A stretch of DNA of 64,000 nucleotides. It comes from Escherichia coli (GTDB lineage Bacteria; Pseudomonadota; Gammaproteobacteria; Enterobacterales; Enterobacteriaceae). The DNA is taken from NCBI RefSeq assembly GCF_003334305.1, contig NZ_QOWS01000003.1; one strand, 5' to 3'. This document shows, one piece after another, positions 1-64,000 of this stretch (positions within the stretch are counted from its first letter, which is position 1; the number at the start of each line of letters is the position of its first letter). The position numbers and the translations under genes were made by a program. A model generated the notes under the pieces. The model did not search any database, was not told the DNA's origin, and worked only from the letters and a program-made list of their open reading frames with translations.

Positions 1-1
1 C

Positions 2-1543
2 TCATGCATCCTCCATCGGCGTAAACAGGCTACTTTCCATCAGGCGTGGGTGCTTGATAATTGGACGGAAAGCCATATACGGCAGAATGTCGCGCTCAAT
101 CTCCACACCCGGCGCGATTTCAATTAATTCAACGCCTTCTGCCGTTAACTGGAATACTGCGCGTTCAGTGATATACAACACTTCCTGACCACTTTGCTGT
201 GCGTAGGCGGCGCTAAAAGTGATTTTTTCCACCTGGGTAACCAGTTTAGGGATTTGACCTGACTGGGTGATATGCAAGCCATCTGGCGTTACATCAATCT
301 TGCTACCTTTGGCGTCGAACGTGCCGCAGAACACCACTTTACGGGCGTTTTGCGCAATTTCGAGAAATCCGCCGGGGCCAATCAGATTGCCATTGAGATG
401 GGAGACGTTGACGTTACCGTACTGATCCATCTCTCCCATGCCGAGGAAGGTGATATCGATCCCTCCGCCACTGTAGAACTCAAATTGATCGAGTGATGGA
501 ATAATGGCATCGGCGTTGCGGGCACAACCAAACAGAGCATCATCAAGCATCATGCCGTTATGTACGCCTTGCTCGACGCTCAGCCATAAACTTTGGTAAG
601 GAACGCCTTCGCGCAGCGCTACGCCTGGAATACCGCCAGGAATACCAAAGCCAAAGTTGGTTGAAGCGCCAGCCACCAGTTCGCGTGCTGCCCGACGGGC
701 AATCAGGCGGCGCACCGGATGACTAACCAGTTCAATAGCGTCGTTAGAACTCAGACGGCGATGTTGACCGCTAATGGTCAGGTCGTAACCGCCAAGATAG
801 GTTTGCGGTTGTTCGCGGTGTTCAACGATGCCATCAACCAGAATGCCCGGTAATTTGACCCGGCGTGGTTCAATCGCGCCAGCTTCCAGCACATCGCGTA
901 CCTGTACGAACACTTTGCCGCCGCTGTTGTGTGCTGCCAGCGCCATGGAATAGCTATCCATATCAATCGCTTCTTCTTCAAGGCTGACGTTGCCTCGAGG
1001 ATCGGCATAAGTGCCACGCAAAATCGCGTAATCCACTTTGAAAGGGCGATAACGAAGTTTGGTTTCACCATCGATTTCAATCAGTTCTACCAGGTCGTCG
1101 GTAGTGCATTCATTCGACTTACCGCCGCCATTGCGTGGATCAACAAACGATCCCAGCCCAACGTGGGTAAAAAGCCCCGGACGTCCGGCGCCGATCTCCC
1201 GTAGCAGTGCCTGAATCACGCCACCAGGAAAGCAGTAGGCTTCAATCGTGTTATTTTTTACCAGCGCCTGCATTTTGGGCGACCAGGTAAAGTGCCCGGC
1301 AATAATGCGTTTGAGCATCTCTGCGTGCGCAAAACGATTAGTGCCTTTGCAGTCGCGATCGCCAATACCCAGCGAGTGGATTAGCGTCAGGTCGCGAGGG
1401 TGTCCGGTTTGCAGGAAACGCGCTTCAATAGCAGCCAGAATATGGTCCGCTTCCACCATACCGCCGCCGTTACCGCTAATAGCAATAGTCGCACCGTCCT
1501 GAATTTGCGCCGCCAGTGCCTCGGCGGTTGTTATCTTACGCAT
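2..1543 (-). CDS. family I CoA-transferase, fused alpha/beta (YdiF / acetate-CoA-transferase-like), 513 aa
   Basis: Complete ORF with ATG at 1541-1543 and stop at 2-4; glycine-rich motifs typical of CoA-transferases (ISGNGGG, GFGIPGG); last gene of a four-gene minus-strand cluster. Confidence 0.7.
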   Translation of the reverse strand: MRKITTAEALAAQIQDGATIAISGNGGGMVEADHILAAIEARFLQTGHPRDLTLIHSLGIGDRDCKGTNRFAHAEMLKRIIAGHFTWSPKMQALVKNNTIEAYCFPGGVIQALLREIGAGRPGLFTHVGLGSFVDPRNGGGKSNECTTDDLVELIEIDGETKLRYRPFKVDYAILRGTYADPRGNVSLEEEAIDMDSYSMALAAHNSGGKVFVQVRDVLEAGAIEPRRVKLPGILVDGIVEHREQPQTYLGGYDLTISGQHRRLSSNDAIELVSHPVRRLIARRAARELVAGASTNFGFGIPGGIPGVALREGVPYQSLWLSVEQGVHNGMMLDDALFGCARNADAIIPSLDQFEFYSGGGIDITFLGMGEMDQYGNVNVSHLNGNLIGPGGFLEIAQNARKVVFCGTFDAKGSKIDVTPDGLHITQSGQIPKLVTQVEKITFSAAYAQQSGQEVLYITERAVFQLTAEGVELIEIAPGVEIERDILPYMAFRPIIKHPRLMESSLFTPMEDA

Positions 1544-1552
1544 ACAATTTCC

Positions 1553-2335
1553 TTATTGATTATGGAAGCTTACGCTACTTTTTTCGGCAAAGGCGCGCGT
1601 CGCCTGCTGGCAATCCTGAGTGGCGGACATTAATCCGGCCAGTAGCTGGTGCGGGTAATCGGCATGTTTATTTTCCAGTGCCAGAATCAGTTGCTTAATA
1701 TGTGCAAGCGCCACCGGACCGCATTTTTCCAGCTGCGCTAACTGGTTCGCCATCCAGCTTTCCACCTGTTCTTTTTCTACCACTTCATCAATTAAATTCG
1801 CCGCCTGGGCTTCCTGCGCCGTCAGGCGTTTACCCAGCATCAGCATCTGGCGACCGACCACCGGACCAACCTGATTAAGCACACGTTCAATGCCCATCCA
1901 GCCAGGCACCATGCCGAGCATCACTTCCGGGTTAGAGAATTTCGCGCCGGGGCGGGCAATACGAATATCGCAGCACAAGGCAAGTTCAATACCACCGCCG
2001 ATGGTATGACCGTTGAGATTCGCAACGGTTAATTGGGGTAAGTTGCGCAGGCGATTAAAAACGTCATTACCGCGTTTAATCCATTTTCTGCCCATATCTA
2101 ATGGCGAATAGGCTGACCACGATTTAATATCGCCACCCGCACAAAAGAATTTATCGCCGGTTGCCGTTAATTCGACTAATCGTAATGTGGTGTCGTTTTC
2201 AATTTCATTTAAATAATGGTCGAGAGATTCGATCATCTCTTCGTTAATAGCATGACATTTATCTTCACGGTTCAATGTCAGGCGGCAGGAAGCTGCCGCT
2301 CTGCTGAACAGAACGGGTTGGTCACTCATGATCAT
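1553..2335 (-). CDS. enoyl-CoA hydratase/isomerase (crotonase superfamily), 260 aa
   Basis: ORF-track protein has crotonase-like core (GGGIELALCCDIRIA); 9-nt gap to downstream CoA-transferase; alternative ATG two codons downstream. Confidence 0.7.
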   Translation of the reverse strand: MIMSDQPVLFSRAAASCRLTLNREDKCHAINEEMIESLDHYLNEIENDTTLRLVELTATGDKFFCAGGDIKSWSAYSPLDMGRKWIKRGNDVFNRLRNLPQLTVANLNGHTIGGGIELALCCDIRIARPGAKFSNPEVMLGMVPGWMGIERVLNQVGPVVGRQMLMLGKRLTAQEAQAANLIDEVVEKEQVESWMANQLAQLEKCGPVALAHIKQLILALENKHADYPHQLLAGLMSATQDCQQATRAFAEKSSVSFHNQ

Positions 2336-2338
2336 TCC

Positions 2339-3181
2339 TTAACAATAATGCGCGATGCGATCGACGCTAATATCCAGCGTGCTGTTAATATCTTTCTGCC
2401 ACCAGTAAGGCGAGAATATTTCCAGTTCAATAGCACCATTAAATCCGGCGTTTTCAACCAGCCGACGAATTGACGGAATATTGATGACGCCATCTCCCGG
2501 CATACCACGGTCATTGACCAGATCAGTGGTCGGCACTAACCAGTCGGAAACATGAAACGCGAGGATGCGTTTTCCGGCACGCAGGATCTGACTGGCGAGA
2601 TCCGGGTCCCACCAAACATGGTAGACATCTACCGCCACGCCGAGGCCAAATTCGCCATCGGGATCGAGTTCATCACACCAGTCCAGCGCCTGACGTAACG
2701 TGCACAGACAGGAACGATCGGCTGCGGTCATCGGGTGCAGCGGCTCCAGTGCAATTGGCACGCCGACATCTTTCGAATGTGGCAGCAACTGGCGAATCCC
2801 TTGTTTCACTTGTTCCCGCGCTTCATATAGATCTTTAGTGCCCGTTGGCAGACCGCCAACCACCTGCATATAACAGGCGGCATTCAGTACAGCGGCGTCG
2901 TCCAGCGCCCGGCGGTTATCGTCAATCGCCAGTTTGCGCTCCGCCAGCGTCGGTGCGGTGTAGTAGGTGCTACGGCACAAACCGGAAACGTTCATCTTAC
3001 TGGCGGCAAGCTGACGGGCGATCTGCTGGAGATCTTCGCCCTGCAACTCCCTGCGCCAGGGGGCAATTGCGCCAATACCGCGTGCAGCGCAGGCATCAAT
3101 AATGGCGGGTAGCGGCGTTTTATAGCCCAGTGTTGCGGTATTGATACTGAATAAATCCGGGCGTTGTAACAGATCTCTCAT
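2339..3181 (-). CDS. sugar-phosphate isomerase/epimerase-like TIM-barrel protein (xylose-isomerase-like fold), 280 aa
   Basis: ORF-track protein resembles the AP-endonuclease-2 / xylose-isomerase-like TIM-barrel family; tightly packed in the same operon (3-nt gap to hydratase). Confidence 0.55.
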   Translation of the reverse strand: MRDLLQRPDLFSINTATLGYKTPLPAIIDACAARGIGAIAPWRRELQGEDLQQIARQLAASKMNVSGLCRSTYYTAPTLAERKLAIDDNRRALDDAAVLNAACYMQVVGGLPTGTKDLYEAREQVKQGIRQLLPHSKDVGVPIALEPLHPMTAADRSCLCTLRQALDWCDELDPDGEFGLGVAVDVYHVWWDPDLASQILRAGKRILAFHVSDWLVPTTDLVNDRGMPGDGVINIPSIRRLVENAGFNGAIELEIFSPYWWQKDINSTLDISVDRIAHYC

Positions 3182-3190
3182 GATTCAGCC

Positions 3191-3982
3191 TCAGAAGCGC
3201 GGCATACTTAAGCCGCCGTCGATGGCGACCGCCTGACCACAGGTGTAAATCAGTTTACCTTCCGCCATCGCGCGGACGGTGGAAGCAATATCAGCCGGAT
3301 AACCCCAACGTCCCCACGGCACCAGACCTTTGGCAATCAGTTCGTCGTAATAAGCCGTTGCCGGAATAGTCATATCAGTTTTGATGAGACCTGGGCGCAC
3401 TTCATAAACGCCAATTTGTTCATTACAAAGGCGAGCAGCAAATAGACGAGCAGCGGCAGAAACGGCGGTTTTGGCAATGGTGTATTCGCCGCGATTCATC
3501 GCCAGCATGATGGCGTTGATGGAACTGACGAAAATAATCGAGCGGTGCGGCAGTTCCGCTTCCGGTTTCGGCTGTGCCAGTAAGCGCTTACTGAATGCCT
3601 GAGCAAGGAAGAACGGCGCGCGGGTGTTAATGGCAATGTTTTGATCGAAGCTGTCTGGTTCGAGGTCGAGGAGGTCACCGCGTTTTTTCACTGAAATCCC
3701 GGCGTTATTGAGCAGGCAGTCCAGACGCCCCCACTGGTTTTGCGCCGCGTCGAGCATCTCTTCATGCAAGGAGAGATCGCCGACATCGGCAGGGAAGCAA
3801 ATGACTTCCACGCCTTCTGCCAAACATTCTTGTTGTGTGATATGCAGTTTTTCTACGCTGTCGGCATCGGGACGATCGTTAATCAGCAGGTTAAACCCGC
3901 CACGAGCAAGCTCCAGCGCACAGCCCTTTCCAATACCACGAGCGGCTCCGGTAATCACGGCAACTGGACGAGTGGATTTCAT
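3191..3982 (-). CDS. short-chain dehydrogenase/reductase (SDR), 263 aa
   Basis: N-terminal TGAARGIGKG Rossmann motif and Y-x3-K catalytic motif (YTIAK); first gene of the minus-strand cluster, divergent from the TetR gene. Confidence 0.75.
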   Translation of the reverse strand: MKSTRPVAVITGAARGIGKGCALELARGGFNLLINDRPDADSVEKLHITQQECLAEGVEVICFPADVGDLSLHEEMLDAAQNQWGRLDCLLNNAGISVKKRGDLLDLEPDSFDQNIAINTRAPFFLAQAFSKRLLAQPKPEAELPHRSIIFVSSINAIMLAMNRGEYTIAKTAVSAAARLFAARLCNEQIGVYEVRPGLIKTDMTIPATAYYDELIAKGLVPWGRWGYPADIASTVRAMAEGKLIYTCGQAVAIDGGLSMPRF

Positions 3983-4047
3983 ACAATAACCCTCTTTTGA
4001 ATATCGTTTTCTTTAGTGATGATTAGCTTGCGACTGGCAGGTAAAAA

Positions 4048-4071
4048 GATCAACCATCTAGTTGGTTGATC
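4048..4071. promoter_or_regulatory. 24-bp near-perfect palindrome GATCAACCAtctagTTGGTTGATC in the SDR/TetR divergent intergenic region; candidate TetR operator
   Basis: Read directly in sequence between the divergent SDR start (3982) and the TetR gene. Confidence 0.5.
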
Positions 4072-4191
4072 TGCGAGAGTGATCACAGGTAATTTGATAA
4101 CTCAATGAAATTACGACTTTTATCCTTTTTGCTGTCGCTGAGATCAAATCCGGTTATGATAGCCATCACGAAGAGGAAGTGGGGAAGTGGA

Positions 4192-4830
4192 ATGTATCTT
4201 GATACCAGTCACGCACAAAACCTGAAGGAAAAATTGCTGCTATGTGCGGTTAATGAATTTGCCGAATATGGTTATGAAGGGGCCAGAGTAGATAATATTG
4301 TTAAGGCAGCAGGGTGTAGTAAACAGACGGTTTATCACCACTTTGGTAATAAAGAAAATTTGTTTATTGAAGTACTGGAATATACCTGGAACGATATTCG
4401 CGAAAAAGAGAGAGAGCTTGACATTTCAGGGCTTTCTCCGGTTATTGCGATCGAGAAAATAATTGATTTTACTTGGGATTATTACATCAATAATCCGTGG
4501 TTTTTAAAAATTGTCCATAGTGAAAACCAAAGTAAGGGTGTGCATTATAAAAAATCAAAACGCCTCGCTGAAATTAACCATGCACATTTGCAGTCAATGG
4601 CTTCGTTATTAGAAGAAGGGCAGCGACAGAAAACCTTTAAGAAAGATATTGATCCCTTACAAATCAATATTAATATCGCCGCACTGGGTGCATATTATTT
4701 AATAAACCAGTACACACTGGGGATGGTTTATCACATTAGCATGGTTTCACCTGAGGCTTTGGAAGCCAGACGCAGAGTGATCAAAGAGACCATCCTGAGC
4801 TGGCTTTTGGTGAACCCTGCCCGTGGGTAA
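4192..4830 (+). CDS. TetR-family transcriptional regulator (about 212 aa from ATG 4192; ORF track offers upstream ATG 4105)
   Basis: TetR-type N-terminal HTH ([19 protein letters not shown]); GGAAG Shine-Dalgarno upstream of ATG 4192; the 29-aa extension from 4105 looks non-native; divergent from the catabolic cluster. Confidence 0.65.
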
Positions 4831-5460
4831 TCAGCGTGCGCGGATGAAATTACCATCAGGTTGGCGGGTGAACAGTACTTGCTGATTATTTCCCGTATCA
4901 ATGGTTAAGCCGGTAACCACCCCATTCGCATTTTGACGGATTTTAACAATCTGACCATTTTGCAGGTTACTGAGCGGTTTATCCGCGCCCTCGACCTGGG
5001 CCATAGCGTACACATCTGTAGGCGGCAAATTATGGTCGCGGAACAGCTGGGCAAGGGTCTTGCCTGGTTCTACGCGATATGTCCGCCACTGTTGATCGAT
5101 ACCACTTTCCGGTTGGAAAGATTGTGTCTCTGCAACAGGTGGCTCTTCAGGTTGACCTTCCTGAATAGGTTCCGGCGCGACCGGGGCGACCTGATCCGGA
5201 TCGTTTTGCGGCGTCACTAAATGTGCCTGTAGCTGTGCTTCACCTGGGGGGGGTGATTGCATATCTAACTGCGCTTCGCGGGTGACAACAGGCATCTGGC
5301 GTGTTTCATCTCCAGGCAGAAGAATACCGATAATCAGCACTATTGCCGCAATAATGATTCCCCGGCGATGCATCGGCGGCAACGGGTCCATGAGGCGAAA
5401 GTTATCTGGTGCGTGCCAGATTTTCACCAGAGTTGGTTTTAGTTCAAAGCGCCCAGGCAT
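4831..5460 (-). CDS. ytfB: OapA/LysM-domain cell-division protein YtfB
   Basis: Protein MPGRFELKPTLVKIWHAPDNF... recognised as E. coli YtfB; ATG 5458-5460 preceded by GGAGG; ORF-track start 5493 is an upstream alternative. Confidence 0.85.
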   Translation of the reverse strand: MPGRFELKPTLVKIWHAPDNFRLMDPLPPMHRRGIIIAAIVLIIGILLPGDETRQMPVVTREAQLDMQSPPPGEAQLQAHLVTPQNDPDQVAPVAPEPIQEGQPEEPPVAETQSFQPESGIDQQWRTYRVEPGKTLAQLFRDHNLPPTDVYAMAQVEGADKPLSNLQNGQIVKIRQNANGVVTGLTIDTGNNQQVLFTRQPDGNFIRAR

Positions 5461-5678
5461 GGTTTTCCTCCAGCTCCGCGTCGTGTTCCTCAATCATAGC
5501 GCAGTAATAAGCTAACGCTATGATGTCCGTGGTATTACCGCTGTTTTTGTATTCATGCGGATTATCCCTATTGTTTCTGTTTCCCTGGGATTTGTCACTC
5601 ATCCCGCGACAAAGTTTTACCAGAAGAAGCGTGGCTGATATCCTGCCCGCTACTTTATACCCTAAGAAAGGAAATACG

Positions 5679-6299
5679 ATGACCACCCCAACTTTTGACA
5701 CCATCGAAGCGCAAGCAAGCTACGGCATTGGTTTGCAGGTAGGGCAACAACTGAGTGAATCTGGCCTGGAAGGGCTGCTGCCAGAAGCACTGGTTGCAGG
5801 TATTGCCGATGCGCTGGAAGGCAAACATCCGGCTGTTCCGGTTGATGTGGTGCATCGCGCGCTGCGTGAAATCCACGAGCGCGCCGATGCCGTTCGTCGT
5901 CAGCGTTTCCAGGCGATGGCTGCTGAAGGTGTGAAATACCTGGAAGAAAACGCCAAAAAAGAAGGTGTGAATAGCACCGAATCTGGCCTGCAATTCCGCG
6001 TGATCAACCAGGGTGAAGGCGCAATTCCGGCACGTACCGACCGCGTTCGTGTTCATTACACCGGTAAACTGATCGACGGCACCGTGTTTGACAGCTCCGT
6101 TGCTCGTGGTGAACCCGCTGAATTTCCGGTTAATGGCGTGATCCCTGGCTGGATTGAAGCACTGACTCTGATGCCGGTAGGTTCTAAATGGGAACTGACT
6201 ATCCCGCAGGAACTGGCATATGGCGAGCGCGGCGCAGGCGCATCCATCCCTCCGTTCAGTACCCTGGTGTTTGAAGTCGAACTGCTGGAAATTCTCTAA
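5679..6299 (+). CDS. fklB: FKBP-type peptidyl-prolyl cis-trans isomerase
   Basis: Protein [20 protein letters not shown]... recognised as FklB (206 aa); ATG 5679 with AAGGAAA Shine-Dalgarno; ORF-track start 5520 is an upstream extension. Confidence 0.9.
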
Positions 6300-6607
6300 G
6301 CAGCGCATTCTGTTCCCCTCGAACCAGAGGGGAGCAGGCATTCAGCAATAAACCCTTCAGTTTGCCAAACGGCGCTATTTTGTGTTGCAAAGACCCCGTA
6401 AGCGTGTATTTTTGTGAGCTGTTTCGCGTTATCACCGTGATATGACACTCACTTTAAACATAAAATTAACATTAGATCTAAATCTTAGTATTCATCCCGC
6501 GTATTGTTACCTAATATCGATGAGTCCCGATACAGATTCGTCGTATCATAGACTGACTAAAGGCCGTAGAGCCTGAACAACACAGACAGGTACAGGAAGA
6601 AAAAAAC

Positions 6608-8020
6608 ATGGTAGATCAGGTAAAAGTCGTTGCCGATGATCAGGCTCCGGCTGAACAGTCGCTACGGCGCAATCTCACAAACCGACATATTCAGCTTATT
6701 GCCATTGGCGGTGCCATTGGTACGGGGTTGTTTATGGGGTCCGGCAAAACGATTAGCCTTGCCGGGCCGTCGATCATTTTCGTTTATATGATCATTGGTT
6801 TTATGCTCTTTTTCGTGATGCGGGCAATGGGGGAATTGCTGCTTTCGAATCTGGAATACAAATCTTTTAGTGACTTCGCTTCCGATTTACTCGGGCCGTG
6901 GGCAGGATATTTCACCGGCTGGACCTACTGGTTCTGCTGGGTTGTAACCGGTATGGCAGACGTGGTGGCGATCACGGCTTATGCTCAGTTCTGGTTCCCC
7001 GATCTCTCCGACTGGGTCGCCTCGCTGGCGGTGATAGTGCTGCTGCTGACGCTCAACCTTGCCACCGTGAAAATGTTCGGTGAGATGGAGTTCTGGTTTG
7101 CGATGATCAAAATCGTCGCCATCGTGTCGCTGATTGTCGTCGGCCTGGTCATGGTGGCGATGCACTTTCAGTCACCGACCGGTGTGGAAGCGTCATTCGC
7201 GCATTTGTGGAATGACGGCGGCTGGTTCCCGAAAGGTTTAAGTGGCTTCTTTGCCGGATTCCAGATAGCGGTTTTCGCTTTCGTGGGGATTGAGCTGGTA
7301 GGTACTACAGCTGCGGAAACCAAAGATCCGGAGAAATCACTGCCACGCGCGATTAACTCCATTCCGATCCGTATCATTATGTTCTACGTCTTCGCGCTGA
7401 TTGTGATTATGTCCGTGACGCCGTGGAGTTCGGTAGTCCCGGAGAAAAGCCCGTTCGTTGAGCTGTTTGTGTTGGTAGGTTTGCCTGCGGCTGCCAGCGT
7501 GATCAACTTTGTGGTGCTGACCTCTGCGGCGTCTTCCGCTAACAGCGGTGTCTTCTCTACCAGCCGTATGCTGTTTGGTCTGGCGCAGGAAGGTGTTGCG
7601 CCGAAAGCGTTCGCTAAACTTTCTAAGCGCGCAGTACCCGCGAAAGGGTTGACCTTCTCGTGTATCTGTCTGCTCGGCGGCGTGGTGATGTTGTATGTGA
7701 ATCCTAGCGTGATTGGCGCGTTCACGATGATTACAACCGTTTCCGCGATTCTGTTTATGTTCGTCTGGACGATTATCCTTTGCTCGTACCTGGTGTATCG
7801 CAAACAGCGTCCTCATCTGCATGAGAAGTCGATCTACAAGATGCCGCTCGGCAAGCTGATGTGCTGGGTATGTATGGCGTTCTTTGTGTTCGTGATCGTG
7901 CTGCTGACACTGGAAGATGACACTCGCCAGGCGCTGCTGGTTACCCCGCTGTGGTTTATCGCGCTGGGGTTGGGCTGGCTGTTTATTGGTAAGAAGCGGG
8001 CTGCTGAACTGCGGAAATAA
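6608..8020 (+). CDS. cycA: D-serine/D-alanine/glycine:H+ symporter (APC family)
   Basis: 470-aa multi-pass membrane protein recognised as CycA; conserved fklB-cycA-ytfE order. Confidence 0.95.
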   Translation: MVDQVKVVADDQAPAEQSLRRNLTNRHIQLIAIGGAIGTGLFMGSGKTISLAGPSIIFVYMIIGFMLFFVMRAMGELLLSNLEYKSFSDFASDLLGPWAGYFTGWTYWFCWVVTGMADVVAITAYAQFWFPDLSDWVASLAVIVLLLTLNLATVKMFGEMEFWFAMIKIVAIVSLIVVGLVMVAMHFQSPTGVEASFAHLWNDGGWFPKGLSGFFAGFQIAVFAFVGIELVGTTAAETKDPEKSLPRAINSIPIRIIMFYVFALIVIMSVTPWSSVVPEKSPFVELFVLVGLPAAASVINFVVLTSAASSANSGVFSTSRMLFGLAQEGVAPKAFAKLSKRAVPAKGLTFSCICLLGGVVMLYVNPSVIGAFTMITTVSAILFMFVWTIILCSYLVYRKQRPHLHEKSIYKMPLGKLMCWVCMAFFVFVIVLLTLEDDTRQALLVTPLWFIALGLGWLFIGKKRAAELRK

Positions 8021-8032
8021 CCGCATTATCAT

Positions 8033-8060
8033 GCTGGATGGCGCAATGCCATCCAGCTTT
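8033..8060. terminator. hairpin terminator between convergent cycA and ytfE
   Basis: Perfect 10-bp stem GCTGGATGGC/GCCATCCAGC with 5-nt loop followed by TTT. Confidence 0.6.
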
Positions 8061-8064
8061 GAGA

Positions 8065-8727
8065 TCACTCACCCGCCAGCGCGCGTGGGAACAGCACATT
8101 GTTTTCCAGACTGATGTGATCCATCAGGTCATCAATCAGTTCATTAATACCGTTATACATCGCTTTCCAGGTGGTGCAGGCTTCTGGCGGCGGTGTGACG
8201 TTATTGGTAGTGTGTTTGATCACTTCCAGCAGTTCGCCCGCTTCATCGTGCTCGCTTTCCATTACGCTGATTGGCCCCATTGCCTGGCTGCCCATGCCTT
8301 GTTTGATCATCGGGAAGAGGATCTGCTCTTCTTTCATCATGTGGCTGGAAAGCTCTTCATGCAGCATAGTCAGGTATTTTGTCAGCCCTTTTGGCACGCT
8401 CGGTTTGTCGGCGTGAACGCGCTCGACTTTAGTCGCTTGCAGGATCAGCTCCGGCAGCTGCTCGCGGTGACGATCGTGGTAGCGCACGATGATATGGTCA
8501 ATGATTTCTGCCAGCGGGGCGCTACGCCAGTCTTTCTCAATCGGTTGTTCAGCAAGCTTTGCCAGTTCAGCTTCAATGACCTCAACATCCAGTTCTTTAC
8601 GTGCCGCCGCGCGCGCCAGCGTTTGCTTACCGCCACAGCAGTAATCCATATCATATTTACGAAACAGAGCTGAAGCGCGAGGAATAGAGAGCGCCAGTTC
8701 ACCTAAAGGTTGGTCGCGATAAGCCAT
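8065..8727 (-). CDS. ytfE: iron-sulfur cluster repair di-iron protein
   Basis: 220-aa protein [33 protein letters not shown]... recognised as YtfE; NsrR-type palindrome upstream. Confidence 0.95.
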
Positions 8728-8753
8728 AGCTGATACCTCATTCTTAAAAAGAT

Positions 8754-8776
8754 AAGATGTATTTTAAATACATCTT
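8754..8776. promoter_or_regulatory. NsrR-type operator, perfect palindrome AAGATGTATTTTAAATACATCTT upstream of ytfE
   Basis: 23-bp perfect inverted repeat about 27 bp upstream of the ytfE start; matches the known NsrR site type for this NO-responsive gene. Confidence 0.75.
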
Positions 8777-8834
8777 TAAGGCAAAAGCTATAACCCTTAC
8801 GTAGCAGAGGCTTATTTAACTCACTGCCAGCGTG

Positions 8835-9809
8835 TCAACTTTCTGAGACAGATTCAGTTAAAGGCTTTTCTGGTTTTGCTCTGACCGCGATGACCACGCC
8901 AATCACTAACAGCGCGATACCGCTCAGCGTCATTAGCGGCGGCATTTGCTGGCGGAGTAAAAAGGTGTACAGCAAACCTGCCAGCGTTTCGAAAACAATC
9001 AGCGGCCCGAGAATCACTGTCGGTAATCGCTGGCTGGCGACGTTCCAGCAGAGTGCGCCAACCCATGAGCAAAGCACGGCTATCGCAATCATCAGACTAA
9101 TAAACACCAGCGGACGGGGGCCAAAAGGTAAGGAGAAGTCCGGCGTTTGTATATTCAGCCAGTAACAGGCGACGAGATAGCCGATGAGAGAAACCGGCAG
9201 CGTGACCAGCGCCTGCGCCGTCGCCCACATCATCGGATGTTTGTCGGGATTTTCCCGCAGCCAGCGGGCGTTGCGCAGGGCATACCATGCCCAGCAAACC
9301 ACGGAAACTAACGCCAGCACGATGCCAGAGGTATAACGTGCCCAGTCAAAATCGGGGAGTCCGTGGTTTAACTCAGCAATATTCACACACGCCAGGCCGA
9401 TGCCAATACAAATCAGTGCCGGGGCGAGTTTTCCCCATGCGAGTTTGCCGTCGCGCTGGCTATAAAGCAGATTGGCAAAAACGGGAATCACCACCGGCAG
9501 GGTGCCGATAATCATCGTGGAAACAGGCGCGCCAGTACGTTGAATGGCACTGGCAAGGCAGAAGTAATAAATGAGGTTGCCCATCATAGTGAGCATCAAG
9601 GCGGTAAGCCAGTCCCGACGCGCCAACTGACGCAGACGCACGCGTCCCAGCCAGGCAATGGGTAGCGCAATTAACCCTAACGCCAGATAACGCCCCATCG
9701 ACTGCAACATCGCCGGGTATTCCGGCACGATCAACGGCCCGACAAAAATAAGCCCCCACATCAACCCTGCTAACAGGGCGTACAGCACGCCGCTAATCAT
9801 TACTGGCAT
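8835..9809 (-). CDS. ytfF: inner-membrane DMT/EamA-family transporter
   Basis: 324-aa hydrophobic ten-helix-type protein; position matches ytfF. Confidence 0.85.
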   Translation of the reverse strand: MPVMISGVLYALLAGLMWGLIFVGPLIVPEYPAMLQSMGRYLALGLIALPIAWLGRVRLRQLARRDWLTALMLTMMGNLIYYFCLASAIQRTGAPVSTMIIGTLPVVIPVFANLLYSQRDGKLAWGKLAPALICIGIGLACVNIAELNHGLPDFDWARYTSGIVLALVSVVCWAWYALRNARWLRENPDKHPMMWATAQALVTLPVSLIGYLVACYWLNIQTPDFSLPFGPRPLVFISLMIAIAVLCSWVGALCWNVASQRLPTVILGPLIVFETLAGLLYTFLLRQQMPPLMTLSGIALLVIGVVIAVRAKPEKPLTESVSES

Positions 9810-9908
9810 CCATTGGTCTGTCAGAAGAAACGTTCAGGAAGCAGACATGATTGCTCCCGGCATCCCGTCATTATCAGAGAGGATGCGGGAGGATGCCACT
9901 TTAATTAA

Positions 9909-10769
9909 CTAGTTATTAACATTAAAAAGATGGCTTACGCTTTCGGCTAACGTTGTCGTTGGGCGGCCAATCAATTTGCTAAGCGTTTTGCTGTCATCAA
10001 ACAGACCGCCTTTCGATGCGCCAACGTCAGAATCCGCCAGCATATCCGCCAGTCCGTCGGGCAGTCCGACGCTTTTCAGTGCCGCGGCGAAATCGGCTTC
10101 GCTCAGATTTTGATAGGTAACCTGTTTGCCGCTCTGTTTGGTCAGCTCTGCCGCTAACTGTGTCAACGTCCAGGCACTATCGCCCGCCAGTTCGTAAACC
10201 TTGCCTTCGTGACCGGCTTCGCTAATCACGCGTGCCGCAGCTGCCGCATAATCTGCCCGCGTTGCTGAGGCGATTTTGCCATCGCCCGCCGCACCGATAA
10301 ATACGCCGTGTTCCAGTGCTGCCGGGGCGCTGGCGAGGTAGTTTTCGCTGTACCAGCCGTTGCGCAGCAGGGTGTAAACGATGCCAGAATCAGCCAACAT
10401 TTTCTCCGTCTCGATGTGCTCATCGGCGAGGCCGAGCGGGGAGGTATCTGCATGTAGCAGGCTGGTATAAGCGATAAATTTCACACCAGCCGCCTTTGCG
10501 GCATTAATAACATTACGATGCTGCGGGGCACGTTGACCCACTTCGCTGGAAGAGATCAGCAGTAGTTTTTCCACTCCCTGAAGTGCAGATGTCAGTGCGG
10601 CTTCATCGCCGTAGTCAGCCTGACGCACGGTAATGCCTTGTGCTGCCAGAGCCTGGGCTTTTGCCGGATTACGAACGATAGCCACTATTTGGCTGACAGG
10701 AACCGTTTTCTTCAAGGATTCAATAACATAGTGACCAAGTTGGCCAGTGGCACCAGTAATAGCGATCAT
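9909..10769 (-). CDS. qorB: NAD(P)H:quinone oxidoreductase (NmrA-like)
   Basis: 286-aa protein with N-terminal GATGQLG Rossmann motif recognised as QorB/YtfG; divergent from ytfH. Confidence 0.9.
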   Translation of the reverse strand: MIAITGATGQLGHYVIESLKKTVPVSQIVAIVRNPAKAQALAAQGITVRQADYGDEAALTSALQGVEKLLLISSSEVGQRAPQHRNVINAAKAAGVKFIAYTSLLHADTSPLGLADEHIETEKMLADSGIVYTLLRNGWYSENYLASAPAALEHGVFIGAAGDGKIASATRADYAAAAARVISEAGHEGKVYELAGDSAWTLTQLAAELTKQSGKQVTYQNLSEADFAAALKSVGLPDGLADMLADSDVGASKGGLFDDSKTLSKLIGRPTTTLAESVSHLFNVNN

Positions 10770-10817
10770 GGGAAGTCTCCATCGTTTTGTCTTGTGTTTA
10801 AATACGCTAACACCTAA

Positions 10818-10834
10818 ACTTACTTTTAGTAAGT
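10818..10834. promoter_or_regulatory. inverted repeat ACTTAC-N5-GTAAGT in the qorB/ytfH divergent region; candidate YtfH (HxlR-family) operator
   Basis: 6-5-6 inverted repeat between divergent qorB and ytfH starts. Confidence 0.35.
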
Positions 10835-10857
10835 ACGCACAAAAAGGTAAGTATGAA

Positions 10858-11238
10858 ATGAGTCAGGTTAGCCTGTCGCAACAACTGAAAGAGGGTAATC
10901 TCTTTGCGGAACAGTGCCCGTCGCGCGAGGTGTTGAAACACGTCACCAGCCGTTGGGGGGTGTTGATTCTGGTGGCGCTACGCGAAGGTACTCATCGCTT
11001 TAGCGACCTGCGGCGCAAAATCGGCGGGGTGAGCGAAAAGATGCTTGCGCAGTCGTTACAGGCGTTAGAACAGGATGGTTTTCTTAACCGTATCGCGTAT
11101 CCGGTGGTGCCGCCGCATGTGGAATATAGCCTCACGCCGCTGGGCGAGCAGGTGAGCGAAAAGGTTGCTGCACTGGCGGACTGGATTGAGTTGAATTTGC
11201 CCGAGGTGTTGGCGGTGCGGGATGAACGTGCGGCATAA
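10858..11238 (+). CDS. ytfH: HxlR-family transcriptional regulator
   Basis: 126-aa protein from ATG 10858 with HxlR-type winged helix; ORF-track start 10747 overlaps qorB and is unlikely. Confidence 0.85.
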   Translation: MSQVSLSQQLKEGNLFAEQCPSREVLKHVTSRWGVLILVALREGTHRFSDLRRKIGGVSEKMLAQSLQALEQDGFLNRIAYPVVPPHVEYSLTPLGEQVSEKVAALADWIELNLPEVLAVRDERAA

Positions 11239-11239
11239 C

Positions 11240-11335
11240 TGCCGGATGCGCTGAGCTTATCTGGTCTACGGTGCATGGCTTGTAGGGCGGATAAGATGCG
11301 CCAGCATCGCATCCGCCAATAAATGCCGGATGCGG
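11240..11335. repeat. REP/BIME cluster between ytfH and cpdB
   Basis: Copies of the GCCGGATGCG / GTAGGGCGGATAAG palindromic-unit motifs. Confidence 0.8.
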
Positions 11336-11366
11336 TTGATGATTTATAGGCCGAAAAAGAAGTGTT

Positions 11367-13310
11367 TTACTTACTCAAATCCACCTGATAAATCGCAAAC
11401 CCGATATCATCGGTCGCGACTTTATTCATCGGATATTGCCCTTTCTCTTTAATAAACGCTGCGGCTTTATCTGACGGGGAAGTTTCGAAACGGATATCCA
11501 GTTTCTTATCGCCAGCAATCGGTGCTAAACGCCAGTTGTTATCTGCCGCCGGGTGAATTTCCCCCGCACGCTTCGACTCATCAGCAATCCACGCTGCCAG
11601 CACCGAGCGGTTCTCATCCGGTGAAGCAAAAGCGATATGGCTGTCGCCCGTACCGGCAAATTTGCCACCGTAAGCGCGATAGTTATTGGTGGCAACCAGG
11701 AACATAGCGTTCGGATCAATCGGCTTGCCATTAAAGGTCAGGTTCTTAATCCGCTCTGCATTGGCATTAATCATCTGGCACTCGCCGTCATAACGGGCGG
11801 GTTGGGTAACATCAATCTGATAATTCACACCATCAATAACATCAAAGTTATAAGTGCGGAAACCATCCCAGTTGATGAGTGACTGTGGTTTCGTGCTGTT
11901 AGGATCAATCTGGTTAAACTGTCCGGCGGAGCACTCCAGCCACTCTTTCACCTCTTTACCGCTGGCTTTCACCACAATCAGTGTATTGGGGTAGAGATAA
12001 AGATCGGCGGCATTACGGAAGGTCAACTGGCCTTTTTCCACCTCCACATAGCTTGCCGGGTCATTTTTGCGACCACCAACTTTAAACGGTGCGGCAGCTG
12101 AAAGCACCGGCAGTTTTGCCAGATCCGGATCGCCCTGAATGTAATGTTCGACATACGCTTTTTGCGCGTTGTTCACCACCTGCACGGTCGGATCGTCCTG
12201 CACCAGTGCCAGATAGCTATACATATTGTCGGCAGATTTACCGATTGGCTTGCTGACGAACTGGCGTGTGGCATCGTGATCGGCTTTGAGTGTTTCTACC
12301 AGCTTGCTGTCTTCCGCCGCGAGGGATTTTTTATTAGCGATGTCGTAAATCGGTCGTGCTTCCGCTTTCGCCTGCGTCACCTGCCATTTACCGCTGTCAT
12401 TACTGAGTTGTAAGTCGACCACACCAAGATGATCGCCCCACATGCCTGGCATTACCGCCGGAACACCATTCAGCGTGCCTTTCGCGATATCAGCTCCTTC
12501 GATATCAGCAAAATCTTTACTTGGGAAAACGGCGTGAGCATGGCCAAACATAATGGCGTCAACACCCGGAATTTCACTGAGATAATAAACTGAGTTTTCC
12601 GCCATCACTTTATACGGATCGGCAGACAGCCCGGAATGCGCCAGAACGACAACGAGATCGGCACCTTTCTCACGCATTTCAGGCACGTATTTGCGCACAG
12701 TTTCTGTTATATCGTTAACGGTGACTTTGCCGGACAAATTGGCTTTATCCCACCCCATAATCTGCGGCGGCACGACGCCAATATAGCCAATCTTTAACGT
12801 CTGTTTTTTTCCGTCTTTATCGACCACTTCGGTGTCTTTAATTAAATACGGTGTAAACATGGGCTGTTTGGTTTTTGCGTCAATGACGTTGGCATTTACA
12901 TAAGGGAATTTCGCTCCTGCCAACGCATTTTTCAGGTAATCCAGACCGTAGTTAAACTCGTGGTTGCCAAGCGTGCCGACGGTATAGTCCAGCGTATTTA
13001 ATGCCTTATAGACCGGGTGAATATCTCCGGCTTTTAATCCTTTCGCCGACATGTAATCGGCCAGCGGACTTCCCTGGATCAAGTCGCCGTTATCCACCAG
13101 CACGCTATTTTTGACTTCATTGCGGGCATCGTTAATCAGGCTTGCGGTGCGTACCAGTCCGAACTTTTCCGTGGCGGTGTCTTTGTAATAATCGAAATCC
13201 ATCATGTTGCTATGCAGATCAGTGGTTTCCATGATACGCAGATCGACCGTCGCTGCATTCACACTGGCGGCAATCAGCGTGGCCAGGAGCGTTGCGCTAA
13301 ACTTAATCAT
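11367..13310 (-). CDS. cpdB: periplasmic 2',3'-cyclic-nucleotide 2'-phosphodiesterase / 3'-nucleotidase
   Basis: Protein recognised as CpdB with signal peptide and metallophosphatase motifs; start may be 13310 (MIKF...) or 13319 (ORF track). Confidence 0.9.
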
Positions 13311-13499
13311 CAGGGACATCCTTTTATTATCGGGAATACGAAAGAAAAGGGAGAATAAACGTCTTACTTATAGAACAGTGAAGAATGCCACAATTTTACG
13401 CTTTGAAAATGATGACACTATCACAGTTGGCGCATTCATTAACGATAGGGTATAAGTAAAACAATAAGTTAACACCGCTCACAGAGACGAGGTGGAGAA

Positions 13500-14240
13500 A
13501 TGTTAGATCAAGTATGCCAGCTTGCACGGAATGCAGGCGATGCCATTATGCAGGTCTACGACGGGACGAAACCGATGGACGTCGTCAGCAAAGCGGACAA
13601 TTCTCCGGTAACGGCAGCGGATATTGCCGCACACACCGTTATCATGGACGGTTTACGTACGCTGACACCGGATATTCCGGTCCTTTCTGAAGAAGATCCT
13701 CCCGGTTGGGAAGTCCGTCAGCACTGGCAGCGTTACTGGCTGGTAGACCCGCTGGATGGTACTAAAGAGTTTATTAAACGCAATGGCGAATTCACCGTTA
13801 ACATTGCGCTCATTGACCATGGCAAACCGATTTTAGGTGTGGTGTATGCGCCGGTAATGAACGTAATGTACAGCGCGGCAGAAGGCAAGGCCTGGAAAGA
13901 AGAGTGCGGTGTGCGCAAGCAGATTCAGGTCCGCGATGCGCGCCCGCCGCTGGTGGTTATCAGCCGTTCCCATGCAGATGCGGAGCTGAAAGAGTATCTG
14001 CAACAGCTTGGCGAACATCAGACCACGTCCATCGGCTCTTCGCTGAAATTCTGCCTGGTGGCGGAAGGACAGGCGCAGCTGTACCCGCGCTTCGGACCAA
14101 CGAATATTTGGGACACCGCCGCTGGACATGCTGTGGCCGCAGCTGCCGGAGCGCACGTTCACGACTGGCAGGGTAAACCGCTGGATTACACTCCGCGCGA
14201 GTCGTTCCTGAATCCTGGGTTCAGAGTGTCTATTTATTAA
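13500..14240 (+). CDS. cysQ: 3'(2'),5'-bisphosphate nucleotidase
   Basis: 246-aa protein recognised as CysQ (inositol-monophosphatase fold, WLVDPLDGT motif). Confidence 0.95.
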
Positions 14241-14787
14241 TTAATTTATGCAGCAGGTCCATCACTTGCTGCACCTCTTCCTGAGTAAGCGCCCCGTCTT
14301 TGGCCCATTGCACGCGACCGTCTTTATCCAGCACCACTACAGCGGAACTTTTTTCATCCAGCTGCCAGGCACCGCGTGCGACGCCATTGCTATCAACAAT
14401 AAACTGCGACCAGGGATAAAGCTTTTTATTACTCTCCAGACTGCTGCGCACAAACATGCCGGAACCCGGAATTGCGTCGTCGGTGTTAACAATGGTGGTG
14501 GTCTGGTAACGATCGTGCGGTAACTTCGCTGATTTAATCGCTTCAATCAGCGTCGCGTTTTTCTCTTTTGCAGAGGTGCGACCAGCAATATGTTGCAGTA
14601 CTCGCACTTTTCCCACTAACTGCGCGCTGTTCCAGGTTTTGTAGCTAAACTGATCTTTATCAAGCACCAACTCGCCACGATCGGTGATGCCAATCGGCGG
14701 CACTCGCTGACCGGTTTCGAACTGATGTGCGGAAGCCATCATCGGCAACAGCAGGCAGGTGAGTGCCAGAATCTTGCGTAGGGTCAT
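14230..14787 (-). CDS. ytfJ: periplasmic YtfJ-family protein
   Basis: 185-aa protein with signal peptide recognised as YtfJ; its 3' end overlaps the cysQ 3' end by 11 nt. Confidence 0.85.
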
Positions 14788-15111
14788 GGTGTTTCCTTCT
14801 TATGATATGCAGGTGATCCGACCACTTGGGTCTGAGTTTTAATCATATGTGCTATTTATCGAATTTCCCGCAAGTGTGATGCCAGTTTGCGGTCAAGCGC
14901 ACAAATCATATGAAAAATGAATGCTTATACTGAAGACCGCGCTTCGGTAAAAAGATAATTCTGAATAATTGTAACCTTTAGGTAAAAAAAGTTATACGCG
15001 GTGGAAACATTGCCCGGATAGTCTATAGTCACTAAGCATTAAAATTTGCGCCTCATAATAGTTGGGCCGATTGTGGCACCGCACAGGCGTAATACTCAGC
15101 AGGAGATAACA

Positions 15112-15318
15112 ATGAAAATTTTCCAACGGTACAACCCACTTCAGGTGGCGAAGTACGTAAAGATCCTGTTCCGTGGACGGTTATACATCAAGGACGTTGG
15201 CGCTTTTGAATTTGATAAGGGTAAGATTCTTATCCCAAAAGTGAAGGATAAGCTGCATTTGTCAGTGATGTCCGAAGTTAACCGTCAGGTTATGCGTCTG
15301 CAAACAGAGATGGCTTAA
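15112..15318 (+). CDS. ytfK: small DUF1107 protein YtfK (68 aa)
   Basis: Protein [30 protein letters not shown]... recognised; ATG 15112 with AGGAGA Shine-Dalgarno; ORF-track start 15046 is an upstream extension. Confidence 0.85.
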
Positions 15319-15341
15319 CCAAAGTGCTATGCAGTAATAAG

Positions 15342-15370
15342 ACGGCTCCTGATTCAGGAGCCGTTGATGT
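15342..15370. terminator. hairpin terminator between convergent ytfK and ytfL
   Basis: ACGGCTCCTGATTCAGGAGCCGT stem-loop downstream of both genes. Confidence 0.5.
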
Positions 15371-15379
15371 TTCTGGGGG

Positions 15380-16723
15380 TTACGCGACGCTTTCTTCTTT
15401 ATCTTTAGCGTCAGGCAGTTTTGGCGAAAGGGCGGTGGCCTTGCTGTCGATCCGGGTCACCAGCAGCTGGTCGATGCGGTAGTTATCGATATCCACCACT
15501 TCAAATTTGTAGCCGGCGAATTTCACCGAATCGGTGCGTTTCGGGATCTTACGCAGCATAAACATCATAAAGCCGCCGATGGTTTCGTAGTTGCCCGACT
15601 GCGGGAATTCGTCAATATCCAGCACGCGCATGACGTCGTCAATTGGGGTGCCGCCGTCAATCAGCCATGAGTTCTCATCACGGGCGACAATCTGCTCTTC
15701 CAGCCCCTGACCGACCAGATCGCCCATCAGCGTGGTCATCACGTCGTTGAGGGTGATGATCCCCACCACCAGCGCGTACTCGTTCATGATCACCGCGAAG
15801 TCTTCACCTGCGGTTTTAAAACTTTCCAACGCCTCTGAAAGGGTTAACGTATCCGGCACAATCAGCGTGTTGCGAATTTGTACGCCGCTGTTCAGTGCCA
15901 GGCTTTGGTTAGCCAGCACGCGGTTCAGCAGGTCTTTAGAATCGACATATCCGATGATGTGGTCAATATCTTCATTACAGACGAGAAACTTAGAGTGCGG
16001 ATGTTCCGCCACCTTATTCTTCAGGCTTTGCTCATCTTCGTGGAGATCAAACCAAATCACGTTTTCACGCGGTGTCATTGAAGACGGAACGGTACGGGAT
16101 TCCAGCTCAAAGACGTTTTCAATCAGCTCGTGTTCCTGTTTACGTAACACGCCCGCCAGCGCACCGGCTTCCACTACCGCGTAGATGTCATCAGAAGTGA
16201 TGTCATCTTTACGTACCATTGGCAGTTTGAAAATACGGAAGATCATGTTCGCCAGGCCGTTGAAGAACCACACCAGCGGGGTGCATACGTACAGGCAGAA
16301 GCGCATCGGGTTGATGATACGCAAAGCTACCGCTTCTGGCGCAATCATACCGATGCGTTTCGGGGTTAAATCCGCAAACAGGATAAACATGCCAGTCACT
16401 AACGAGAAAGAGAGAATAAAGCTCAGTTGCTCAGAGAGTTCTGCCGACATATAGCGGGAGAACAGGCTGTGAAAAGCTGGAGAAAATGCCGCATCACCGA
16501 CGATACCGCCGAGAATCGCCACTGCGTTCAGACCGATTTGGACCACGGTAAAGAACATGCCGGGATTTTCCTGCATATTCAGAACGCGTTGGGCATTTAT
16601 ATTGCCTTCATCAGCCAGCAGTTTAAGTTTGATTTTGCGTGAGGCGGCAAGTGAGATCTCAGACATCGAGAAGAACGCACTTACAGCGATCAAGCAGAGT
16701 ATGACTAAAATACTGTTTAACAT
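15380..16723 (-). CDS. ytfL: inner-membrane protein with DUF21/CBS/CorC-HlyC domains
   Basis: 447-aa protein recognised as YtfL; conserved position between ytfK and msrA. Confidence 0.9.
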   Translation of the reverse strand: MLNSILVILCLIAVSAFFSMSEISLAASRKIKLKLLADEGNINAQRVLNMQENPGMFFTVVQIGLNAVAILGGIVGDAAFSPAFHSLFSRYMSAELSEQLSFILSFSLVTGMFILFADLTPKRIGMIAPEAVALRIINPMRFCLYVCTPLVWFFNGLANMIFRIFKLPMVRKDDITSDDIYAVVEAGALAGVLRKQEHELIENVFELESRTVPSSMTPRENVIWFDLHEDEQSLKNKVAEHPHSKFLVCNEDIDHIIGYVDSKDLLNRVLANQSLALNSGVQIRNTLIVPDTLTLSEALESFKTAGEDFAVIMNEYALVVGIITLNDVMTTLMGDLVGQGLEEQIVARDENSWLIDGGTPIDDVMRVLDIDEFPQSGNYETIGGFMMFMLRKIPKRTDSVKFAGYKFEVVDIDNYRIDQLLVTRIDSKATALSPKLPDAKDKEESVA

Positions 16724-16899
16724 ATCTTATCCGACCTTTCAGGCCAGATCCTCGGAAGGGGAAGTTGATTAATTTGTGTGAAATACACATTGAAAGCCGA
16801 TTCGAAGAAAGTGAACCGGCATTTTCAGTGGCTAGTATAGCGTAAGGTACTGTAAAGTCGCCAGAGGGTTAAAATTCAGACTGCTGATAAATGCAATAC

Positions 16900-17000
16900 T
16901 GCCTGATGCGCTATGCCGATCAGGCCTACGCAGTCCCTGCAATATATTGAATTTGGACGATTTTGTAGGCCTGGTAAGGCATTCACGCCGCATCTGGCAT
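16900..17000. repeat. REP/BIME cluster between msrA and ytfL
   Basis: GCCTGATGCG...CGATCAGGC and GTAGGCCTGGTAAGGC...GCCGCATC motifs. Confidence 0.75.
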
Positions 17001-17045
17001 AAACAAAACGCACTTTATCAACAATCTACATTTGTACCCGTAACG

Positions 17046-17675
17046 CTATGCTTCCGGTGGCAGACAGACGCCAATTCCACAGTAACCATACGGGTTTTTA
17101 TGCAGATATTGCTGGTGGTCATCTTCGGCATAATAAAACGGTGTGGCGTTAGCGATTTCCGTGGTGATGTGACGATCGTCATCGGCGGCAAGCATCGCCG
17201 CCTGAAAACGTTCCAGACTGGCGCGAGCTGCGGCATCCTGTTCTGGGGTCAGCGGATAAATCGCTGAACGATACTGCGTGCCGTGGTCATTGCCCTGACG
17301 CATTCCCTGGGCGGGATCGTGATTCTCCCAAAATACCTGTAGCAACTGCTCATAGCTGATGACGGAAGGATCGTAAACAATGCGTACCGCTTCGGCATGA
17401 CCCGTATCACCGGAGCACACTTCCCGATAAGTCGGATTTGGCGTATAGCCTCCGGTATAGCCTGCGGCGGTGCTGTAAACGCCGGGTAACTGCCAGAACA
17501 GACGCTCCACACCCCAGAAACAACCCATCGCAAAAATGGCAATCTCCATTCCGTCAGGTACATTGGTCATTGAGTGACCGTTGACCGCATGCAGCGTGGC
17601 TACGGGCATCGGGGTGTTACGTCCAGGCAGGGCATCGGCGGGGGAAACCAGATGCTTTTTATCAAATAAACTCAT
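17046..17675 (-). CDS. msrA: peptide methionine sulfoxide reductase A
   Basis: Protein [20 protein letters not shown]... with GCFWG active-site motif; ATG 17673-17675; ORF-track start 17741 is an upstream extension. Confidence 0.95.
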
Positions 17676-17838
17676 GGTGTCGCTCTCCCGAAAATCGGTC
17701 ATTGGGGTTAAGGTTGTAACAAGAGGCGTATTTGCACACAATAACCACCGTGAATAGGTCTAAAGTAAAACATAAGAAATATTTGGGGTTTAGTCTGCTT
17801 TTTAATCCATATTACTGGATTTTTGTTAAGCCGTTTAA

Positions 17839-23390
<5,552 letters not shown>

Positions 23391-23392
23391 CA

Positions 23393-23734
23393 ATGCGAAT
23401 ATTTGTCTACGGCAGTTTACGCCACAAACAAGGCAACAGTCACTGGATGACCAATGCCCAGTTACTGGGCGATTTCAGTATCGATAACTACCAGTTGTAT
23501 AGCCTGGGCCACTATCCAGGCGCAGTTCCGGGGAACGGAACAGTACACGGTGAAGTTTATCGTATTGACAACGCCACGCTGGCCGAACTTGATGCCTTGC
23601 GCACCAGGGGCGGTGAATACGCGCGCCAGTTGATTCAGACGCCGTACGGGAGTGCATGGATGTACGTTTATCAACGACCCGTCGATGGATTAAAGCTAAT
23701 TGAAAGCGGCGACTGGTTAGACAGGGATAAGTAA
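23393..23734 (+). CDS. ytfP: gamma-glutamylcyclotransferase-family protein
   Basis: 113-aa protein MRIFVYGSLRHKQGNSHWM... with the family YGSL motif; starts 2 nt after the tamB stop. Confidence 0.85.
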   Translation: MRIFVYGSLRHKQGNSHWMTNAQLLGDFSIDNYQLYSLGHYPGAVPGNGTVHGEVYRIDNATLAELDALRTRGGEYARQLIQTPYGSAWMYVYQRPVDGLKLIESGDWLDRDK

Positions 23735-23745
23735 TAATAAAAGCA

Positions 23746-23770
23746 CGCCACCTTCGGGTGGCGTTGTTTT
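23746..23770 (+). terminator. intrinsic terminator after tamA-tamB-ytfP
   Basis: CGCCACCTTCGGGTGGCG hairpin followed by a T-rich run. Confidence 0.75.
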
Positions 23771-24058
23771 ATGCGATGTATCTCGCGATTTTTTTTTGTA
23801 ACTTTTCCATCTTTTGCTTTTCTCTCCGAGCCGCTTTCCATATCTGCAATCGCATAAAAAACTCTGCTGGCGTTCACAAATGTGCAGGGGTAAAACGGGG
23901 GCACGCTTTGAACGGTGAGTATGAGTGAGGTCGGCTAACTTCCAGCAAGTGGCTATGAACAGCAAAATGGTGGTCGGGTTTGCTTGTTCTTACCGTTCAA
24001 GCCTTGCAACCGCTGAGAATAATGATGGTGGAATAGAGAGTTTATTTATCGCGGGCAT

Positions 24059-24097
24059 AAAAAAACCCTTACTAACCGAAGCCCGGCGTTCAGGGTT
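24059..24097 (-). terminator. intrinsic terminator after ppa
   Basis: On the minus strand a GC-rich hairpin followed by a 7-U run, about 15 bp past the ppa stop. Confidence 0.65.
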
Positions 24098-24113
24098 ATT
24101 GCGCTAGAAGAAC

Positions 24114-24644
24114 TTATTTATTCTTTGCGCGCTCGAAGGAAGCAACGATTTCAGCTTTAGCGGCTTCTGCGTTTTCCCAACCTTCAACTTTCACCCACTT
24201 GCCTTTTTCGAGGTCTTTGTAGTGCTCGAAGAAGTGAGCGATCTGCGCTTTCAGCAGCTCTGGCAGATCGTTAACGTCTTTAATGTGATCGTATTCTTTG
24301 CTCAGCTTTGTGTGCGGAACAGCAATCAGTTTCGCATCTTCACCGGCTTCGTCGGTCATTTTCAGAACGCCAACCGGACGGCAACGGATCACAGAACCCG
24401 GCTGCAGCGGGTACGGAGTCGGGACCAGTACGTCAACCGGGTCACCGTCCAGAGACAGGGTGTGGTTGATGTAACCGTAGTTGCACGGATAGAACATCGC
24501 GGTGGACATGAAGCGGTCAACGAACAGTGCGCCGCTCTCTTTGTCGATTTCGTATTTGATCGGATCTGCGTTAGCCGGGATCTCAATAACAACGTAGATG
24601 TCTTCCGGCAGATCTTTACCCGCAGGGACGTTGAGTAAGCTCAT
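24114..24644 (-). CDS. ppa: inorganic pyrophosphatase
   Basis: 176-aa protein [32 protein letters not shown]... recognised as Ppa. Confidence 0.97.
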
Positions 24645-24862
24645 GTCTGTTTCCTTTAAAAATATGTGGCAAACAAGTGCCGAGTATTATAGCCAACTCG
24701 CGCCGAATGTCTTTGCTTGTTTTCGTCTTCATTTTCCTTTTTCGCCAGTTTTAAGACGGTATACAGAGCAGGAAAATCCATAACCGTAGCCGCATTTTTC
24801 ATAGTGAGATGAAAGCGATTACAAACTTGTGATTAACGTTTTATTTACTTTTTTGAAGTGTG

Positions 24863-24883
24863 ATGTAACGCAATCCGTTACAT
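24863..24883. promoter_or_regulatory. inverted repeat ATGTAACG-N5-CGTTACAT about 70 bp upstream of ytfQ; candidate operator
   Basis: Perfect 8-bp arms with 5-bp spacer in the ytfQRT-yjfF promoter region. Confidence 0.35.
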
Positions 24884-24953
24884 AACGAATTGTCTATAGT
24901 TTTTTCGCGAACATCTTTTCACCAATAATAATTACCCCGACGAGGACAACCCT

Positions 24954-25910
24954 ATGTGGAAACGCTTACTTGTAGTCTCTGCAGTCTCGGCAGCCATGTC
25001 GTCTATGGCGTTGGCCGCTCCATTAACCGTAGGATTTTCGCAGGTCGGATCGGAATCCGGCTGGCGCGCTGCAGAAACCAATGTAGCGAAAAGTGAGGCC
25101 GAAAAACGCGGAATTACGTTGAAAATTGCTGATGGTCAGCAAAAGCAGGAAAACCAGATTAAAGCGGTACGTTCCTTCGTTGCACAAGGGGTGGATGCGA
25201 TCTTTATCGCTCCGGTGGTCGCGACAGGTTGGGAACCGGTATTAAAAGAGGCGAAAGATGCCGAAATCCCGGTCTTCTTGCTCGACCGTTCCATCGATGT
25301 GAAAGACAAATCTCTCTATATGACCACCGTTACTGCCGACAACATCCTCGAAGGTAAGTTGATCGGTGACTGGCTGGTAAAAGAAGTGAATGGCAAACCA
25401 TGCAACGTGGTGGAGCTGCAGGGCACCGTTGGGGCCAGCGTCGCCATTGACCGTAAGAAAGGCTTTGCCGAAGCCATTAAGAATGCGCCAAATATCAAAA
25501 TCATCCGCTCGCAGTCAGGTGACTTCACCCGCAGTAAAGGCAAAGAAGTTATGGAGAGCTTTATCAAAGCGGAAAACAACGGCAAAAACATCTGCATGGT
25601 TTACGCCCATAACGATGACATGGTGATTGGCGCAATTCAGGCAATTAAAGAAGCGGGCCTGAAACCGGGCAAAGATATCCTCACGGGTTCCATTGACGGT
25701 GTACCCGATATCTACAAAGCGATGATTGATGGCGAAGCGAACGCCAGTGTTGAACTGACGCCGAATATGGCAGGTCCCGCCTTCGACGCGCTGGAGAAAT
25801 ACAAAAAAGACGGCACCATGCCTGAAAAGCTGACGCTGACCAAATCCACCCTTTATCTGCCTGATACCGCAAAAGAAGAGTTAGAGAAGAAGAAAAATAT
25901 GGGGTATTGA
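24954..25910 (+). CDS. ytfQ: galactofuranose ABC transporter periplasmic binding protein
   Basis: 318-aa protein with signal peptide recognised as YtfQ; followed by ytfR, ytfT and yjfF. Confidence 0.9.
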   Translation: MWKRLLVVSAVSAAMSSMALAAPLTVGFSQVGSESGWRAAETNVAKSEAEKRGITLKIADGQQKQENQIKAVRSFVAQGVDAIFIAPVVATGWEPVLKEAKDAEIPVFLLDRSIDVKDKSLYMTTVTADNILEGKLIGDWLVKEVNGKPCNVVELQGTVGASVAIDRKKGFAEAIKNAPNIKIIRSQSGDFTRSKGKEVMESFIKAENNGKNICMVYAHNDDMVIGAIQAIKEAGLKPGKDILTGSIDGVPDIYKAMIDGEANASVELTPNMAGPAFDALEKYKKDGTMPEKLTLTKSTLYLPDTAKEELEKKKNMGY

Positions 25911-25917
25911 GGGTTGC

Positions 25918-26075
25918 TATGCCTGATGCCGATTCGTAGGCCGGATAAGGCGCTCGCGCCGCATCCGGCGGTGGTGCGCTGAAGCCTGATGCGACGCTTA
26001 CCGCGTCTTATCATGCCTACGAGTTCGGTGCTCTGTGTAGGCCGGATAAGGCGTTCACGCCGCATCCGGCAGTGG
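25918..26075. repeat. REP/BIME cluster (about four palindromic units) downstream of ytfQ
   Basis: Repeated GCCTGATGCGACGC and GTAGGCCGGATAAGGCG...GCCGCATCCGGC units. Confidence 0.85.
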
Positions 26076-26106
26076 TGCAACACCGGACTTAACACCGTGC
26101 ACAATC

Positions 26107-26148
26107 TGTCCCCTCGCCCCTTCGGGGAGAGGGTTAGGGTGAGGGGGA
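26107..26148. repeat. GC-rich boxC-like intergenic repeat, copy 1
   Basis: TGTCCCCTCGCCCCTTCGGGGAGAGGGTTAGGGTGAGGGGGA; nearly identical copies at about 59231 and 63303. Confidence 0.7.
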
Positions 26149-26219
26149 CAAACGGCGCAGCTCTTAACATCAGGCACGATCTATTCCCAGACTTTTAGAG
26201 CGTGGCTAAGGGGGAAACC

Positions 26220-27722
26220 ATGACGACCGACCAACACCAGGAAATCCTCCGCACCGAAGGATTAAGTAAATTTTTCCCCGGCGTCAAAGCGTTAGACAAC
26301 GTTGATTTCAGCCTGCGCCGTGGCGAAATCATGGCGCTGCTCGGTGAAAACGGGGCGGGAAAATCGACGCTAATCAAAGCATTAACCGGTGTATACCACG
26401 CCGATCGCGGCACCATCTGGCTGGAAGGCCAGGCTATCTCACCGAAAAATACCGCCCATGCACAACAACTCGGCATCGGAACCGTTTATCAGGAAGTCAA
26501 CCTGCTACCCAATATGTCGGTCGCTGATAATCTATTCATAGGTCGCGAACCCAAACGTTTCGGCTTTCTACGCCGCAAAGAGATGGAAAAGCGTGCCACC
26601 GAACTGATGACATCTTACGGTTTCTCCCTCGACGTGCGTGAACCGCTTAACCGTTTTTCGGTGGCGATGCAGCAAATCGTCGCCATTTGCCGGGCTATCG
26701 ATCTCTCCGCCAAAGTGCTGATCCTCGATGAACCCACCGCCAGCCTCGACACCCAGGAAGTGGAGCTATTATTTGTCCTGATGCGTCAGTTGCGCGATCG
26801 CGGCGTCAGCCTGATCTTTGTCACTCACTTTCTCGATCAGGTCTATCAGGTCAGCGATCGGATCACTGTCTTACGCAACGGCAGTTTCGTAGGCTGTCGG
26901 GAAACGCGCGAGCTACCGCAGATCGAACTGGTAAAAATGATGCTGGGGCGCGAGCTGGATACCCACGCGCTACAGCGTGCCGGGCGAACATTGTTGAGCG
27001 ACAAACCCGTTGCCGCGTTCAAAAATTACGGCAAAAAAGGAACGATAGCACCGTTTGATCTCGAAGTTCGCCCCGGCGAGATCGTCGGTCTGGCTGGCTT
27101 GCTGGGATCCGGACGTACCGAAACCGCCGAAGTGATCTTCGGTATCAAACCTGCTGACAGCGGCACGGCGTTGATCAAAGGCAAACAGCAAAACCTGCGA
27201 TCGCCACATCAGGCTTCGGTACTGGGTATCGGCTTCTGCCCGGAAGACAGGAAAACCGATGGCATCATCGCCGCCGCCTCGGTACGGGAAAATATCATCC
27301 TCGCTCTCCAGGCCCAGCGCGGCTGGCTACGACCCATTTCCCGCAAAGAGCAGCAAGAGATTGCCGAACGCTTTATCCGCCAGCTTGGCATTCGCACACC
27401 TTCAACTGAACAACCGATTGAATTTCTCTCTGGCGGCAATCAGCAAAAAGTGTTGCTTTCACGTTGGCTACTGACCCGACCGCAATTTCTGATCCTCGAT
27501 GAGCCAACCCGCGGCATTGATGTTGGTGCCCACGCCGAGATCATCCGCCTGATTGAAACGCTATGCGCCGATGGTCTGGCGCTGCTGGTGATCTCCTCCG
27601 AACTGGAAGAGCTGGTGGGCTATGCCGATCGGGTGATCATCATGCGCGATCGCAAACAGGTGGCGGAGATCCCGCTGGCAGAGCTTTCCGTTCCGGCGAT
27701 CATGAACGCCATTGCGGCGTAA
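26220..27722 (+). CDS. ytfR: sugar ABC transporter ATP-binding protein (tandem ABC domains)
   Basis: Two Walker A motifs (GENGAGKST, GLLGSGRTE); ATG 26220 preceded by AAGGGGGAAA; ORF-track start 26202 is six codons upstream. Confidence 0.9.
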   Translation: MTTDQHQEILRTEGLSKFFPGVKALDNVDFSLRRGEIMALLGENGAGKSTLIKALTGVYHADRGTIWLEGQAISPKNTAHAQQLGIGTVYQEVNLLPNMSVADNLFIGREPKRFGFLRRKEMEKRATELMTSYGFSLDVREPLNRFSVAMQQIVAICRAIDLSAKVLILDEPTASLDTQEVELLFVLMRQLRDRGVSLIFVTHFLDQVYQVSDRITVLRNGSFVGCRETRELPQIELVKMMLGRELDTHALQRAGRTLLSDKPVAAFKNYGKKGTIAPFDLEVRPGEIVGLAGLLGSGRTETAEVIFGIKPADSGTALIKGKQQNLRSPHQASVLGIGFCPEDRKTDGIIAAASVRENIILALQAQRGWLRPISRKEQQEIAERFIRQLGIRTPSTEQPIEFLSGGNQQKVLLSRWLLTRPQFLILDEPTRGIDVGAHAEIIRLIETLCADGLALLVISSELEELVGYADRVIIMRDRKQVAEIPLAELSVPAIMNAIAA

Positions 27723-27735
27723 GGAGAATAGTGTG

Positions 27736-28758
27736 ATGCCTCAATCTCTCCCGGACACTACGCCGCCGAAAAGGCGCTTTCGCTGGCCAACGGGAATGCC
27801 GCAGCTGGCGGCGCTATTGCTGGTGCTGCTGGTCGATAGCCTGGTAGCCCCGCATTTCTGGCAGGTGGTGCTTCAGGATGGGCGTTTGTTCGGTAGCCCT
27901 ATCGACATTCTTAACCGTGCAGCTCCCGTTGCGTTACTGGCGATTGGTATGACGCTGGTGATCGCCACCGGTGGGATTGATCTCTCCGTAGGGGCGGTGA
28001 TGGCTATCGCCGGAGCCACAACGGCTGCGATGACGGTCGCGGGATTCAGCCTGCCGATTGTTTTGTTAAGCGCCCTGGGCACCGGCATCCTGGCGGGATT
28101 GTGGAACGGCATACTGGTAGCGATCCTCAAAATTCAGCCGTTTGTCGCCACCCTGATCCTGATGGTCGCCGGGCGCGGCGTGGCGCAACTGATCACCGCC
28201 GGGCAGATCGTCACGTTTAACTCGCCGGATCTCTCATGGTTTGGCAGCGGATCGCTGTTGTTCCTGCCAACGCCGGTCATTATCGCGGTGCTGACGCTTC
28301 TCCTGTTCTGGCTGTTGACCCGCAAAACGGCGCTGGGGATGTTTATCGAAGCCGTTGGTATCAACATTCGGGCGGCAAAAAATGCCGGGGTAAACACGCG
28401 GATCATCGTCATGCTCACCTACGTGTTGAGCGGGCTGTGTGCGGCGATTGCGGGCATTATCGTGGCGGCGGATATTCGCGGTGCCGATGCCAATAACGCC
28501 GGGTTATGGCTGGAGCTGGACGCCATTCTTGCGGTGGTGATTGGCGGCGGATCGCTGATGGGCGGGCGCTTTAACCTGCTGCTCTCAGTCGTGGGGGCGC
28601 TGATTATTCAGGGGATGAACACCGGAATTTTACTTTCTGGCTTTCCGCCGGAGATGAACCAGGTCGTAAAAGCGGTGGTGGTGCTTTGTGTGCTGATTGT
28701 TCAGTCGCAACGCTTTATCAGTCTGATTAAAGGAGTACGTAGCCATGATAAAACGTAA
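27736..28758 (+). CDS. ytfT: sugar ABC transporter permease
   Basis: Multi-pass membrane protein from ATG 27736 (MPQSLPDTTPP...) with AAGGAG Shine-Dalgarno at 27721-27726. Confidence 0.9.
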   Translation: MPQSLPDTTPPKRRFRWPTGMPQLAALLLVLLVDSLVAPHFWQVVLQDGRLFGSPIDILNRAAPVALLAIGMTLVIATGGIDLSVGAVMAIAGATTAAMTVAGFSLPIVLLSALGTGILAGLWNGILVAILKIQPFVATLILMVAGRGVAQLITAGQIVTFNSPDLSWFGSGSLLFLPTPVIIAVLTLLLFWLLTRKTALGMFIEAVGINIRAAKNAGVNTRIIVMLTYVLSGLCAAIAGIIVAADIRGADANNAGLWLELDAILAVVIGGGSLMGGRFNLLLSVVGALIIQGMNTGILLSGFPPEMNQVVKAVVVLCVLIVQSQRFISLIKGVRSHDKT

Positions 28759-29740
28759 CTTGCCGCTGATGATCACCATCGGCGTCTTTGTGCTGGGCTA
28801 TCTCTACTGCCTGACCCAGTTTCCCGGTTTTGCTTCCACAAGAGTGATCTGCAATATCCTGACCGATAACGCCTTTCTTGGGATAATCGCCGTTGGCATG
28901 ACCTTTGTGATCCTCTCTGGCGGTATCGATCTCTCCGTCGGTTCGGTGATCGCCTTTACTGGCGTGTTTCTGGCAAAAGTGATTGGCGATTTCGGCCTCT
29001 CGCCGCTGCTGGCGTTTCCGCTAGTGCTGGTGATGGGCTGTGCCTTTGGCGCATTTATGGGGCTTTTGATCGACGCCCTGAAGATCCCGGCATTTATCAT
29101 TACCCTGGCAGGAATGTTCTTTTTGCGCGGCGTCAGCTATCTCGTTTCAGAAGAGTCGATCCCGATAAACCATCCCATTTATGACACGCTCTCAAGCCTT
29201 GCGTGGAAAATCCCTGGCGGCGGTCGCTTAAGTGCGATGGGACTGCTGATGCTGGCGGTGGTGGTTATCGGCATATTCCTCGCGCATCGTACCCGTTTTG
29301 GTAATCAGGTATACGCCATTGGCGGCAACGCAACGTCGGCAAACCTGATGGGGATTTCTACCCGCAGCACCACTATTCGCATTTATATGCTCTCCACCGG
29401 ACTGGCAACGCTGGCGGGGATTGTCTTCTCGATTTATACCCAGGCCGGATATGCGCTGGCGGGCGTAGGTGTGGAACTGGATGCTATCGCCTCAGTGGTA
29501 ATTGGCGGTACGCTTTTGAGCGGTGGCGTTGGAACGGTATTAGGGACGCTTTTTGGCGTGGCGATTCAGGGGCTAATTCAGACTTATATCAACTTTGACG
29601 GTACGCTGAGTTCCTGGTGGACGAAAATCGCCATCGGCATTTTGCTGTTCATTTTTATTGCCTTACAGCGTGGATTAACGGTGCTGTGGGAGAATCGTCA
29701 GAGTTCGCCAGTGACAAGAGTCAACATTGCGCAGCGATAA
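28745..29740 (+). CDS. yjfF: sugar ABC transporter permease
   Basis: 331-aa multi-pass membrane protein; start overlaps the ytfT 3' end by 14 nt. Confidence 0.9.
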   Translation: MIKRNLPLMITIGVFVLGYLYCLTQFPGFASTRVICNILTDNAFLGIIAVGMTFVILSGGIDLSVGSVIAFTGVFLAKVIGDFGLSPLLAFPLVLVMGCAFGAFMGLLIDALKIPAFIITLAGMFFLRGVSYLVSEESIPINHPIYDTLSSLAWKIPGGGRLSAMGLLMLAVVVIGIFLAHRTRFGNQVYAIGGNATSANLMGISTRSTTIRIYMLSTGLATLAGIVFSIYTQAGYALAGVGVELDAIASVVIGGTLLSGGVGTVLGTLFGVAIQGLIQTYINFDGTLSSWWTKIAIGILLFIFIALQRGLTVLWENRQSSPVTRVNIAQR

Positions 29741-29772
29741 AAACGCCTCTCCGTGTGGAGAGGCGCAGGAGA

Positions 29773-30771
29773 TTACGCGTCCGGGAACTCACGGATAAAG
29801 CGTTCGACATCTTCAACCATATGGTCGTTGCCGACAAAGAATGAACGGCGCTGGTGCAGGGTTTCCGGGATGATATCCAGAATACGCTCTTTGCCATCGC
29901 TCGCTTTACCGCCCGCTTGTTCCGCCAGGAATGCCATCGGGTTGCACTCATACAGTAAACGCAGTTTACCGTCCGGGTGGCTGGCGGTGCTTGGGTAGAG
30001 ATAAATACCGCCTTTCAGCAGGTTACGGTGGAAATCCGCAACCAGTGAACCGATATAACGTGAGGTATACGGGCGGTTGGTGGATTTATCTTCTTCCTGG
30101 CAGAATTTAATGTACTTCTTCACCCCGTTCGGAAACTTAATGTAGTTTCCTTCGTTGATGGAGTAGGTTTTGCCTTTCTCCGGGAAGCGCATCCGTTCCT
30201 GGCACAGGCAGAAAACGCCCAGCGAAGGATCGTAAGTAAAGGCGTGAACACCGCATCCGGTGGTGTAAACCAGCATAGTAGAGGAGCCGTATACCACGTA
30301 ACCTGCCGCAACCTGTTTGTTACCAGGCTGGAGGAAATCTTCTTCCGTTACCGGCGTGCCAACAGGCGTAACGCGGCGGTAGATGGAGAAAATGGTACCG
30401 ACAGAGACGTTAACATCGATGTTGGACGAGCCATCCAGGGGGTCCATCAGCACCACGTATTTTGCGTGTTCACAGCCTTCAAAGACGACAATCTCATCTT
30501 CTTCTTCAGAGGCAATGCCCGCAACGATATCGCGTGCTTTCAGTGCGGCTTTCAGTTTTTCATTAGCGAACAAGTCGAGTTTCTGCTGAACCTCGCCCTG
30601 CACGTTCTCAGCACCGCTGGCACCCAAGATATCAACCAGTCCTGCTTTGTTGATATCGCGATGGATAATCTTGGCGCCCAGTTTTATTGCCGACAGCAAA
30701 GCAGTGAGCTCACCGGTAGCATGAGAAAACTCGTGCTGCTTTTCGACAATAAATTCACCTAACGTTTTCAT
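29773..30771 (-). CDS. fbp: fructose-1,6-bisphosphatase class 1
   Basis: Protein [26 protein letters not shown]... recognised as Fbp (332 aa); ATG 30769-30771; ORF-track start 30954 is an upstream extension. Confidence 0.95.
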
Positions 30772-30946
30772 AAAACTTTCCCTGCAATGTTTATGGAGTA
30801 AAGCGACCGCAACAATCTTAACAAATAATCTCAATGTTGCGCTCAGGTGAATCGCGCCAGCAAATTGCGGATTATCCTGAAATGCGTTTCTCACTTGCCC
30901 GACATATGCGTAAAATGAGCGGCAGATTAAAAAAGGATAGTGACGT

Positions 30947-32320
30947 ATGCGCATTCATATTTTAGGAATTTGTGGCACATTTATGGGCGGTCTGGCGATG
31001 CTGGCGCGCCAGTTAGGCCATGAAGTAACGGGTTCGGACGCCAATGTGTATCCGCCGATGAGCACCTTACTTGAGAAGCAAGGCATTGAGCTGATTCAGG
31101 GTTACGATGCCAGCCAGCTCGATCCGCAGCCGGATCTGGTGATTATTGGCAACGCCATGACCCGTGGAAATCCGTGTGTGGAAGCGGTACTGGAAAAAAA
31201 CATCCCTTATATGTCAGGTCCACAGTGGCTGCACGATTTTGTGCTGCGCGACCGCTGGGTGCTGGCCGTTGCCGGTACACACGGCAAAACTACCACCGCG
31301 GGAATGGCGACCTGGATTCTGGAACAGTGCGGTTACAAACCGGGATTTGTGATCGGCGGTGTGCCGGGGAACTTTGAGGTTTCGGCGCGTCTGGGCGAAA
31401 GCGACTTCTTTGTTATCGAAGCGGATGAGTATGACTGCGCCTTCTTCGACAAACGCTCTAAATTTGTCCATTACTGCCCGCGTACGCTGATCCTCAACAA
31501 CCTTGAGTTCGATCACGCCGATATCTTTGACGACCTGAAAGCGATCCAGAAACAGTTCCACCATCTGGTGCGTATCGTTCCGGGGCAGGGCCGTATTATC
31601 TGGCCGGAAAATGACATCAACCTGAAACAGACCATGGCGATGGGCTGCTGGAGCGAGCAGGAGCTGGTGGGTGAGCAGGGTCACTGGCAGGCGAAAAAGC
31701 TGACCACTGACGCTTCTGAATGGGAAGTCTTGCTGGATGGCGAAAAAGTGGGCGAAGTGAAATGGTCGCTGGTGGGCGAACATAATATGCACAATGGCCT
31801 GATGGCGATTGCGGCGGCTCGCCATGTTGGTGTAGCGCCTGCAGATGCCGCTAACGCGCTGGGTTCGTTTATTAACGCTCGTCGCCGTCTGGAGTTGCGT
31901 GGTGAAGCGAATGGCGTGACGGTATATGACGATTTTGCCCATCACCCGACGGCAATTCTGGCAACGCTTGCGGCGCTGCGTGGCAAAGTTGGTGGTACGG
32001 CGCGCATTATTGCTGTGCTGGAGCCGCGCTCGAATACCATGAAAATGGGGATCTGCAAAGACGATCTGGCACCTTCATTAGGTCGTGCCGATGAAGTCTT
32101 CCTGCTGCAACCGGCGCATATTCCGTGGCAGGTGGCAGAAGTGGCAGAAGCCTGCGTTCAGCCTGCACACTGGAGTGGCGATGTGGATACGCTGGCAGAT
32201 ATGGTGGTGAAAACCGCTCAGCCTGGCGACCATATTCTGGTGATGAGCAACGGCGGTTTTGGTGGGATCCATCAGAAACTGCTGGATGGTCTGGCGAAGA
32301 AGGCGGAAGCTGCGCAGTAA
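30947..32320 (+). CDS. mpl: UDP-N-acetylmuramate:L-alanyl-gamma-D-glutamyl-meso-diaminopimelate ligase
   Basis: 457-aa Mur-ligase-family protein recognised as Mpl. Confidence 0.95.
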
Positions 32321-32344
32321 TTCGGCTTCAGCCTGATATAGCAT

Positions 32345-32445
32345 TGCCGGATAAGGCGTTTACGCCGCATCCGGCATTTGAGCATAGTGCCTGATGCGAC
32401 GCTTGATGCGTCTTATCCGGCCTACAGGTGCACCGCATCCGGCAA
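32345..32445. repeat. REP/BIME cluster between mpl and yjgA
   Basis: GCCGGATAAGGCGTTTACGCCGCATCCGGC and GCCTGATGCGACGC units. Confidence 0.85.
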
Positions 32446-32470
32446 ACCATACTCACATCAACAACGAAAA

Positions 32471-33022
32471 TTACCCTTCATTCTCCGCCAGTTCGCGCAG
32501 ATACTGGAAAATCTGGCGTGCGGATTTCGGCGGCTTATTCCCTTCTTTCTCTTTCTTCGCGTTACGGATCAGAGTACGCAGTTGCTGACGATCGGCATCG
32601 GGCCACAGATTCAATACTTCAGCGATGGCGTCATCACCTTGATCGATCAGACGATCGCGCAGGTTTTCCAGTTTATGGAACAGCACCACCTGCTGGTTGT
32701 GACGGTTTTTCAGCTTATCCAGCGCCTGACGAATAGGCTCTACGTCGCGCTGGCGCAGCATCTTACCGATGAGCTGCAACTGGCGGCGGCGACCTTCCAT
32801 CTTAATACGCTGGGCGAGCTCAATAGCCGCGCGCAGATCCGCATCTAACGGGATCTTATCCAGCGCGTTTTTCCCCAGATCAACAATTTCCGCGCCAAGG
32901 CGTTTTAGCTCCTCGGCATCACGTTTAATTTCACTTTTACTGACCCAGATAATTTCATCGTCTTCGTCTTCGATGTCATCACCGGGAACGTCGTCGAGCC
33001 AGTCTTCGGGCTGCTTAGTCAT
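32471..33022 (-). CDS. yjgA: ribosome-associated DUF615 protein YjgA
   Basis: 183-aa acidic/basic protein recognised as YjgA. Confidence 0.9.
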
Positions 33023-33115
33023 CTCAGGCTCCTTAAAAAAAGAGGCTAATGTTACCAGTTAAGATGCGCACTGAAAAACGGTTCTCTGTTAGACTTCAGA
33101 GAAACTCTCTACATT

Positions 33116-34468
33116 ATGGCACTTGCAATGAAAGTAATCTCTCAAGTTGAAGCGCAGCGCAAGATTCTGGAAGAAGCAGTTTCCACTGCGCTGGAGTTGG
33201 CCTCAGGCAAATCGGACGGTGCGGAAGTTGCCGTCAGCAAGACCACCGGCATTAGCGTAAGCACGCGTTATGGTGAAGTGGAGAATGTTGAATTCAATAG
33301 CGATGGCGCGCTGGGGATCACTGTTTATCACCAGAACCGCAAAGGTAGCGCATCATCCACCGATTTAAGCCCGCAGGCCATTGCCCGCACCGTACAGGCG
33401 GCGCTGGATATTGCCCGTTATACCTCGCCAGATCCCTGTGCCGGCGTGGCAGACAAAGAGCTGCTGGCCTTTGACGCACCAGATCTCGACTTGTTCCACC
33501 CTGCGGAAGTTTCCCCGGATGAAGCCATTGAACTGGCGGCCCGCGCAGAACAGGCGGCATTGCAGGCGGACAAACGCATTACCAATACCGAAGGCGGCAG
33601 TTTTAACAGCCACTACGGTGTCAAAGTTTTTGGCAACAGCCACGGCATGTTGCAGGGTTACTGCTCTACGCGTCATTCACTCTCCAGCTGTGTAATTGCC
33701 GAAGAAAATGGCGATATGGAGCGTGATTACGCCTACACCATTGGTCGTGCGATGAGCGATCTGCAAACGCCAGAGTGGGTTGGGGCCGACTGTGCTCGCC
33801 GTACTTTATCGCGCCTGTCACCGCGTAAACTCTCCACCATGAAAGCGCCAGTCATTTTTGCCAATGAAGTGGCAACCGGGCTTTTTGGCCATCTGGTGGG
33901 GGCGATAGCGGGTGGCTCGGTTTACCGTAAATCTACCTTTCTGCTGGATTCGCTGGGTAAACAAATTCTGCCGGACTGGCTGACCATTGAAGAGCATCCG
34001 CATCTGCTGAAAGGGCTGGCGTCGACGCCATTCGACAGCGAAGGTGTGCGCACCGAGCGTCGCGATATTATTAAAGATGGCATCCTGACTCAGTGGCTGC
34101 TGACCAGCTACTCGGCGCGGAAACTGGGGCTGAAAAGCACCGGACATGCGGGCGGTATTCACAACTGGCGGATTGCCGGACAAGGGCTAAGCTTCGAACA
34201 AATGCTCAAAGAGATGGGCACCGGGCTGGTGGTGACGGAGCTGATGGGCCAGGGCGTGAGTGCCATTACCGGTGATTATTCCCGTGGTGCAGCGGGCTTC
34301 TGGGTAGAGAATGGCGAAATTCAGTATCCCGTTAGTGAAATCACCATCGCAGGTAATTTAAAAGATATGTGGCGCAATATTGTCACCGTCGGTAACGATA
34401 TTGAAACACGCAGTAATATACAGTGTGGTTCTGTGCTGTTGCCGGAGATGAAAATCGCCGGGCAGTAA
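33116..34468 (+). CDS. pmbA: metalloprotease PmbA (TldE)
   Basis: 450-aa protein [22 protein letters not shown]... recognised as PmbA. Confidence 0.95.
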
Positions 34469-34647
34469 AAAACTGGCGCGACCTGCCGCGCTATAAACTA
34501 AAAAATTACACAAAATCATTCGCACTGCATCGAGACGGAAAGTGAATGAGGGCCGGGGAGCGTACTCGCAGTACGTGACCCGGGCGAATGAGCGTAGCCG
34601 TCGATGAGGCAGTGTGAAGGATGAAGTGTAAATAAAAAAGGAAGTGA

Positions 34648-35037
<390 letters not shown>

Positions 35038-35081
35038 TTCCTCATTTCCCTGTTGCCTGCACTCAGGTAACAGGGAACTTA

Positions 35082-35546
35082 TCATCGCAAATGATGCACC
35101 ACCTGATTGCTGCTGCCGCGCCAGATCAGGGAAGGGTCTTTTAAATCCTGCACAAATTTGCCGTCGACCAGTACGTTAATCAAATCAACAACCTGCATTT
35201 GCGCAGCGTTGAGTTCGTCGAGTTTATAGCCTGTCCACACCCAGATGTCTTTACCCGGACACTCGGCGCGGATGCGTTTTACCAGTTTCAGAATATCCGG
35301 CACGTTTTGCGGATGCAGCGGATCGCCGCCGGAGAGGGAAATCCCCTGGCGTTTGATACGAGTGTCATTCAGATCTTTAATGATCTTGTCTTCCATTGCT
35401 TTGGTAAATGGCTGACCAGAATTTACCCGCCATGTGCTTTTGTTATAGCAACCGGGGCATTCATGAACACACCCGGAGACAAACAGGGTGCAGCGAGTGC
35501 CGGGGCCGTTGACGATGTCGACAGGATAGTACTGATGATAATTCAT
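35082..35546 (-). CDS. nrdG: anaerobic ribonucleotide reductase activating protein (radical SAM)
   Basis: 154-aa protein with Cys-rich radical-SAM motif (CTLFVSGCVHECPGCYNK). Confidence 0.95.
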   Translation of the reverse strand: MNYHQYYPVDIVNGPGTRCTLFVSGCVHECPGCYNKSTWRVNSGQPFTKAMEDKIIKDLNDTRIKRQGISLSGGDPLHPQNVPDILKLVKRIRAECPGKDIWVWTGYKLDELNAAQMQVVDLINVLVDGKFVQDLKDPSLIWRGSSNQVVHHLR

Positions 35547-35552
35547 TATTTC

Positions 35553-35690
<138 letters not shown>

Positions 35691-35703
35691 CGCAGAGTGA
35701 AGA

Positions 35704-37842
35704 TTAACCTATCTGCCCATTCCCCAAATGTTTAACGCGGCGCTTAACTTCTTCCTGCTTACCAGCGTTAAACGGACGTGCATCCGGGCTACCTAAATAT
35801 CCGCACACGCGGCGAGTCACCGACACACGGGAGGCGTCATGGTTACCACATTTCGGGCAAGTGAAGCCTTTGCTGGTGCACTCGAACTCACCGGTAAAGC
35901 CACACTCGTAGCACTCATCAATCGGTGTATTGGTGCCGTAATACGGTACATGCTGATAGCTGTAATCCCAGACATCTTCCAGCGCCTTCAGGTTGTGCTG
36001 AATGTTTGGATACTCGCCGTAGCAAATGAAACCACCGTTCGCTAGCGGCGGGTAAGGCGCTTCAAAGTCGATCTTGTCGTACGGGTTCACCTTCTTCTCC
36101 ACATCGAGGTGGAAACTGTTGGTGTAGTAACCTTTATCGGTCACGCCCGGCACCACGCCAAACTCAGCAGTATCGAGACGGCAGAAGCGGTCGCACAGGT
36201 TTTCACTCGGCGTGCTGTAGAGACTGAAACCATAACCCGTTTCTTCTTTCCACTGATCCACTGCCTGGCGCAGACGTTCAACAATGGCGATACCTTTCGC
36301 GCGAAGCTGCTCGTTGTCGTAAACATGCTCGCCGCCGAACAGCGCGTTAATGGTTTCGTGGATGCCGATGTAACCCAGCGAAATAGACGCACGACCGTTT
36401 TTGAAGATTTCAGAAACATCATCGTCAGCATTCAGACGTACGCCACAAGCACCTTCCATATAGAGGATCGGGGCGACGCGCGCTTTCACGCCTTCGAGAC
36501 GAGCGATACGGGTCATCAGTGCCTTACGTGCCAGCACCAGACGTTCATCCAGCAGCTTCCAGAAGGTGGCTTCATCGCCTTTTGCTTCCAGAGCAATACG
36601 CGGCAGGTTCAGGCTGATCACGCCGAGGTTGTTACGACCATCGTGGATCTGCTCGCCGTTTTCATTTTCCCACACGCCGAGGAAGCTGCGGCAGCCCATC
36701 GGGGTTTTAAACGAACCGGTGACTTTCACTACCTGATCGTAGTTCAGGATATCCGGATACATGCGCTTGCTTGCGCACTCCAGCGCCAGCTGTTTGATGT
36801 CGTAGTTCGGATCGCCTTTTTTATGGTTCAGGCCATCGCGAATCGCAAACACCAGTTTCGGGAACACCGCAGTTTTACGGTTTTTACCAAGGCCTGCGAT
36901 ACGGTTACGCAGGATAGATTCCTGAATCAGGCGCGATTCCCAGCTGGTGCCCAGACCAAAACCAAAGGTTACAAACGGCGTCTGACCGTTGGCGGTGTGC
37001 AGGGTGTTTACTTCGTACTCCAGCGACTGGAAGGCATCGTAGCACTCTTTGATGGTACGAGAGTTTGCGTAGCCTTCGGCGTCCGGGATGTTCCACTCTT
37101 CTGCGGTCTTGCGATGTTTGTTGTAGCTGGCGGTAACAAACGGCGCCAGCACTTCATCGATACGGTTAATGGTGGTGCCGCCATAAATATGGCTGGCGAC
37201 CTGAGCAATAATCTGCGCAGTTACCGCGGTTGCCGTAGAGATCGACTTCGGCGGTTCAATCTCGGCGTTCCCCATTTTAAAGCCCTGGGTCAGCATGCCT
37301 TTCAGGTCGATCAACATGCAGTTGAACATCGGGAAGAACGGCGAGTAATCGAGATCGTGATAGTGAATATCGCCACGCTCATGTGCCTGCACCACGTCAC
37401 GCGGCAGCAGGTGCTGGCGTGCATAGTGTTTAGCCACGATCCCGGCCAGCAGGTCGCGCTGGGTTGGAATCACCTTGCTGTCTTTGTTGGCGTTTTCGTT
37501 GAGTAACGAGGCGTTGGTCTGCTCGACCAGACCACGGATCTCCTGGTTCAGGCGACCGCGTTTTTCACGTTCAATGTCGCGATCGTGACGGTACTCGATG
37601 TAAGCACGAGCCAGTTGTTTGTATGGACCCGACATCAGCTGGTTTTCAACTGCGGTCTGGATCTCGTTGATATCCACCTGGTTGCGGCCCTGCATCTGCT
37701 CGCTGACAACCGCGGCAACAGTGGCGCAATAATCGGCATCATCGACTTCCGCTGCTTTAGCTGCACGCAGAATCGCTTCTTTGATGCGCTCTGATTTAAA
37801 CGGCACTTTGCAGCCGTCTCGTTTCATCACATGCGGTGTCAT
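35704..37842 (-). CDS. nrdD: anaerobic ribonucleoside-triphosphate reductase
   Basis: 712-aa protein with C-terminal glycyl-radical motif and Zn-ribbon cysteines. Confidence 0.97.
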   Translation of the reverse strand: MTPHVMKRDGCKVPFKSERIKEAILRAAKAAEVDDADYCATVAAVVSEQMQGRNQVDINEIQTAVENQLMSGPYKQLARAYIEYRHDRDIEREKRGRLNQEIRGLVEQTNASLLNENANKDSKVIPTQRDLLAGIVAKHYARQHLLPRDVVQAHERGDIHYHDLDYSPFFPMFNCMLIDLKGMLTQGFKMGNAEIEPPKSISTATAVTAQIIAQVASHIYGGTTINRIDEVLAPFVTASYNKHRKTAEEWNIPDAEGYANSRTIKECYDAFQSLEYEVNTLHTANGQTPFVTFGFGLGTSWESRLIQESILRNRIAGLGKNRKTAVFPKLVFAIRDGLNHKKGDPNYDIKQLALECASKRMYPDILNYDQVVKVTGSFKTPMGCRSFLGVWENENGEQIHDGRNNLGVISLNLPRIALEAKGDEATFWKLLDERLVLARKALMTRIARLEGVKARVAPILYMEGACGVRLNADDDVSEIFKNGRASISLGYIGIHETINALFGGEHVYDNEQLRAKGIAIVERLRQAVDQWKEETGYGFSLYSTPSENLCDRFCRLDTAEFGVVPGVTDKGYYTNSFHLDVEKKVNPYDKIDFEAPYPPLANGGFICYGEYPNIQHNLKALEDVWDYSYQHVPYYGTNTPIDECYECGFTGEFECTSKGFTCPKCGNHDASRVSVTRRVCGYLGSPDARPFNAGKQEEVKRRVKHLGNGQIG

Positions 37843-38005
37843 GATCGCTCCATATTTTTAAGAACAGGTTATCCACAGAAATTGGGAAAGGCGTTTTCCG
37901 GTTTTTTCGTTTCGTTTTCCGGTGCTTTCCGCAATCGCCATCCGCTTATCCACAACGCCGCACCTTTTTCGTGGGGAGCTGTAGTAGCAATTATAGTCGA
38001 TTAAT

Positions 38006-38051
38006 ACAACATATTGGGTTGGGACGCATTTTAAAGTCTATATATAGTGCT
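38006..38051 (-). promoter_or_regulatory. two candidate NrdR boxes upstream of nrdDG (ACAACATATTGGGTTG and GTCTATATATAGTGC)
   Basis: Two AT-centred partially palindromic 16-bp elements about 30 bp apart, 165-210 bp upstream of the nrdD start. Confidence 0.5.
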
Positions 38052-38077
38052 TTGCATCAAGGATGTTTGAACTTTTT

Positions 38078-38091
38078 TTGATGTAGCTCAA
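38078..38091 (-). promoter_or_regulatory. candidate FNR site TTGATgtagCTCAA upstream of nrdDG
   Basis: One mismatch from the TTGAT-N4-ATCAA consensus; nrdDG is an anaerobically induced FNR-activated operon. Confidence 0.5.
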
Positions 38092-38189
38092 AGTAAAAAG
38101 CAGAGCGTACGGATGACGGGCGCTACAGCGTTATGTAAATTTTTTAATGAATTTGCTGGTTGAAAAATCAACAAAAACAACATGCTGAC

Positions 38190-38224
38190 AGACAAAACCC
38201 CGGAATGACAGGCATTCCCGGGGC
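38190..38224 (-). terminator. intrinsic terminator after treBC
   Basis: CCCCGGAATG...CATTCCGGGG hairpin followed by a U-run on the minus strand, just past the treC stop. Confidence 0.65.
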
Positions 38225-38235
38225 TTAGCGGATAC

Positions 38236-39891
38236 TTACTTCTGTAACCACCAGACAGCCTCAAAAGGCCGTAAAGTCATGGCACAGGGTTGTGGTGAGG
38301 CTTCTTCGTAGTTATGCATCACAAGCTGCCAGTTGCCGCGCATTTGCCCTGGCTGCCAGGGTTGGATCTCACGGCTAAGGTTGGCAATGACCAGCAAGGT
38401 TTGCCCCTTCCATTCACGGCGATAGCACCACAATACAGGGCTGTTTGGCAGCAGATCCTGGTAATTGCCCCATGTCAGGATGGCTTCTTGCTTACGCAGT
38501 GCGATTAACTTTTGGTAGGTGTAAAACACCGAGGAGTCATCGGCCAGCGCGGCTTCTACGTTGATTTGTTGATAGTTATCGCCCAGGCCAATCCACGGTT
38601 CGCCAGCCGTAAACCCGGCATTATCGCCGTTGCTCCATTGCATGGGCGTGCGGCTGTTGTCACGGGATTTACTGGCGAGGATTGCCAATAACTCGTCGGC
38701 ATCACGACCATCGTTGCGCAGCTCGGCAAACATATTGAGGCTCTCCACGTCGCGATAGTCAGTAATGCGCGTGAAATGCGGGTTGGTCATGCCAATCTCT
38801 TCGCCCTGGTAGATATACGGCGTTCCCTGCATGCCATGCAGCACCATCGCCAGCATTTTTGCCGCAGGCACGCGGTATTCACCTTCATCACCAAAGCGAG
38901 AAATAATGCGCGGCTGATCGTGGTTACACCAGAACAAGGCATTCCATGCCACGTTGTGCATTCCTTGTTGCCAGTGGCGGAACAATGTTTTCAACGCCAC
39001 AAAGTCAGGTTTAGCCAGCGTCCATTTTTCACCACCGGGATAATCGACCTTCAGGTGATGAAAATTAAAGGTCATCGACAATTCACTGCCTGTCAGTGCC
39101 GCGTATCGCTGGCAATGCTCAAGGCTGGTGGAGGACATTTCACCTACGGTCATTAACCCGCGTGGCGTAAACACATCGCGGTTCATCTCGTGCAAAAACT
39201 CGTGTGCTCGTGGCCCGTCGGTGTAAAAGCGACGCCCGTCGCCATCCAGGTCTTCAGGGAAACGCGGGTCTTTGGAGATCAGATTCACCACATCCAGGCG
39301 CAACCCGTCGACCCCACGATCGGCCCAGAATTCACAGACTTTTTTCAGCTCTGCGCGTACCGCTGGATTCTCCCAGTTGAGATCCGCCTGTTCTGGTGCA
39401 AAGAGATGCAAATAGTACTGTTCGCTTTCCGCATGCCAGCGCCACGCACTACCGCCAAATTTTGAACGCCAGTTGTTCGGTGGCGTTTCTGGTTCGCCAT
39501 CGCGCCAGATATAAAACTGGCGGTAAGGGCTTTCTTTGTTCAGCGCCTCGCGAAACCAGGCATGTTGGGTAGAGGTATGGTTAAACACCATATCAAGAAT
39601 GATACGAATCCCGCGCGATTTTGCCTGCGTCACCAGTTCGTCAAAATCGTCCAGCGTGCCGTAGGTGGGATCAATCGCCGTATAGTTCGCTACGTCGTAA
39701 CCGTTATCGACCTGGGGAGAGATATAAAAGGGGGTTAGCCAGATGGCATCAACGCCCAGTTTATGCAGATAGTCCAGGCGTTGGATAACGCCACGTAAAT
39801 CGCCGGTGCCGCTACCCGTGGTGTCCTGAAAACTCTTTGGATAAATCTGGTAGATAACGCCGTTTTGCCACCAGTGGGGAAGATTAGTCAT
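38236..39891 (-). CDS. treC: trehalose-6-phosphate hydrolase
   Basis: Protein MTNLPHWWQNGVIYQIYPKSF... (GH13 family); ATG 39889-39891; ORF-track start 40038 is an upstream extension. Confidence 0.95.
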   Translation of the reverse strand: MTNLPHWWQNGVIYQIYPKSFQDTTGSGTGDLRGVIQRLDYLHKLGVDAIWLTPFYISPQVDNGYDVANYTAIDPTYGTLDDFDELVTQAKSRGIRIILDMVFNHTSTQHAWFREALNKESPYRQFYIWRDGEPETPPNNWRSKFGGSAWRWHAESEQYYLHLFAPEQADLNWENPAVRAELKKVCEFWADRGVDGLRLDVVNLISKDPRFPEDLDGDGRRFYTDGPRAHEFLHEMNRDVFTPRGLMTVGEMSSTSLEHCQRYAALTGSELSMTFNFHHLKVDYPGGEKWTLAKPDFVALKTLFRHWQQGMHNVAWNALFWCNHDQPRIISRFGDEGEYRVPAAKMLAMVLHGMQGTPYIYQGEEIGMTNPHFTRITDYRDVESLNMFAELRNDGRDADELLAILASKSRDNSRTPMQWSNGDNAGFTAGEPWIGLGDNYQQINVEAALADDSSVFYTYQKLIALRKQEAILTWGNYQDLLPNSPVLWCYRREWKGQTLLVIANLSREIQPWQPGQMRGNWQLVMHNYEEASPQPCAMTLRPFEAVWWLQK

Positions 39892-39940
39892 TACGTTATT
39901 CCTGCAAATGCGAGGGGGCGCAATTGCGCCCCGAAGAAAA

Positions 39941-41362
39941 TTAAACAATATCCAGCGTGCCCAGGCGGTATTTCCGCTGATAGATAAACGAGGTGAGTAC
40001 AATCGGGATGATGATGGCGATAACCATTGCCAGCGCAAATACCTGCCAGTAGCTCGGTTGAATCGAGAGAATTCCCGGCAGGCCGCCTACGCCGATACCA
40101 TTCGCCATAACGCCGTTCAGGCCGCATAGTAATCCTGCCAGACCAGAACCAATCATCGCGCACAGCATCGGGAAGCGATATTTCAGGTTGATGCCGTACA
40201 TTGCAGGCTCAGTGACCCCAAGCCAGGCGGAGATAGCGGCAGGCACGGAGATCTCGCGTTCATTGTGCTTGCGGCTGGAAATGATAATGCCTATCACGGC
40301 GGAGCCCTGAGCGATATTCGACAGCGCAATCAGCGGCCACACTGGCGTGCCACCCATGCTTTGAATCATCTGCAAATCAATAGCAAGGGTGGTCTGGTGT
40401 ACGCCGGTGATCACCAGCGGCGCGTACAGGAAGCCAAACAATGCCGCACCAATCGGAGCAAAGCTGCCGGTCATCAGGTGACGTACCGCAAAGGCAACGC
40501 CATCGCCAATCATGCGACCAAACGGACCAATCAGCGCATGGGCGAGGAACACCGCGAGGATCAGCGAACAGACGGGCACCACCACCAGATAGAGGTAATC
40601 CGGTACGATGCGTTTAAGGCGAGTTTCAATAACGCCCAGCGCCAGCCCGGCTAACAGTGCCGGGATCACCTGCGCCTGATAGCCCACTTTGGCGATGCTG
40701 AACATGCCAAAGTCCCACACTTCCGGCAGCTGCTGCCCGAGCAGATAAGCGTTCATCAGCTGGGGGGAAACCAGTGTCACGCCAAGCACGATACCAAGGA
40801 TCGGCGTGCCGCCCATTTTTTTCACCGCTGACCAGCAAATCCCGACCGGCAGGTAGAAGAAGATCGCTTCACCGATCAACCACAGAAAATCGTAGATCGT
40901 TTGCAGGGAAGGGTACATTTGCGCCAGCGTTTGACCGTTGCTCATGGGCAAATCGCCGATCACATTACGAAAACCGAGGATCAAACCGCCGCTAATCAAC
41001 GCGGGCAGCAACGGGAAGAAGATCTCCGCGAAATGAGAGATCAACTGCTCATGCCATTTCATATTCTGCCGGGCGGCTTTTTTTACCTGCTCTTTATCAA
41101 CCTGCGCCTGTCCGGTTGACGCTATTAGTGCTTGATAGTAATCACCCACGTTGGTGCCAATCACCACCTGAAATTGCCCGGCATTGGTGAAACAGCCTTT
41201 CACCATGGGGAGTTGCTCAATTTCTTTCGGTCTGGCATTGGCCGGTTGGTTGAGGACAAAGCGCAGGCGAGTAATACAGTGGCTCACCGTCGCAATATTG
41301 CCGCGCCCGCCGACCAGTTCAATCAACCGATCGATATCCGTTTGGTTTATTTTGCTCATCAT
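39941..41362 (-). CDS. treB: PTS trehalose-specific EIIBC component
   Basis: 473-aa protein with N-terminal EIIB cysteine motif (VSHCITRLRF) and EIIC membrane domain. Confidence 0.95.
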   Translation of the reverse strand: MMSKINQTDIDRLIELVGGRGNIATVSHCITRLRFVLNQPANARPKEIEQLPMVKGCFTNAGQFQVVIGTNVGDYYQALIASTGQAQVDKEQVKKAARQNMKWHEQLISHFAEIFFPLLPALISGGLILGFRNVIGDLPMSNGQTLAQMYPSLQTIYDFLWLIGEAIFFYLPVGICWSAVKKMGGTPILGIVLGVTLVSPQLMNAYLLGQQLPEVWDFGMFSIAKVGYQAQVIPALLAGLALGVIETRLKRIVPDYLYLVVVPVCSLILAVFLAHALIGPFGRMIGDGVAFAVRHLMTGSFAPIGAALFGFLYAPLVITGVHQTTLAIDLQMIQSMGGTPVWPLIALSNIAQGSAVIGIIISSRKHNEREISVPAAISAWLGVTEPAMYGINLKYRFPMLCAMIGSGLAGLLCGLNGVMANGIGVGGLPGILSIQPSYWQVFALAMVIAIIIPIVLTSFIYQRKYRLGTLDIV

Positions 41363-41428
41363 AAAGCCCCATGGCAGATGACATTTTTGGTTGGCTGCAG
41401 AATATATTGCGCGGAAAAATTTAAAAAC

Positions 41429-41440
41429 GGGAACGTTCCC
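41429..41440. promoter_or_regulatory. perfect palindrome GGGAACGTTCCC in the treR/treB intergenic region; candidate TreR operator
   Basis: 12-bp perfect palindrome about 70 bp upstream of treB. Confidence 0.55.
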
Positions 41441-41480
41441 GAAACGCAGCGAAGATCACAATTTATCGTTCAGGAAACGA

Positions 41481-42428
41481 TCAGGACAGGGTGGCGGGGA
41501 TGATGATTTGTTGCGGTTCGCTGCGCCCGGTTACCTGTGCGATCAATTGGCAGGCCGCCTGGCGTCCAGCTTCGGCGTAGCCAGGATCTACGGTGACGAT
41601 CTCCGGATGAAGGAATTTCATTAACGGCGTATTACCGACGCTCGCCAGTTGCAAGGTGTCGATGCGTTGCTCTTGCAGGTATTTACTTGCGCCAAGAGCC
41701 AGAGTGTCGGTTGCGCACAGTAACGCGGTAGTTTCAGGCGTAATCACTTTTGCTACGTTTTCATAGCCTTGCTTCATAGCAAGCCCTGGCAGAGCGGCAA
41801 CGGGATGCAGTTTATGCGCTTTGCAGAACGCCAGGTAGGCTTCGTGACGTCGCTTCCCGGTCGTCACGTCACTATGCGGCACGCCGAGATAACTGATATT
41901 GCGATGCCCCTGGTCATAGAGCCGTTGCATCAGGATCTTGATTGCCCCTTCGTCGTCATAACAGACCGAAGCAAAGCCTTTTGCGTCACGCGCCAGCAGA
42001 ACCAGCGATGACTGCCAGTGGGCTAACATTTCTTCTGTTATGCCAGTAAAACCGAACAACACTACGCCGTCGATATTACGCCGTTTCAGCACCCCCAAAT
42101 GTTCGGCAACTAATTGCGGGGAAAACTGACTTTCCATCATGATTGGGTCGTAACCTTGTTCATAGAACGCTGGCAGCATGGTTTGAACAGCGAGATTTTC
42201 TGACAACGAATCCAGGCGGGTAACAATGATGGCGACCACTTTATCGCTTTGCCCACGCATAGCGCGCGCAGAGCGGGAAGGGGAAAATCCATGCTGATTC
42301 ATCACTGCTTCAACACGCTCGCGGGTGCGCTGGCTCACGCCGCTTTCGTTATTCAGCACCCGGGAAACCGTAGATTTCCCCACGCCGCTTAAGCGCGCGA
42401 TGTCTTTGATGGTCAGCCGATTTTGCAT
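41481..42428 (-). CDS. treR: trehalose operon repressor (LacI family)
   Basis: 315-aa protein with N-terminal LacI-type HTH (MQNRLTIKDIARLSGVGKSTVSRVLNN). Confidence 0.95.
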   Translation of the reverse strand: MQNRLTIKDIARLSGVGKSTVSRVLNNESGVSQRTRERVEAVMNQHGFSPSRSARAMRGQSDKVVAIIVTRLDSLSENLAVQTMLPAFYEQGYDPIMMESQFSPQLVAEHLGVLKRRNIDGVVLFGFTGITEEMLAHWQSSLVLLARDAKGFASVCYDDEGAIKILMQRLYDQGHRNISYLGVPHSDVTTGKRRHEAYLAFCKAHKLHPVAALPGLAMKQGYENVAKVITPETTALLCATDTLALGASKYLQEQRIDTLQLASVGNTPLMKFLHPEIVTVDPGYAEAGRQAACQLIAQVTGRSEPQQIIIPATLS

Positions 42429-42502
42429 CCTGTTGTCCTGTAACGTGTTGTTTAATTATTTGAGCCTAACTTTACCCGTGCATTCAGCAATGGGTAAAGT
42501 CT

Positions 42503-42519
42503 GGTTTATCGTTGGTTTA
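42503..42519 (+). promoter_or_regulatory. PhoP box (GGTTTA-N5-GGTTTA direct repeat) of the mgtA promoter
   Basis: Perfect hexamer direct repeat with 5-nt spacer followed by a TATTAT -10-like element, about 95 bp upstream of mgtL. Confidence 0.75.
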
Positions 42520-42539
42520 GTTGCCAGCAGGTATTATAT

Positions 42540-42806
42540 CGCCATAGATGCTACGAATATTATTGGATTCTCCTTATTATTTGCGGCGCTTTTTTCACTT
42601 ACCGGAGGTTATATGGAACCTGATCCCACGCCTCTCCCTCGACGGAGATTAAAACTTTTCCGGTAAGCCCGTCTTTTCACGGCGTTACCGGATGCGTAAG
42701 GCCGTGACGTTTTAACGTCCCTGCTCAGCTTTATTACCTTCAGGTAAGGCTTCGCCACGCCTGAAGACATTTCTGTACTGTTTCAGACAGTGCGGAGGGA
42801 CTCCTT
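42540..42806 (+). promoter_or_regulatory. mgtA 5' leader (Mg2+/proline-responsive attenuation region containing mgtL)
   Basis: About 265-nt untranslated leader between the PhoP-dependent promoter and the mgtA start, containing the proline-rich leader ORF. Confidence 0.7.
42613..42666 (+). CDS. mgtL: mgtA leader peptide MgtL (17 aa, proline-rich)
   Basis: ATG 42613 to TAA 42664-42666 encodes [17 protein letters not shown] inside the mgtA 5' leader. Confidence 0.8.
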
Positions 42807-45503
42807 ATGTTTAAAGAAATTTTTACCCGGCTCATTCGCCATTTACCTTCCCGTCTGGTTCATCGCGATCCATTGCCTGGCGCGCAGCAGACAGTGAATA
42901 CGGCGGTCCCGCCGTCCTTAAGTGCGCATTGCCTGAAAATGGCGGTGATGCCCGAAGAAGAATTATGGAAAACGTTCGACACCCATCCGGAAGGGTTAAA
43001 TCAGGCGGAAGTGGAATCTGCCCGCGAACAACATGGTGAAAATAAATTACCCGCACAACAACCGTCGCCGTGGTGGGTACATTTATGGGTCTGCTATCGC
43101 AACCCCTTTAATATTTTACTCACCATTCTCGGCGCTATTTCTTACGCCACGGAAGATTTATTTGCCGCGGGCGTTATTGCGCTAATGGTCGCTATTTCAA
43201 CGTTACTGAACTTTATTCAGGAAGCACGTTCCACTAAAGCGGCAGATGCCCTGAAAGCGATGGTCAGCAATACCGCGACGGTGCTGCGCGTAATTAACGA
43301 CAAAGGCGAAAATGGCTGGCTGGAGATCCCGATCGACCAGCTGGTGCCCGGCGATATTATAAAACTGGCGGCGGGAGATATGATCCCGGCAGATTTACGT
43401 ATCTTGCAGGCGCGGGATCTGTTCGTCGCTCAGGCGTCGTTAACCGGTGAGTCTCTGCCCGTGGAAAAAGCCGCTACCACTCGCCAGCCGGAGCACAGCA
43501 ATCCGCTGGAGTGCGACACGCTGTGTTTTATGGGCACCACCGTGGTGAGCGGCACGGCACAAGCAATGGTGATTGCTACAGGTGCCAATACCTGGTTTGG
43601 TCAACTGGCGGGGCGTGTTAGTGAGCAGGAAAGCGAGCCGAATGCCTTTCAGCAGGGGATCAGCCGCGTCAGTATGCTGCTGATTCGCTTTATGCTGGTG
43701 ATGGCTCCGGTGGTGTTGCTTATCAACGGTTACACCAAAGGCGACTGGTGGGAAGCGGCACTGTTTGCGCTTTCGGTCGCGGTAGGCTTAACGCCGGAAA
43801 TGTTGCCGATGATTGTTACCTCGACGCTGGCGCGCGGCGCAGTAAAGCTGTCGAAACAGAAAGTGATCGTCAAACATCTGGATGCTATTCAGAACTTTGG
43901 CGCAATGGATATTCTGTGCACTGATAAAACTGGCACCCTGACACAGGACAAAATTGTGCTGGAGAATCATACCGATATCTCCGGTAAAACCAGCGAACGC
44001 GTGCTGCATAGCGCGTGGTTGAACAGTCATTATCAGACCGGACTTAAAAACCTGCTCGATACAGCGGTGCTCGAAGGTACGGATGAAGAGTCAGCGCGCT
44101 CGCTGGCCAGTCGTTGGCAAAAAATTGATGAGATTCCGTTTGATTTCGAGCGTCGCCGGATGTCGGTGGTAGTGGCAGAAAATACCGAGCACCATCAGCT
44201 GGTTTGCAAAGGTGCATTGCAGGAAATCCTCAATGTGTGTTCGCAGGTGCGTCACAATGGCGAGATTGTGCCGCTCGATGACATCATGCTGCGTAAGATT
44301 AAGCGGGTTACTGATACGCTGAATCGTCAGGGGCTGCGCGTGGTTGCGGTGGCGACGAAATACCTGCCAGCGCGTGAAGGAGATTACCAGCGGGCGGATG
44401 AATCCGACCTGATCCTCGAAGGATATATTGCTTTCCTTGATCCGCCAAAAGAGACAACCGCTCCGGCACTGAAGGCATTAAAAGCGAGTGGCATTACCGT
44501 AAAAATCCTTACTGGCGACAGTGAGTTAGTTGCAGCGAAAGTGTGCCATGAAGTGGGGCTGGACGCGGGAGAGGTGGTCATTGGTAGTGATATTGAAACG
44601 CTATCTGACGACGAACTGGCAAATCTTGCACAGCGCACCACGCTGTTTGCCCGCCTGACGCCGATGCATAAAGAACGCATTGTGACCTTACTGAAGCGCG
44701 AAGGGCATGTGGTTGGCTTTATGGGCGATGGTATTAATGATGCGCCCGCCTTACGCGCTGCGGATATCGGCATTTCTGTGGACGGCGCGGTAGATATTGC
44801 CCGTGAAGCGGCTGATATCATCCTGCTGGAAAAAAGCCTGATGGTGCTGGAAGAGGGGGTTATTGAAGGACGTCGCACTTTCGCCAACATGCTGAAATAC
44901 ATCAAAATGACGGCGAGCTCCAACTTCGGTAATGTGTTCAGCGTGCTGGTGGCGAGTGCTTTCTTGCCCTTCCTGCCGATGTTGCCGTTACACTTGCTTA
45001 TTCAGAACCTGCTGTATGATGTGTCACAGGTGGCGATCCCGTTTGATAACGTCGACGACGAGCAAATTCAAAAGCCGCAGCGTTGGAATCCGGCGGATCT
45101 GGGGCGCTTTATGATCTTCTTCGGACCGATCAGCTCGATCTTCGATATTCTGACGTTTTGCCTGATGTGGTGGGTATTCCATGCCAACACGCCGGAAACG
45201 CAAACGCTGTTCCAGTCGGGATGGTTTGTGGTGGGCTTACTGTCGCAAACGCTGATTGTGCATATGATCCGCACCCGCCGTGTGCCGTTTATTCAGAGCT
45301 GTGCATCGTGGCCGTTAATGATCATGACCGTGATCGTGATGATTGTCGGGATCGCATTGCCGTTTTCACCGCTGGCCAGTTATCTGCAGCTGCAGGCGCT
45401 GCCGTTAAGCTATTTCCCGTGGCTGGTTGCGATTCTGGCAGGGTATATGACATTAACTCAGTTGGTGAAAGGATTTTATAGCCGTCGTTACGGCTGGCAG
45501 TAA
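42807..45503 (+). CDS. mgtA: Mg2+-importing P-type ATPase
   Basis: 898-aa protein with P-type ATPase DKTGTLT phosphorylation motif; N-terminus MFKEIFTRLIRHLPSRL... Confidence 0.97.
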   Translation: MFKEIFTRLIRHLPSRLVHRDPLPGAQQTVNTAVPPSLSAHCLKMAVMPEEELWKTFDTHPEGLNQAEVESAREQHGENKLPAQQPSPWWVHLWVCYRNPFNILLTILGAISYATEDLFAAGVIALMVAISTLLNFIQEARSTKAADALKAMVSNTATVLRVINDKGENGWLEIPIDQLVPGDIIKLAAGDMIPADLRILQARDLFVAQASLTGESLPVEKAATTRQPEHSNPLECDTLCFMGTTVVSGTAQAMVIATGANTWFGQLAGRVSEQESEPNAFQQGISRVSMLLIRFMLVMAPVVLLINGYTKGDWWEAALFALSVAVGLTPEMLPMIVTSTLARGAVKLSKQKVIVKHLDAIQNFGAMDILCTDKTGTLTQDKIVLENHTDISGKTSERVLHSAWLNSHYQTGLKNLLDTAVLEGTDEESARSLASRWQKIDEIPFDFERRRMSVVVAENTEHHQLVCKGALQEILNVCSQVRHNGEIVPLDDIMLRKIKRVTDTLNRQGLRVVAVATKYLPAREGDYQRADESDLILEGYIAFLDPPKETTAPALKALKASGITVKILTGDSELVAAKVCHEVGLDAGEVVIGSDIETLSDDELANLAQRTTLFARLTPMHKERIVTLLKREGHVVGFMGDGINDAPALRAADIGISVDGAVDIAREAADIILLEKSLMVLEEGVIEGRRTFANMLKYIKMTASSNFGNVFSVLVASAFLPFLPMLPLHLLIQNLLYDVSQVAIPFDNVDDEQIQKPQRWNPADLGRFMIFFGPISSIFDILTFCLMWWVFHANTPETQTLFQSGWFVVGLLSQTLIVHMIRTRRVPFIQSCASWPLMIMTVIVMIVGIALPFSPLASYLQLQALPLSYFPWLVAILAGYMTLTQLVKGFYSRRYGWQ

Positions 45504-45561
45504 AGAATAAACTGGGCACGATAGCCCCGATTCAGATTGCAGACAAAGTAAGCTTTGTTCA

Positions 45562-45655
45562 TGCCGGATGCGGCGTAAATGCCTTATCCGGCCAACAAAT
45601 TCAATAAATTGCAGGAATCACGTAGGCCTGATAAGCGTAGCGTATCAGGCGATTT
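45562..45655. repeat. REP/BIME cluster between mgtA and ridA
   Basis: GCCGGATGCGGCGTAAATGCCTTATCCGGCC and GTAGGCCTGATAAGCG units. Confidence 0.8.
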
Positions 45656-45708
45656 TGCGTTTGTCATCAGACTTAATCCGGGCATGATAGCCCGGATTTC
45701 CATCAAGA

Positions 45709-46095
45709 TTAGCGACGAACAGCGATCGCTTCGATCTCAATCTTCACGTCTTTCGGCAGACGGGCAACTTCAACGCAAGAACGTGCCGGGAAGGTGGCAT
45801 TGTGTTCGGTGAAGAAGGCTTCGTAGGTAGCATTAACGGTTGCGAAGTCGTTCAGATCTTTCACAAACACGGTGGTTTTAACGATGTCGCCCACTTTCAG
45901 GCCTGCGGCTTCGACGATCGCTTTTACGTTATCCAGCGACTGACGTGCCTGTGCAGCGACGTCTGCCGGTACTTCACCCGTTTTCGGATTTACCGGGATC
46001 TGACCGGAGGTGATGATCATATTGCCCAGATCAACGCCCTGTACGTAAGGACCGATAGCTGCCGGTGCATTTTCCGTCGCGATAGTTTTGCTCAT
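45709..46095 (-). CDS. ridA: 2-iminobutanoate/2-iminopropanoate deaminase (YjgF/RidA)
   Basis: Protein MSKTIATENAPAAIGPYVQG... (128 aa); ORF-track start 46167 is an upstream extension. Confidence 0.95.
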   Translation of the reverse strand: MSKTIATENAPAAIGPYVQGVDLGNMIITSGQIPVNPKTGEVPADVAAQARQSLDNVKAIVEAAGLKVGDIVKTTVFVKDLNDFATVNATYEAFFTEHNATFPARSCVEVARLPKDVKIEIEAIAVRR

Positions 46096-46167
46096 GATTT
46101 CTCCTTTATTACAGCGGTAAAAAGTCTGGCTCATTATAGGGAGCCAGACTTTTATTACCAACCGCAA

Positions 46168-46629
46168 TTAATTGGCCAGCACCACATTATGGGAAAACTC
46201 TTTTTCACAGTATTTGCATTTGAGCGCGATGTCATTGGCGCGTTTTCGCACGGCAAAGCTGGAAGAAACCGGTTCGGCATGGCTGATACAGTTGCTGTTC
46301 GGGCAGACCAGCACATTGTCGATGCGCTCTGGCAGACTGGGGCGCGATTTACCCACCACTTCATAGTTGTCGATACGGTTAACCGTGGCTTGCGGCGCAT
46401 ACAATGCCAGTTGATCTACCTGATCTTCACTCAAAAAGGTATTTTCGATTTTGATCAGATCTTTGCGGCCCATCTCGCCAGAAGGCAAGTTCAGACCGAT
46501 GGTGATGCGCTGATCCGTTTCGGTCAGCTTGAACAGACTCAACAGCTTAAAACCGATCTGGGCGGGGATATGGTCAATTACCGTGCCGCGTTTAATAGCT
46601 TCAACCTGCAATTTATTATCGTGTGTCAT
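46168..46629 (-). CDS. pyrI: aspartate carbamoyltransferase regulatory subunit
   Basis: 153-aa protein with C-terminal Zn-binding cysteines (CPNSNC...CKYCEKEF). Confidence 0.97.
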
Positions 46630-46641
46630 CTCTATTTCCCC

Positions 46642-47577
46642 TTACAGTACCAGATCGCGATTCAGAACCAGTGCCAGTAACGCCTGGCGAGCGAAAATCC
46701 CGTTGCCTGCCTGCTGGAAGTACCAGGCGTGTGGCGTTTTATCAACATCCGTCGCAATCTCATCAACACGCGGCAGCGGATGCAGCACTTTCATATTGGC
46801 TTTGGCGTTGTGGAGATCGCTGGCGCGAAGAACAAACTGCGCTTTCACGTTGGCGTACTCGGACGGGTCCAGACGCTCTTTTTGCACGCGGGTCATGTAC
46901 AGGATGTCTACTTCCGCCATCACTTCTTCAATAGAGCTGTGCAGACTCCATGCGATCCCTTTTTCATCGAGCATATCCAGAATGTATTGCGGCATTGCCA
47001 GCGCGTCCGGCGCGATGAAGTAAAAACGGTTGCCGTCGAACTTCGCTAACGCCTGAGTCAGGGAGTGAACGGTGCGGCCATATTTCAGGTCACCAACCAT
47101 TGCGACGTGGAGATTGTCCAGACGCCCCTGGGTTTCCTGAATAGTGAATAAGTCCAGCAAGGTTTGCGTCGGATGTTGGTTGGAGCCATCACCGGCATTC
47201 AGTACCGGTACATTGCCGGAAAACTCGGTGGCCAGGCGCGCCGCACCTTCCTGCGGATGACGCATCACTATCGCATCGACGTAAGTGCTGATAACCGAAA
47301 TGGTATCGGCCAGCGTTTCGCCCTTTTTACCCAGTGATGTATTGGCGCTGTCGGAGAAGCCCACCACGCTGGCACCCAGGCGGTGCATAGATGTTTCGAA
47401 AGAGAGGCGGGTACGGGTAGAGGCTTCGAAGAAACAGCTGGCAATGACTTTGTGCTTCAACAGCTCTGGTTGCGGGTTTGCTTTCAGTTTCGCCGCTGTC
47501 GCCAGCACCAGATTAAGGTCATCGCGACTAAGGTCGTTTATGGAAATGATATGTTTCTGATATAGCGGATTAGCCAT
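46642..47577 (-). CDS. pyrB: aspartate carbamoyltransferase catalytic subunit
   Basis: 311-aa protein [25 protein letters not shown]... with STRTR motif. Confidence 0.97.
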
Positions 47578-47580
47578 CTT

Positions 47581-47715
47581 TTATCTCCTGACGCCTGGGC
47601 AAAAAAAAGCCCCTCGATTGAGGGGCTGGGAATGGGTGATCAACGGGAAGAAAAACGGCAGGCCAGCGTCTTTTTTCAGACGCGGTAAGACAAAATGTCG
47701 AACACACTGAACCAT
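47581..47715 (-). CDS. pyrL: pyrBI operon leader peptide (44 aa)
   Basis: ORF MVQCVRHFVLPRLKKDAGLPFFFPLITHSQPLNRGAFFCPGVRR spans the attenuator hairpin and ends 3 nt before pyrB. Confidence 0.85.
   Translation of the reverse strand: MVQCVRHFVLPRLKKDAGLPFFFPLITHSQPLNRGAFFCPGVRR
47601..47628 (-). terminator. pyrBI attenuator: intrinsic terminator hairpin within pyrL
   Basis: On the minus strand GCCCCTCAATCGAGGGGC hairpin followed by an 8-U run, inside the leader-peptide ORF just upstream of pyrB. Confidence 0.85.
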
Positions 47716-47995
47716 ACATCCTCCCGGCAAATTGTCCGGCATTATACTCATCGTCAGAAGCGGTGCAAGCATTTGATGCAATATTTTGTCAGCGCAAACG
47801 GTTTATTTGAATTATAAGTCAAAATGCATGCATTTTTATTTGTTGTGATTCTGCAGGGGAACGGTCGTTCGGTATCAATAATTGCAGACATTTCCTGCTT
47901 TTTTCTTTTTCACTTTCACGCAATCAGATATGCATTTTATTCCATTCATCCGACTTATAGGGCGGAGTGTGAAAACGAACGGCTAACACTATTGC

Positions 47996-64000: not shown

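What the first reader, a model, noticed from the sequence alone, without database searches (positions are those of the whole stretch)
26107..26148. Three dispersed copies of a GC-rich boxC-like repeat
The element GGGGAGAGGGTTAGGGTGAGGGG, preceded by an inverted C-rich arm, occurs after the ytfQ REP cluster (about 26107-26148), between pepA and holC (about 59231-59276) and between lptG and yjgR (about 63303-63350). The latter two also share a TCGATCGG extension. All three are intergenic and can fold as imperfect hairpins. They resemble the boxC family of E. coli intergenic repeats, whose function is unknown.
Basis: partly seen in the sequence, partly recalled or inferred. Interest (0 to 1): 0.3.

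Follow-up and report, generated by a model that had tools for sequence, protein, structure and literature searches.

The report
Three BoxC repeats in E. coli
The three GC-rich sequences are genuine copies of BoxC, a known short intergenic repeat of E. coli with no proven function; all three are absent from most E. coli strains, so the finding itself is ordinary.

Summary
GGGGAGAGGGTTAGGGTGAGGGG occurs three times in the window (two exact copies, one with 2 mismatches), against 0 expected by chance. Each copy has an upstream C-rich arm and lies between genes.

The copies match the published BoxC family (also called PIT, TMECO type A and HPG1). Copy 3 is letter-for-letter identical to three K-12 copies. 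The "TCGATCGG extension" is the family's consensus left flank.

New detail from this work:
- K-12 MG1655 has none of the three copies.
- They occur in 878, 1,402 and 1,744 of 5,426 complete E. coli genomes.
- The other alleles carry REP arrays or other hairpins. No clean empty site was found.
- No promoter or terminator signal overlaps any copy.
- Predicted folds are hairpins, and the model never preferred a G-quadruplex.

Best reading: a dispensable, selfish, structure-prone repeat.

Side lead, outside the window: the same three-block core occurs in Verrucomicrobia, Armatimonadota, Nitrospirales, Gracilibacteria and Proteobacteria. There it sits in frame inside conserved genes (LepA, MiaB, SufS, UvrD). 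I found no paper describing this.

The finding itself is already known.

The parts
26097..26161 (+). BoxC copy 1, full unit. Left outer arm GTGCACAATCTGT 26097-26109; C-arm CCCCTCGCCCC 26110-26120; loop TTC 26121-26123; G-block 1 GGGGAGAGGG 26124-26133; TTA 26134-26136; G-block 2 GGGTGAGGGGG 26137-26147; right outer arm to about 26161. The G-rich strand is the sense strand of the ytfQ-ytfR operon.
   Evidence: Present in 878 of 5,426 genomes. Absent from K-12.
59228..59276 (+). BoxC copy 2. Left outer arm TGCGCTCGATCGGTT 59228-59242; C-arm CCCTCTCCC 59243-59251; loop TTA 59252-59254; G-block 1 GGGAGAGGG 59255-59263; TTA 59264-59266; G-block 2 GGGTGAGGG 59267-59275. pepA and holC are transcribed from the - strand, so any transcript carries the C-rich complement.
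   Evidence: Present in 1,402 of 5,426 genomes. K-12 has a REP pair here instead.
59195..59205 (+). CCTCACCCTAA, the exact reverse complement of TTAGGGTGAGG at 59264-59274. It is probably the remnant of an inverted partner copy. It gives an 11-bp outer stem that encloses the copy 2 hairpin.
   Evidence: sequence; predicted fold -41.9 kcal/mol as RNA, -23.1 with DNA parameters.
63300..63361 (+). BoxC copy 3, full unit. Left outer arm GAGTTCGATCGGT 63300-63312; C-arm CCCCTCGCCCC 63313-63323; loop TTT 63324-63326; G-block 1 GGGGAGAGGG 63327-63336; TTA 63337-63339; G-block 2 GGGTGAGGGG 63340-63349; right outer arm CACAGACCGCAC 63350-63361. It lies between the convergent genes lptG and yjgR, 17 nt from the yjgR stop codon.
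   Evidence: The core is identical to TMECO 7, 11 and 15. Present in 1,744 of 5,426 genomes. K-12 has other sequence with a REP here.
25939..26081 (+). REP cluster (BIME-like) that precedes copy 1. It is context, not part of BoxC.
   Evidence: Rfam naRNA4 (REP-derived) hits at 25939-26017 (67.3 bits) and 26040-26081 (44.1 bits). Alignment A1.
63256..63275 (+). Hairpin AGGGAGCGAAAGCTCCCTTT just after lptG, shared by BoxC and non-BoxC alleles. It is the likely real terminator of this convergent pair and is context only.

Best explanation
The three sequences are copies of BoxC, also published as PIT element, TMECO type A and HPG1. BoxC is a roughly 56-60 bp dispersed intergenic repeat of E. coli. 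Its core has three blocks: a C-rich arm, a complementary G-rich block, and a near-duplicate of that G-rich block. An imperfect outer inverted repeat flanks the core. I read it as a dispensable, selfish, non-autonomous repeat of the same general kind as REP, MITEs or the Rickettsia palindromic elements. Copies have been placed at many unrelated sites. They persist where they do no harm, such as 3' ends of genes and spacers within operons. They are lost or swapped together with neighbouring intergenic cassettes. In this window they have no promoter or terminator role. When the DNA is single-stranded or transcribed, each copy folds into a stable hairpin, and that fold probably explains both the local instability and any minor effect on mRNA ends. 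What is shown: the family identity, the intergenic position, dispensability, polymorphism, the absence of promoter and terminator signals, and insertion into genes in other phyla. What is inferred: the selfish or mobile nature, how copies are made, and any effect on mRNA.
For: Identity: exact or near-exact match to the published K-12 copies. Multi-copy and dispersed: 5,417 of 5,426 E. coli genomes hold at least one copy, median 17, range 1-30. Dispensable: all three copies are absent from K-12 MG1655 and present in only 16%, 26% and 32% of complete genomes, even though essential genes (holC, lptG) lie next to them. Same niche as REP: the alternative alleles carry REP arrays of 1, 2 or 3 units, or other hairpins. 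Instability: strain HYM1 has a 6-nt slippage deletion inside copy 3, and Holder 2015 found TMECO loci far more variable than controls. No regulatory signal: there are no promoter-like or terminator-like sites over any copy, and published tests found no promoter or terminator activity. Fold: hairpins of -18 to -25 kcal/mol as RNA. Selfish behaviour elsewhere: the same three-block core occurs in many copies with unrelated flanks in Alpha-, Gamma- and Deltaproteobacteria, Verrucomicrobia, Armatimonadota, Nitrospirales and a 28%-GC Gracilibacteria genome. There it lies in frame inside conserved genes, on both strands and in several phases. It appears as an insertion relative to solved homologs of LepA, MiaB, SufS and UvrD.
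Against: No transposase or other mobilising gene is known, and I did not find one. I found no clean filled-versus-empty site and no target-site duplication at any of the four E. coli loci examined; every difference is a cassette replacement. So copying has not been caught in the act. Holder 2015 found no association with transposons, phages or plasmids, although I saw 50 matches on plasmids. Some copies are nearly fixed in the species (zntA-tusA, 5,149 of 5,426 genomes), which could indicate a function at some sites. The near-identity of the core across phyla would be unusual for a purely selfish element, unless a very conserved factor recognises it. Hairpin z-scores for copies 1 and 3 are weak (-0.85 to -2.4).
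Confidence: 0.6

Rival explanations
1. The element is a regulatory switch between duplex, hairpin and G-quadruplex, on DNA or on mRNA, that tunes transcription or termination of neighbouring genes (Kaplan et al. 2016).
For: All three copies fit the motif of four G-runs of at least 3 separated by 3-nt loops. Circular dichroism of oligonucleotides showed ion-dependent G-quadruplex and hairpin forms. K-12 copies lie close to the 3' ends of genes.
Against: The copies are absent from most strains at these sites. Copy 2 presents the C-rich strand to the transcript, so no RNA quadruplex can form there. Orientation relative to genes shows no bias. With quadruplex energies switched on, the fold program still chose the hairpin for every copy. 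Published tests found no promoter or terminator activity. In other phyla the element sits inside coding sequence in both orientations.
Confidence: 0.12
2. The element forms an intrastrand triplex that stalls replication, and it is kept because the resulting local instability creates useful variation (Holder et al. 2015).
For: A stable triplex of the single strand was shown in vitro by CD and NMR, and TMECO loci are more variable than control intergenic sites. The three window loci are all multi-allelic. A slippage deletion lies inside copy 3 in one strain.
Against: In vivo DMS footprinting and duplex CD/NMR gave no sign of a triplex. Variability is equally expected if the repeat simply settles in spacers that are already variable and REP-rich, and the alternative alleles here are REP arrays. 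Selection for instability itself is hard to sustain. The zntA-tusA copy is stable in 95% of genomes.
Confidence: 0.15
3. The element is a selected mRNA 3'-end protector, like REP in the malE-malF spacer. Its hairpin blocks 3' exonucleases and so raises expression of the upstream gene (ytfQ, pepA, yjgR).
For: Stable stem-loops are predicted on whichever strand is transcribed. Copy 1 sits after the gene for the periplasmic binding protein of an ABC transporter operon, the classic REP position. REP arrays occupy the same sites in other strains.
Against: This has not been tested for BoxC. Copy 1 is added to a spacer that already holds three REPs. Hairpin stability of copies 1 and 3 is barely above that of shuffled sequence (z -0.85 to -2.4). 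The model does not explain the conserved third block or the cross-phylum conservation.
Confidence: 0.1
4. The three matches are chance similarity of GC-rich low-complexity sequence.
For: None beyond the simple composition.
Against: There were 0 matches in 100 shuffles. Similarity is in register over about 55 nt, flanks included. Thousands of identical copies exist in E. coli genomes.
Confidence: 0.01

Closest known systems
BoxC / PIT element / TMECO type A / HPG1 of E. coli (Bergler 1992 and Bachellier 1999 as cited in PMC2267715; Hoyne and Maher 2000, 2002 as cited in PMC4666352; Holder 2015, PMC4666352; Kaplan 2016, PMC5100583)
   Same: The three-block core, the TTA middle loop, loop lengths, outer flanks, intergenic position, multi-copy dispersal and strain-to-strain variability are all the same. 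Copy 3 is identical to three K-12 copies.
   Different: Nothing essential differs. These three loci are not among the 23 K-12 copies. They may be among the 63 loci that Holder catalogued in 56 strains, but I did not check that supplement.
REP / BIME elements of enterobacteria
   Same: Both are short, GC-rich, hairpin-forming, dispersed intergenic repeats found at 3' ends of genes and in operon spacers. In this window they occupy the very same spacers as alternative alleles.
   Different: The sequence is unrelated. REPs are species-specific and are linked to a RAYT transposase, whereas the BoxC core is nearly the same across phyla and has no known enzyme. BoxC also has a third block that duplicates one arm.
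Rickettsia palindromic elements (RPE; Ogata et al. 2000; from my own knowledge)
   Same: Both are short selfish repeats found between genes and also in frame inside conserved protein genes, where they add a short peptide. This is what I saw for the BoxC core in Gracilibacteria, Afipia/Pseudolabrys and Verrucomicrobia.
   Different: RPEs are 100-150 bp, AT-rich and confined to Rickettsia. The BoxC core is about 36 nt, GC-rich and found in many phyla. In E. coli it is not seen inside genes.
Rfam whalefall-1 RNA motif (RF01762)
   Same: The order of blocks is the same: CUCUCC, loop, GGAGAG, then AGGGUGAGG downstream.
   Different: The score is 19.7 bits against a gathering threshold of 37. The model has a 24-nt segment where BoxC has 3 nt. 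This is a resemblance only, not membership.

Membership tests
BoxC / TMECO (pattern of Holder 2015: CCCTCNCCC N3-6 GGGNGAGGG N3 GGGNGAGGG) | Three-block sequence pattern with 9-nt stems, a first loop of 3-6 nt and a second loop of 3 nt | tested here: met
   All three copies fit the pattern. The pattern is quoted.
BoxC / TMECO type A | Second loop is TTA (type B has CCG or similar) | tested here: met
   TTA at 26134-26136, 59264-59266 and 63337-63339. The types are defined.
BoxC / TMECO | Near-identity to the reference K-12 copies | tested here: met
   Copy 3 equals TMECO 7, 11 and 15. Copy 1 differs by one loop base. Copy 2 is closest to entries 17 and 2.
BoxC (56-bp unit) | Similarity extends into flanks, giving a unit of about 56 bp with an outer imperfect inverted repeat | tested here: met
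   The consensus of 17 type A copies is G.GC.CGATCGGT + core + AACAG.C..GCAC. Partial BLAST hits of 55 nt to other loci appear. Copy 2 has the left arm but a diverged right flank. The 56-bp length is cited.
BoxC / TMECO | Always intergenic in E. coli | tested here: met
   All three copies lie between annotated genes.
BoxC / TMECO | Dispersed and multi-copy in the genome | tested here: met
   Median 17 places per genome across 5,417 genomes.
Potential intrastrand triplex (PIT) | The single strand actually forms a triplex | not testable with these tools
   Shown in vitro by others and not detected in vivo.
G-quadruplex-forming motif (HPG1) | Four G-runs of at least 3 with loops of 1-7 nt | tested here: met
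   GGG(G) AGA GGG TTA GGG TGA GGG(G) in all three copies. Actual folding was not tested, and the energy model preferred the hairpin.
Intrinsic terminator | GC-rich stem followed by a run of T | tested here: not met
   No terminator-like site overlaps any copy.
Rfam whalefall-1 (RF01762) | Score at or above the gathering threshold of 37 bits | tested here: not met
   19.7 bits.
Transposable element (MITE-like) | Clean insertion junction with target-site duplication, or a linked transposase | tested here: inconclusive
   No clean empty site was found at four E. coli loci. No enzyme was sought systematically. Insertions into genes in other phyla argue for mobility but do not reveal junctions.

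The most novel reading that the evidence does not exclude
The 36-nt three-block core of BoxC may not be an enterobacterial curiosity. It may be a pan-bacterial selfish module, copied by a still unknown and widely shared mechanism. Under this reading it can land inside essential genes and be read through as a 12-residue insert. In E. coli it would be seen only between genes because the type A sequence carries stop codons in three of six frames and because selection is efficient. The published range was 262 proteobacterial genomes, with intergenic location only.
Probability: 0.4. Interest if true: 0.6.

Novelty: already known. Interest (0 to 1): 0.2.

Why it matters
For this window it matters little. 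The three sequences can be annotated as BoxC repeats, and the three spacers can be flagged as strain-variable sites where BoxC and REP cassettes alternate. That is useful for typing and for avoiding false small-ORF or sRNA calls.

The wider question is why one 36-nt sequence is kept nearly unchanged in phyla as far apart as Proteobacteria, Verrucomicrobia and Gracilibacteria, and how it is copied. That question has been open since the 1990s. The in-frame insertions into LepA, MiaB, SufS and UvrD offer a new, testable handle on it. Closely related genomes with and without an insert could give exact junctions. Genomes rich or poor in the element could be compared to find the responsible gene.

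Tried and rejected
- Rfam at curated thresholds found nothing at the three sites or in six distant loci. At permissive thresholds there were only weak hits.
- I looked for a clean filled-versus-empty site to define the ends of the element and any target duplication. I tried ytfQ-ytfR, pepA-holC, lptG-yjgR and adk-hemH, and every alternative allele is a different cassette. zntA-tusA is nearly fixed and gave no useful contrast.
- Two K-12 fetches missed their targets because I wrongly shifted the published coordinates.
- The open-frame test for intergenic location is uninformative in high-GC genomes, where long spurious frames are common. Only the 28%-GC genome and homology-confirmed cases were used.
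- G-quadruplex folding was allowed in the energy model and was never chosen over the hairpin. This is a model result, not a measurement.
- A literature search for the insert peptides found nothing, and searches for newer functional work on BoxC found nothing beyond 2016.
- From the strands in the published K-12 table I counted orientation relative to replication by hand. The G-rich strand is on the lagging-strand template in 13 copies and on the other strand in 10, so there is no bias.
- I did not run the large protein-database searches, because the question they would answer lies outside the finding.

Full report
**Observation.** The 23-mer GGGGAGAGGGTTAGGGTGAGGGG occurs at 26124-26146 and 63327-63349 without mismatch, and at 59254-59276 with two mismatches. 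None of 100 dinucleotide-preserving shuffles of the window gave any match. Each copy is preceded by a C-rich arm complementary to the first G-rich block: CCCCTCGCCCC at 26110-26120, CCCTCTCCC at 59243-59251 and CCCCTCGCCCC at 63313-63323.

The window is E. coli. A 2.5-kb stretch is 100% identical to several complete genomes and carries ytfQ and ytfR. The gene order matches K-12 from ytfQ to yjgR. Copy 1 lies between ytfQ and ytfR after a REP cluster. Copy 2 lies between pepA and holC, both on the minus strand. Copy 3 lies between the convergent genes lptG and yjgR, downstream of a short hairpin that follows lptG.

**Identity.** Holder et al. 2015 (PMC4666352) state that their triplex motif TMECO is the element first described as BoxC and later as PIT. 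They list the 23 copies of K-12 MG1655. Kaplan et al. 2016 (PMC5100583) rediscovered the same sequence as the G-quadruplex group HPG1. An earlier survey lists BoxC as a 56-bp repeat with 32 copies (PMC2267715).

The copy 3 core is identical to TMECO entries 7, 11 and 15. Copy 1 differs by one loop base. Copy 2 is the perfect-stem variant, closest to entries 17 and 2. I fetched 14 K-12 loci and aligned their 14 type A copies with the three window copies. Similarity continues into the flanks. The consensus is G.GC.CGATCGGT, then CCCCTCGCCCC-TTT-GGGGAGAGGGTTAGGGTGAGGGG, then AACAG.C..GCAC, and the two flanks form an imperfect outer inverted repeat. Every defining feature of the family that could be tested was met.

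**What is specific to these three copies.** None of them exists in K-12 MG1655.
- Between ytfQ and ytfR, K-12 has a shorter spacer with REPs only.
- Between pepA and holC, K-12 has a REP pair in place of BoxC.
- Between lptG and yjgR, the hairpin after lptG is shared, but the rest is different sequence containing a REP.

Among 5,426 complete E. coli genomes, the BoxC-bearing allele is present in 878 (ytfQ-ytfR), 1,402 (pepA-holC) and 1,744 (lptG-yjgR). Queries anchored in the flanking genes show discrete allele sizes at each locus. Representatives show REP arrays of one, two or three units at pepA-holC, a third ytfQ-ytfR allele with BoxC but a single REP, and a strain (HYM1) in which six bases inside copy 3 have been lost by slippage between the two G-rich blocks.

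At a K-12 BoxC locus, adk-hemH, the element is present in 2,915 genomes, and the other allele carries a different hairpin. At zntA-tusA the element is nearly fixed, in 5,149 genomes. I found no clean empty site at any locus, so neither the ends of the mobile unit nor a target duplication could be defined. Across the species, 5,417 genomes hold at least one copy, the median is 17 and the range is 1 to 30. Strain-to-strain variability of these loci was already reported for 56 strains.

**Structure and signals.** As RNA, the copies fold into hairpins of -18 to -25 kcal/mol. Z-scores against shuffles run from -0.85 to -3.4 and are strongest for the perfect stem of copy 2. With DNA parameters the hairpins are about -9 to -10 kcal/mol. 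In copies 1 and 3, the C-arm, which carries a G where a T would give a perfect stem, can pair with either G-rich block. With G-quadruplex energies enabled, the hairpin was still preferred in every case.

Copy 2 has an additional feature. CCTCACCCTAA at 59195-59205 is the exact complement of TTAGGGTGAGG at 59264-59274. It is probably a remnant of an inverted partner, and it gives an 11-bp outer stem. No sigma-70-like promoter or intrinsic-terminator-like site overlaps any copy. Rfam has no family for the element. The only notable sub-threshold hit is whalefall-1, which has the same order of blocks.

**Published experiments.** These are summarised. The isolated G-rich strand forms a triplex or a quadruplex in vitro, depending on ions. 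The duplex does not, and in vivo footprinting found no triplex. Tests for promoter, terminator and polymerase-blocking activity in vivo were negative. There is no bias in orientation or in the function of neighbouring genes. I found no newer functional work.

**Evidence from elsewhere.** These come from Alpha-, Gamma- and Deltaproteobacteria, Verrucomicrobia, Armatimonadota, Nitrospirales, a Gracilibacteria genome and unclassified bacteria. Almost every instance has the C-rich arm 2-7 nt upstream. The flanks are unrelated between lineages and often form a longer lineage-specific repeat within a lineage.

In the Gracilibacteria genome (28% GC, where long chance ORFs are rare) the elements lie inside long open frames as often as random positions do. 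Many sit deep inside genes, on either strand and in several phases. They read through as inserts such as PHPNPLPEGEG, ALTPTLSQRERE or SLSLWERVGVR, and the usual unit is 36 nt. Alignment to solved structures shows these peptides as insertions in LepA/EF4, MiaB and SufS.

The same occurs under the standard genetic code. In Afipia the UvrD-type helicase carries about 54 extra residues between motifs II and III, including the element. Its Pseudolabrys counterpart shows the same element-encoded peptide at the corresponding place, which I read from the sequence and did not check against structures. Verrucomicrobial ORFs that look like NuoL, PpsA and protein kinases also show the insert, but I did not verify these by homology. 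Holder et al. reported the motif only in 262 proteobacterial genomes and only between genes. I found no paper containing the insert peptides. This is the behaviour known for the Rickettsia palindromic elements, which I cite from my own knowledge.

**Interpretation.** The simplest account of all this is that BoxC is a dispensable, selfish, structure-prone repeat. It has been copied to many unrelated sites. It is tolerated in spacers at gene ends, and it shares those spacers with REP elements. It is lost, mutated or exchanged together with neighbouring sequence.

Reading the type A core directly, it has stop codons in three of its six frames (TGA, TAG, TAA). Together with efficient selection in E. 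coli, this would keep it out of genes there. In Gracilibacteria, TGA codes for glycine and the middle loop is mostly TTG, which leaves all frames open. When transcribed, each copy adds a stable stem-loop, and any effect on mRNA ends is an untested inference. How the element is copied is unknown.

I put the family identity at about 0.97 and this mechanistic reading at about 0.55-0.6. The rivals are a quadruplex/hairpin regulatory switch, triplex-driven adaptive instability, and a selected mRNA-protecting hairpin. Each explains part of the data. All are weakened by the dispensability of the copies, the lack of orientation bias, the negative functional tests, and the coding insertions in both orientations.

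**Verdict.** The finding is real and correctly interpreted, and it belongs to a family known since the 1990s, so its own interest is low. The cross-phylum coding insertions are a side observation outside the window. They may be new and deserve a separate look.

Noticed in passing
L077-L093 (Candidatus Gracilibacteria MAG JALNXF01), e.g. L088, L090, L082: The BoxC three-block core (usual unit 36 nt) lies in frame inside conserved genes of a 28%-GC genome that uses genetic code 25. It occurs on both strands and in several phases, giving roughly 12-residue inserts such as PHPNPLPEGEG, ALTPTLSQRERE and SLSLWERVGVR. Hosts confirmed against solved structures are LepA/EF4, MiaB and SufS. IleRS-like, RlmD-like and L10-like ORFs also carry it.
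   Followed up: partly
L037 (Afipia), L076 (Pseudolabrys), L095-L109 (Verrucomicrobia): The same in-frame insertion occurs under the standard genetic code. In Afipia the UvrD-type helicase has about 54 extra residues between motifs II and III (checked against E. coli UvrD structures). Its Pseudolabrys counterpart shows the same insert peptide by eye. Verrucomicrobial ORFs resembling NuoL, PpsA, Ser/Thr kinases and a sensor kinase show one or two inserts, not verified by homology.
   Followed up: partly
L002-L121: The exact core GGGAGAGGGNNNGGGTGAGGG with its upstream C-arm is multi-copy in Alpha-, Gamma- and Deltaproteobacteria, Verrucomicrobia, Armatimonadota, Nitrospirales, Gracilibacteria and unclassified MAGs. 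In several lineages the core is embedded in a longer lineage-specific repeat.
   Followed up: partly
window 59195-59205: CCTCACCCTAA is the exact reverse complement of TTAGGGTGAGG in copy 2 (59264-59274). It is probably the remnant of an inverted partner copy, and it gives an 11-bp outer stem around the copy 2 hairpin.
   Followed up: partly
window 59241-59276: There is a sub-threshold match to Rfam whalefall-1 (RF01762; 19.7 bits, threshold 37) with the same order of blocks (CUCUCC, GGAGAG, AGGGUGAGG). That metagenomic motif may be a relative of this repeat.
   Followed up: partly
L142 (strain HYM1, lptG-yjgR), aligned to window 63331-63336: A six-base deletion (AGGGTT) inside copy 3 removes the middle of the element. 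It is an example of slippage between the two G-rich blocks.
   Followed up: yes
window 25939-26081 and 32345-32422: These are REP clusters that score as Rfam naRNA4 (REP-derived nucleoid-associated RNA). The first precedes BoxC copy 1. K-12 has one REP unit fewer at that site.
   Followed up: partly
window 59165-59290 versus L001, L140, L141: The pepA-holC spacer is a multi-allelic site. It holds BoxC, or REP arrays of one, two or three units, giving spans of 551, about 577, about 675 and about 771 bp between the same anchors.
   Followed up: yes
window 60047-60241 (+): This is a full-length Rfam match to Ysr276 (184.9 bits). It lies on the strand opposite pepA, inside the pepA coding region.
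   Followed up: no
window 13311-13433, 16785-16842, 16922-16964, 42598-42713: Other Rfam matches above threshold are ES239, STnc450, ES036 and the Mg2+ riboswitch upstream of mgtA.
   Followed up: no
E. coli genomes plasmids, e.g. NZ_CP074792.1 1629-1664: BoxC cores also occur on plasmids: 50 places, including a 36-nt perfect match on a 155-kb plasmid. The 2015 study reported no association with plasmids.
   Followed up: no

What the first reader, a model, noticed from the sequence alone, without database searches (positions are those of the whole stretch)
38006..38091. nrdDG upstream region carries NrdR-box-like pair and an FNR-like site
Two AT-centred palindrome-like 16-mers about three helical turns apart (around 38006-38021 and 38036-38051) and a TTGATgtagCTCAA element (38078-38091) precede the anaerobic ribonucleotide reductase operon. 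This fits its known dual control by NrdR and FNR. I could find only one convincing FNR half-site pair by eye, although two are described.
Basis: partly seen in the sequence, partly recalled or inferred. Interest (0 to 1): 0.2.

Follow-up and report, generated by a model that had tools for sequence, protein, structure and literature searches.

The report
Known E. coli nrdDG promoter control region
This is the well-studied control region of the E. coli anaerobic ribonucleotide reductase operon, with its NrdR repressor boxes and FNR activator sites where the literature places them, so the finding is correct but ordinary.

Summary
The window is E. coli chromosome. nrdD and nrdG lie on the minus strand, and the finding sits in the 393-bp treC–nrdD spacer.

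The FNR element at 38078-38091 is exact. With an FNR matrix built without it, it is the best match in the 64 kb. The same 14-mer is a ChIP-seq-bound site in Myers 2013.

The two NrdR boxes are real, but their registers are 38035-38050 and 38004-38019. They rank 2 and 3 with a matrix built from the other E. coli nrd operators. A published 57-mer that binds NrdR at about 160 nM maps here exactly.

It overlaps NrdR box 1 by 4 bp.

In 102 non-redundant Enterobacteriaceae nrdD upstream regions the whole arrangement is conserved while the flanks diverge.

Small additions: the relative strength of the two FNR sites is reversed between Escherichia and most other genera, and several conserved blocks have no assigned function.

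Verdict: interpretation supported, already known, low interest.

The parts
38078..38091 (-). FNR site 2 (distal), sense TTGAGctacATCAA, centred at -64.5
   Evidence: PWM rank 1 in the window, 17.98 bits. The same 14-mer is in Myers 2013 Table S6 under a ChIP-seq peak. It lies inside the published FNR-binding 54-mer. The TTG and ATCAA parts are conserved in 102 relatives.
38047..38060 (-). FNR site 1 (proximal), sense TTGATgcaaAGCAC, centred at -33.5; overlaps NrdR box 1 by 4 bp
   Evidence: 10.75 bits, rank 7, weak on its own. Its centre is exactly 31 bp from site 2. It is the near-consensus TTGATGCAAATCAC in 76 of 102 relatives. Published as site 1.
38035..38050 (.). NrdR box 1 (sense GCACTATATATAGACT), -30 to -15
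   Evidence: 14.34 bits, rank 3, with a matrix built from the nrdAB and nrdHIEF boxes only. Inside the NrdR-binding 57-mer. Conserved.
38028..38033 (-). -10 hexamer TAAAAT, within the 15-bp linker between the NrdR boxes
   Evidence: Read from the sequence. TAAAAT in 77 and TAGAAT in 21 of 102 relatives. Mean conservation 0.96.
38020..38020 (-). Inferred transcription start (+1)
   Evidence: Inferred by placing the published -33.5 and -64.5 centres on the two sites. Not verified independently here.
38004..38019 (.). NrdR box 2 (sense ACCCAATATGTTGTAT), +2 to +17
   Evidence: 14.36 bits, rank 2. Inside the 57-mer. 31-bp centre spacing to box 1 in 101 of 102 relatives.
37946..37954 (+). DnaA box a, perfect TTATCCACA, +67 to +75 of the 5' UTR
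   Evidence: One of only two perfect copies in the 64 kb. Conservation 0.98. The published DnaA ChIP-seq summit maps to about 37921.
37858..37877 (+). Double DnaA box b (TTAAGAACA gg TTATCCACA), +144 to +163
   Evidence: Listed for nrdD in Stringer et al. 2024 Table 1. The perfect box has conservation 0.98 and its partner 0.68.
37848..37851 (-). Shine-Dalgarno GGAG of nrdD
   Evidence: Read from the sequence. Conserved.
35704..37842 (-). nrdD coding sequence (anaerobic ribonucleoside-triphosphate reductase)
   Evidence: ORF. RefSeq annotation of an identical locus.
35082..35546 (-). nrdG coding sequence (activating enzyme)
38192..38223 (-). treC intrinsic terminator (hairpin plus T run), which separates treBC from the nrdDG unit

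Best explanation
This is the promoter and operator region of the E. coli nrdDG operon (class III, anaerobic ribonucleotide reductase), read on the minus strand.

Under anoxia, dimeric [4Fe-4S] FNR binds the strong distal site (38078-38091, -64.5) and the weaker proximal site (38047-38060, -33.5). It activates a promoter whose -10 is TAAAAT (38028-33) and which has no recognisable -35.

[quoted passage not shown] Their 15-bp linker holds the -10 hexamer and +1. Bound NrdR therefore occludes RNA polymerase, and because box 1 shares 4 bp with FNR site 1 it probably competes with FNR there.

A third input is DnaA, which binds two perfect boxes in the 178-nt 5' UTR.

Shown here: sequence identity to the published probes, matrix ranks, and deep conservation of every site and spacing. 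Taken from the literature: binding, ChIP occupancy and the effects of mutations. Inferred: steric occlusion, NrdR-FNR competition, and the direction of the DnaA effect.
For: Locus identity: the spacer is 100% identical to many E. coli chromosomes and lies between treC and nrdD. It differs from MG1655 only at positions outside the sites.

NrdR: the 57-mer that binds NrdR (KD 160 nM with ATP plus dATP, no binding with ATP alone) matches 37999-38055 exactly. The boxes rank 2 and 3 with a leave-operon-out matrix.

FNR: rank 1 with the matrix. ChIP-seq peak and PatSer ln p of -14.45. The 54-mer to which two FNR dimers bind maps here. The published site positions agree with the 31-bp spacing.

Conservation: in 102 non-redundant Enterobacteriaceae loci the NrdR pair keeps 31-bp spacing in 101. 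FNR-1 sits 10 nt before box 1 and FNR-2 31 nt further upstream. The 37990-38100 block averages 0.80 identity against 0.35-0.40 in the flanks. Within E. coli, the 105-bp block is at least 99% identical in 5101 of 5426 genomes, against 1304 for the whole spacer.

Regulators: nrdR and fnr are annotated in E. coli.

DnaA.
Against: The FNR positions (-33.5 and -64.5) are not the usual class II or class I positions (-41.5, -61.5). PMC10425943 itself calls the activation mechanism a remaining mystery.

I could not verify the transcription start independently. Two Cappable-seq papers had nothing findable in their held supplements, and the primary papers (Boston & Atlung 2003, Torrents 2007) are not held.

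FNR-1 alone is not above chance in E. coli (4.5 sites this good expected per 64 kb). It is destroyed by a 1-bp deletion in about 8 of 102 relatives.

The simple sigma-70 scan finds no sense-strand promoter here. That is expected for an activator-dependent promoter, but it gives no support either.
Confidence: 0.93

Rival explanations
1. The proximal element at 38047-38060 is not a working FNR site in E. coli. It would be conserved only because it overlaps the -35 region and NrdR box 1, and FNR would act through the distal site alone.
For: It scores only 10.75 bits, with 4.5 sites this good expected per shuffled window. Its centre at -33.5 is atypical. Escherichia clades degrade it further to TTAATG..AGCAC at 6.3 bits. 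About 8 of 102 relatives lose its right half by a 1-bp deletion while keeping FNR-2 and the NrdR boxes.
Against: 76 of 102 relatives carry the near-consensus TTGATGCAAATCAC at 15.6 bits. SEC-SAXS fits two FNR dimers on the 54-mer. [quoted passage not shown]
Confidence: 0.12
2. The TTGA...TCAA element is bound by CRP or another CRP/FNR-family protein rather than by FNR.
For: CRP and FNR sites have related geometry.
Against: Both half-sites carry the FNR-type TTGA/TCAA rather than the CRP-type GTGA/TCAC (sequence, plus established specificity rules). It is the top hit of an FNR ChIP-derived matrix. It lies under an FNR ChIP-seq peak that survived the delta-fnr control.
Confidence: 0.02
3. The AT-centred 16-mers are chance AT-rich palindromes, or simply -10-like promoter sequence, with no repressor function.
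For: The region is AT-rich. An equally good NrdR-matrix hit occurs inside the AT-rich yjgN gene at 55268-55283.
Against: Two hits at exactly 31 bp is about 1e-6 by chance (arithmetic). Boxes and spacing are conserved in 101 of 102 relatives. NrdR binds this exact 57-mer. Box mutations derepress the Salmonella orthologue.
Confidence: 0.01

Closest known systems
E. coli K-12 nrdDG promoter (Boston & Atlung 2003; Roca et al. 2008; Torrents et al. 2007; PMC12176259; PMC10425943)
   Same: It is the same locus. All four sites, the -10 hexamer, the 5' UTR and both DnaA boxes are base-for-base identical to MG1655, and the published probes map here.
   Different: There are only strain-level SNPs outside the sites. 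One is C to T at 38071 in the linker between the two FNR sites. The rest lie at 38131 and further upstream.
Salmonella enterica nrdDG promoter (Panosa et al. 2010, PMC2892513)
   Same: Same order and spacing: FNR-2, 31 bp, FNR-1 overlapping NrdR box 1, 31 bp, NrdR box 2. Box mutations derepress it.
   Different: In Salmonella the proximal FNR site is near-consensus (TTGATGCAAATCAC, 15.6 bits) and the distal one is weaker (TTGTTctacGTCAA, 14.6 bits). In E. coli the values are 10.7 and 18.0 bits.
NrdR operators of E. coli nrdHIEF and nrdAB (boxes 1 and 2)
   Same: 16-bp AT-centred boxes separated by a 15-bp linker, with similar NrdR affinity (113-187 nM) and dependence on dATP plus ATP or ADP.
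   Different: [quoted passage not shown]
Typical class II FNR-activated promoters (FNR centred at -41.5)
   Same: Same 14-bp FNR recognition sequence and an activator-dependent promoter with a poor -35.
   Different: Here there are two sites, at -33.5 and -64.5. In Myers 2013, 19 of 23 directly activated promoters have the site at -41.5 plus or minus 4.
DnaA-bound double boxes of nrdA, purH and polA (Stringer et al. 2024, PMC11317965)
   Same: A perfect TTATCCACA with a degenerate partner 2-3 bp away, and a ChIP-seq signal.
   Different: At nrdD the boxes lie in the transcribed 5' UTR. A second, equally conserved perfect box sits 77 bp upstream without an obvious partner.

Membership tests
NrdR operator (tandem NrdR boxes) | 16-bp AT-centred palindromic box that matches the NrdR consensus | tested here: met
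   These are the only two sites in 64 kb within 3 mismatches of ACACWATATATWGTGT. They score 14.3 and 14.4 bits, ranks 3 and 2, with a matrix built from the other operons' boxes.
NrdR operator (tandem NrdR boxes) | Two boxes with a 15-16 bp linker (centres 31-32 bp apart) | tested here: met
   Box centres are at 38042.5 and 38011.5, 31 bp apart. The spacing is 31 bp in 101 of 102 relatives.
NrdR operator (tandem NrdR boxes) | Lies in, and overlaps, the promoter of a ribonucleotide reductase operon | tested here: met
   The boxes span -30 to +17 of nrdD, enclosing the -10 hexamer and +1. The +1 position is inferred from published site positions.
NrdR operator (tandem NrdR boxes) | The cognate NrdR protein is encoded by the organism | tested here: met
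   nrdR (b0413) is annotated in E. coli MG1655. It is not in this window.
NrdR operator (tandem NrdR boxes) | Nucleotide-dependent binding of NrdR to this DNA | not testable with these tools
   Published: KD 160 nM with ATP plus dATP, and none with ATP alone, for a 57-mer identical to 37999-38055.
FNR binding site / FNR-activated promoter | Match to TTGAT-N4-ATCAA with FNR-type TTGA half-sites (distal site) | tested here: met
   9 of 10 consensus positions. Rank 1 of 63,987 at 17.98 bits with a matrix that excludes nrdD. PatSer ln p -14.45 against a threshold of -10.75.
FNR binding site / FNR-activated promoter | Match to TTGAT-N4-ATCAA (proximal site) | tested here: inconclusive
   8 of 10 positions, 10.75 bits, rank 7, with 4.5 expected by chance. 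Support comes from the exact 31-bp phasing and from a near-consensus form in 76 of 102 relatives.
FNR binding site / FNR-activated promoter | Site centred at a canonical activating position (-41.5, or about -61.5, -71.5) | tested here: inconclusive
   The published centres are -33.5 and -64.5, which is atypical. No transcription start data could be retrieved.
FNR binding site / FNR-activated promoter | In vivo FNR occupancy and FNR-dependent expression | not testable with these tools
   Published: a ChIP-seq peak at nrdD retained after the delta-fnr control. nrdD and nrdG are listed at 0.36 and 0.27 in a supplementary table whose heading I did not read; I take these to be fnr-dependent expression values. 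fnr is annotated in E. coli.
DnaA box / double DnaA box | 9-mer TTATCCACA | tested here: met
   Two perfect copies, at 37869-77 and 37946-54, and the only ones in the window. Stringer 2024 counts 32 in the whole genome.
DnaA box / double DnaA box | A partner box 2-3 bp away | tested here: inconclusive
   Box b has TTAAGAACA (6 of 9) 2 bp away, as published. Reading the sequence, box a has no partner better than 4 of 9.
DnaA box / double DnaA box | In vivo DnaA occupancy | not testable with these tools
   Published: ChIP-seq enrichment of 62-fold at 4462739, which maps to window position about 37921, between the two boxes.

The most novel reading that the evidence does not exclude
The promoter may carry conserved information that the published two-regulator model does not explain. 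(i) A second perfect DnaA box is held 76-79 bp from the known one across the family while the sequence between them diverges. That suggests a DnaA bridge or roadblock in the 5' UTR that ties anaerobic dNTP supply to replication initiation. (ii) The two FNR sites are weighted differently by lineage: the distal site is strong in Escherichia and the proximal site is strong in most other genera. (iii) Five unassigned conserved blocks exist, including a TATAAT at +26 to +31 whose pattern of variation looks like a -10 hexamer. They could mark a further regulator or a second start site.
Probability: 0.3. Interest if true: 0.3.

Novelty: already known. Interest (0 to 1): 0.1.

Why it matters
It matters little in itself.

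Three things have modest value. The family-wide footprint shows that every site and spacing is under constraint. The relative strength of the two FNR sites differs between E. coli and most relatives, which bears on the acknowledged puzzle of how FNR at -33.5 and -64.5 activates. A second DnaA box and several conserved blocks remain unexplained and could be tested directly with promoter fusions.

Tried and rejected
- **Primary papers not held.** Boston & Atlung 2003 and Torrents 2007 could not be read, so the transcription start and site positions come second-hand from PMC10425943.
- **Transcription start data.** I searched the held supplements of two Cappable-seq papers for coordinates near the predicted start and found nothing.
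- **Rfam.** Scanning 37600-38400 gave only hits far below the gathering scores.
- **5' UTR fold.** The 181-nt RNA folds no better than shuffles (z = -1.2). Its middle is not conserved, so I dropped an RNA-element reading.
- **Sigma-70 scan.** It found no sense-strand promoter and one antisense match at chance level.
- **NrdR-matrix hits at 55268-55283 and 55190-55205** (ranks 1 and 4). They lie inside a 38% GC coding ORF that I take to be yjgN, from its position next to a valS-sized ORF, and are 78 bp apart. I rejected them as chance in AT-rich DNA.
- **Fixed-offset scoring of FNR sites in relatives.** It gave artefactual negative scores, and a meaningless correlation, for loci with a 1-bp indel. 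The flexible scan is the one to trust.
- **Unassigned conserved blocks.** By eye I compared them with CRP, NarL/NarP, ArcA, IHF and IscR consensus sequences recalled from memory. None fitted.

Full report
**Locus and orientation.** The 393-bp stretch 37843-38235 is 100% identical to many complete E. coli chromosomes and is present in all 5426 genomes searched. In an identical RefSeq record it lies between treC and nrdD, with the gene order treR-treB-treC | nrdD-nrdG | cybC. In the window these genes are on the minus strand: nrdD at 35704-37842, nrdG at 35082-35546, and treC ending at 38236. The finding therefore lies upstream of nrdD, and its elements should be read on the minus strand. Against MG1655 the spacer differs at nine positions, none inside the elements discussed below. 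The nearest is a C-to-T change at 38071, between the two FNR sites.

**Checking the observation.**
- The two AT-centred 16-mers are real, but their registers are 38035-38050 (GCACTATATATAGACT) and 38004-38019 (ACCCAATATGTTGTAT). The linker is 15 bp and the centres are 31 bp apart.
- Only these two positions in the 64 kb lie within three mismatches of ACACWATATATWGTGT, against 0.34 expected.

- FNR: I built a matrix from the 62 ChIP-seq-positive sites in Table S6 of Myers et al. 2013, leaving nrdD out. The distal site scores 17.98 bits and ranks 1 of 63,987 positions, with 0.08 sites this good expected per dinucleotide-shuffled window.
It scores 10.75 bits and ranks 7, with 4.5 expected. It is weak alone, but it sits exactly 31 bp from the top hit.
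- Myers' own table lists TTGATGTAGCTCAA for nrdD with PatSer 15.68 and ln p -14.45 (threshold -10.75), under an FNR ChIP-seq peak.
- NrdR: I built a matrix from the four boxes of the nrdAB and nrdHIEF operators only, taken from the probes in PMC12176259. Box 2 and box 1 score 14.36 and 14.34 bits and rank 2 and 3, with about 0.15 expected each.
- A chance pair at this spacing is of the order of 1e-6 per window (arithmetic on those numbers).

**Published direct evidence mapped onto the window.**
- The 57-mer that binds E. coli NrdR with KD 160 nM when the protein carries ATP plus dATP (152 nM with ADP plus dATP, no binding with ATP alone) matches 37999-38055 on the minus strand with no mismatch.
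- The 54-mer on which SEC-SAXS fits two [4Fe-4S] FNR dimers matches 38042-38095 with one mismatch, the strain SNP in the linker.
- That paper, citing Roca et al. 2008, places site 1 at -33.5 and site 2 at -64.5. [quoted passage not shown]
- Placing those centres on 38053.5 and 38084.5 puts +1 at 38020, seven bases after TAAAAT (38028-38033).
- On that numbering NrdR box 1 covers -30 to -15 and box 2 covers +2 to +17. The linker holds the -10 hexamer and the start.
- In Salmonella, mutating the boxes derepresses nrdDG, and the authors already noted the overlap of box 1 with an FNR site.

**Phylogenetic footprint.**
- One scan of the species-representative genome collection, using a degenerate pattern for the first 14 codons of nrdD, returned 114 Enterobacteriaceae loci. 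Of these, 102 upstream regions were long enough and less than 97% identical to each other.
- The block 37990-38100 averages 0.80 identity to the window. The upstream spacer averages 0.35 and the interior of the UTR 0.38-0.40.
- The best NrdR pair has 31-bp spacing in 101 of 102 loci, and both boxes score at least 10 bits in 101.
- FNR-1 starts 10 nt before box 1, and FNR-2 lies 31 nt further upstream, in nearly all loci.
- The -10 is TAAAAT in 77 loci and TAGAAT in 21.
- Within E. coli, the 105-bp block is at least 99% identical in 5101 of 5426 genomes, against 1304 for the whole spacer.

**A nuance that I did not find in the papers I could read.**
- In 76 of 102 loci the proximal site is the near-consensus TTGATGCAAATCAC (15.6 bits), and the distal site is TTGT[TC]CTG.ATCAA or TTGCGCTA.ATCAA (about 12-15 bits).
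- In Escherichia the distal site is TTGAGCTA[CA]ATCAA (18.0-18.6 bits), and the proximal one is weakened to AGCAC (10.7 bits). In four Escherichia lineages it is further weakened to TTAATG...AGCAC (6.3 bits).
- About eight loci carry a 1-bp deletion that removes the right half of FNR-1 but keeps NrdR box 1 and FNR-2.
- The base at 38050 is both position 11 of FNR-1 and position 1 of NrdR box 1.
- This fits the E. coli genetics, where the distal site dominates. It predicts a larger role for the proximal site elsewhere, but it is a sequence observation only.

- The only two perfect DnaA boxes (TTATCCACA) in the window both lie in the nrdD 5' UTR, at 37869-37877 and 37946-37954. The looser pattern TTWTNCACA adds only one more hit in the window.
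- Stringer et al. 2024 report a 62-fold DnaA ChIP-seq peak at nrdD and list the double box tTTAAGAACAggTTATCCACAg, which is 37858-37877 here. They count only 32 perfect boxes in the whole genome.
- Their summit coordinate maps to about 37921, between the two boxes.
- Both boxes are 0.98 conserved. They are present in 96 of 102 loci and are held 76-79 bp apart, while the sequence between them is only 0.38 conserved.
- PMC12371093 reports higher NrdD protein in delta-DARS2 cells. That would fit repression by DnaA-ATP, but this is an inference.
- H-NS is also cited as a regulator of nrdDG.

**Most likely mechanism.** Under anoxia, FNR activates a promoter that lacks a -35. NrdR carrying dATP plus ATP or ADP clamps the -10 and +1 region through its two boxes, blocks RNA polymerase and probably displaces FNR from site 1. 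DnaA bound in the UTR adds a link to replication. The sites, their spacing and their conservation are shown here. Binding and in vivo occupancy are published. Occlusion, competition and the direction of the DnaA effect are inferred. The way FNR activates from -33.5 and -64.5 remains an acknowledged open question.

**Unassigned features.**
- Conserved blocks: CAAACAT (38063-38069), TTTTTAC (38093-38099), GCCCGTCAT (38113-38121) and AATTTACA (38134-38141).
- TTAATCGACTATAAT (37990-38004) is also conserved. Its TATAAT keeps positions 1, 2, 5 and 6 and varies at 3 and 4, as a -10 hexamer would, but there is no -35.

**Dead ends.**
- No Rfam family matches.
- The UTR does not fold better than shuffles.
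- The NrdR-matrix hits near 55.2 kb are inside an AT-rich coding ORF that I take to be yjgN, and I treat them as chance.

**Verdict.** The feature is already known, so interest is low.

Noticed in passing
window 37869-37877 and 37946-37954: Two perfect DnaA boxes (TTATCCACA) lie in the nrdD 5' UTR and are the only ones in the 64 kb. Both are 0.98 conserved and held 76-79 bp apart in 96 of 102 relatives. DnaA ChIP-seq at nrdD is published, but only the proximal double box is listed there.
   Followed up: yes
window 38047-38060 and 38078-38091; loci L003-L116: The relative strength of the two FNR sites is reversed between lineages. In Escherichia the distal site scores 18 bits and the proximal 6-11 bits. 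In most other genera the proximal site scores 15.6 bits and the distal 12-15 bits.
   Followed up: partly
L014, L018, L039, L085, L087 and a few others (aligned to window 38047-38060): A 1-bp deletion between the TTGATG half-site and NrdR box 1 removes the right half of FNR-1, while FNR-2 and both NrdR boxes stay intact.
   Followed up: partly
window 38063-38069, 38093-38099, 38113-38121, 38134-38141: Four short blocks (CAAACAT, TTTTTAC, GCCCGTCAT, AATTTACA) are 0.78-0.95 conserved across 102 Enterobacteriaceae and have no assigned regulator.
   Followed up: partly
window 37990-38004: TTAATCGACTATAAT, just after NrdR box 2 (+17 to +31), is conserved. Its TATAAT keeps positions 1, 2, 5 and 6 and varies at 3 and 4, like a -10 hexamer, but has no -35. 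It could be a second start site, or only a constraint on the initial transcribed region.
   Followed up: partly
window 37892-37908 and 37913-37929: A 17-nt direct repeat (CGTTTTCCGGT...) lies between the two DnaA boxes. It is present in E. coli and its closest Escherichia relatives but not in other genera.
   Followed up: no
window 38159-38172: The palindrome GTTGAttttTCAAC has FNR-like TTGA/TCAA halves, but the spacing is 2 bp too short for FNR. It is moderately conserved.
   Followed up: no
window 55190-55205 and 55268-55283: These NrdR-matrix hits (ranks 4 and 1) are 78 bp apart, inside a 38% GC coding ORF that appears to be yjgN. They are most likely chance matches in AT-rich DNA.
   Followed up: partly
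L010, L029, L033: Three outlier loci (labelled Klebsiella sp. BIGb0407, an uncultured Cedecea and an Enterobacteriaceae MAG) lack both DnaA boxes and have a shorter, unrelated UTR. Their NrdR boxes are closer to consensus (16-18 bits).
   Followed up: no
window 38192-38223: The treC intrinsic terminator (GC-rich hairpin plus T run) lies about 100 bp upstream of FNR-2. This fits nrdDG being its own transcription unit.
   Followed up: partly
E. coli genome search: Three of the 5427 matches to the nrdD upstream region are on records labelled as plasmids, and one genome has two copies.
   Followed up: no
window 27171-27184, 14650-14663, 31503-31516, 41132-41145: These are the next-best FNR-matrix hits in the window (12-13 bits), at roughly chance level. 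The hit at 41132 is inside treB.
   Followed up: no

What the first reader, a model, noticed from the sequence alone, without database searches (positions are those of the whole stretch)
41429..41440. Perfect GGGAACGTTCCC palindrome upstream of treB
A 12-bp perfect palindrome lies in the treR/treB intergenic region, about 70 bp upstream of treB. It is the probable TreR (LacI-family) operator controlling treBC.
Basis: partly seen in the sequence, partly recalled or inferred. Interest (0 to 1): 0.2.

Follow-up and report, generated by a model that had tools for sequence, protein, structure and literature searches.

The report
TreR operator of E. coli treBC
The palindrome is real and is almost certainly the already-described DNA site where the trehalose repressor TreR sits on the treB promoter of E. 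coli, so it is a correct but ordinary finding.

Summary
GGGAACGTTCCC lies at 41429-41440 and extends to a perfect 14-mer, CGGGAACGTTCCCG (41428-41441). It sits in the 118-bp treR-treB spacer, 66 nt before the treB ATG. The spacer is identical to E. coli K-12.

A 12-bp palindrome is not rare in itself: the window holds 15, against about 19 expected. The evidence for function is comparative:
- The 12-mer is invariant in 75 of 75 treR-treB spacers from Enterobacteriaceae species, while most of the rest of the spacer diverges.
- It stays with treB when an island separates treR from treB, and it is absent where treR has no adjacent treB.
- The same motif, with at most one mismatch, lies beside treB in seven distant lineages whose TreR is only 35-47% identical.
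- The TreR recognition helix is invariant across those lineages.

A published K-12 transcription start (SMRT-Cappable-seq) maps to window 41392. That puts the palindrome centre at -42.5, between a conserved CRP-like TGTGA site (-60.5) and the TATATT -10.

The best reading is a LacI-family operator from which TreR blocks RNA polymerase until trehalose-6-phosphate releases it. A role as the treR terminator is poorly supported. This is already known (Horlacher & Boos 1997, which I could not read here). Interest is low.

The parts
41428..41441 (.). TreR operator. The perfect 14-bp palindrome is CGGGAACGTTCCCG; the invariant 12-bp core GGGAACGTTCCC is at 41429-41440. The centre is at -42.5 relative to the treB start.
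   Evidence: Searches give the sequence. Searches show it invariant in 75 of 75 Enterobacteriaceae spacers. Searches show the same motif in distant TreR-treB loci. One search gives a PWM score of 21.6 bits, against 10.6 for the next best site in 64 kb.
41445..41460 (-). CRP-like site, TGTGATCTTCGCTGCG on the - strand. The TGTGATC half is conserved and the other half is poor. The centre is at -60.5, 18 bp from the operator centre.
   Evidence: TGTGATC is invariant or nearly so at a fixed 20-nt offset in 75 spacers. The same offset, with a better second half (TCTCA), is seen in the distant locus L085. Assigning it to CRP is an inference from the consensus TGTGA-N6-TCACA.
41401..41406 (-). -10 hexamer TATATT of the treB promoter, at -14 to -9.
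   Evidence: A TAnnnT pattern is conserved at a fixed distance (22 nt) downstream of the palindrome in 75 spacers. It lies 8 nt upstream of the mapped start. The simple sigma-70 scan found no full promoter because there is no good -35.
41392..41392 (-). treB transcription start, NC_000913.3 position 4466210.
   Evidence: The SMRT-Cappable-seq operon table (PMC6131387, supplementary file 3) lists treB and treB-treC transcripts that both start at 4466210. The mapping to window coordinates uses an offset of 4424818, derived from the Term-seq table of PMC7815308.
41481..42428 (-). treR, the LacI-family trehalose operon repressor (315 aa).
   Evidence: NCBIfam TIGR02405 equivalog, 590.7 bits against a cut-off of 357. 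RefSeq annotation of identical DNA agrees.
39941..41362 (-). treB, the PTS trehalose EIIBC component; the regulated gene.
   Evidence: NCBIfam NF008236, 974.6 bits. RefSeq annotation agrees.
38236..39894 (-). treC, trehalose-6-phosphate hydrolase; second gene of the operon. The start codon is approximate.
   Evidence: NCBIfam NF008183 and TIGR02403. Co-transcription with treB is shown in the SMRT-Cappable-seq table.

Best explanation
The palindrome is the operator of the trehalose repressor TreR in the treBC promoter of E. coli.

Proposed mechanism:
1. A TreR dimer binds, with one helix-turn-helix per GGGAAC half-site and the hinge helices over the central CG.
2. It occupies about -49 to -36. 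That is the DNA between the CRP site (-60.5) and the -10, where the alpha-CTD and sigma region 4 of RNA polymerase must dock at a CRP class-I-type promoter that has no good -35.
3. Occupancy therefore prevents polymerase recruitment and CRP-dependent activation.
4. Trehalose-6-phosphate, made when trehalose enters through TreB, binds the TreR effector domain and lowers its affinity for DNA, which frees the promoter.

Shown here: the site, its position relative to the mapped start, its conservation, its linkage to treB and to TreR orthologues, and the invariance of the TreR recognition helix.

Inferred, or taken from literature recalled from memory: physical binding by TreR, induction by trehalose-6-phosphate, and the occlusion mechanism.
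For: 1. Sequence and genes. The treR-treB spacer is 100% identical to K-12, so work on K-12 applies directly.
2. Phylogenetic footprint. In 75 of 75 species-level Enterobacteriaceae genomes with adjacent treR-treB, the 12-mer is exact, while most other spacer columns carry little information. The conserved block is TGTGATC-N9-TTTCGGGAACGTTCCC(A/G)TTT, followed by a TAnnnT 22 nt downstream.
3. Linkage to treB rather than to the treR 3' end. In L036 and L047 a 1.8-kb hcp island separates treR from treB, and the palindrome stays 72-74 nt from treB. In L004, L005, L030 and L033, treR has no adjacent treB and the palindrome is absent.
4. Distant orthologues with TreR 35-47% identical. Sites with at most one mismatch lie in the treB or treR-treB regulatory region in 7 of 7 lineages with usable flanks, and two lineages have two sites each. 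The chance of such a 12-mer match in about 150 bp is roughly 3e-4 per locus.
5. The recognition helix V-x-KSTVSRV-x-N and the hinge residues P50, S53, A54 and R55 are invariant across those orthologues.
6. Position. The mapped start is at 41392, so the operator centre is at -42.5 and the CRP-like centre at -60.5.
7. Uniqueness. The PWM score is 21.6 bits, against 10.6 for the runner-up in 64 kb.
8. The identical consensus TGGGAACGTTCCCA is reported for another LacI-family repressor, Streptomyces CebR2 (PMC9953190), so this word is a bona fide LacI-family operator type.
Against: No direct binding data could be inspected. Horlacher & Boos 1997 and Klein et al. 1995 are not held, and no held paper quotes the operator sequence.

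PMC3505978 states that RegulonDB lists two TreR sites at treBC. I find only one strong site in E. coli. The next best site in the spacer (41472-41485, AGGAAACGATCAGG) scores 1.6 bits and is not conserved outside Escherichia and Citrobacter.

The element also matches a crude terminator pattern downstream of treR.

Conservation alone cannot say which protein binds.
Confidence: 0.93

Rival explanations
1. The inverted repeat plus the following T-run is chiefly the intrinsic terminator of treR. On the - strand the RNA would read CGGGA-ACGU-UCCCG followed by UUUUUAAAUUUUU, starting 40 nt after the treR stop. Its role would be to end the treR transcript and shield treB from read-through.
For: The consensus terminator scan reports it: 5-bp stem, 4 G-C pairs, 4-nt loop, T-run. 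The hairpin alone folds at -7.0 kcal/mol with z = -2.1. It lies on the same strand as treR and downstream of it.
Against: The stem is very short and, in context, folds no better than shuffled sequence (z = -0.53). In most Enterobacteriaceae the closing C-G pair is lost (3' flank A), leaving a 4-bp stem, and that context again folds no better than shuffles (z = -0.32).

The palindrome follows treB, not treR, when the two are separated, and it is missing after treR where treB is absent. In L090 the sites lie upstream of treR, and in L088, L091 and L093 no T-run follows the site.

The Term-seq table for MG1655 lists no 3' end between 4466176 and 4467576 on this strand. That is only a weak negative, because treR is poorly expressed.
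Confidence: 0.03
2. The site is the operator of some regulator other than TreR, such as a different LacI-family protein or a global factor, and TreR binds elsewhere.
For: Conservation does not identify the binding protein. An identical consensus serves an unrelated LacI-family repressor in Streptomyces, so the word is not unique to TreR.
Against: The motif co-occurs with TreR orthologues and treB across lineages down to 35% TreR identity, and the TreR recognition helix is invariant. The E. coli spacer offers no alternative palindrome of comparable quality. The spacer has no other conserved block apart from the CRP-like half-site and the -10.
Confidence: 0.03
3. It is a chance palindrome with no function.
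For: Perfect 12- and 14-bp palindromes are as frequent in the window as in simulated sequence.
Against: It is invariant in 75 of 75 species while its surroundings diverge, and it recurs in distant lineages at the equivalent place.
Confidence: 0.01

Closest known systems
TreR operator of the E. coli K-12 treB promoter (Horlacher & Boos 1997, J Biol Chem 272:13026; Klein, Horlacher & Boos 1995, J Bacteriol 177:4043)
   Same: This is the same locus with the identical spacer sequence, the same repressor gene, and a palindrome just upstream of the -35 position. I regard it as the same object.
   Different: I know of no difference. I could not read the papers, so the exact footprint limits, and the second site that RegulonDB is said to list, remain unchecked.
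LacI/GalR-family operators in general (lacO-sym, PurR box ACGCAAACGTTTGCGT, FruR, GalR, CcpA cre)
   Same: It is an even palindrome of 14-16 bp with a central CG step into which the hinge-helix leucines insert. It binds a dimer and overlaps the promoter of a sugar-catabolic operon next to the regulator gene.
   Different: The half-site is GGGAAC rather than the (T)GnAAnC variants of PurR, GalR or LacI. There is a single strong site, with no evidence here for auxiliary operators or looping in E. coli.
CebR2 box of Streptomyces scabiei (consensus TGGGAACGTTCCCA; PMC9953190)
   Same: It is the same 14-nt consensus as the TreR sites found here in distant lineages, and the regulator belongs to the LacI family.
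   Different: The phylum, effector (cello-oligosaccharides) and regulated genes (an ABC transporter) are all different. The relationship between the two regulators was not examined here.
CRP class I promoters with a repressor bound between CRP and RNA polymerase (CytR/deoP2-type arrangement)
   Same: A CRP-like site at -60.5 and a LacI-family repressor centred at -42.5 place the repressor on the DNA used by the alpha-CTD.
   Different: CytR needs protein-protein contact with CRP and has a weak, gapped operator. Here the operator is a strong perfect palindrome, and no CRP-TreR contact is implied or tested.

Membership tests
LacI/GalR-family operator (specifically the TreR operator) | Even inverted repeat of about 14-18 bp with a central CG | tested here: met
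   CGGGAAC|GTTCCCG is a perfect 14-mer with a central CG.
LacI/GalR-family operator (specifically the TreR operator) | Cognate LacI-family repressor encoded at the locus | tested here: met
   treR lies immediately upstream on the same strand and matches the TIGR02405 equivalog at 590.7 bits.
LacI/GalR-family operator (specifically the TreR operator) | Lies within or overlaps the promoter of the regulated operon | tested here: met
   The centre is at -42.5 relative to the SMRT-Cappable-seq start 4466210 (window 41392), between the CRP-like site and the -10.
LacI/GalR-family operator (specifically the TreR operator) | Motif conserved in orthologous regulatory regions and co-occurring with the regulator | tested here: met
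   Exact in 75 of 75 Enterobacteriaceae spacers. At most one mismatch in 7 distant TreR-treB lineages. Absent where treB is absent.
LacI/GalR-family operator (specifically the TreR operator) | DNA-reading residues of the regulator conserved where the motif is conserved | tested here: met
   V16, K18, S19, T20, V21, S22, R23, V24, N26 and hinge residues P50, S53, A54, R55 are invariant across orthologues of 35-47% identity.
LacI/GalR-family operator (specifically the TreR operator) | Physical binding by TreR, relieved by trehalose-6-phosphate | not testable with these tools
   To my memory this was reported by Horlacher & Boos 1997, but the paper is not held. The PDB search returned only the TreR effector domain (4xxh) and no TreR-DNA complex.
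Intrinsic (Rho-independent) terminator of treR | Stable G+C-rich hairpin immediately followed by a U-run | tested here: inconclusive
   It passes a crude scan. The stem has only 5 bp, at -7 kcal/mol, and in context is no better than shuffles (z = -0.53). Most relatives have only a 4-bp stem.
Intrinsic (Rho-independent) terminator of treR | An RNA 3' end mapped at the U-run | tested here: not met
   The MG1655 Term-seq table (PMC7815308, supplementary file 1) has no - strand 3' end between 4466176 and 4467576. This is a weak negative because treR is poorly expressed.
Intrinsic (Rho-independent) terminator of treR | Element travels with the 3' end of the upstream gene | tested here: not met
   It stays with treB in L036 and L047, is absent after treR in L004, L005, L030 and L033, and lies upstream of treR in L090.
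CRP class I-type activated promoter | CRP site (TGTGA-N6-TCACA) centred near -61.5, on the same helical face as polymerase | tested here: inconclusive
   The TGTGATC half is invariant and centred at -60.5, but the second half is poor in E. coli (CTGCG). CRP binding itself was not tested.

The most novel reading that the evidence does not exclude
In E. coli and its close relatives the operator may do double duty. As DNA it binds TreR. As RNA, a 5-bp hairpin plus U5A3U5 at the end of the treR transcript, it may act as a weak terminator or pause site that limits read-through from the treR gene into treBC. Repressor gene and target promoter would then be insulated by one 14-bp element.
Probability: 0.1. 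Interest if true: 0.25.

Novelty: already known. Interest (0 to 1): 0.08.

Why it matters
This finding matters little beyond correct annotation. The treBC operon and its repressor are a textbook-level E. coli sugar system, and the operator was characterised in the 1990s.

What this check adds:
- The comparative picture: the 12-mer core and the TreR recognition helix are invariant from Enterobacteriaceae to lineages with about 35% TreR identity.
- A consistent promoter map: CRP-like site at -60.5, TreR at -42.5, -10 at -14 to -9, and the start at window 41392.

Both are useful for regulon annotation and for anyone using TreR and its operator as a trehalose-6-phosphate biosensor part. Neither is surprising.

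Tried and rejected
1. Reading the primary literature. Horlacher & Boos 1997 (by PMID and by DOI) and Klein et al. 1995 (by PMID and by PMC id) are not held. Full-text searches for the operator word and for phrases such as 'treB promoter' or 'TreR operator' found nothing on E. coli.

2. A second TreR site in E. coli. PMC3505978 cites RegulonDB for two sites. The best candidate is AGGAAACGATCAGG at 41472-41485, 44 bp from the main centre and overlapping the treR stop. It scores only 1.6 bits (rank 94 in the window) and is not conserved beyond Escherichia and Citrobacter. I do not claim it. Two-site arrangements do exist in two distant lineages (L086/L087 and L090).

3. The first mapping of K-12 coordinates was wrong by 10 nt. 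I had assumed that the Term-seq table sequences end at the 3' end. The table's thrL row shows they carry 10 nt downstream of it. The corrected offset is 4424818. With the wrong offset the start would have had no -10.

4. The sigma-70 scan finds no promoter. This fits an activator-dependent promoter that lacks a -35, and it does not argue against a promoter.

5. Cappable-seq supplements (PMC4782308) contained no entry for this region in the held text. The supplements of Dar & Sorek 2018 are not held.

7. L082, a TreR relative from Logan, is a C-depleted assembly that looks bisulfite-converted, so it was discarded. L089 is too short to judge.

Full report
**Observation.** The - strand between treR and treB reads ...TGA tcgtttcctgaacgataaat TGTGATcttcgctgcgtttC GGGAACGTTCCC Gtttttaaatttttccgcgcaa TATATT ctgcagccAaccaaaaatgtcatctgccatggggctttATGATG.... 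The word GGGAACGTTCCC is at 41429-41440, as reported. The perfect palindrome is 14 bp long (CGGGAACGTTCCCG, 41428-41441). NCBIfam equivalog models identify the flanking genes, all on the - strand: treR (41481-42428), treB (39941-41362) and treC. mgtA follows on the + strand. The window is E. coli. 5415 of 5426 complete E. coli genomes hold at least 80% of the 261-bp query around the palindrome, and the treR-treB spacer is identical to K-12. Sixty-six nucleotides separate the palindrome from the treB ATG.

**Is it more than chance?** As a palindrome, it is not. The window has 15 perfect 12-mers, against 19 +/- 4.7 in Markov-1 simulations, and 7 perfect 14-mers, against 4.8 +/- 2.2. The prior for one in this particular 118-bp spacer is about 0.03 for a 12-mer and 0.007 for a 14-mer. 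The only related word in the window, at two mismatches, lies inside a 577-aa ORF. The argument therefore has to come from comparison and position.

**Comparative evidence, close relatives.**
- A scan of one genome per species with a TreR alignment returned 80 loci from Escherichia, Citrobacter, Salmonella, Enterobacter, Klebsiella/Raoultella, Kosakonia, Kluyvera, Buttiauxella and others, with TreR 83-99% identical.
- In all 75 loci where treB follows treR, the 12-mer is present without a single substitution.
- In an alignment anchored on the palindrome, most other spacer columns carry little information. The conserved block is TGTGATC-N9-TTTCGGGAACGTTCCC(A/G)TTT. A TAnnnT follows 22 nt downstream: TATATT in E. 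coli, TATACT in Citrobacter, TAGGCT in Enterobacter and TAGGAT in Raoultella.
- The outermost pair of the 14-mer is not conserved.

**Which gene does it belong to?** Two natural experiments answer this. In two Enterobacter genomes (L036, L047) a 1.8-kb insertion separates treR from treB. It carries an orphan hcp/tssD gene and a 230-aa ORF. The palindrome, the TGTGATC and the -10 all stay 72-74 nt upstream of treB. In four genomes where treR is not followed by treB (L004 Escherichia sp., L005 E. whittamii, L030, L033), the palindrome is absent from the whole locus. The element is therefore part of the treB promoter and not of the treR 3' end.

**Comparative evidence, distant relatives.** An exhaustive HMMER search gave full-length TreR relatives of 35-47% identity. 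I fetched the encoding contigs for seven of them. Each lies next to a PTS EIIBC gene, usually followed by an alpha-amylase-family (treC-like) gene. The sites found were:

| Locus | Site or sites | Position |
|---|---|---|
| L083 | TGGGAACGTTCCCA | 70 nt before treB; TATAAT 24 nt downstream |
| L084/L085 | CGGGAACGTTCCCA | TGTGA at the same 20-nt offset as in E. coli, with a better CRP second half |
| L086/L087 | TGGGAACGATTCCA and TGGGAACGTTACCA | two sites 46 bp apart |
| L088 | TGGGAACGTTCCCA | 28 nt before treB |
| L090 | TGGGAACGTTACCA, twice | 58 bp apart, upstream of treR |
| L091/L092 | TGAGAACGTTCCCG | 21-22 nt before treB |
| L093/L094 | TGGGAACGTTCCCT | 26 nt before treB |

A match with at most one mismatch to a 12-mer is expected about 3e-4 times in a 150-bp region. 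Across the same proteins the helix-turn-helix recognition helix (V16, K18-V24, N26) and the hinge residues (P50, S53, A54, R55) are invariant, while overall identity is 35-47%. An unchanged reading head paired with an unchanged operator is what a cognate pair should show. A PWM built from these sites scores the E. coli site at 21.6 bits. The runner-up in the 64-kb window scores 10.6.

**Position in the promoter.** The SMRT-Cappable-seq operon table for MG1655 lists two transcripts, treB-treC (4463009-4466210) and treB alone (4464727-4466210). Both start at 4466210, and treB is given a single start (PMC6131387, supplementary files). To convert coordinates I used the Term-seq table of PMC7815308. 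Its 61-nt strings hold 50 nt upstream, the 3' end itself and 10 nt downstream, which I verified on the thrL row. That gives K-12 coordinate = window coordinate + 4424818. The resulting map is:

| Element | Window coordinates | Position relative to start |
|---|---|---|
| Transcription start (A) | 41392 | +1 |
| TATATT | 41406-41401 | -14 to -9 |
| 12-mer palindrome | 41440-41429 | -48 to -37, centre -42.5 |
| TGTGA-N6 16-mer | 41460-41445 | centre -60.5 |

No recognisable -35 exists. With a 17-bp spacer the hexamer would be CGTTTT, which explains why the simple sigma-70 scan found nothing. It also fits an activator-dependent promoter.

**Mechanism.** Steps 1-3 are inferred from general knowledge of LacI/GalR repressors and CRP class I promoters.
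1. A TreR dimer on -49 to -36 occupies the DNA where the alpha-CTD, recruited by CRP at about -61, and sigma region 4 must sit.
2. Polymerase cannot form a closed complex.
3. Trehalose-6-phosphate binding to the effector domain loosens the DNA grip.

That trehalose-6-phosphate is the inducer is cited in PMC3505978, Table 1. That TreR footprints to a palindrome directly upstream of the -35 is my recollection of Horlacher & Boos 1997, which I could not open. The PDB search returned only the TreR effector domain (4xxh) and no DNA complex.

**Rival: treR terminator.** The scan tool flags CGGGA-ACGT-TCCCG plus TTTTTAAATT on the - strand, 40 nt past the treR stop.
- The hairpin folds at only -7 kcal/mol and in context is no better than shuffles (z = -0.53).
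- Most genera lose the closing pair, and that context also folds no better than shuffles (z = -0.32).
- The element follows treB, not treR, as described above.
- Distant lineages lack the T-run or place the sites upstream of treR.
- Term-seq lists no 3' end anywhere between 4466176 and 4467576 on this strand.

I keep a minor secondary role at about 10%, as the 'novel case'.

**Open point.** PMC3505978 says that RegulonDB lists two TreR sites at treBC. I see one strong site. The next best site in the spacer (41472-41485) scores 1.6 bits and is not conserved. Either RegulonDB annotates a weak auxiliary site, or it splits the footprint into two. This does not affect the identity of the palindrome.

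**Comparison with known systems and verdict.** This is the known TreR operator of the E. coli treBC operon, a standard LacI-family operator. The same 14-nt consensus, TGGGAACGTTCCCA, is used by the LacI-family CebR2 of Streptomyces (PMC9953190). The finding is already known and of low interest.

Noticed in passing
L095 (E. coli HB101, NZ_CP184671.1), corresponding to window ~41446/41447: In this HB101 assembly an IS1A element sits between treR and treB. The match to the window breaks after 41446, which is between the TreR palindrome and the TGTGA half of the CRP-like site. The insertion should separate the treB promoter from its presumed activator site.
   Followed up: partly
L036 1614-3415 and L047 3449-5308: Two Enterobacter genomes carry a ~1.8-kb insertion between treR and the treB promoter. 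It holds an orphan hcp/tssD gene (TIGR03344, 1e-33) and a 230-aa ORF with no family match. L036 keeps a duplicated fragment of the treR 3' end just before the promoter.
   Followed up: partly
L004, L005 (Escherichia sp. E1V33, E. whittamii), L030, L033: Here treR is intact but is not followed by treB within 2.5 kb (1.7 kb in L033, which ends at a contig end), and the locus has no GGGAACGTTCCC. These are either orphan repressors or treBC has moved elsewhere in the genome. In L004 a 614-aa ORF with no NCBIfam match lies downstream.
   Followed up: partly
window 39915-39932 (treB-treC spacer): A second strong palindrome, GGGGCGCAATTGCGCCCC (perfect 14-mer at 39917), lies between treB and treC. 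It sits about 5 nt upstream of the Term-seq 'primary' treB 3' end (4464728, about window 39910) and the SMRT-Cappable-seq end of the treB-only transcript (4464727). This looks like a partial terminator or a stabilising hairpin inside the operon, with no U-run.
   Followed up: partly
window 41358 (K-12 4466176): Term-seq reports a 3' end only 35 nt downstream of the treB start and 4 nt into the ORF, classed as 'internal' (PMC7815308). It may be a short abortive or attenuated leader transcript, or a processing product.
   Followed up: no
window 41464-41480: A small hairpin, AUCGUUUCCUGAACGAU, lies directly after the treR stop codon (-5 kcal/mol, z = -2.7). It is conserved in Escherichia and Citrobacter with an apparent compensatory change (CGTT/AACG to CGCT/AGCG) and is absent in other genera. 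Its function is unknown, and it overlaps the weak candidate second TreR site.
   Followed up: partly
L082: A Logan assembly (SRR18107613) encoding a TreR relative is almost free of C on one strand; for example TGGGAATGTTTTTA stands where CGGGAACGTTCCCA is expected. It looks like an assembly of bisulfite-converted reads, and its gene did not translate to the query protein, so the stored protein may be an artefact.
   Followed up: no
literature (PMC7567609): Reg-Seq lists TreR, identified by mass spectrometry, as the protein bound at a repressor site in the yedK promoter. This would be a TreR target outside treBC. The yedK sequence is not in this window and was not checked for the motif.
   Followed up: no

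Follow-up and report, generated by a model that had tools for sequence, protein, structure and literature searches.

Coordinate map of the mgtA control region, with its PhoP box and mgtL leader, in an Escherichia coli chromosome

In the classical attenuators (trpL, hisL, pheL, tnaC), the position of the ribosome on a leader peptide picks the hairpins that decide whether transcription continues. The mgtA leader differs from these in having no intrinsic terminator and in lying behind a promoter that is also gated by a two-component system. Moreover, the signal read at mgtL is the Mg2+-dependent stability of the ribosome at an acidic, proline-rich N-terminus, and not starvation for a cognate amino acid (PMC11282234). 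The mgtA leader of Salmonella enterica resembles that of E. coli both in its promoter, with the box TGGTTTATCGTTGGTTTA in direct orientation and 12 nt to the -10 (PMC3335776), and in its RNA, with a length of ~264 nt, mgtL at nucleotides 71-124, stems A/B versus C, and prolines at positions 3, 5, 7, and 9 (PMC6460261, PMC3335776). The two organisms differ in that Rho dependence is established in Salmonella and disputed in E. coli, and in that Salmonella has mgtCBR with mgtP and E. coli does not (PMC2650801). The corA leader with corL, in E. coli and Salmonella, likewise has a short ORF in its stem A, an OFF state (A/B) opposed to alternative ON stems, and premature termination within its 5' leader (PMC11552253). 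It belongs, however, to another transporter gene, has no PhoP-dependent promoter, carries a single conserved proline and a UUG start in corL, and lies outside the window, by which we mean the whole 64-kb stretch of DNA analyzed here.

Compared with E. coli K-12 MG1655 (mgtL b4702, mgtA b4242; K-12 coordinate = window + 4424818), the leader is identical over its whole length, positions 42544-42806 corresponding to K-12 4467362-4467624 and mgtL to 4467431-4467484, and the PhoP box, the -10, and all the stems are identical too. The differences are confined to the non-transcribed part, where the intergenic region has two substitutions (42471, T here and G in K-12; 42524, in the spacer between box and -10, C here and T in K-12), and to the flanking genes, which differ at many sites, mostly third-codon positions. 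Almost certainly, this region is what natively controls E. coli mgtA in two tiers, a PhoP-activated promoter and the mgtL leader; it is intact, of the K-12 type, already known, and ordinary.

Locus, promoter, and extent of the leader

Both mgtL and mgtA are annotated at this locus by RefSeq, and the intergenic region is common to mgtA and the divergent treR (Table 1). This intergenic region had a match in all 5426 complete E. coli genomes searched, with at least 80% of it covered in 5424, and mgtL is annotated under the listed matches; in many strains, O157:H7 PV15-279 among them, it is 100% identical. The DNA of the window is chromosomal E. coli sequence. Nine matches were to records labeled as plasmids, all of them typed as non-mobilizable. 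Eight are records of 0.37-4.9 Mb, which we took to be chromosomal pieces labeled plasmids and rejected as evidence of mobility (the ninth is 94 kb). Two other ORFs, one of 34 codons at 42548-42652 and one of 53 codons in antisense at 42609-42770, have neither a ribosome-binding site nor an annotation and were set aside as chance.

Table 1. Elements of the mgtA locus, in window coordinates
Feature	Position	Strand	Basis
treR, divergent upstream gene, trehalose operon repressor, 315 aa	41481..42428	-	ORF; NCBIfam TIGR02405, 590.7 bits (cut-off 357); RefSeq
PhoP box GGTTTAtcgttGGTTTA, direct repeat GGTTTA-N5-GGTTTA in place of -35 element	42503..42519	+	direct reading
-10 hexamer TATTAT, 12 nt 3' of PhoP box	42532..42537	+	direct reading
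mgtA 5' leader RNA, ~263 nt	42544..42806	+	start inferred from -10 position, at 42543/42544
Rfam RF01056 match (Magnesium-II, Mg2+-responsive mgtA leader element)	42598..42713	+	125.8 bits (gathering score 40), E = 1.5e-26, full model 1-115
Stem-loop A, arms 42598-42608 / 42657-42667, encloses mgtL	42598..42667	+	inverted repeat I5 (perfect 9 nt); Rfam structure; MFE
mgtL Shine-Dalgarno GGAGG, inside 5' arm of stem A	42604..42608	+	direct reading
mgtL leader ORF, 17 sense codons + TAA; Pro 3, 5, 7, 9; acidic residues 2, 4	42613..42666	+	translation; RefSeq
Stem-loop C, arms 42659-42669 / 42681-42692, alternative 'low Mg2+ / ON' hairpin	42659..42692	+	inverted repeat I1, 14 nt, 86% complementary
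Pyrimidine-rich linker CCCGUCUUUUC between stems A and B	42668..42678	+	direct reading
Stem-loop B, arms 42679-42688 / 42696-42705, 'high Mg2+ / OFF' hairpin	42679..42705	+	inverted repeat I2; Rfam structure
Small conserved hairpin GACGU-UUUA-ACGUC, directly 3' of stem B, runs past Rfam model end	42706..42719	+	covariation
Published RNA 3' end, premature termination or processing site (~+215)	42758	+	PMC7815308 supplementary file 3
mgtA Shine-Dalgarno region GGAGGG	42794..42799	+	direct reading
mgtA, Mg2+-importing P-type ATPase, regulated gene, 898 aa	42807..45503	+	ORF; NCBIfam TIGR01524, 1607.5 bits (cut-off 610.75); RefSeq

The letters of the box, GGTTTATCGTTGGTTTA, match the direct repeat (T/G)GTTTA-N5-(T/G)GTTTA perfectly, and this is the sole match in the window even when one mismatch is allowed, with 0.11 expected by chance. 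In shuffles of the window, a box-like match with at most one mismatch arose at least once in 10 of 100. Box and flanking bases are identical to the mgtA box of Shigella flexneri, tGGTTTAtcgttGGTTTAg, for which binding of PhoP-P has been demonstrated by gel shift and DNase I footprint (PMC5775216), and the box agrees with the Salmonella one at 18 of the 19 positions listed (PMC3335776 Table 1). The distance from the box to the -10 is likewise 12 nt at Salmonella mgtA, which defines architecture I, a single direct-orientation box overlapping the -35 (PMC3335776). The arrangement extends beyond these species: of 104 orthologous loci, 100 have a PhoP box with at most two mismatches, and TAnnnT lies exactly 12 nt past the box in 98 of 100. 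A consensus scan of 42300-42950 found no sigma-70 -35/-10 pair, which we did not count against the promoter because activator-dependent promoters do without a -35. Taken together, these data support a promoter of the PhoP-activated class II type, architecture I, and for this strain we predict PhoP binding and dependence on phoP and low Mg2+. Work by Yamamoto in 2002 is said to have found that PhoP acts on divergently overlapping promoters of mgtA and treR. A few minor conserved features lie near the control region. Upstream of the box, 42488-42501 form a conserved block, and an inverted repeat spans 42469-42500.

The orthologous loci were retrieved with a pattern that fixed CCGGAGG and M-[DE]-P-[DE]-P-x-P, and conservation at these sites is partly by construction; thus, the columns of the mgtL Shine-Dalgarno are invariant in alignment A1 but fixed by the pattern. 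About 105 loci have an ORF of 14-18 codons starting M[DE]PDP[TAS]P; in Salmonella, the subsp. arizonae locus (L042) begins MDPEP, versus MEPDP in E. coli. An mgtA homolog follows mgtL in every orthologous locus reaching far enough (three loci end first), with a purine-rich GGAGGGAC-like block kept 4-7 nt before its ATG, and a divergent treR lies upstream of mgtL wherever the flank sufficed. About 100 orthologous loci, drawn from a wide range of enterobacterial genera, keep the treR-mgtL-mgtA order, the box/-10 spacing, the start of the peptide (largely a product of the retrieval pattern), and stem B. The whole arrangement, from divergent treR through PhoP box, -10 at +12, mgtL, and stems A/B/C to mgtA, is conserved across these genera. 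About 12 pattern hits in unrelated phyla (Oscillospiraceae, Kocuria, Gemmatimonadota, and others) fell in long ORFs with acidic, proline-rich N-termini and were discarded as chance.

If +1 is placed at 42543/42544, the numbering used for Salmonella, in which the leader has 264 nt and mgtL spans nt 71-124, maps to 42613-42666 and 42806 (PMC6460261). The minimum free energy of the leader is -87.3 kcal/mol (z = -4.1 versus shuffles), and the predicted fold reproduces stems A and B. The leader is, by its match to the family model, a member of RF01056, the match stopping 94 nt before the mgtA ATG; that its conformation and expression would respond to Mg2+ is taken from the literature.

An earlier note on this DNA had listed a perfect PhoP box, a -10-like TATTAT, a long leader, and a 17-codon mgtL. 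Direct reading finds the first two where Table 1 places them, some 263 nt separate the inferred start at ~42544 from the ATG at 42807, and the ORF is identical to the annotated and the published MgtL. The same note described 42503-42666 as the complete control region. The elements listed are indeed there, but the interval ends at the mgtL stop and takes in only the first ~123 nt of the leader: stem B (42679-42705), the 3' arm of stem C (42681-42692), the 3' end at 42758, and the ribosome-binding site of mgtA all lie beyond it, and the termination zone falls within 42667-42806. Its judgment that the system is not novel is borne out by the identity to K-12, the RefSeq annotation, the Rfam match, and the ~100 orthologous loci. 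Of the two checks it proposed, alignment to characterized sequences revealed no difference in box or mgtL that would refute it, and RNA structure prediction recovered stems A/B and C, which exclude one another. What the check contributes is largely negative, since the region warrants no follow-up as a discovery; it does yield a clean coordinate map of every element.

Alternative stems, the leader peptide, and the signal

The stems rest on a three-way complementarity. The shared segment UCCGGUAAG (42659-42667) pairs either upstream, giving stem A, or downstream, giving stem C; the latter takes one arm from each of the other two stems (3' from A, 5' from B) and therefore excludes both. The calculation gives stem C -14.8 kcal/mol, stem A -11.8, and stem B -11.7. 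Stem A, which holds two small inner hairpins (42614-42616/42626-42628 and 42633-42637/42644-42648), contains the last codons and stop of mgtL (UUC CGG UAA, 42658-42666) within its arm 42657-42667, and the stop codon overlaps the arm common to stems A and C.

Across 103 aligned sequences, 93% of cells pair in stem A, mostly in invariant columns, and its core was recovered by RNAalifold. In stem B, 97.5% of cells pair, with compensatory double changes at 7 of the 10 pairs, and RNAalifold independently predicted a 12-bp helix at this place. For the OFF structure as a whole the values are 93.6% of cells and 11 double-change pairs, which none of 500 shuffles reached. The small hairpin 3' of stem B pairs in 89.6% of cells. 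In 31 cells both partners are changed, two columns showing swaps of G-C to A-U, and the observed covariation score was reached by 0 of 500 shuffles. The conservation of stem B and of this hairpin with covariation thus indicates selection on RNA structure. Stem C pairs in 91.8% of cells and showed almost no covariation among the 103 sequences, a test that is uninformative rather than negative, because the shared arm is frozen by its two pairing partners. One non-standard pair in stem C occurs in 18 of the 103, a count close to that of the 18 with a compensatory U-A to C-G change in stem B.

We also folded the leader with a ribosome footprint as a local mask; these are equilibrium calculations, not co-transcriptional kinetics. 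With Pro3 in the P site, the footprint masked the 5' arm of A and the minimum free energy structure switched to stem C; with the footprint at the mgtL stop codon, stem B was retained. Only the Pro3 mask gave the switch. At later P-site positions, stem A could still close around the masked ribosome, a physically unrealistic result. We did not read this outcome as evidence on which codon matters, since it reflects a limit of equilibrium folding.

Set against the literature, these features suggest control in two tiers. In the first, once PhoQ has sensed low Mg2+ outside the cell, PhoP-P would bind its box at the -35 position, 12 nt upstream of TATTAT, and act there as a class II activator that recruits RNA polymerase. 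In the second, transcription, probably starting at ~42544, would proceed through a 263-nt leader with two mutually exclusive folds. When cytoplasmic Mg2+ is sufficient, ribosomes would translate mgtL to its stop, stems A and B would form, a pyrimidine-rich region near B would be exposed, and transcription would stop before mgtA, with the mapped 3' end at 42758. The linker is a candidate for part of the Rho-loading (rut) region, following the Salmonella model summarized in PMC11552253. At low Mg2+, ribosomes are expected from published work to stall on, or drop from, the N-terminal E-P-D-P-T-P, and limiting Pro-tRNA, EF-P, or EttA would act similarly. With the 5' arm of A occluded and its 3' arm free, stem C would then replace B and the polymerase would read into mgtA. 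The A/B and C states and the role of mgtL translation efficiency have been described (PMC11552253), and it is from the literature that we take PhoP binding, the response of mgtL translation to Mg2+, and the type of terminator. So understood, the locus is a textbook case of layered control, in which a two-component system senses external Mg2+ and the leader RNA and peptide sense internal Mg2+ (and translation capacity).

By length alone, a 17-codon ORF would not be significant. The ORF in the window is the published MgtL peptide (PMC8934632) and equals the annotated product of E. coli mgtL in RefSeq. Because proline codons 3, 7, and 9 vary synonymously among orthologs (at codon 5, 99 of 103 rows have CCC), selection appears to act on the MgtL protein sequence; that the N-terminal residues are themselves conserved is largely the work of the retrieval pattern. 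This variation agrees with, and lends indirect support to, the idea that translation of mgtL would set read-through into mgtA. Translation of mgtL in E. coli has been studied with reporter fusions and toeprints: ribosomes drop off at EPDP, EttA stabilizes them, and an E2Q/D4N mutant loses mgtA expression (PMC11282234). The favored sensor in E. coli is accordingly the Mg2+-dependent destabilization of the ribosome at the EPDP motif of MgtL (PMC11282234, PMC11552253).

The leader RNA could instead be the Mg2+ sensor itself, a true riboswitch in which Mg2+ stabilizes A and B directly and mgtL is accessory. RF01056 is curated as a magnesium riboswitch aptamer, stem B and the further hairpin covary, and in Salmonella probing revealed two Mg2+-dependent conformations, Mg2+ folding alone modulating Rho termination in vitro (summarized in PMC11552253). 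The same source, however, makes mgtL the chief determinant of regulation and leaves undecided whether Mg2+ acts by binding the RNA or through translation efficiency, and a direct sensor fits poorly with both the loss of E. coli mgtA fusion expression in the MgtL E2Q/D4N mutant (PMC11282234) and the peptide-level selection indicated by synonymous changes in proline codons. We regard a riboswitch proper as possible but, on balance, unlikely.

The main signal read by mgtL might be the availability of proline or Pro-tRNA (and EF-P activity) rather than Mg2+. The peptide has prolines at positions 3, 5, 7, and 9. The first three, found in all orthologs, are imposed by the retrieval pattern, but proline 9, which the pattern leaves free, is present in 68 of 103, and in Salmonella, the proline codons of mgtL, proline limitation, and loss of EF-P have been linked to more mgtA mRNA (PMC6460261, PMC3335776). 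Against this, conservation at positions 2 and 4, both acidic, equals that of the prolines (the pattern fixing M-[DE]-P-[DE]-P-x-P), and studies in E. coli credit an intrinsic destabilization by acidic residues and proline at low Mg2+ (PMC11282234, PMC11552253). That proline supply is the main signal seems to us unlikely; the proline and Mg2+ inputs to mgtL are not mutually exclusive. The earlier description of the locus as "Mg2+/proline-sensing attenuation" names a known system correctly but condenses a disputed literature, in which proline is only one of several inputs.

The 3' end in the leader

A published RNA 3' end falls at 42758 (K-12 4467576), 49 nt upstream of the mgtA start codon. It was obtained by Term-seq with and without bicyclomycin, in a bicyclomycin-sensitive region, and was given a Rho score of 1.56 and an intrinsic score of 1.46 (threshold 3), with the entries "significant Rho termination region: Yes" and "riboswitch" (PMC7815308). 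A second Term-seq 3' end, K-12 4467490, corresponds to 42672, in the linker just 3' of stem A (PMC7815308 suppl. 1). Our terminator scan of 42300-42950 found no intrinsic terminator (hairpin and U-tract). In the Rho R66S mutant, however, the termination score by ChIP at E. coli mgtA was 1.0 (PMC5499598), and because of this value two later papers caution that E. coli may not share the Rho mechanism (PMC12360218, PMC11552253). The published data on Rho dependence in E. coli thus conflict (PMC5499598 versus PMC7815308), and the terminator mechanism in this species is disputed.

Alternatively, the 3' end in E. coli could be Rho-independent and arise by another route, for example prolonged pausing with release, or nuclease processing after translation-coupled decay. 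In favor of this are the R66S score of 1.0 despite a drop in RNA polymerase occupancy (PMC5499598), the possible non-conservation flagged later (PMC12360218, PMC11552253), and the end at 42672, which resembles an exonuclease-trimmed product. Yet 42758 falls in a significant Rho termination region (Rho score 1.56, intrinsic score 1.46), the sequence offers no intrinsic terminator, and the leader is highly similar to that of Salmonella, where Rho dependence has been demonstrated; R66S, according to the authors of PMC5499598, may simply not affect the mgtA site. We consider a Rho-independent origin improbable.

Finally, the motifs could be a chance co-occurrence devoid of regulatory function, short ORFs and hexamer repeats arising randomly as the shuffles of the window illustrate, but this is vanishingly improbable and already refuted by the Rfam match (E = 1.5e-26), the covariation, the gene order, and the box/-10 spacing, with box, -10, ORF, and RNA structure in a fixed geometry across ~100 loci from many genera and a sequence identical to an experimentally characterized locus.

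In the 3' half of the leader, beyond the interval of the earlier note, a conserved GUCCCU (42717-42722) at the 3' edge of the covarying hairpin 42706-42719 could pair with AGGGAC (42796-42801), across the mgtA Shine-Dalgarno. Duplexes of matched loci are barely better than cross-locus ones (-12.5 versus -12.1 kcal/mol), and for this reason we rank the helix as a side observation. No description of such pairing was found in the accessible papers. It is doubtful, and we would expect the contrary, that GUCCCU adds a translational layer by masking the mgtA Shine-Dalgarno through AGGGAC. If it did, transcripts that read through would need a second event for mgtA to be translated, and this layer could bear on the disagreeing data on Rho dependence in E. 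coli.

Identity and conservation of the mgtA control region

The locus is the mgtA control region itself, not a mere lookalike. It is a real feature, already known, and its identification was correct. The earlier note had described it as the known mgtA leader system and not as novel, which Rfam, RefSeq and the identity of the leader to that of K-12 bear out; direct reading also found the PhoP box, the TATTAT and the 17-codon leader ORF mgtL within the interval it had given (see table). The defining features that could be tested are present. They are the score with the Rfam model, the gene neighbourhood, the alternative stems, the identity and placement of the MgtL peptide, and the sequence, orientation and spacing of the box. 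The Rfam model RF01056 (Magnesium-II) scores 125.8 bits, against a gathering score of 40, and the translation of mgtL is the published MgtL peptide (PMC8934632). At equivalog level, the protein encoded downstream matches the Mg2+-translocating P-type ATPase family, and the one encoded upstream matches TreR. At the identical locus, RefSeq lists treC-treB-treR on one strand and mgtL-mgtA, then ridA and pyrI-pyrB, on the other. The Mg2+ response and the translation of mgtL are known from the literature and would apply here.

Features of the mgtA control region, in window coordinates
Feature	Position	Strand	Remarks
treR ORF	41481-42428	divergent	315 codons
PhoP box GGTTTATCGTTGGTTTA	42503-42519	+	direct reading of the window
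-10 hexamer TATTAT	42532-42537	+	exactly 12 nt 3' of the PhoP box
Rfam RF01056 match	42598-42713		
Stem A (OFF fold)	42598-42606 with 42659-42667		perfect; inverted-repeat search
mgtL ORF	42613-42666	+	ATG, 17 codons, TAA ending at 42666
Stem C (ON fold)	42659-42672 with 42679-42692		inverted-repeat search
Stem B (OFF fold)	42677-42688 with 42696-42707		inverted-repeat search
mgtA ORF	starts 42807	+	898 codons

Every one of the 5426 complete E. coli genomes searched has a match to the 378-nt intergenic region, at 100% identity in many of them, and mgtL is annotated beneath the matches listed. Compared with K-12 MG1655 (K-12 coordinate = window coordinate + 4424818), the intergenic region carries two substitutions, at 42471 and 42524. 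The transcribed 263-nt leader has none, against 26 of 948 positions in treR and 8 in the first 575 nt of mgtA (compared stretch, 41481-43381), and is thus more constrained than the flanking coding sequence.

Coverage of the intergenic region reaches at least 80% in 5424 of the 5426 genomes, so that loss is rare. One of the two that fall below is E. coli GCU-H1 (NZ_CP178558.1), where the match ends after the first 120 nt; beyond the equivalent of ~42549 come an IS1 transposase, a truncated Rid-family gene and bdcA. This gene order indicates an IS1-associated deletion of mgtL, mgtA and neighbouring genes. Nine PLSDB 'plasmid' records also contain this chromosomal region, all typed non-mobilizable. 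Eight of them, of 0.37-4.9 Mb, appear to be parts of chromosomes submitted under a plasmid label; the ninth is NZ_AP023207.1, of 94 kb.

PhoP box and promoter

The PhoP box is unique within the 64 kb with one mismatch allowed (0.11 expected). By sequence comparison, the box and its flanking bases equal the Shigella flexneri mgtA site, which is shifted and footprinted by PhoP-P (PMC5775216), and the window box agrees with the Salmonella mgtA box at 18 of 19 listed positions. PhoP binding at the window box would be as known from the literature. Zwir et al. assigned the Salmonella mgtA promoter to 'architecture I', in which a single directly oriented box overlaps the -35 and lies 12 nt 5' of the -10; activation is class II, independent of alpha-CTD, and the leader is 264 nt long (PMC3335776). 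The window promoter has the same geometry. A consensus scan of the promoter region found no sigma-70 -35/-10 pair, as expected where the activator replaces the -35. From the -10 position and the Salmonella numbering, which puts mgtL at nt 71-124 of the leader (PMC6460261), we infer by analogy a transcription start at 42543/42544. Across orthologous loci the box is found with at most two mismatches in 100 of 104, and 98 of these 100 have TAnnnT exactly 12 nt 3' of it.

Abutting the box is a perfect 9-nt inverted repeat, ACTTTACCC-N14-GGGTAAAGT (42469-42477 with 42492-42500); in K-12, a G in place of the window's T at 42471 makes the repeat imperfect. Its right arm lies in a block, CAATGGG[C/T]AAAGTC (42488-42501), kept from Escherichia to Enterobacter and Leclercia; the left arm, TAACTTTAC, is kept in Escherichia, Salmonella and Citrobacter. 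The repeat (42469-42501) could be a treR promoter core element, a hairpin of the treR 5' UTR, or an extended contact for PhoP or RNA polymerase.

Interlocking leader stems

The three inverted repeats of the leader interlock. Since arms are shared, UCCGGUAAG at 42659-42667 can pair upstream (stem A) or downstream (stem C), never both, and stem C also uses up the 5' arm of stem B. The earlier note had called 42503-42666 complete, but this interval, from the box through the mgtL stop codon, falls short: 42667-42806 still holds stem B and the 3' arm of stem C, another conserved hairpin, a 3' end that has been mapped, and the ribosome-binding site of mgtA.

Folded without constraints, 42544-42812 has an MFE of -87.3 kcal/mol (z = -4.1) and adopts the Rfam A-plus-B fold; isolated helix energies are -11.8 (A), -11.7 (B) and -14.8 kcal/mol (C). 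When the footprint of a ribosome holding Pro3 in its P site was masked, the MFE moved to stem C; a mask at the stop codon retained stem B. These are equilibrium calculations, in which masks at later codons still let stem A close around the ribosome, an unrealistic outcome; they show only that the sequence is capable of the published switch.

We searched 100,044 species-representative genomes with a pattern consisting of the mgtL SD and first seven codons, which returned 120 loci, ~105 of them with a 14-18-codon ORF beginning M[DE]PDP[TAS]P. About 12 were discarded as chance matches within long ORFs of unrelated phyla. A MgtA homologue lies 155-360 nt 3' of the mgtL ATG in every real locus reaching far enough (three end short of the gene), and divergent treR lies upstream of mgtL where there is enough flanking sequence. 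The genera include Escherichia, Salmonella, Citrobacter, Enterobacter, Kluyvera, Leclercia, Kosakonia, Buttiauxella, Mangrovibacter and Shimwellia, among others. Conservation of the SD and M-[DE]-P-[DE]-P-x-P columns, fixed by the pattern, is partly by construction; across the 103 aligned leaders, Pro codons 3 (CCT/CCC), 7 and 9 vary synonymously and Pro codon 5 is near-invariant (CCC in 99 rows).

In this alignment 93.6% of cells pair in the OFF structure, and 11 pairs have both sides changed, 7 of them among the ten pairs of stem B; none of 500 shuffles reached the observed values. RNAalifold independently recovered the stem A core and a 12-bp stem B. For stem C, 91.8% of cells pair and the helix is near-invariant, which fits a strand that has to serve two partners and is not independent proof.

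At alignment columns 79/122 (42665 with 42686), an A-U pair of stem C is non-standard in 18 sequences, and the stem B pair sharing that 5'-arm column shows a compensatory U-A to C-G change in 18. Read by eye, the alignment puts these changes in Enterobacter-type loci, which have the stem B arm TCACCGG and still have CCGGTAAG as the shared stem A/C arm. Stem B appears to be held more strictly by selection than stem C.

The 5' ~55 nt of the leader (42544-42597), an AU-rich hairpin then a U run in the E. coli fold, is its least conserved part and varies in length between genera. Distances from box to mgtL ATG fall into classes of ~-116/-112/-110, ~-100 and ~-80, and E. coli E69 and a second locus (L091) have 12 nt of the 5' leader deleted. 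The switch can probably do without this segment.

Immediately after stem B comes a 5-bp hairpin, GACGU-UUUA-ACGUC (42706-42719), which runs beyond the 3' limit of the Rfam model (42713). Its arms can pair in 89.6% of cells (~90 sequences), with G-C to A-U swaps in two columns and 31 double-change cells, a covariation score equalled by 0 of 500 shuffles. A conserved GUCCCU that follows the hairpin (42717-42722) pairs in the MFE with AGGGAC (42796-42801), overlapping the mgtA Shine-Dalgarno. GUCCC occurs with GGGA[CU] in 51 loci and never with GGAAU; GUUCC and GGAAU occur together in 11 loci, apparently one clade. Matched loci (-12.5 kcal/mol) hardly differ in duplex energy from cross-locus pairings (-12.1). 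The two segments may form an anti-SD helix, for which they are a weak candidate.

Leader switch and termination

The best-supported account of mgtA control is a two-tier one. Initiation would be activated by PhoQ/PhoP when external Mg2+ is low, and elongation would be set by ribosome progress along mgtL (PMC11552253, PMC11282234). With sufficient Mg2+, mgtL would be translated to its stop, stems A and B would form, and transcription would end before mgtA; at low Mg2+, ribosomes would be destabilised at E-P-D-P, stem C would form, and mgtA would be transcribed. In E. coli, E2Q/D4N raised mgtL-fusion expression and abolished mgtA-fusion expression, and EttA stabilises ribosomes whose P site holds Pro3 (PMC11282234). 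In Salmonella, EF-P and the supply of Pro-tRNA have been shown to act as inputs too (PMC6460261). The label 'Mg2+/proline-sensing' in the earlier note is acceptable as shorthand, although it under-describes the acidic-residue ribosome destabilisation favoured for E. coli.

Rho dependence of termination in the E. coli leader is likely; the published data conflict. Term-seq in K-12 places a 3' end at window 42758, 49 nt before the mgtA ATG (~+215). Its Rho score, based on bicyclomycin, is 1.56, its intrinsic-terminator score is 1.46, and it is called 'significant Rho termination region: Yes' (PMC7815308). Our sequence scan of the leader region found no intrinsic terminator. By contrast, Rho R66S ChIP gave a score of 1.0 at E. 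coli mgtA, where its authors note that R66S may simply leave the site unaffected (PMC5499598); PMC11552253 and PMC12360218 both repeat, of the Rho mechanism, that it 'may not be conserved in E. coli'. A second Term-seq 3' end, at K-12 4467490 (window 42672), lies 6 nt past the mgtL stop (PMC7815308), where stem A has its 3' foot. Either exonuclease trimming up to a protective stem A or a short mgtL transcript of its own may account for this end.
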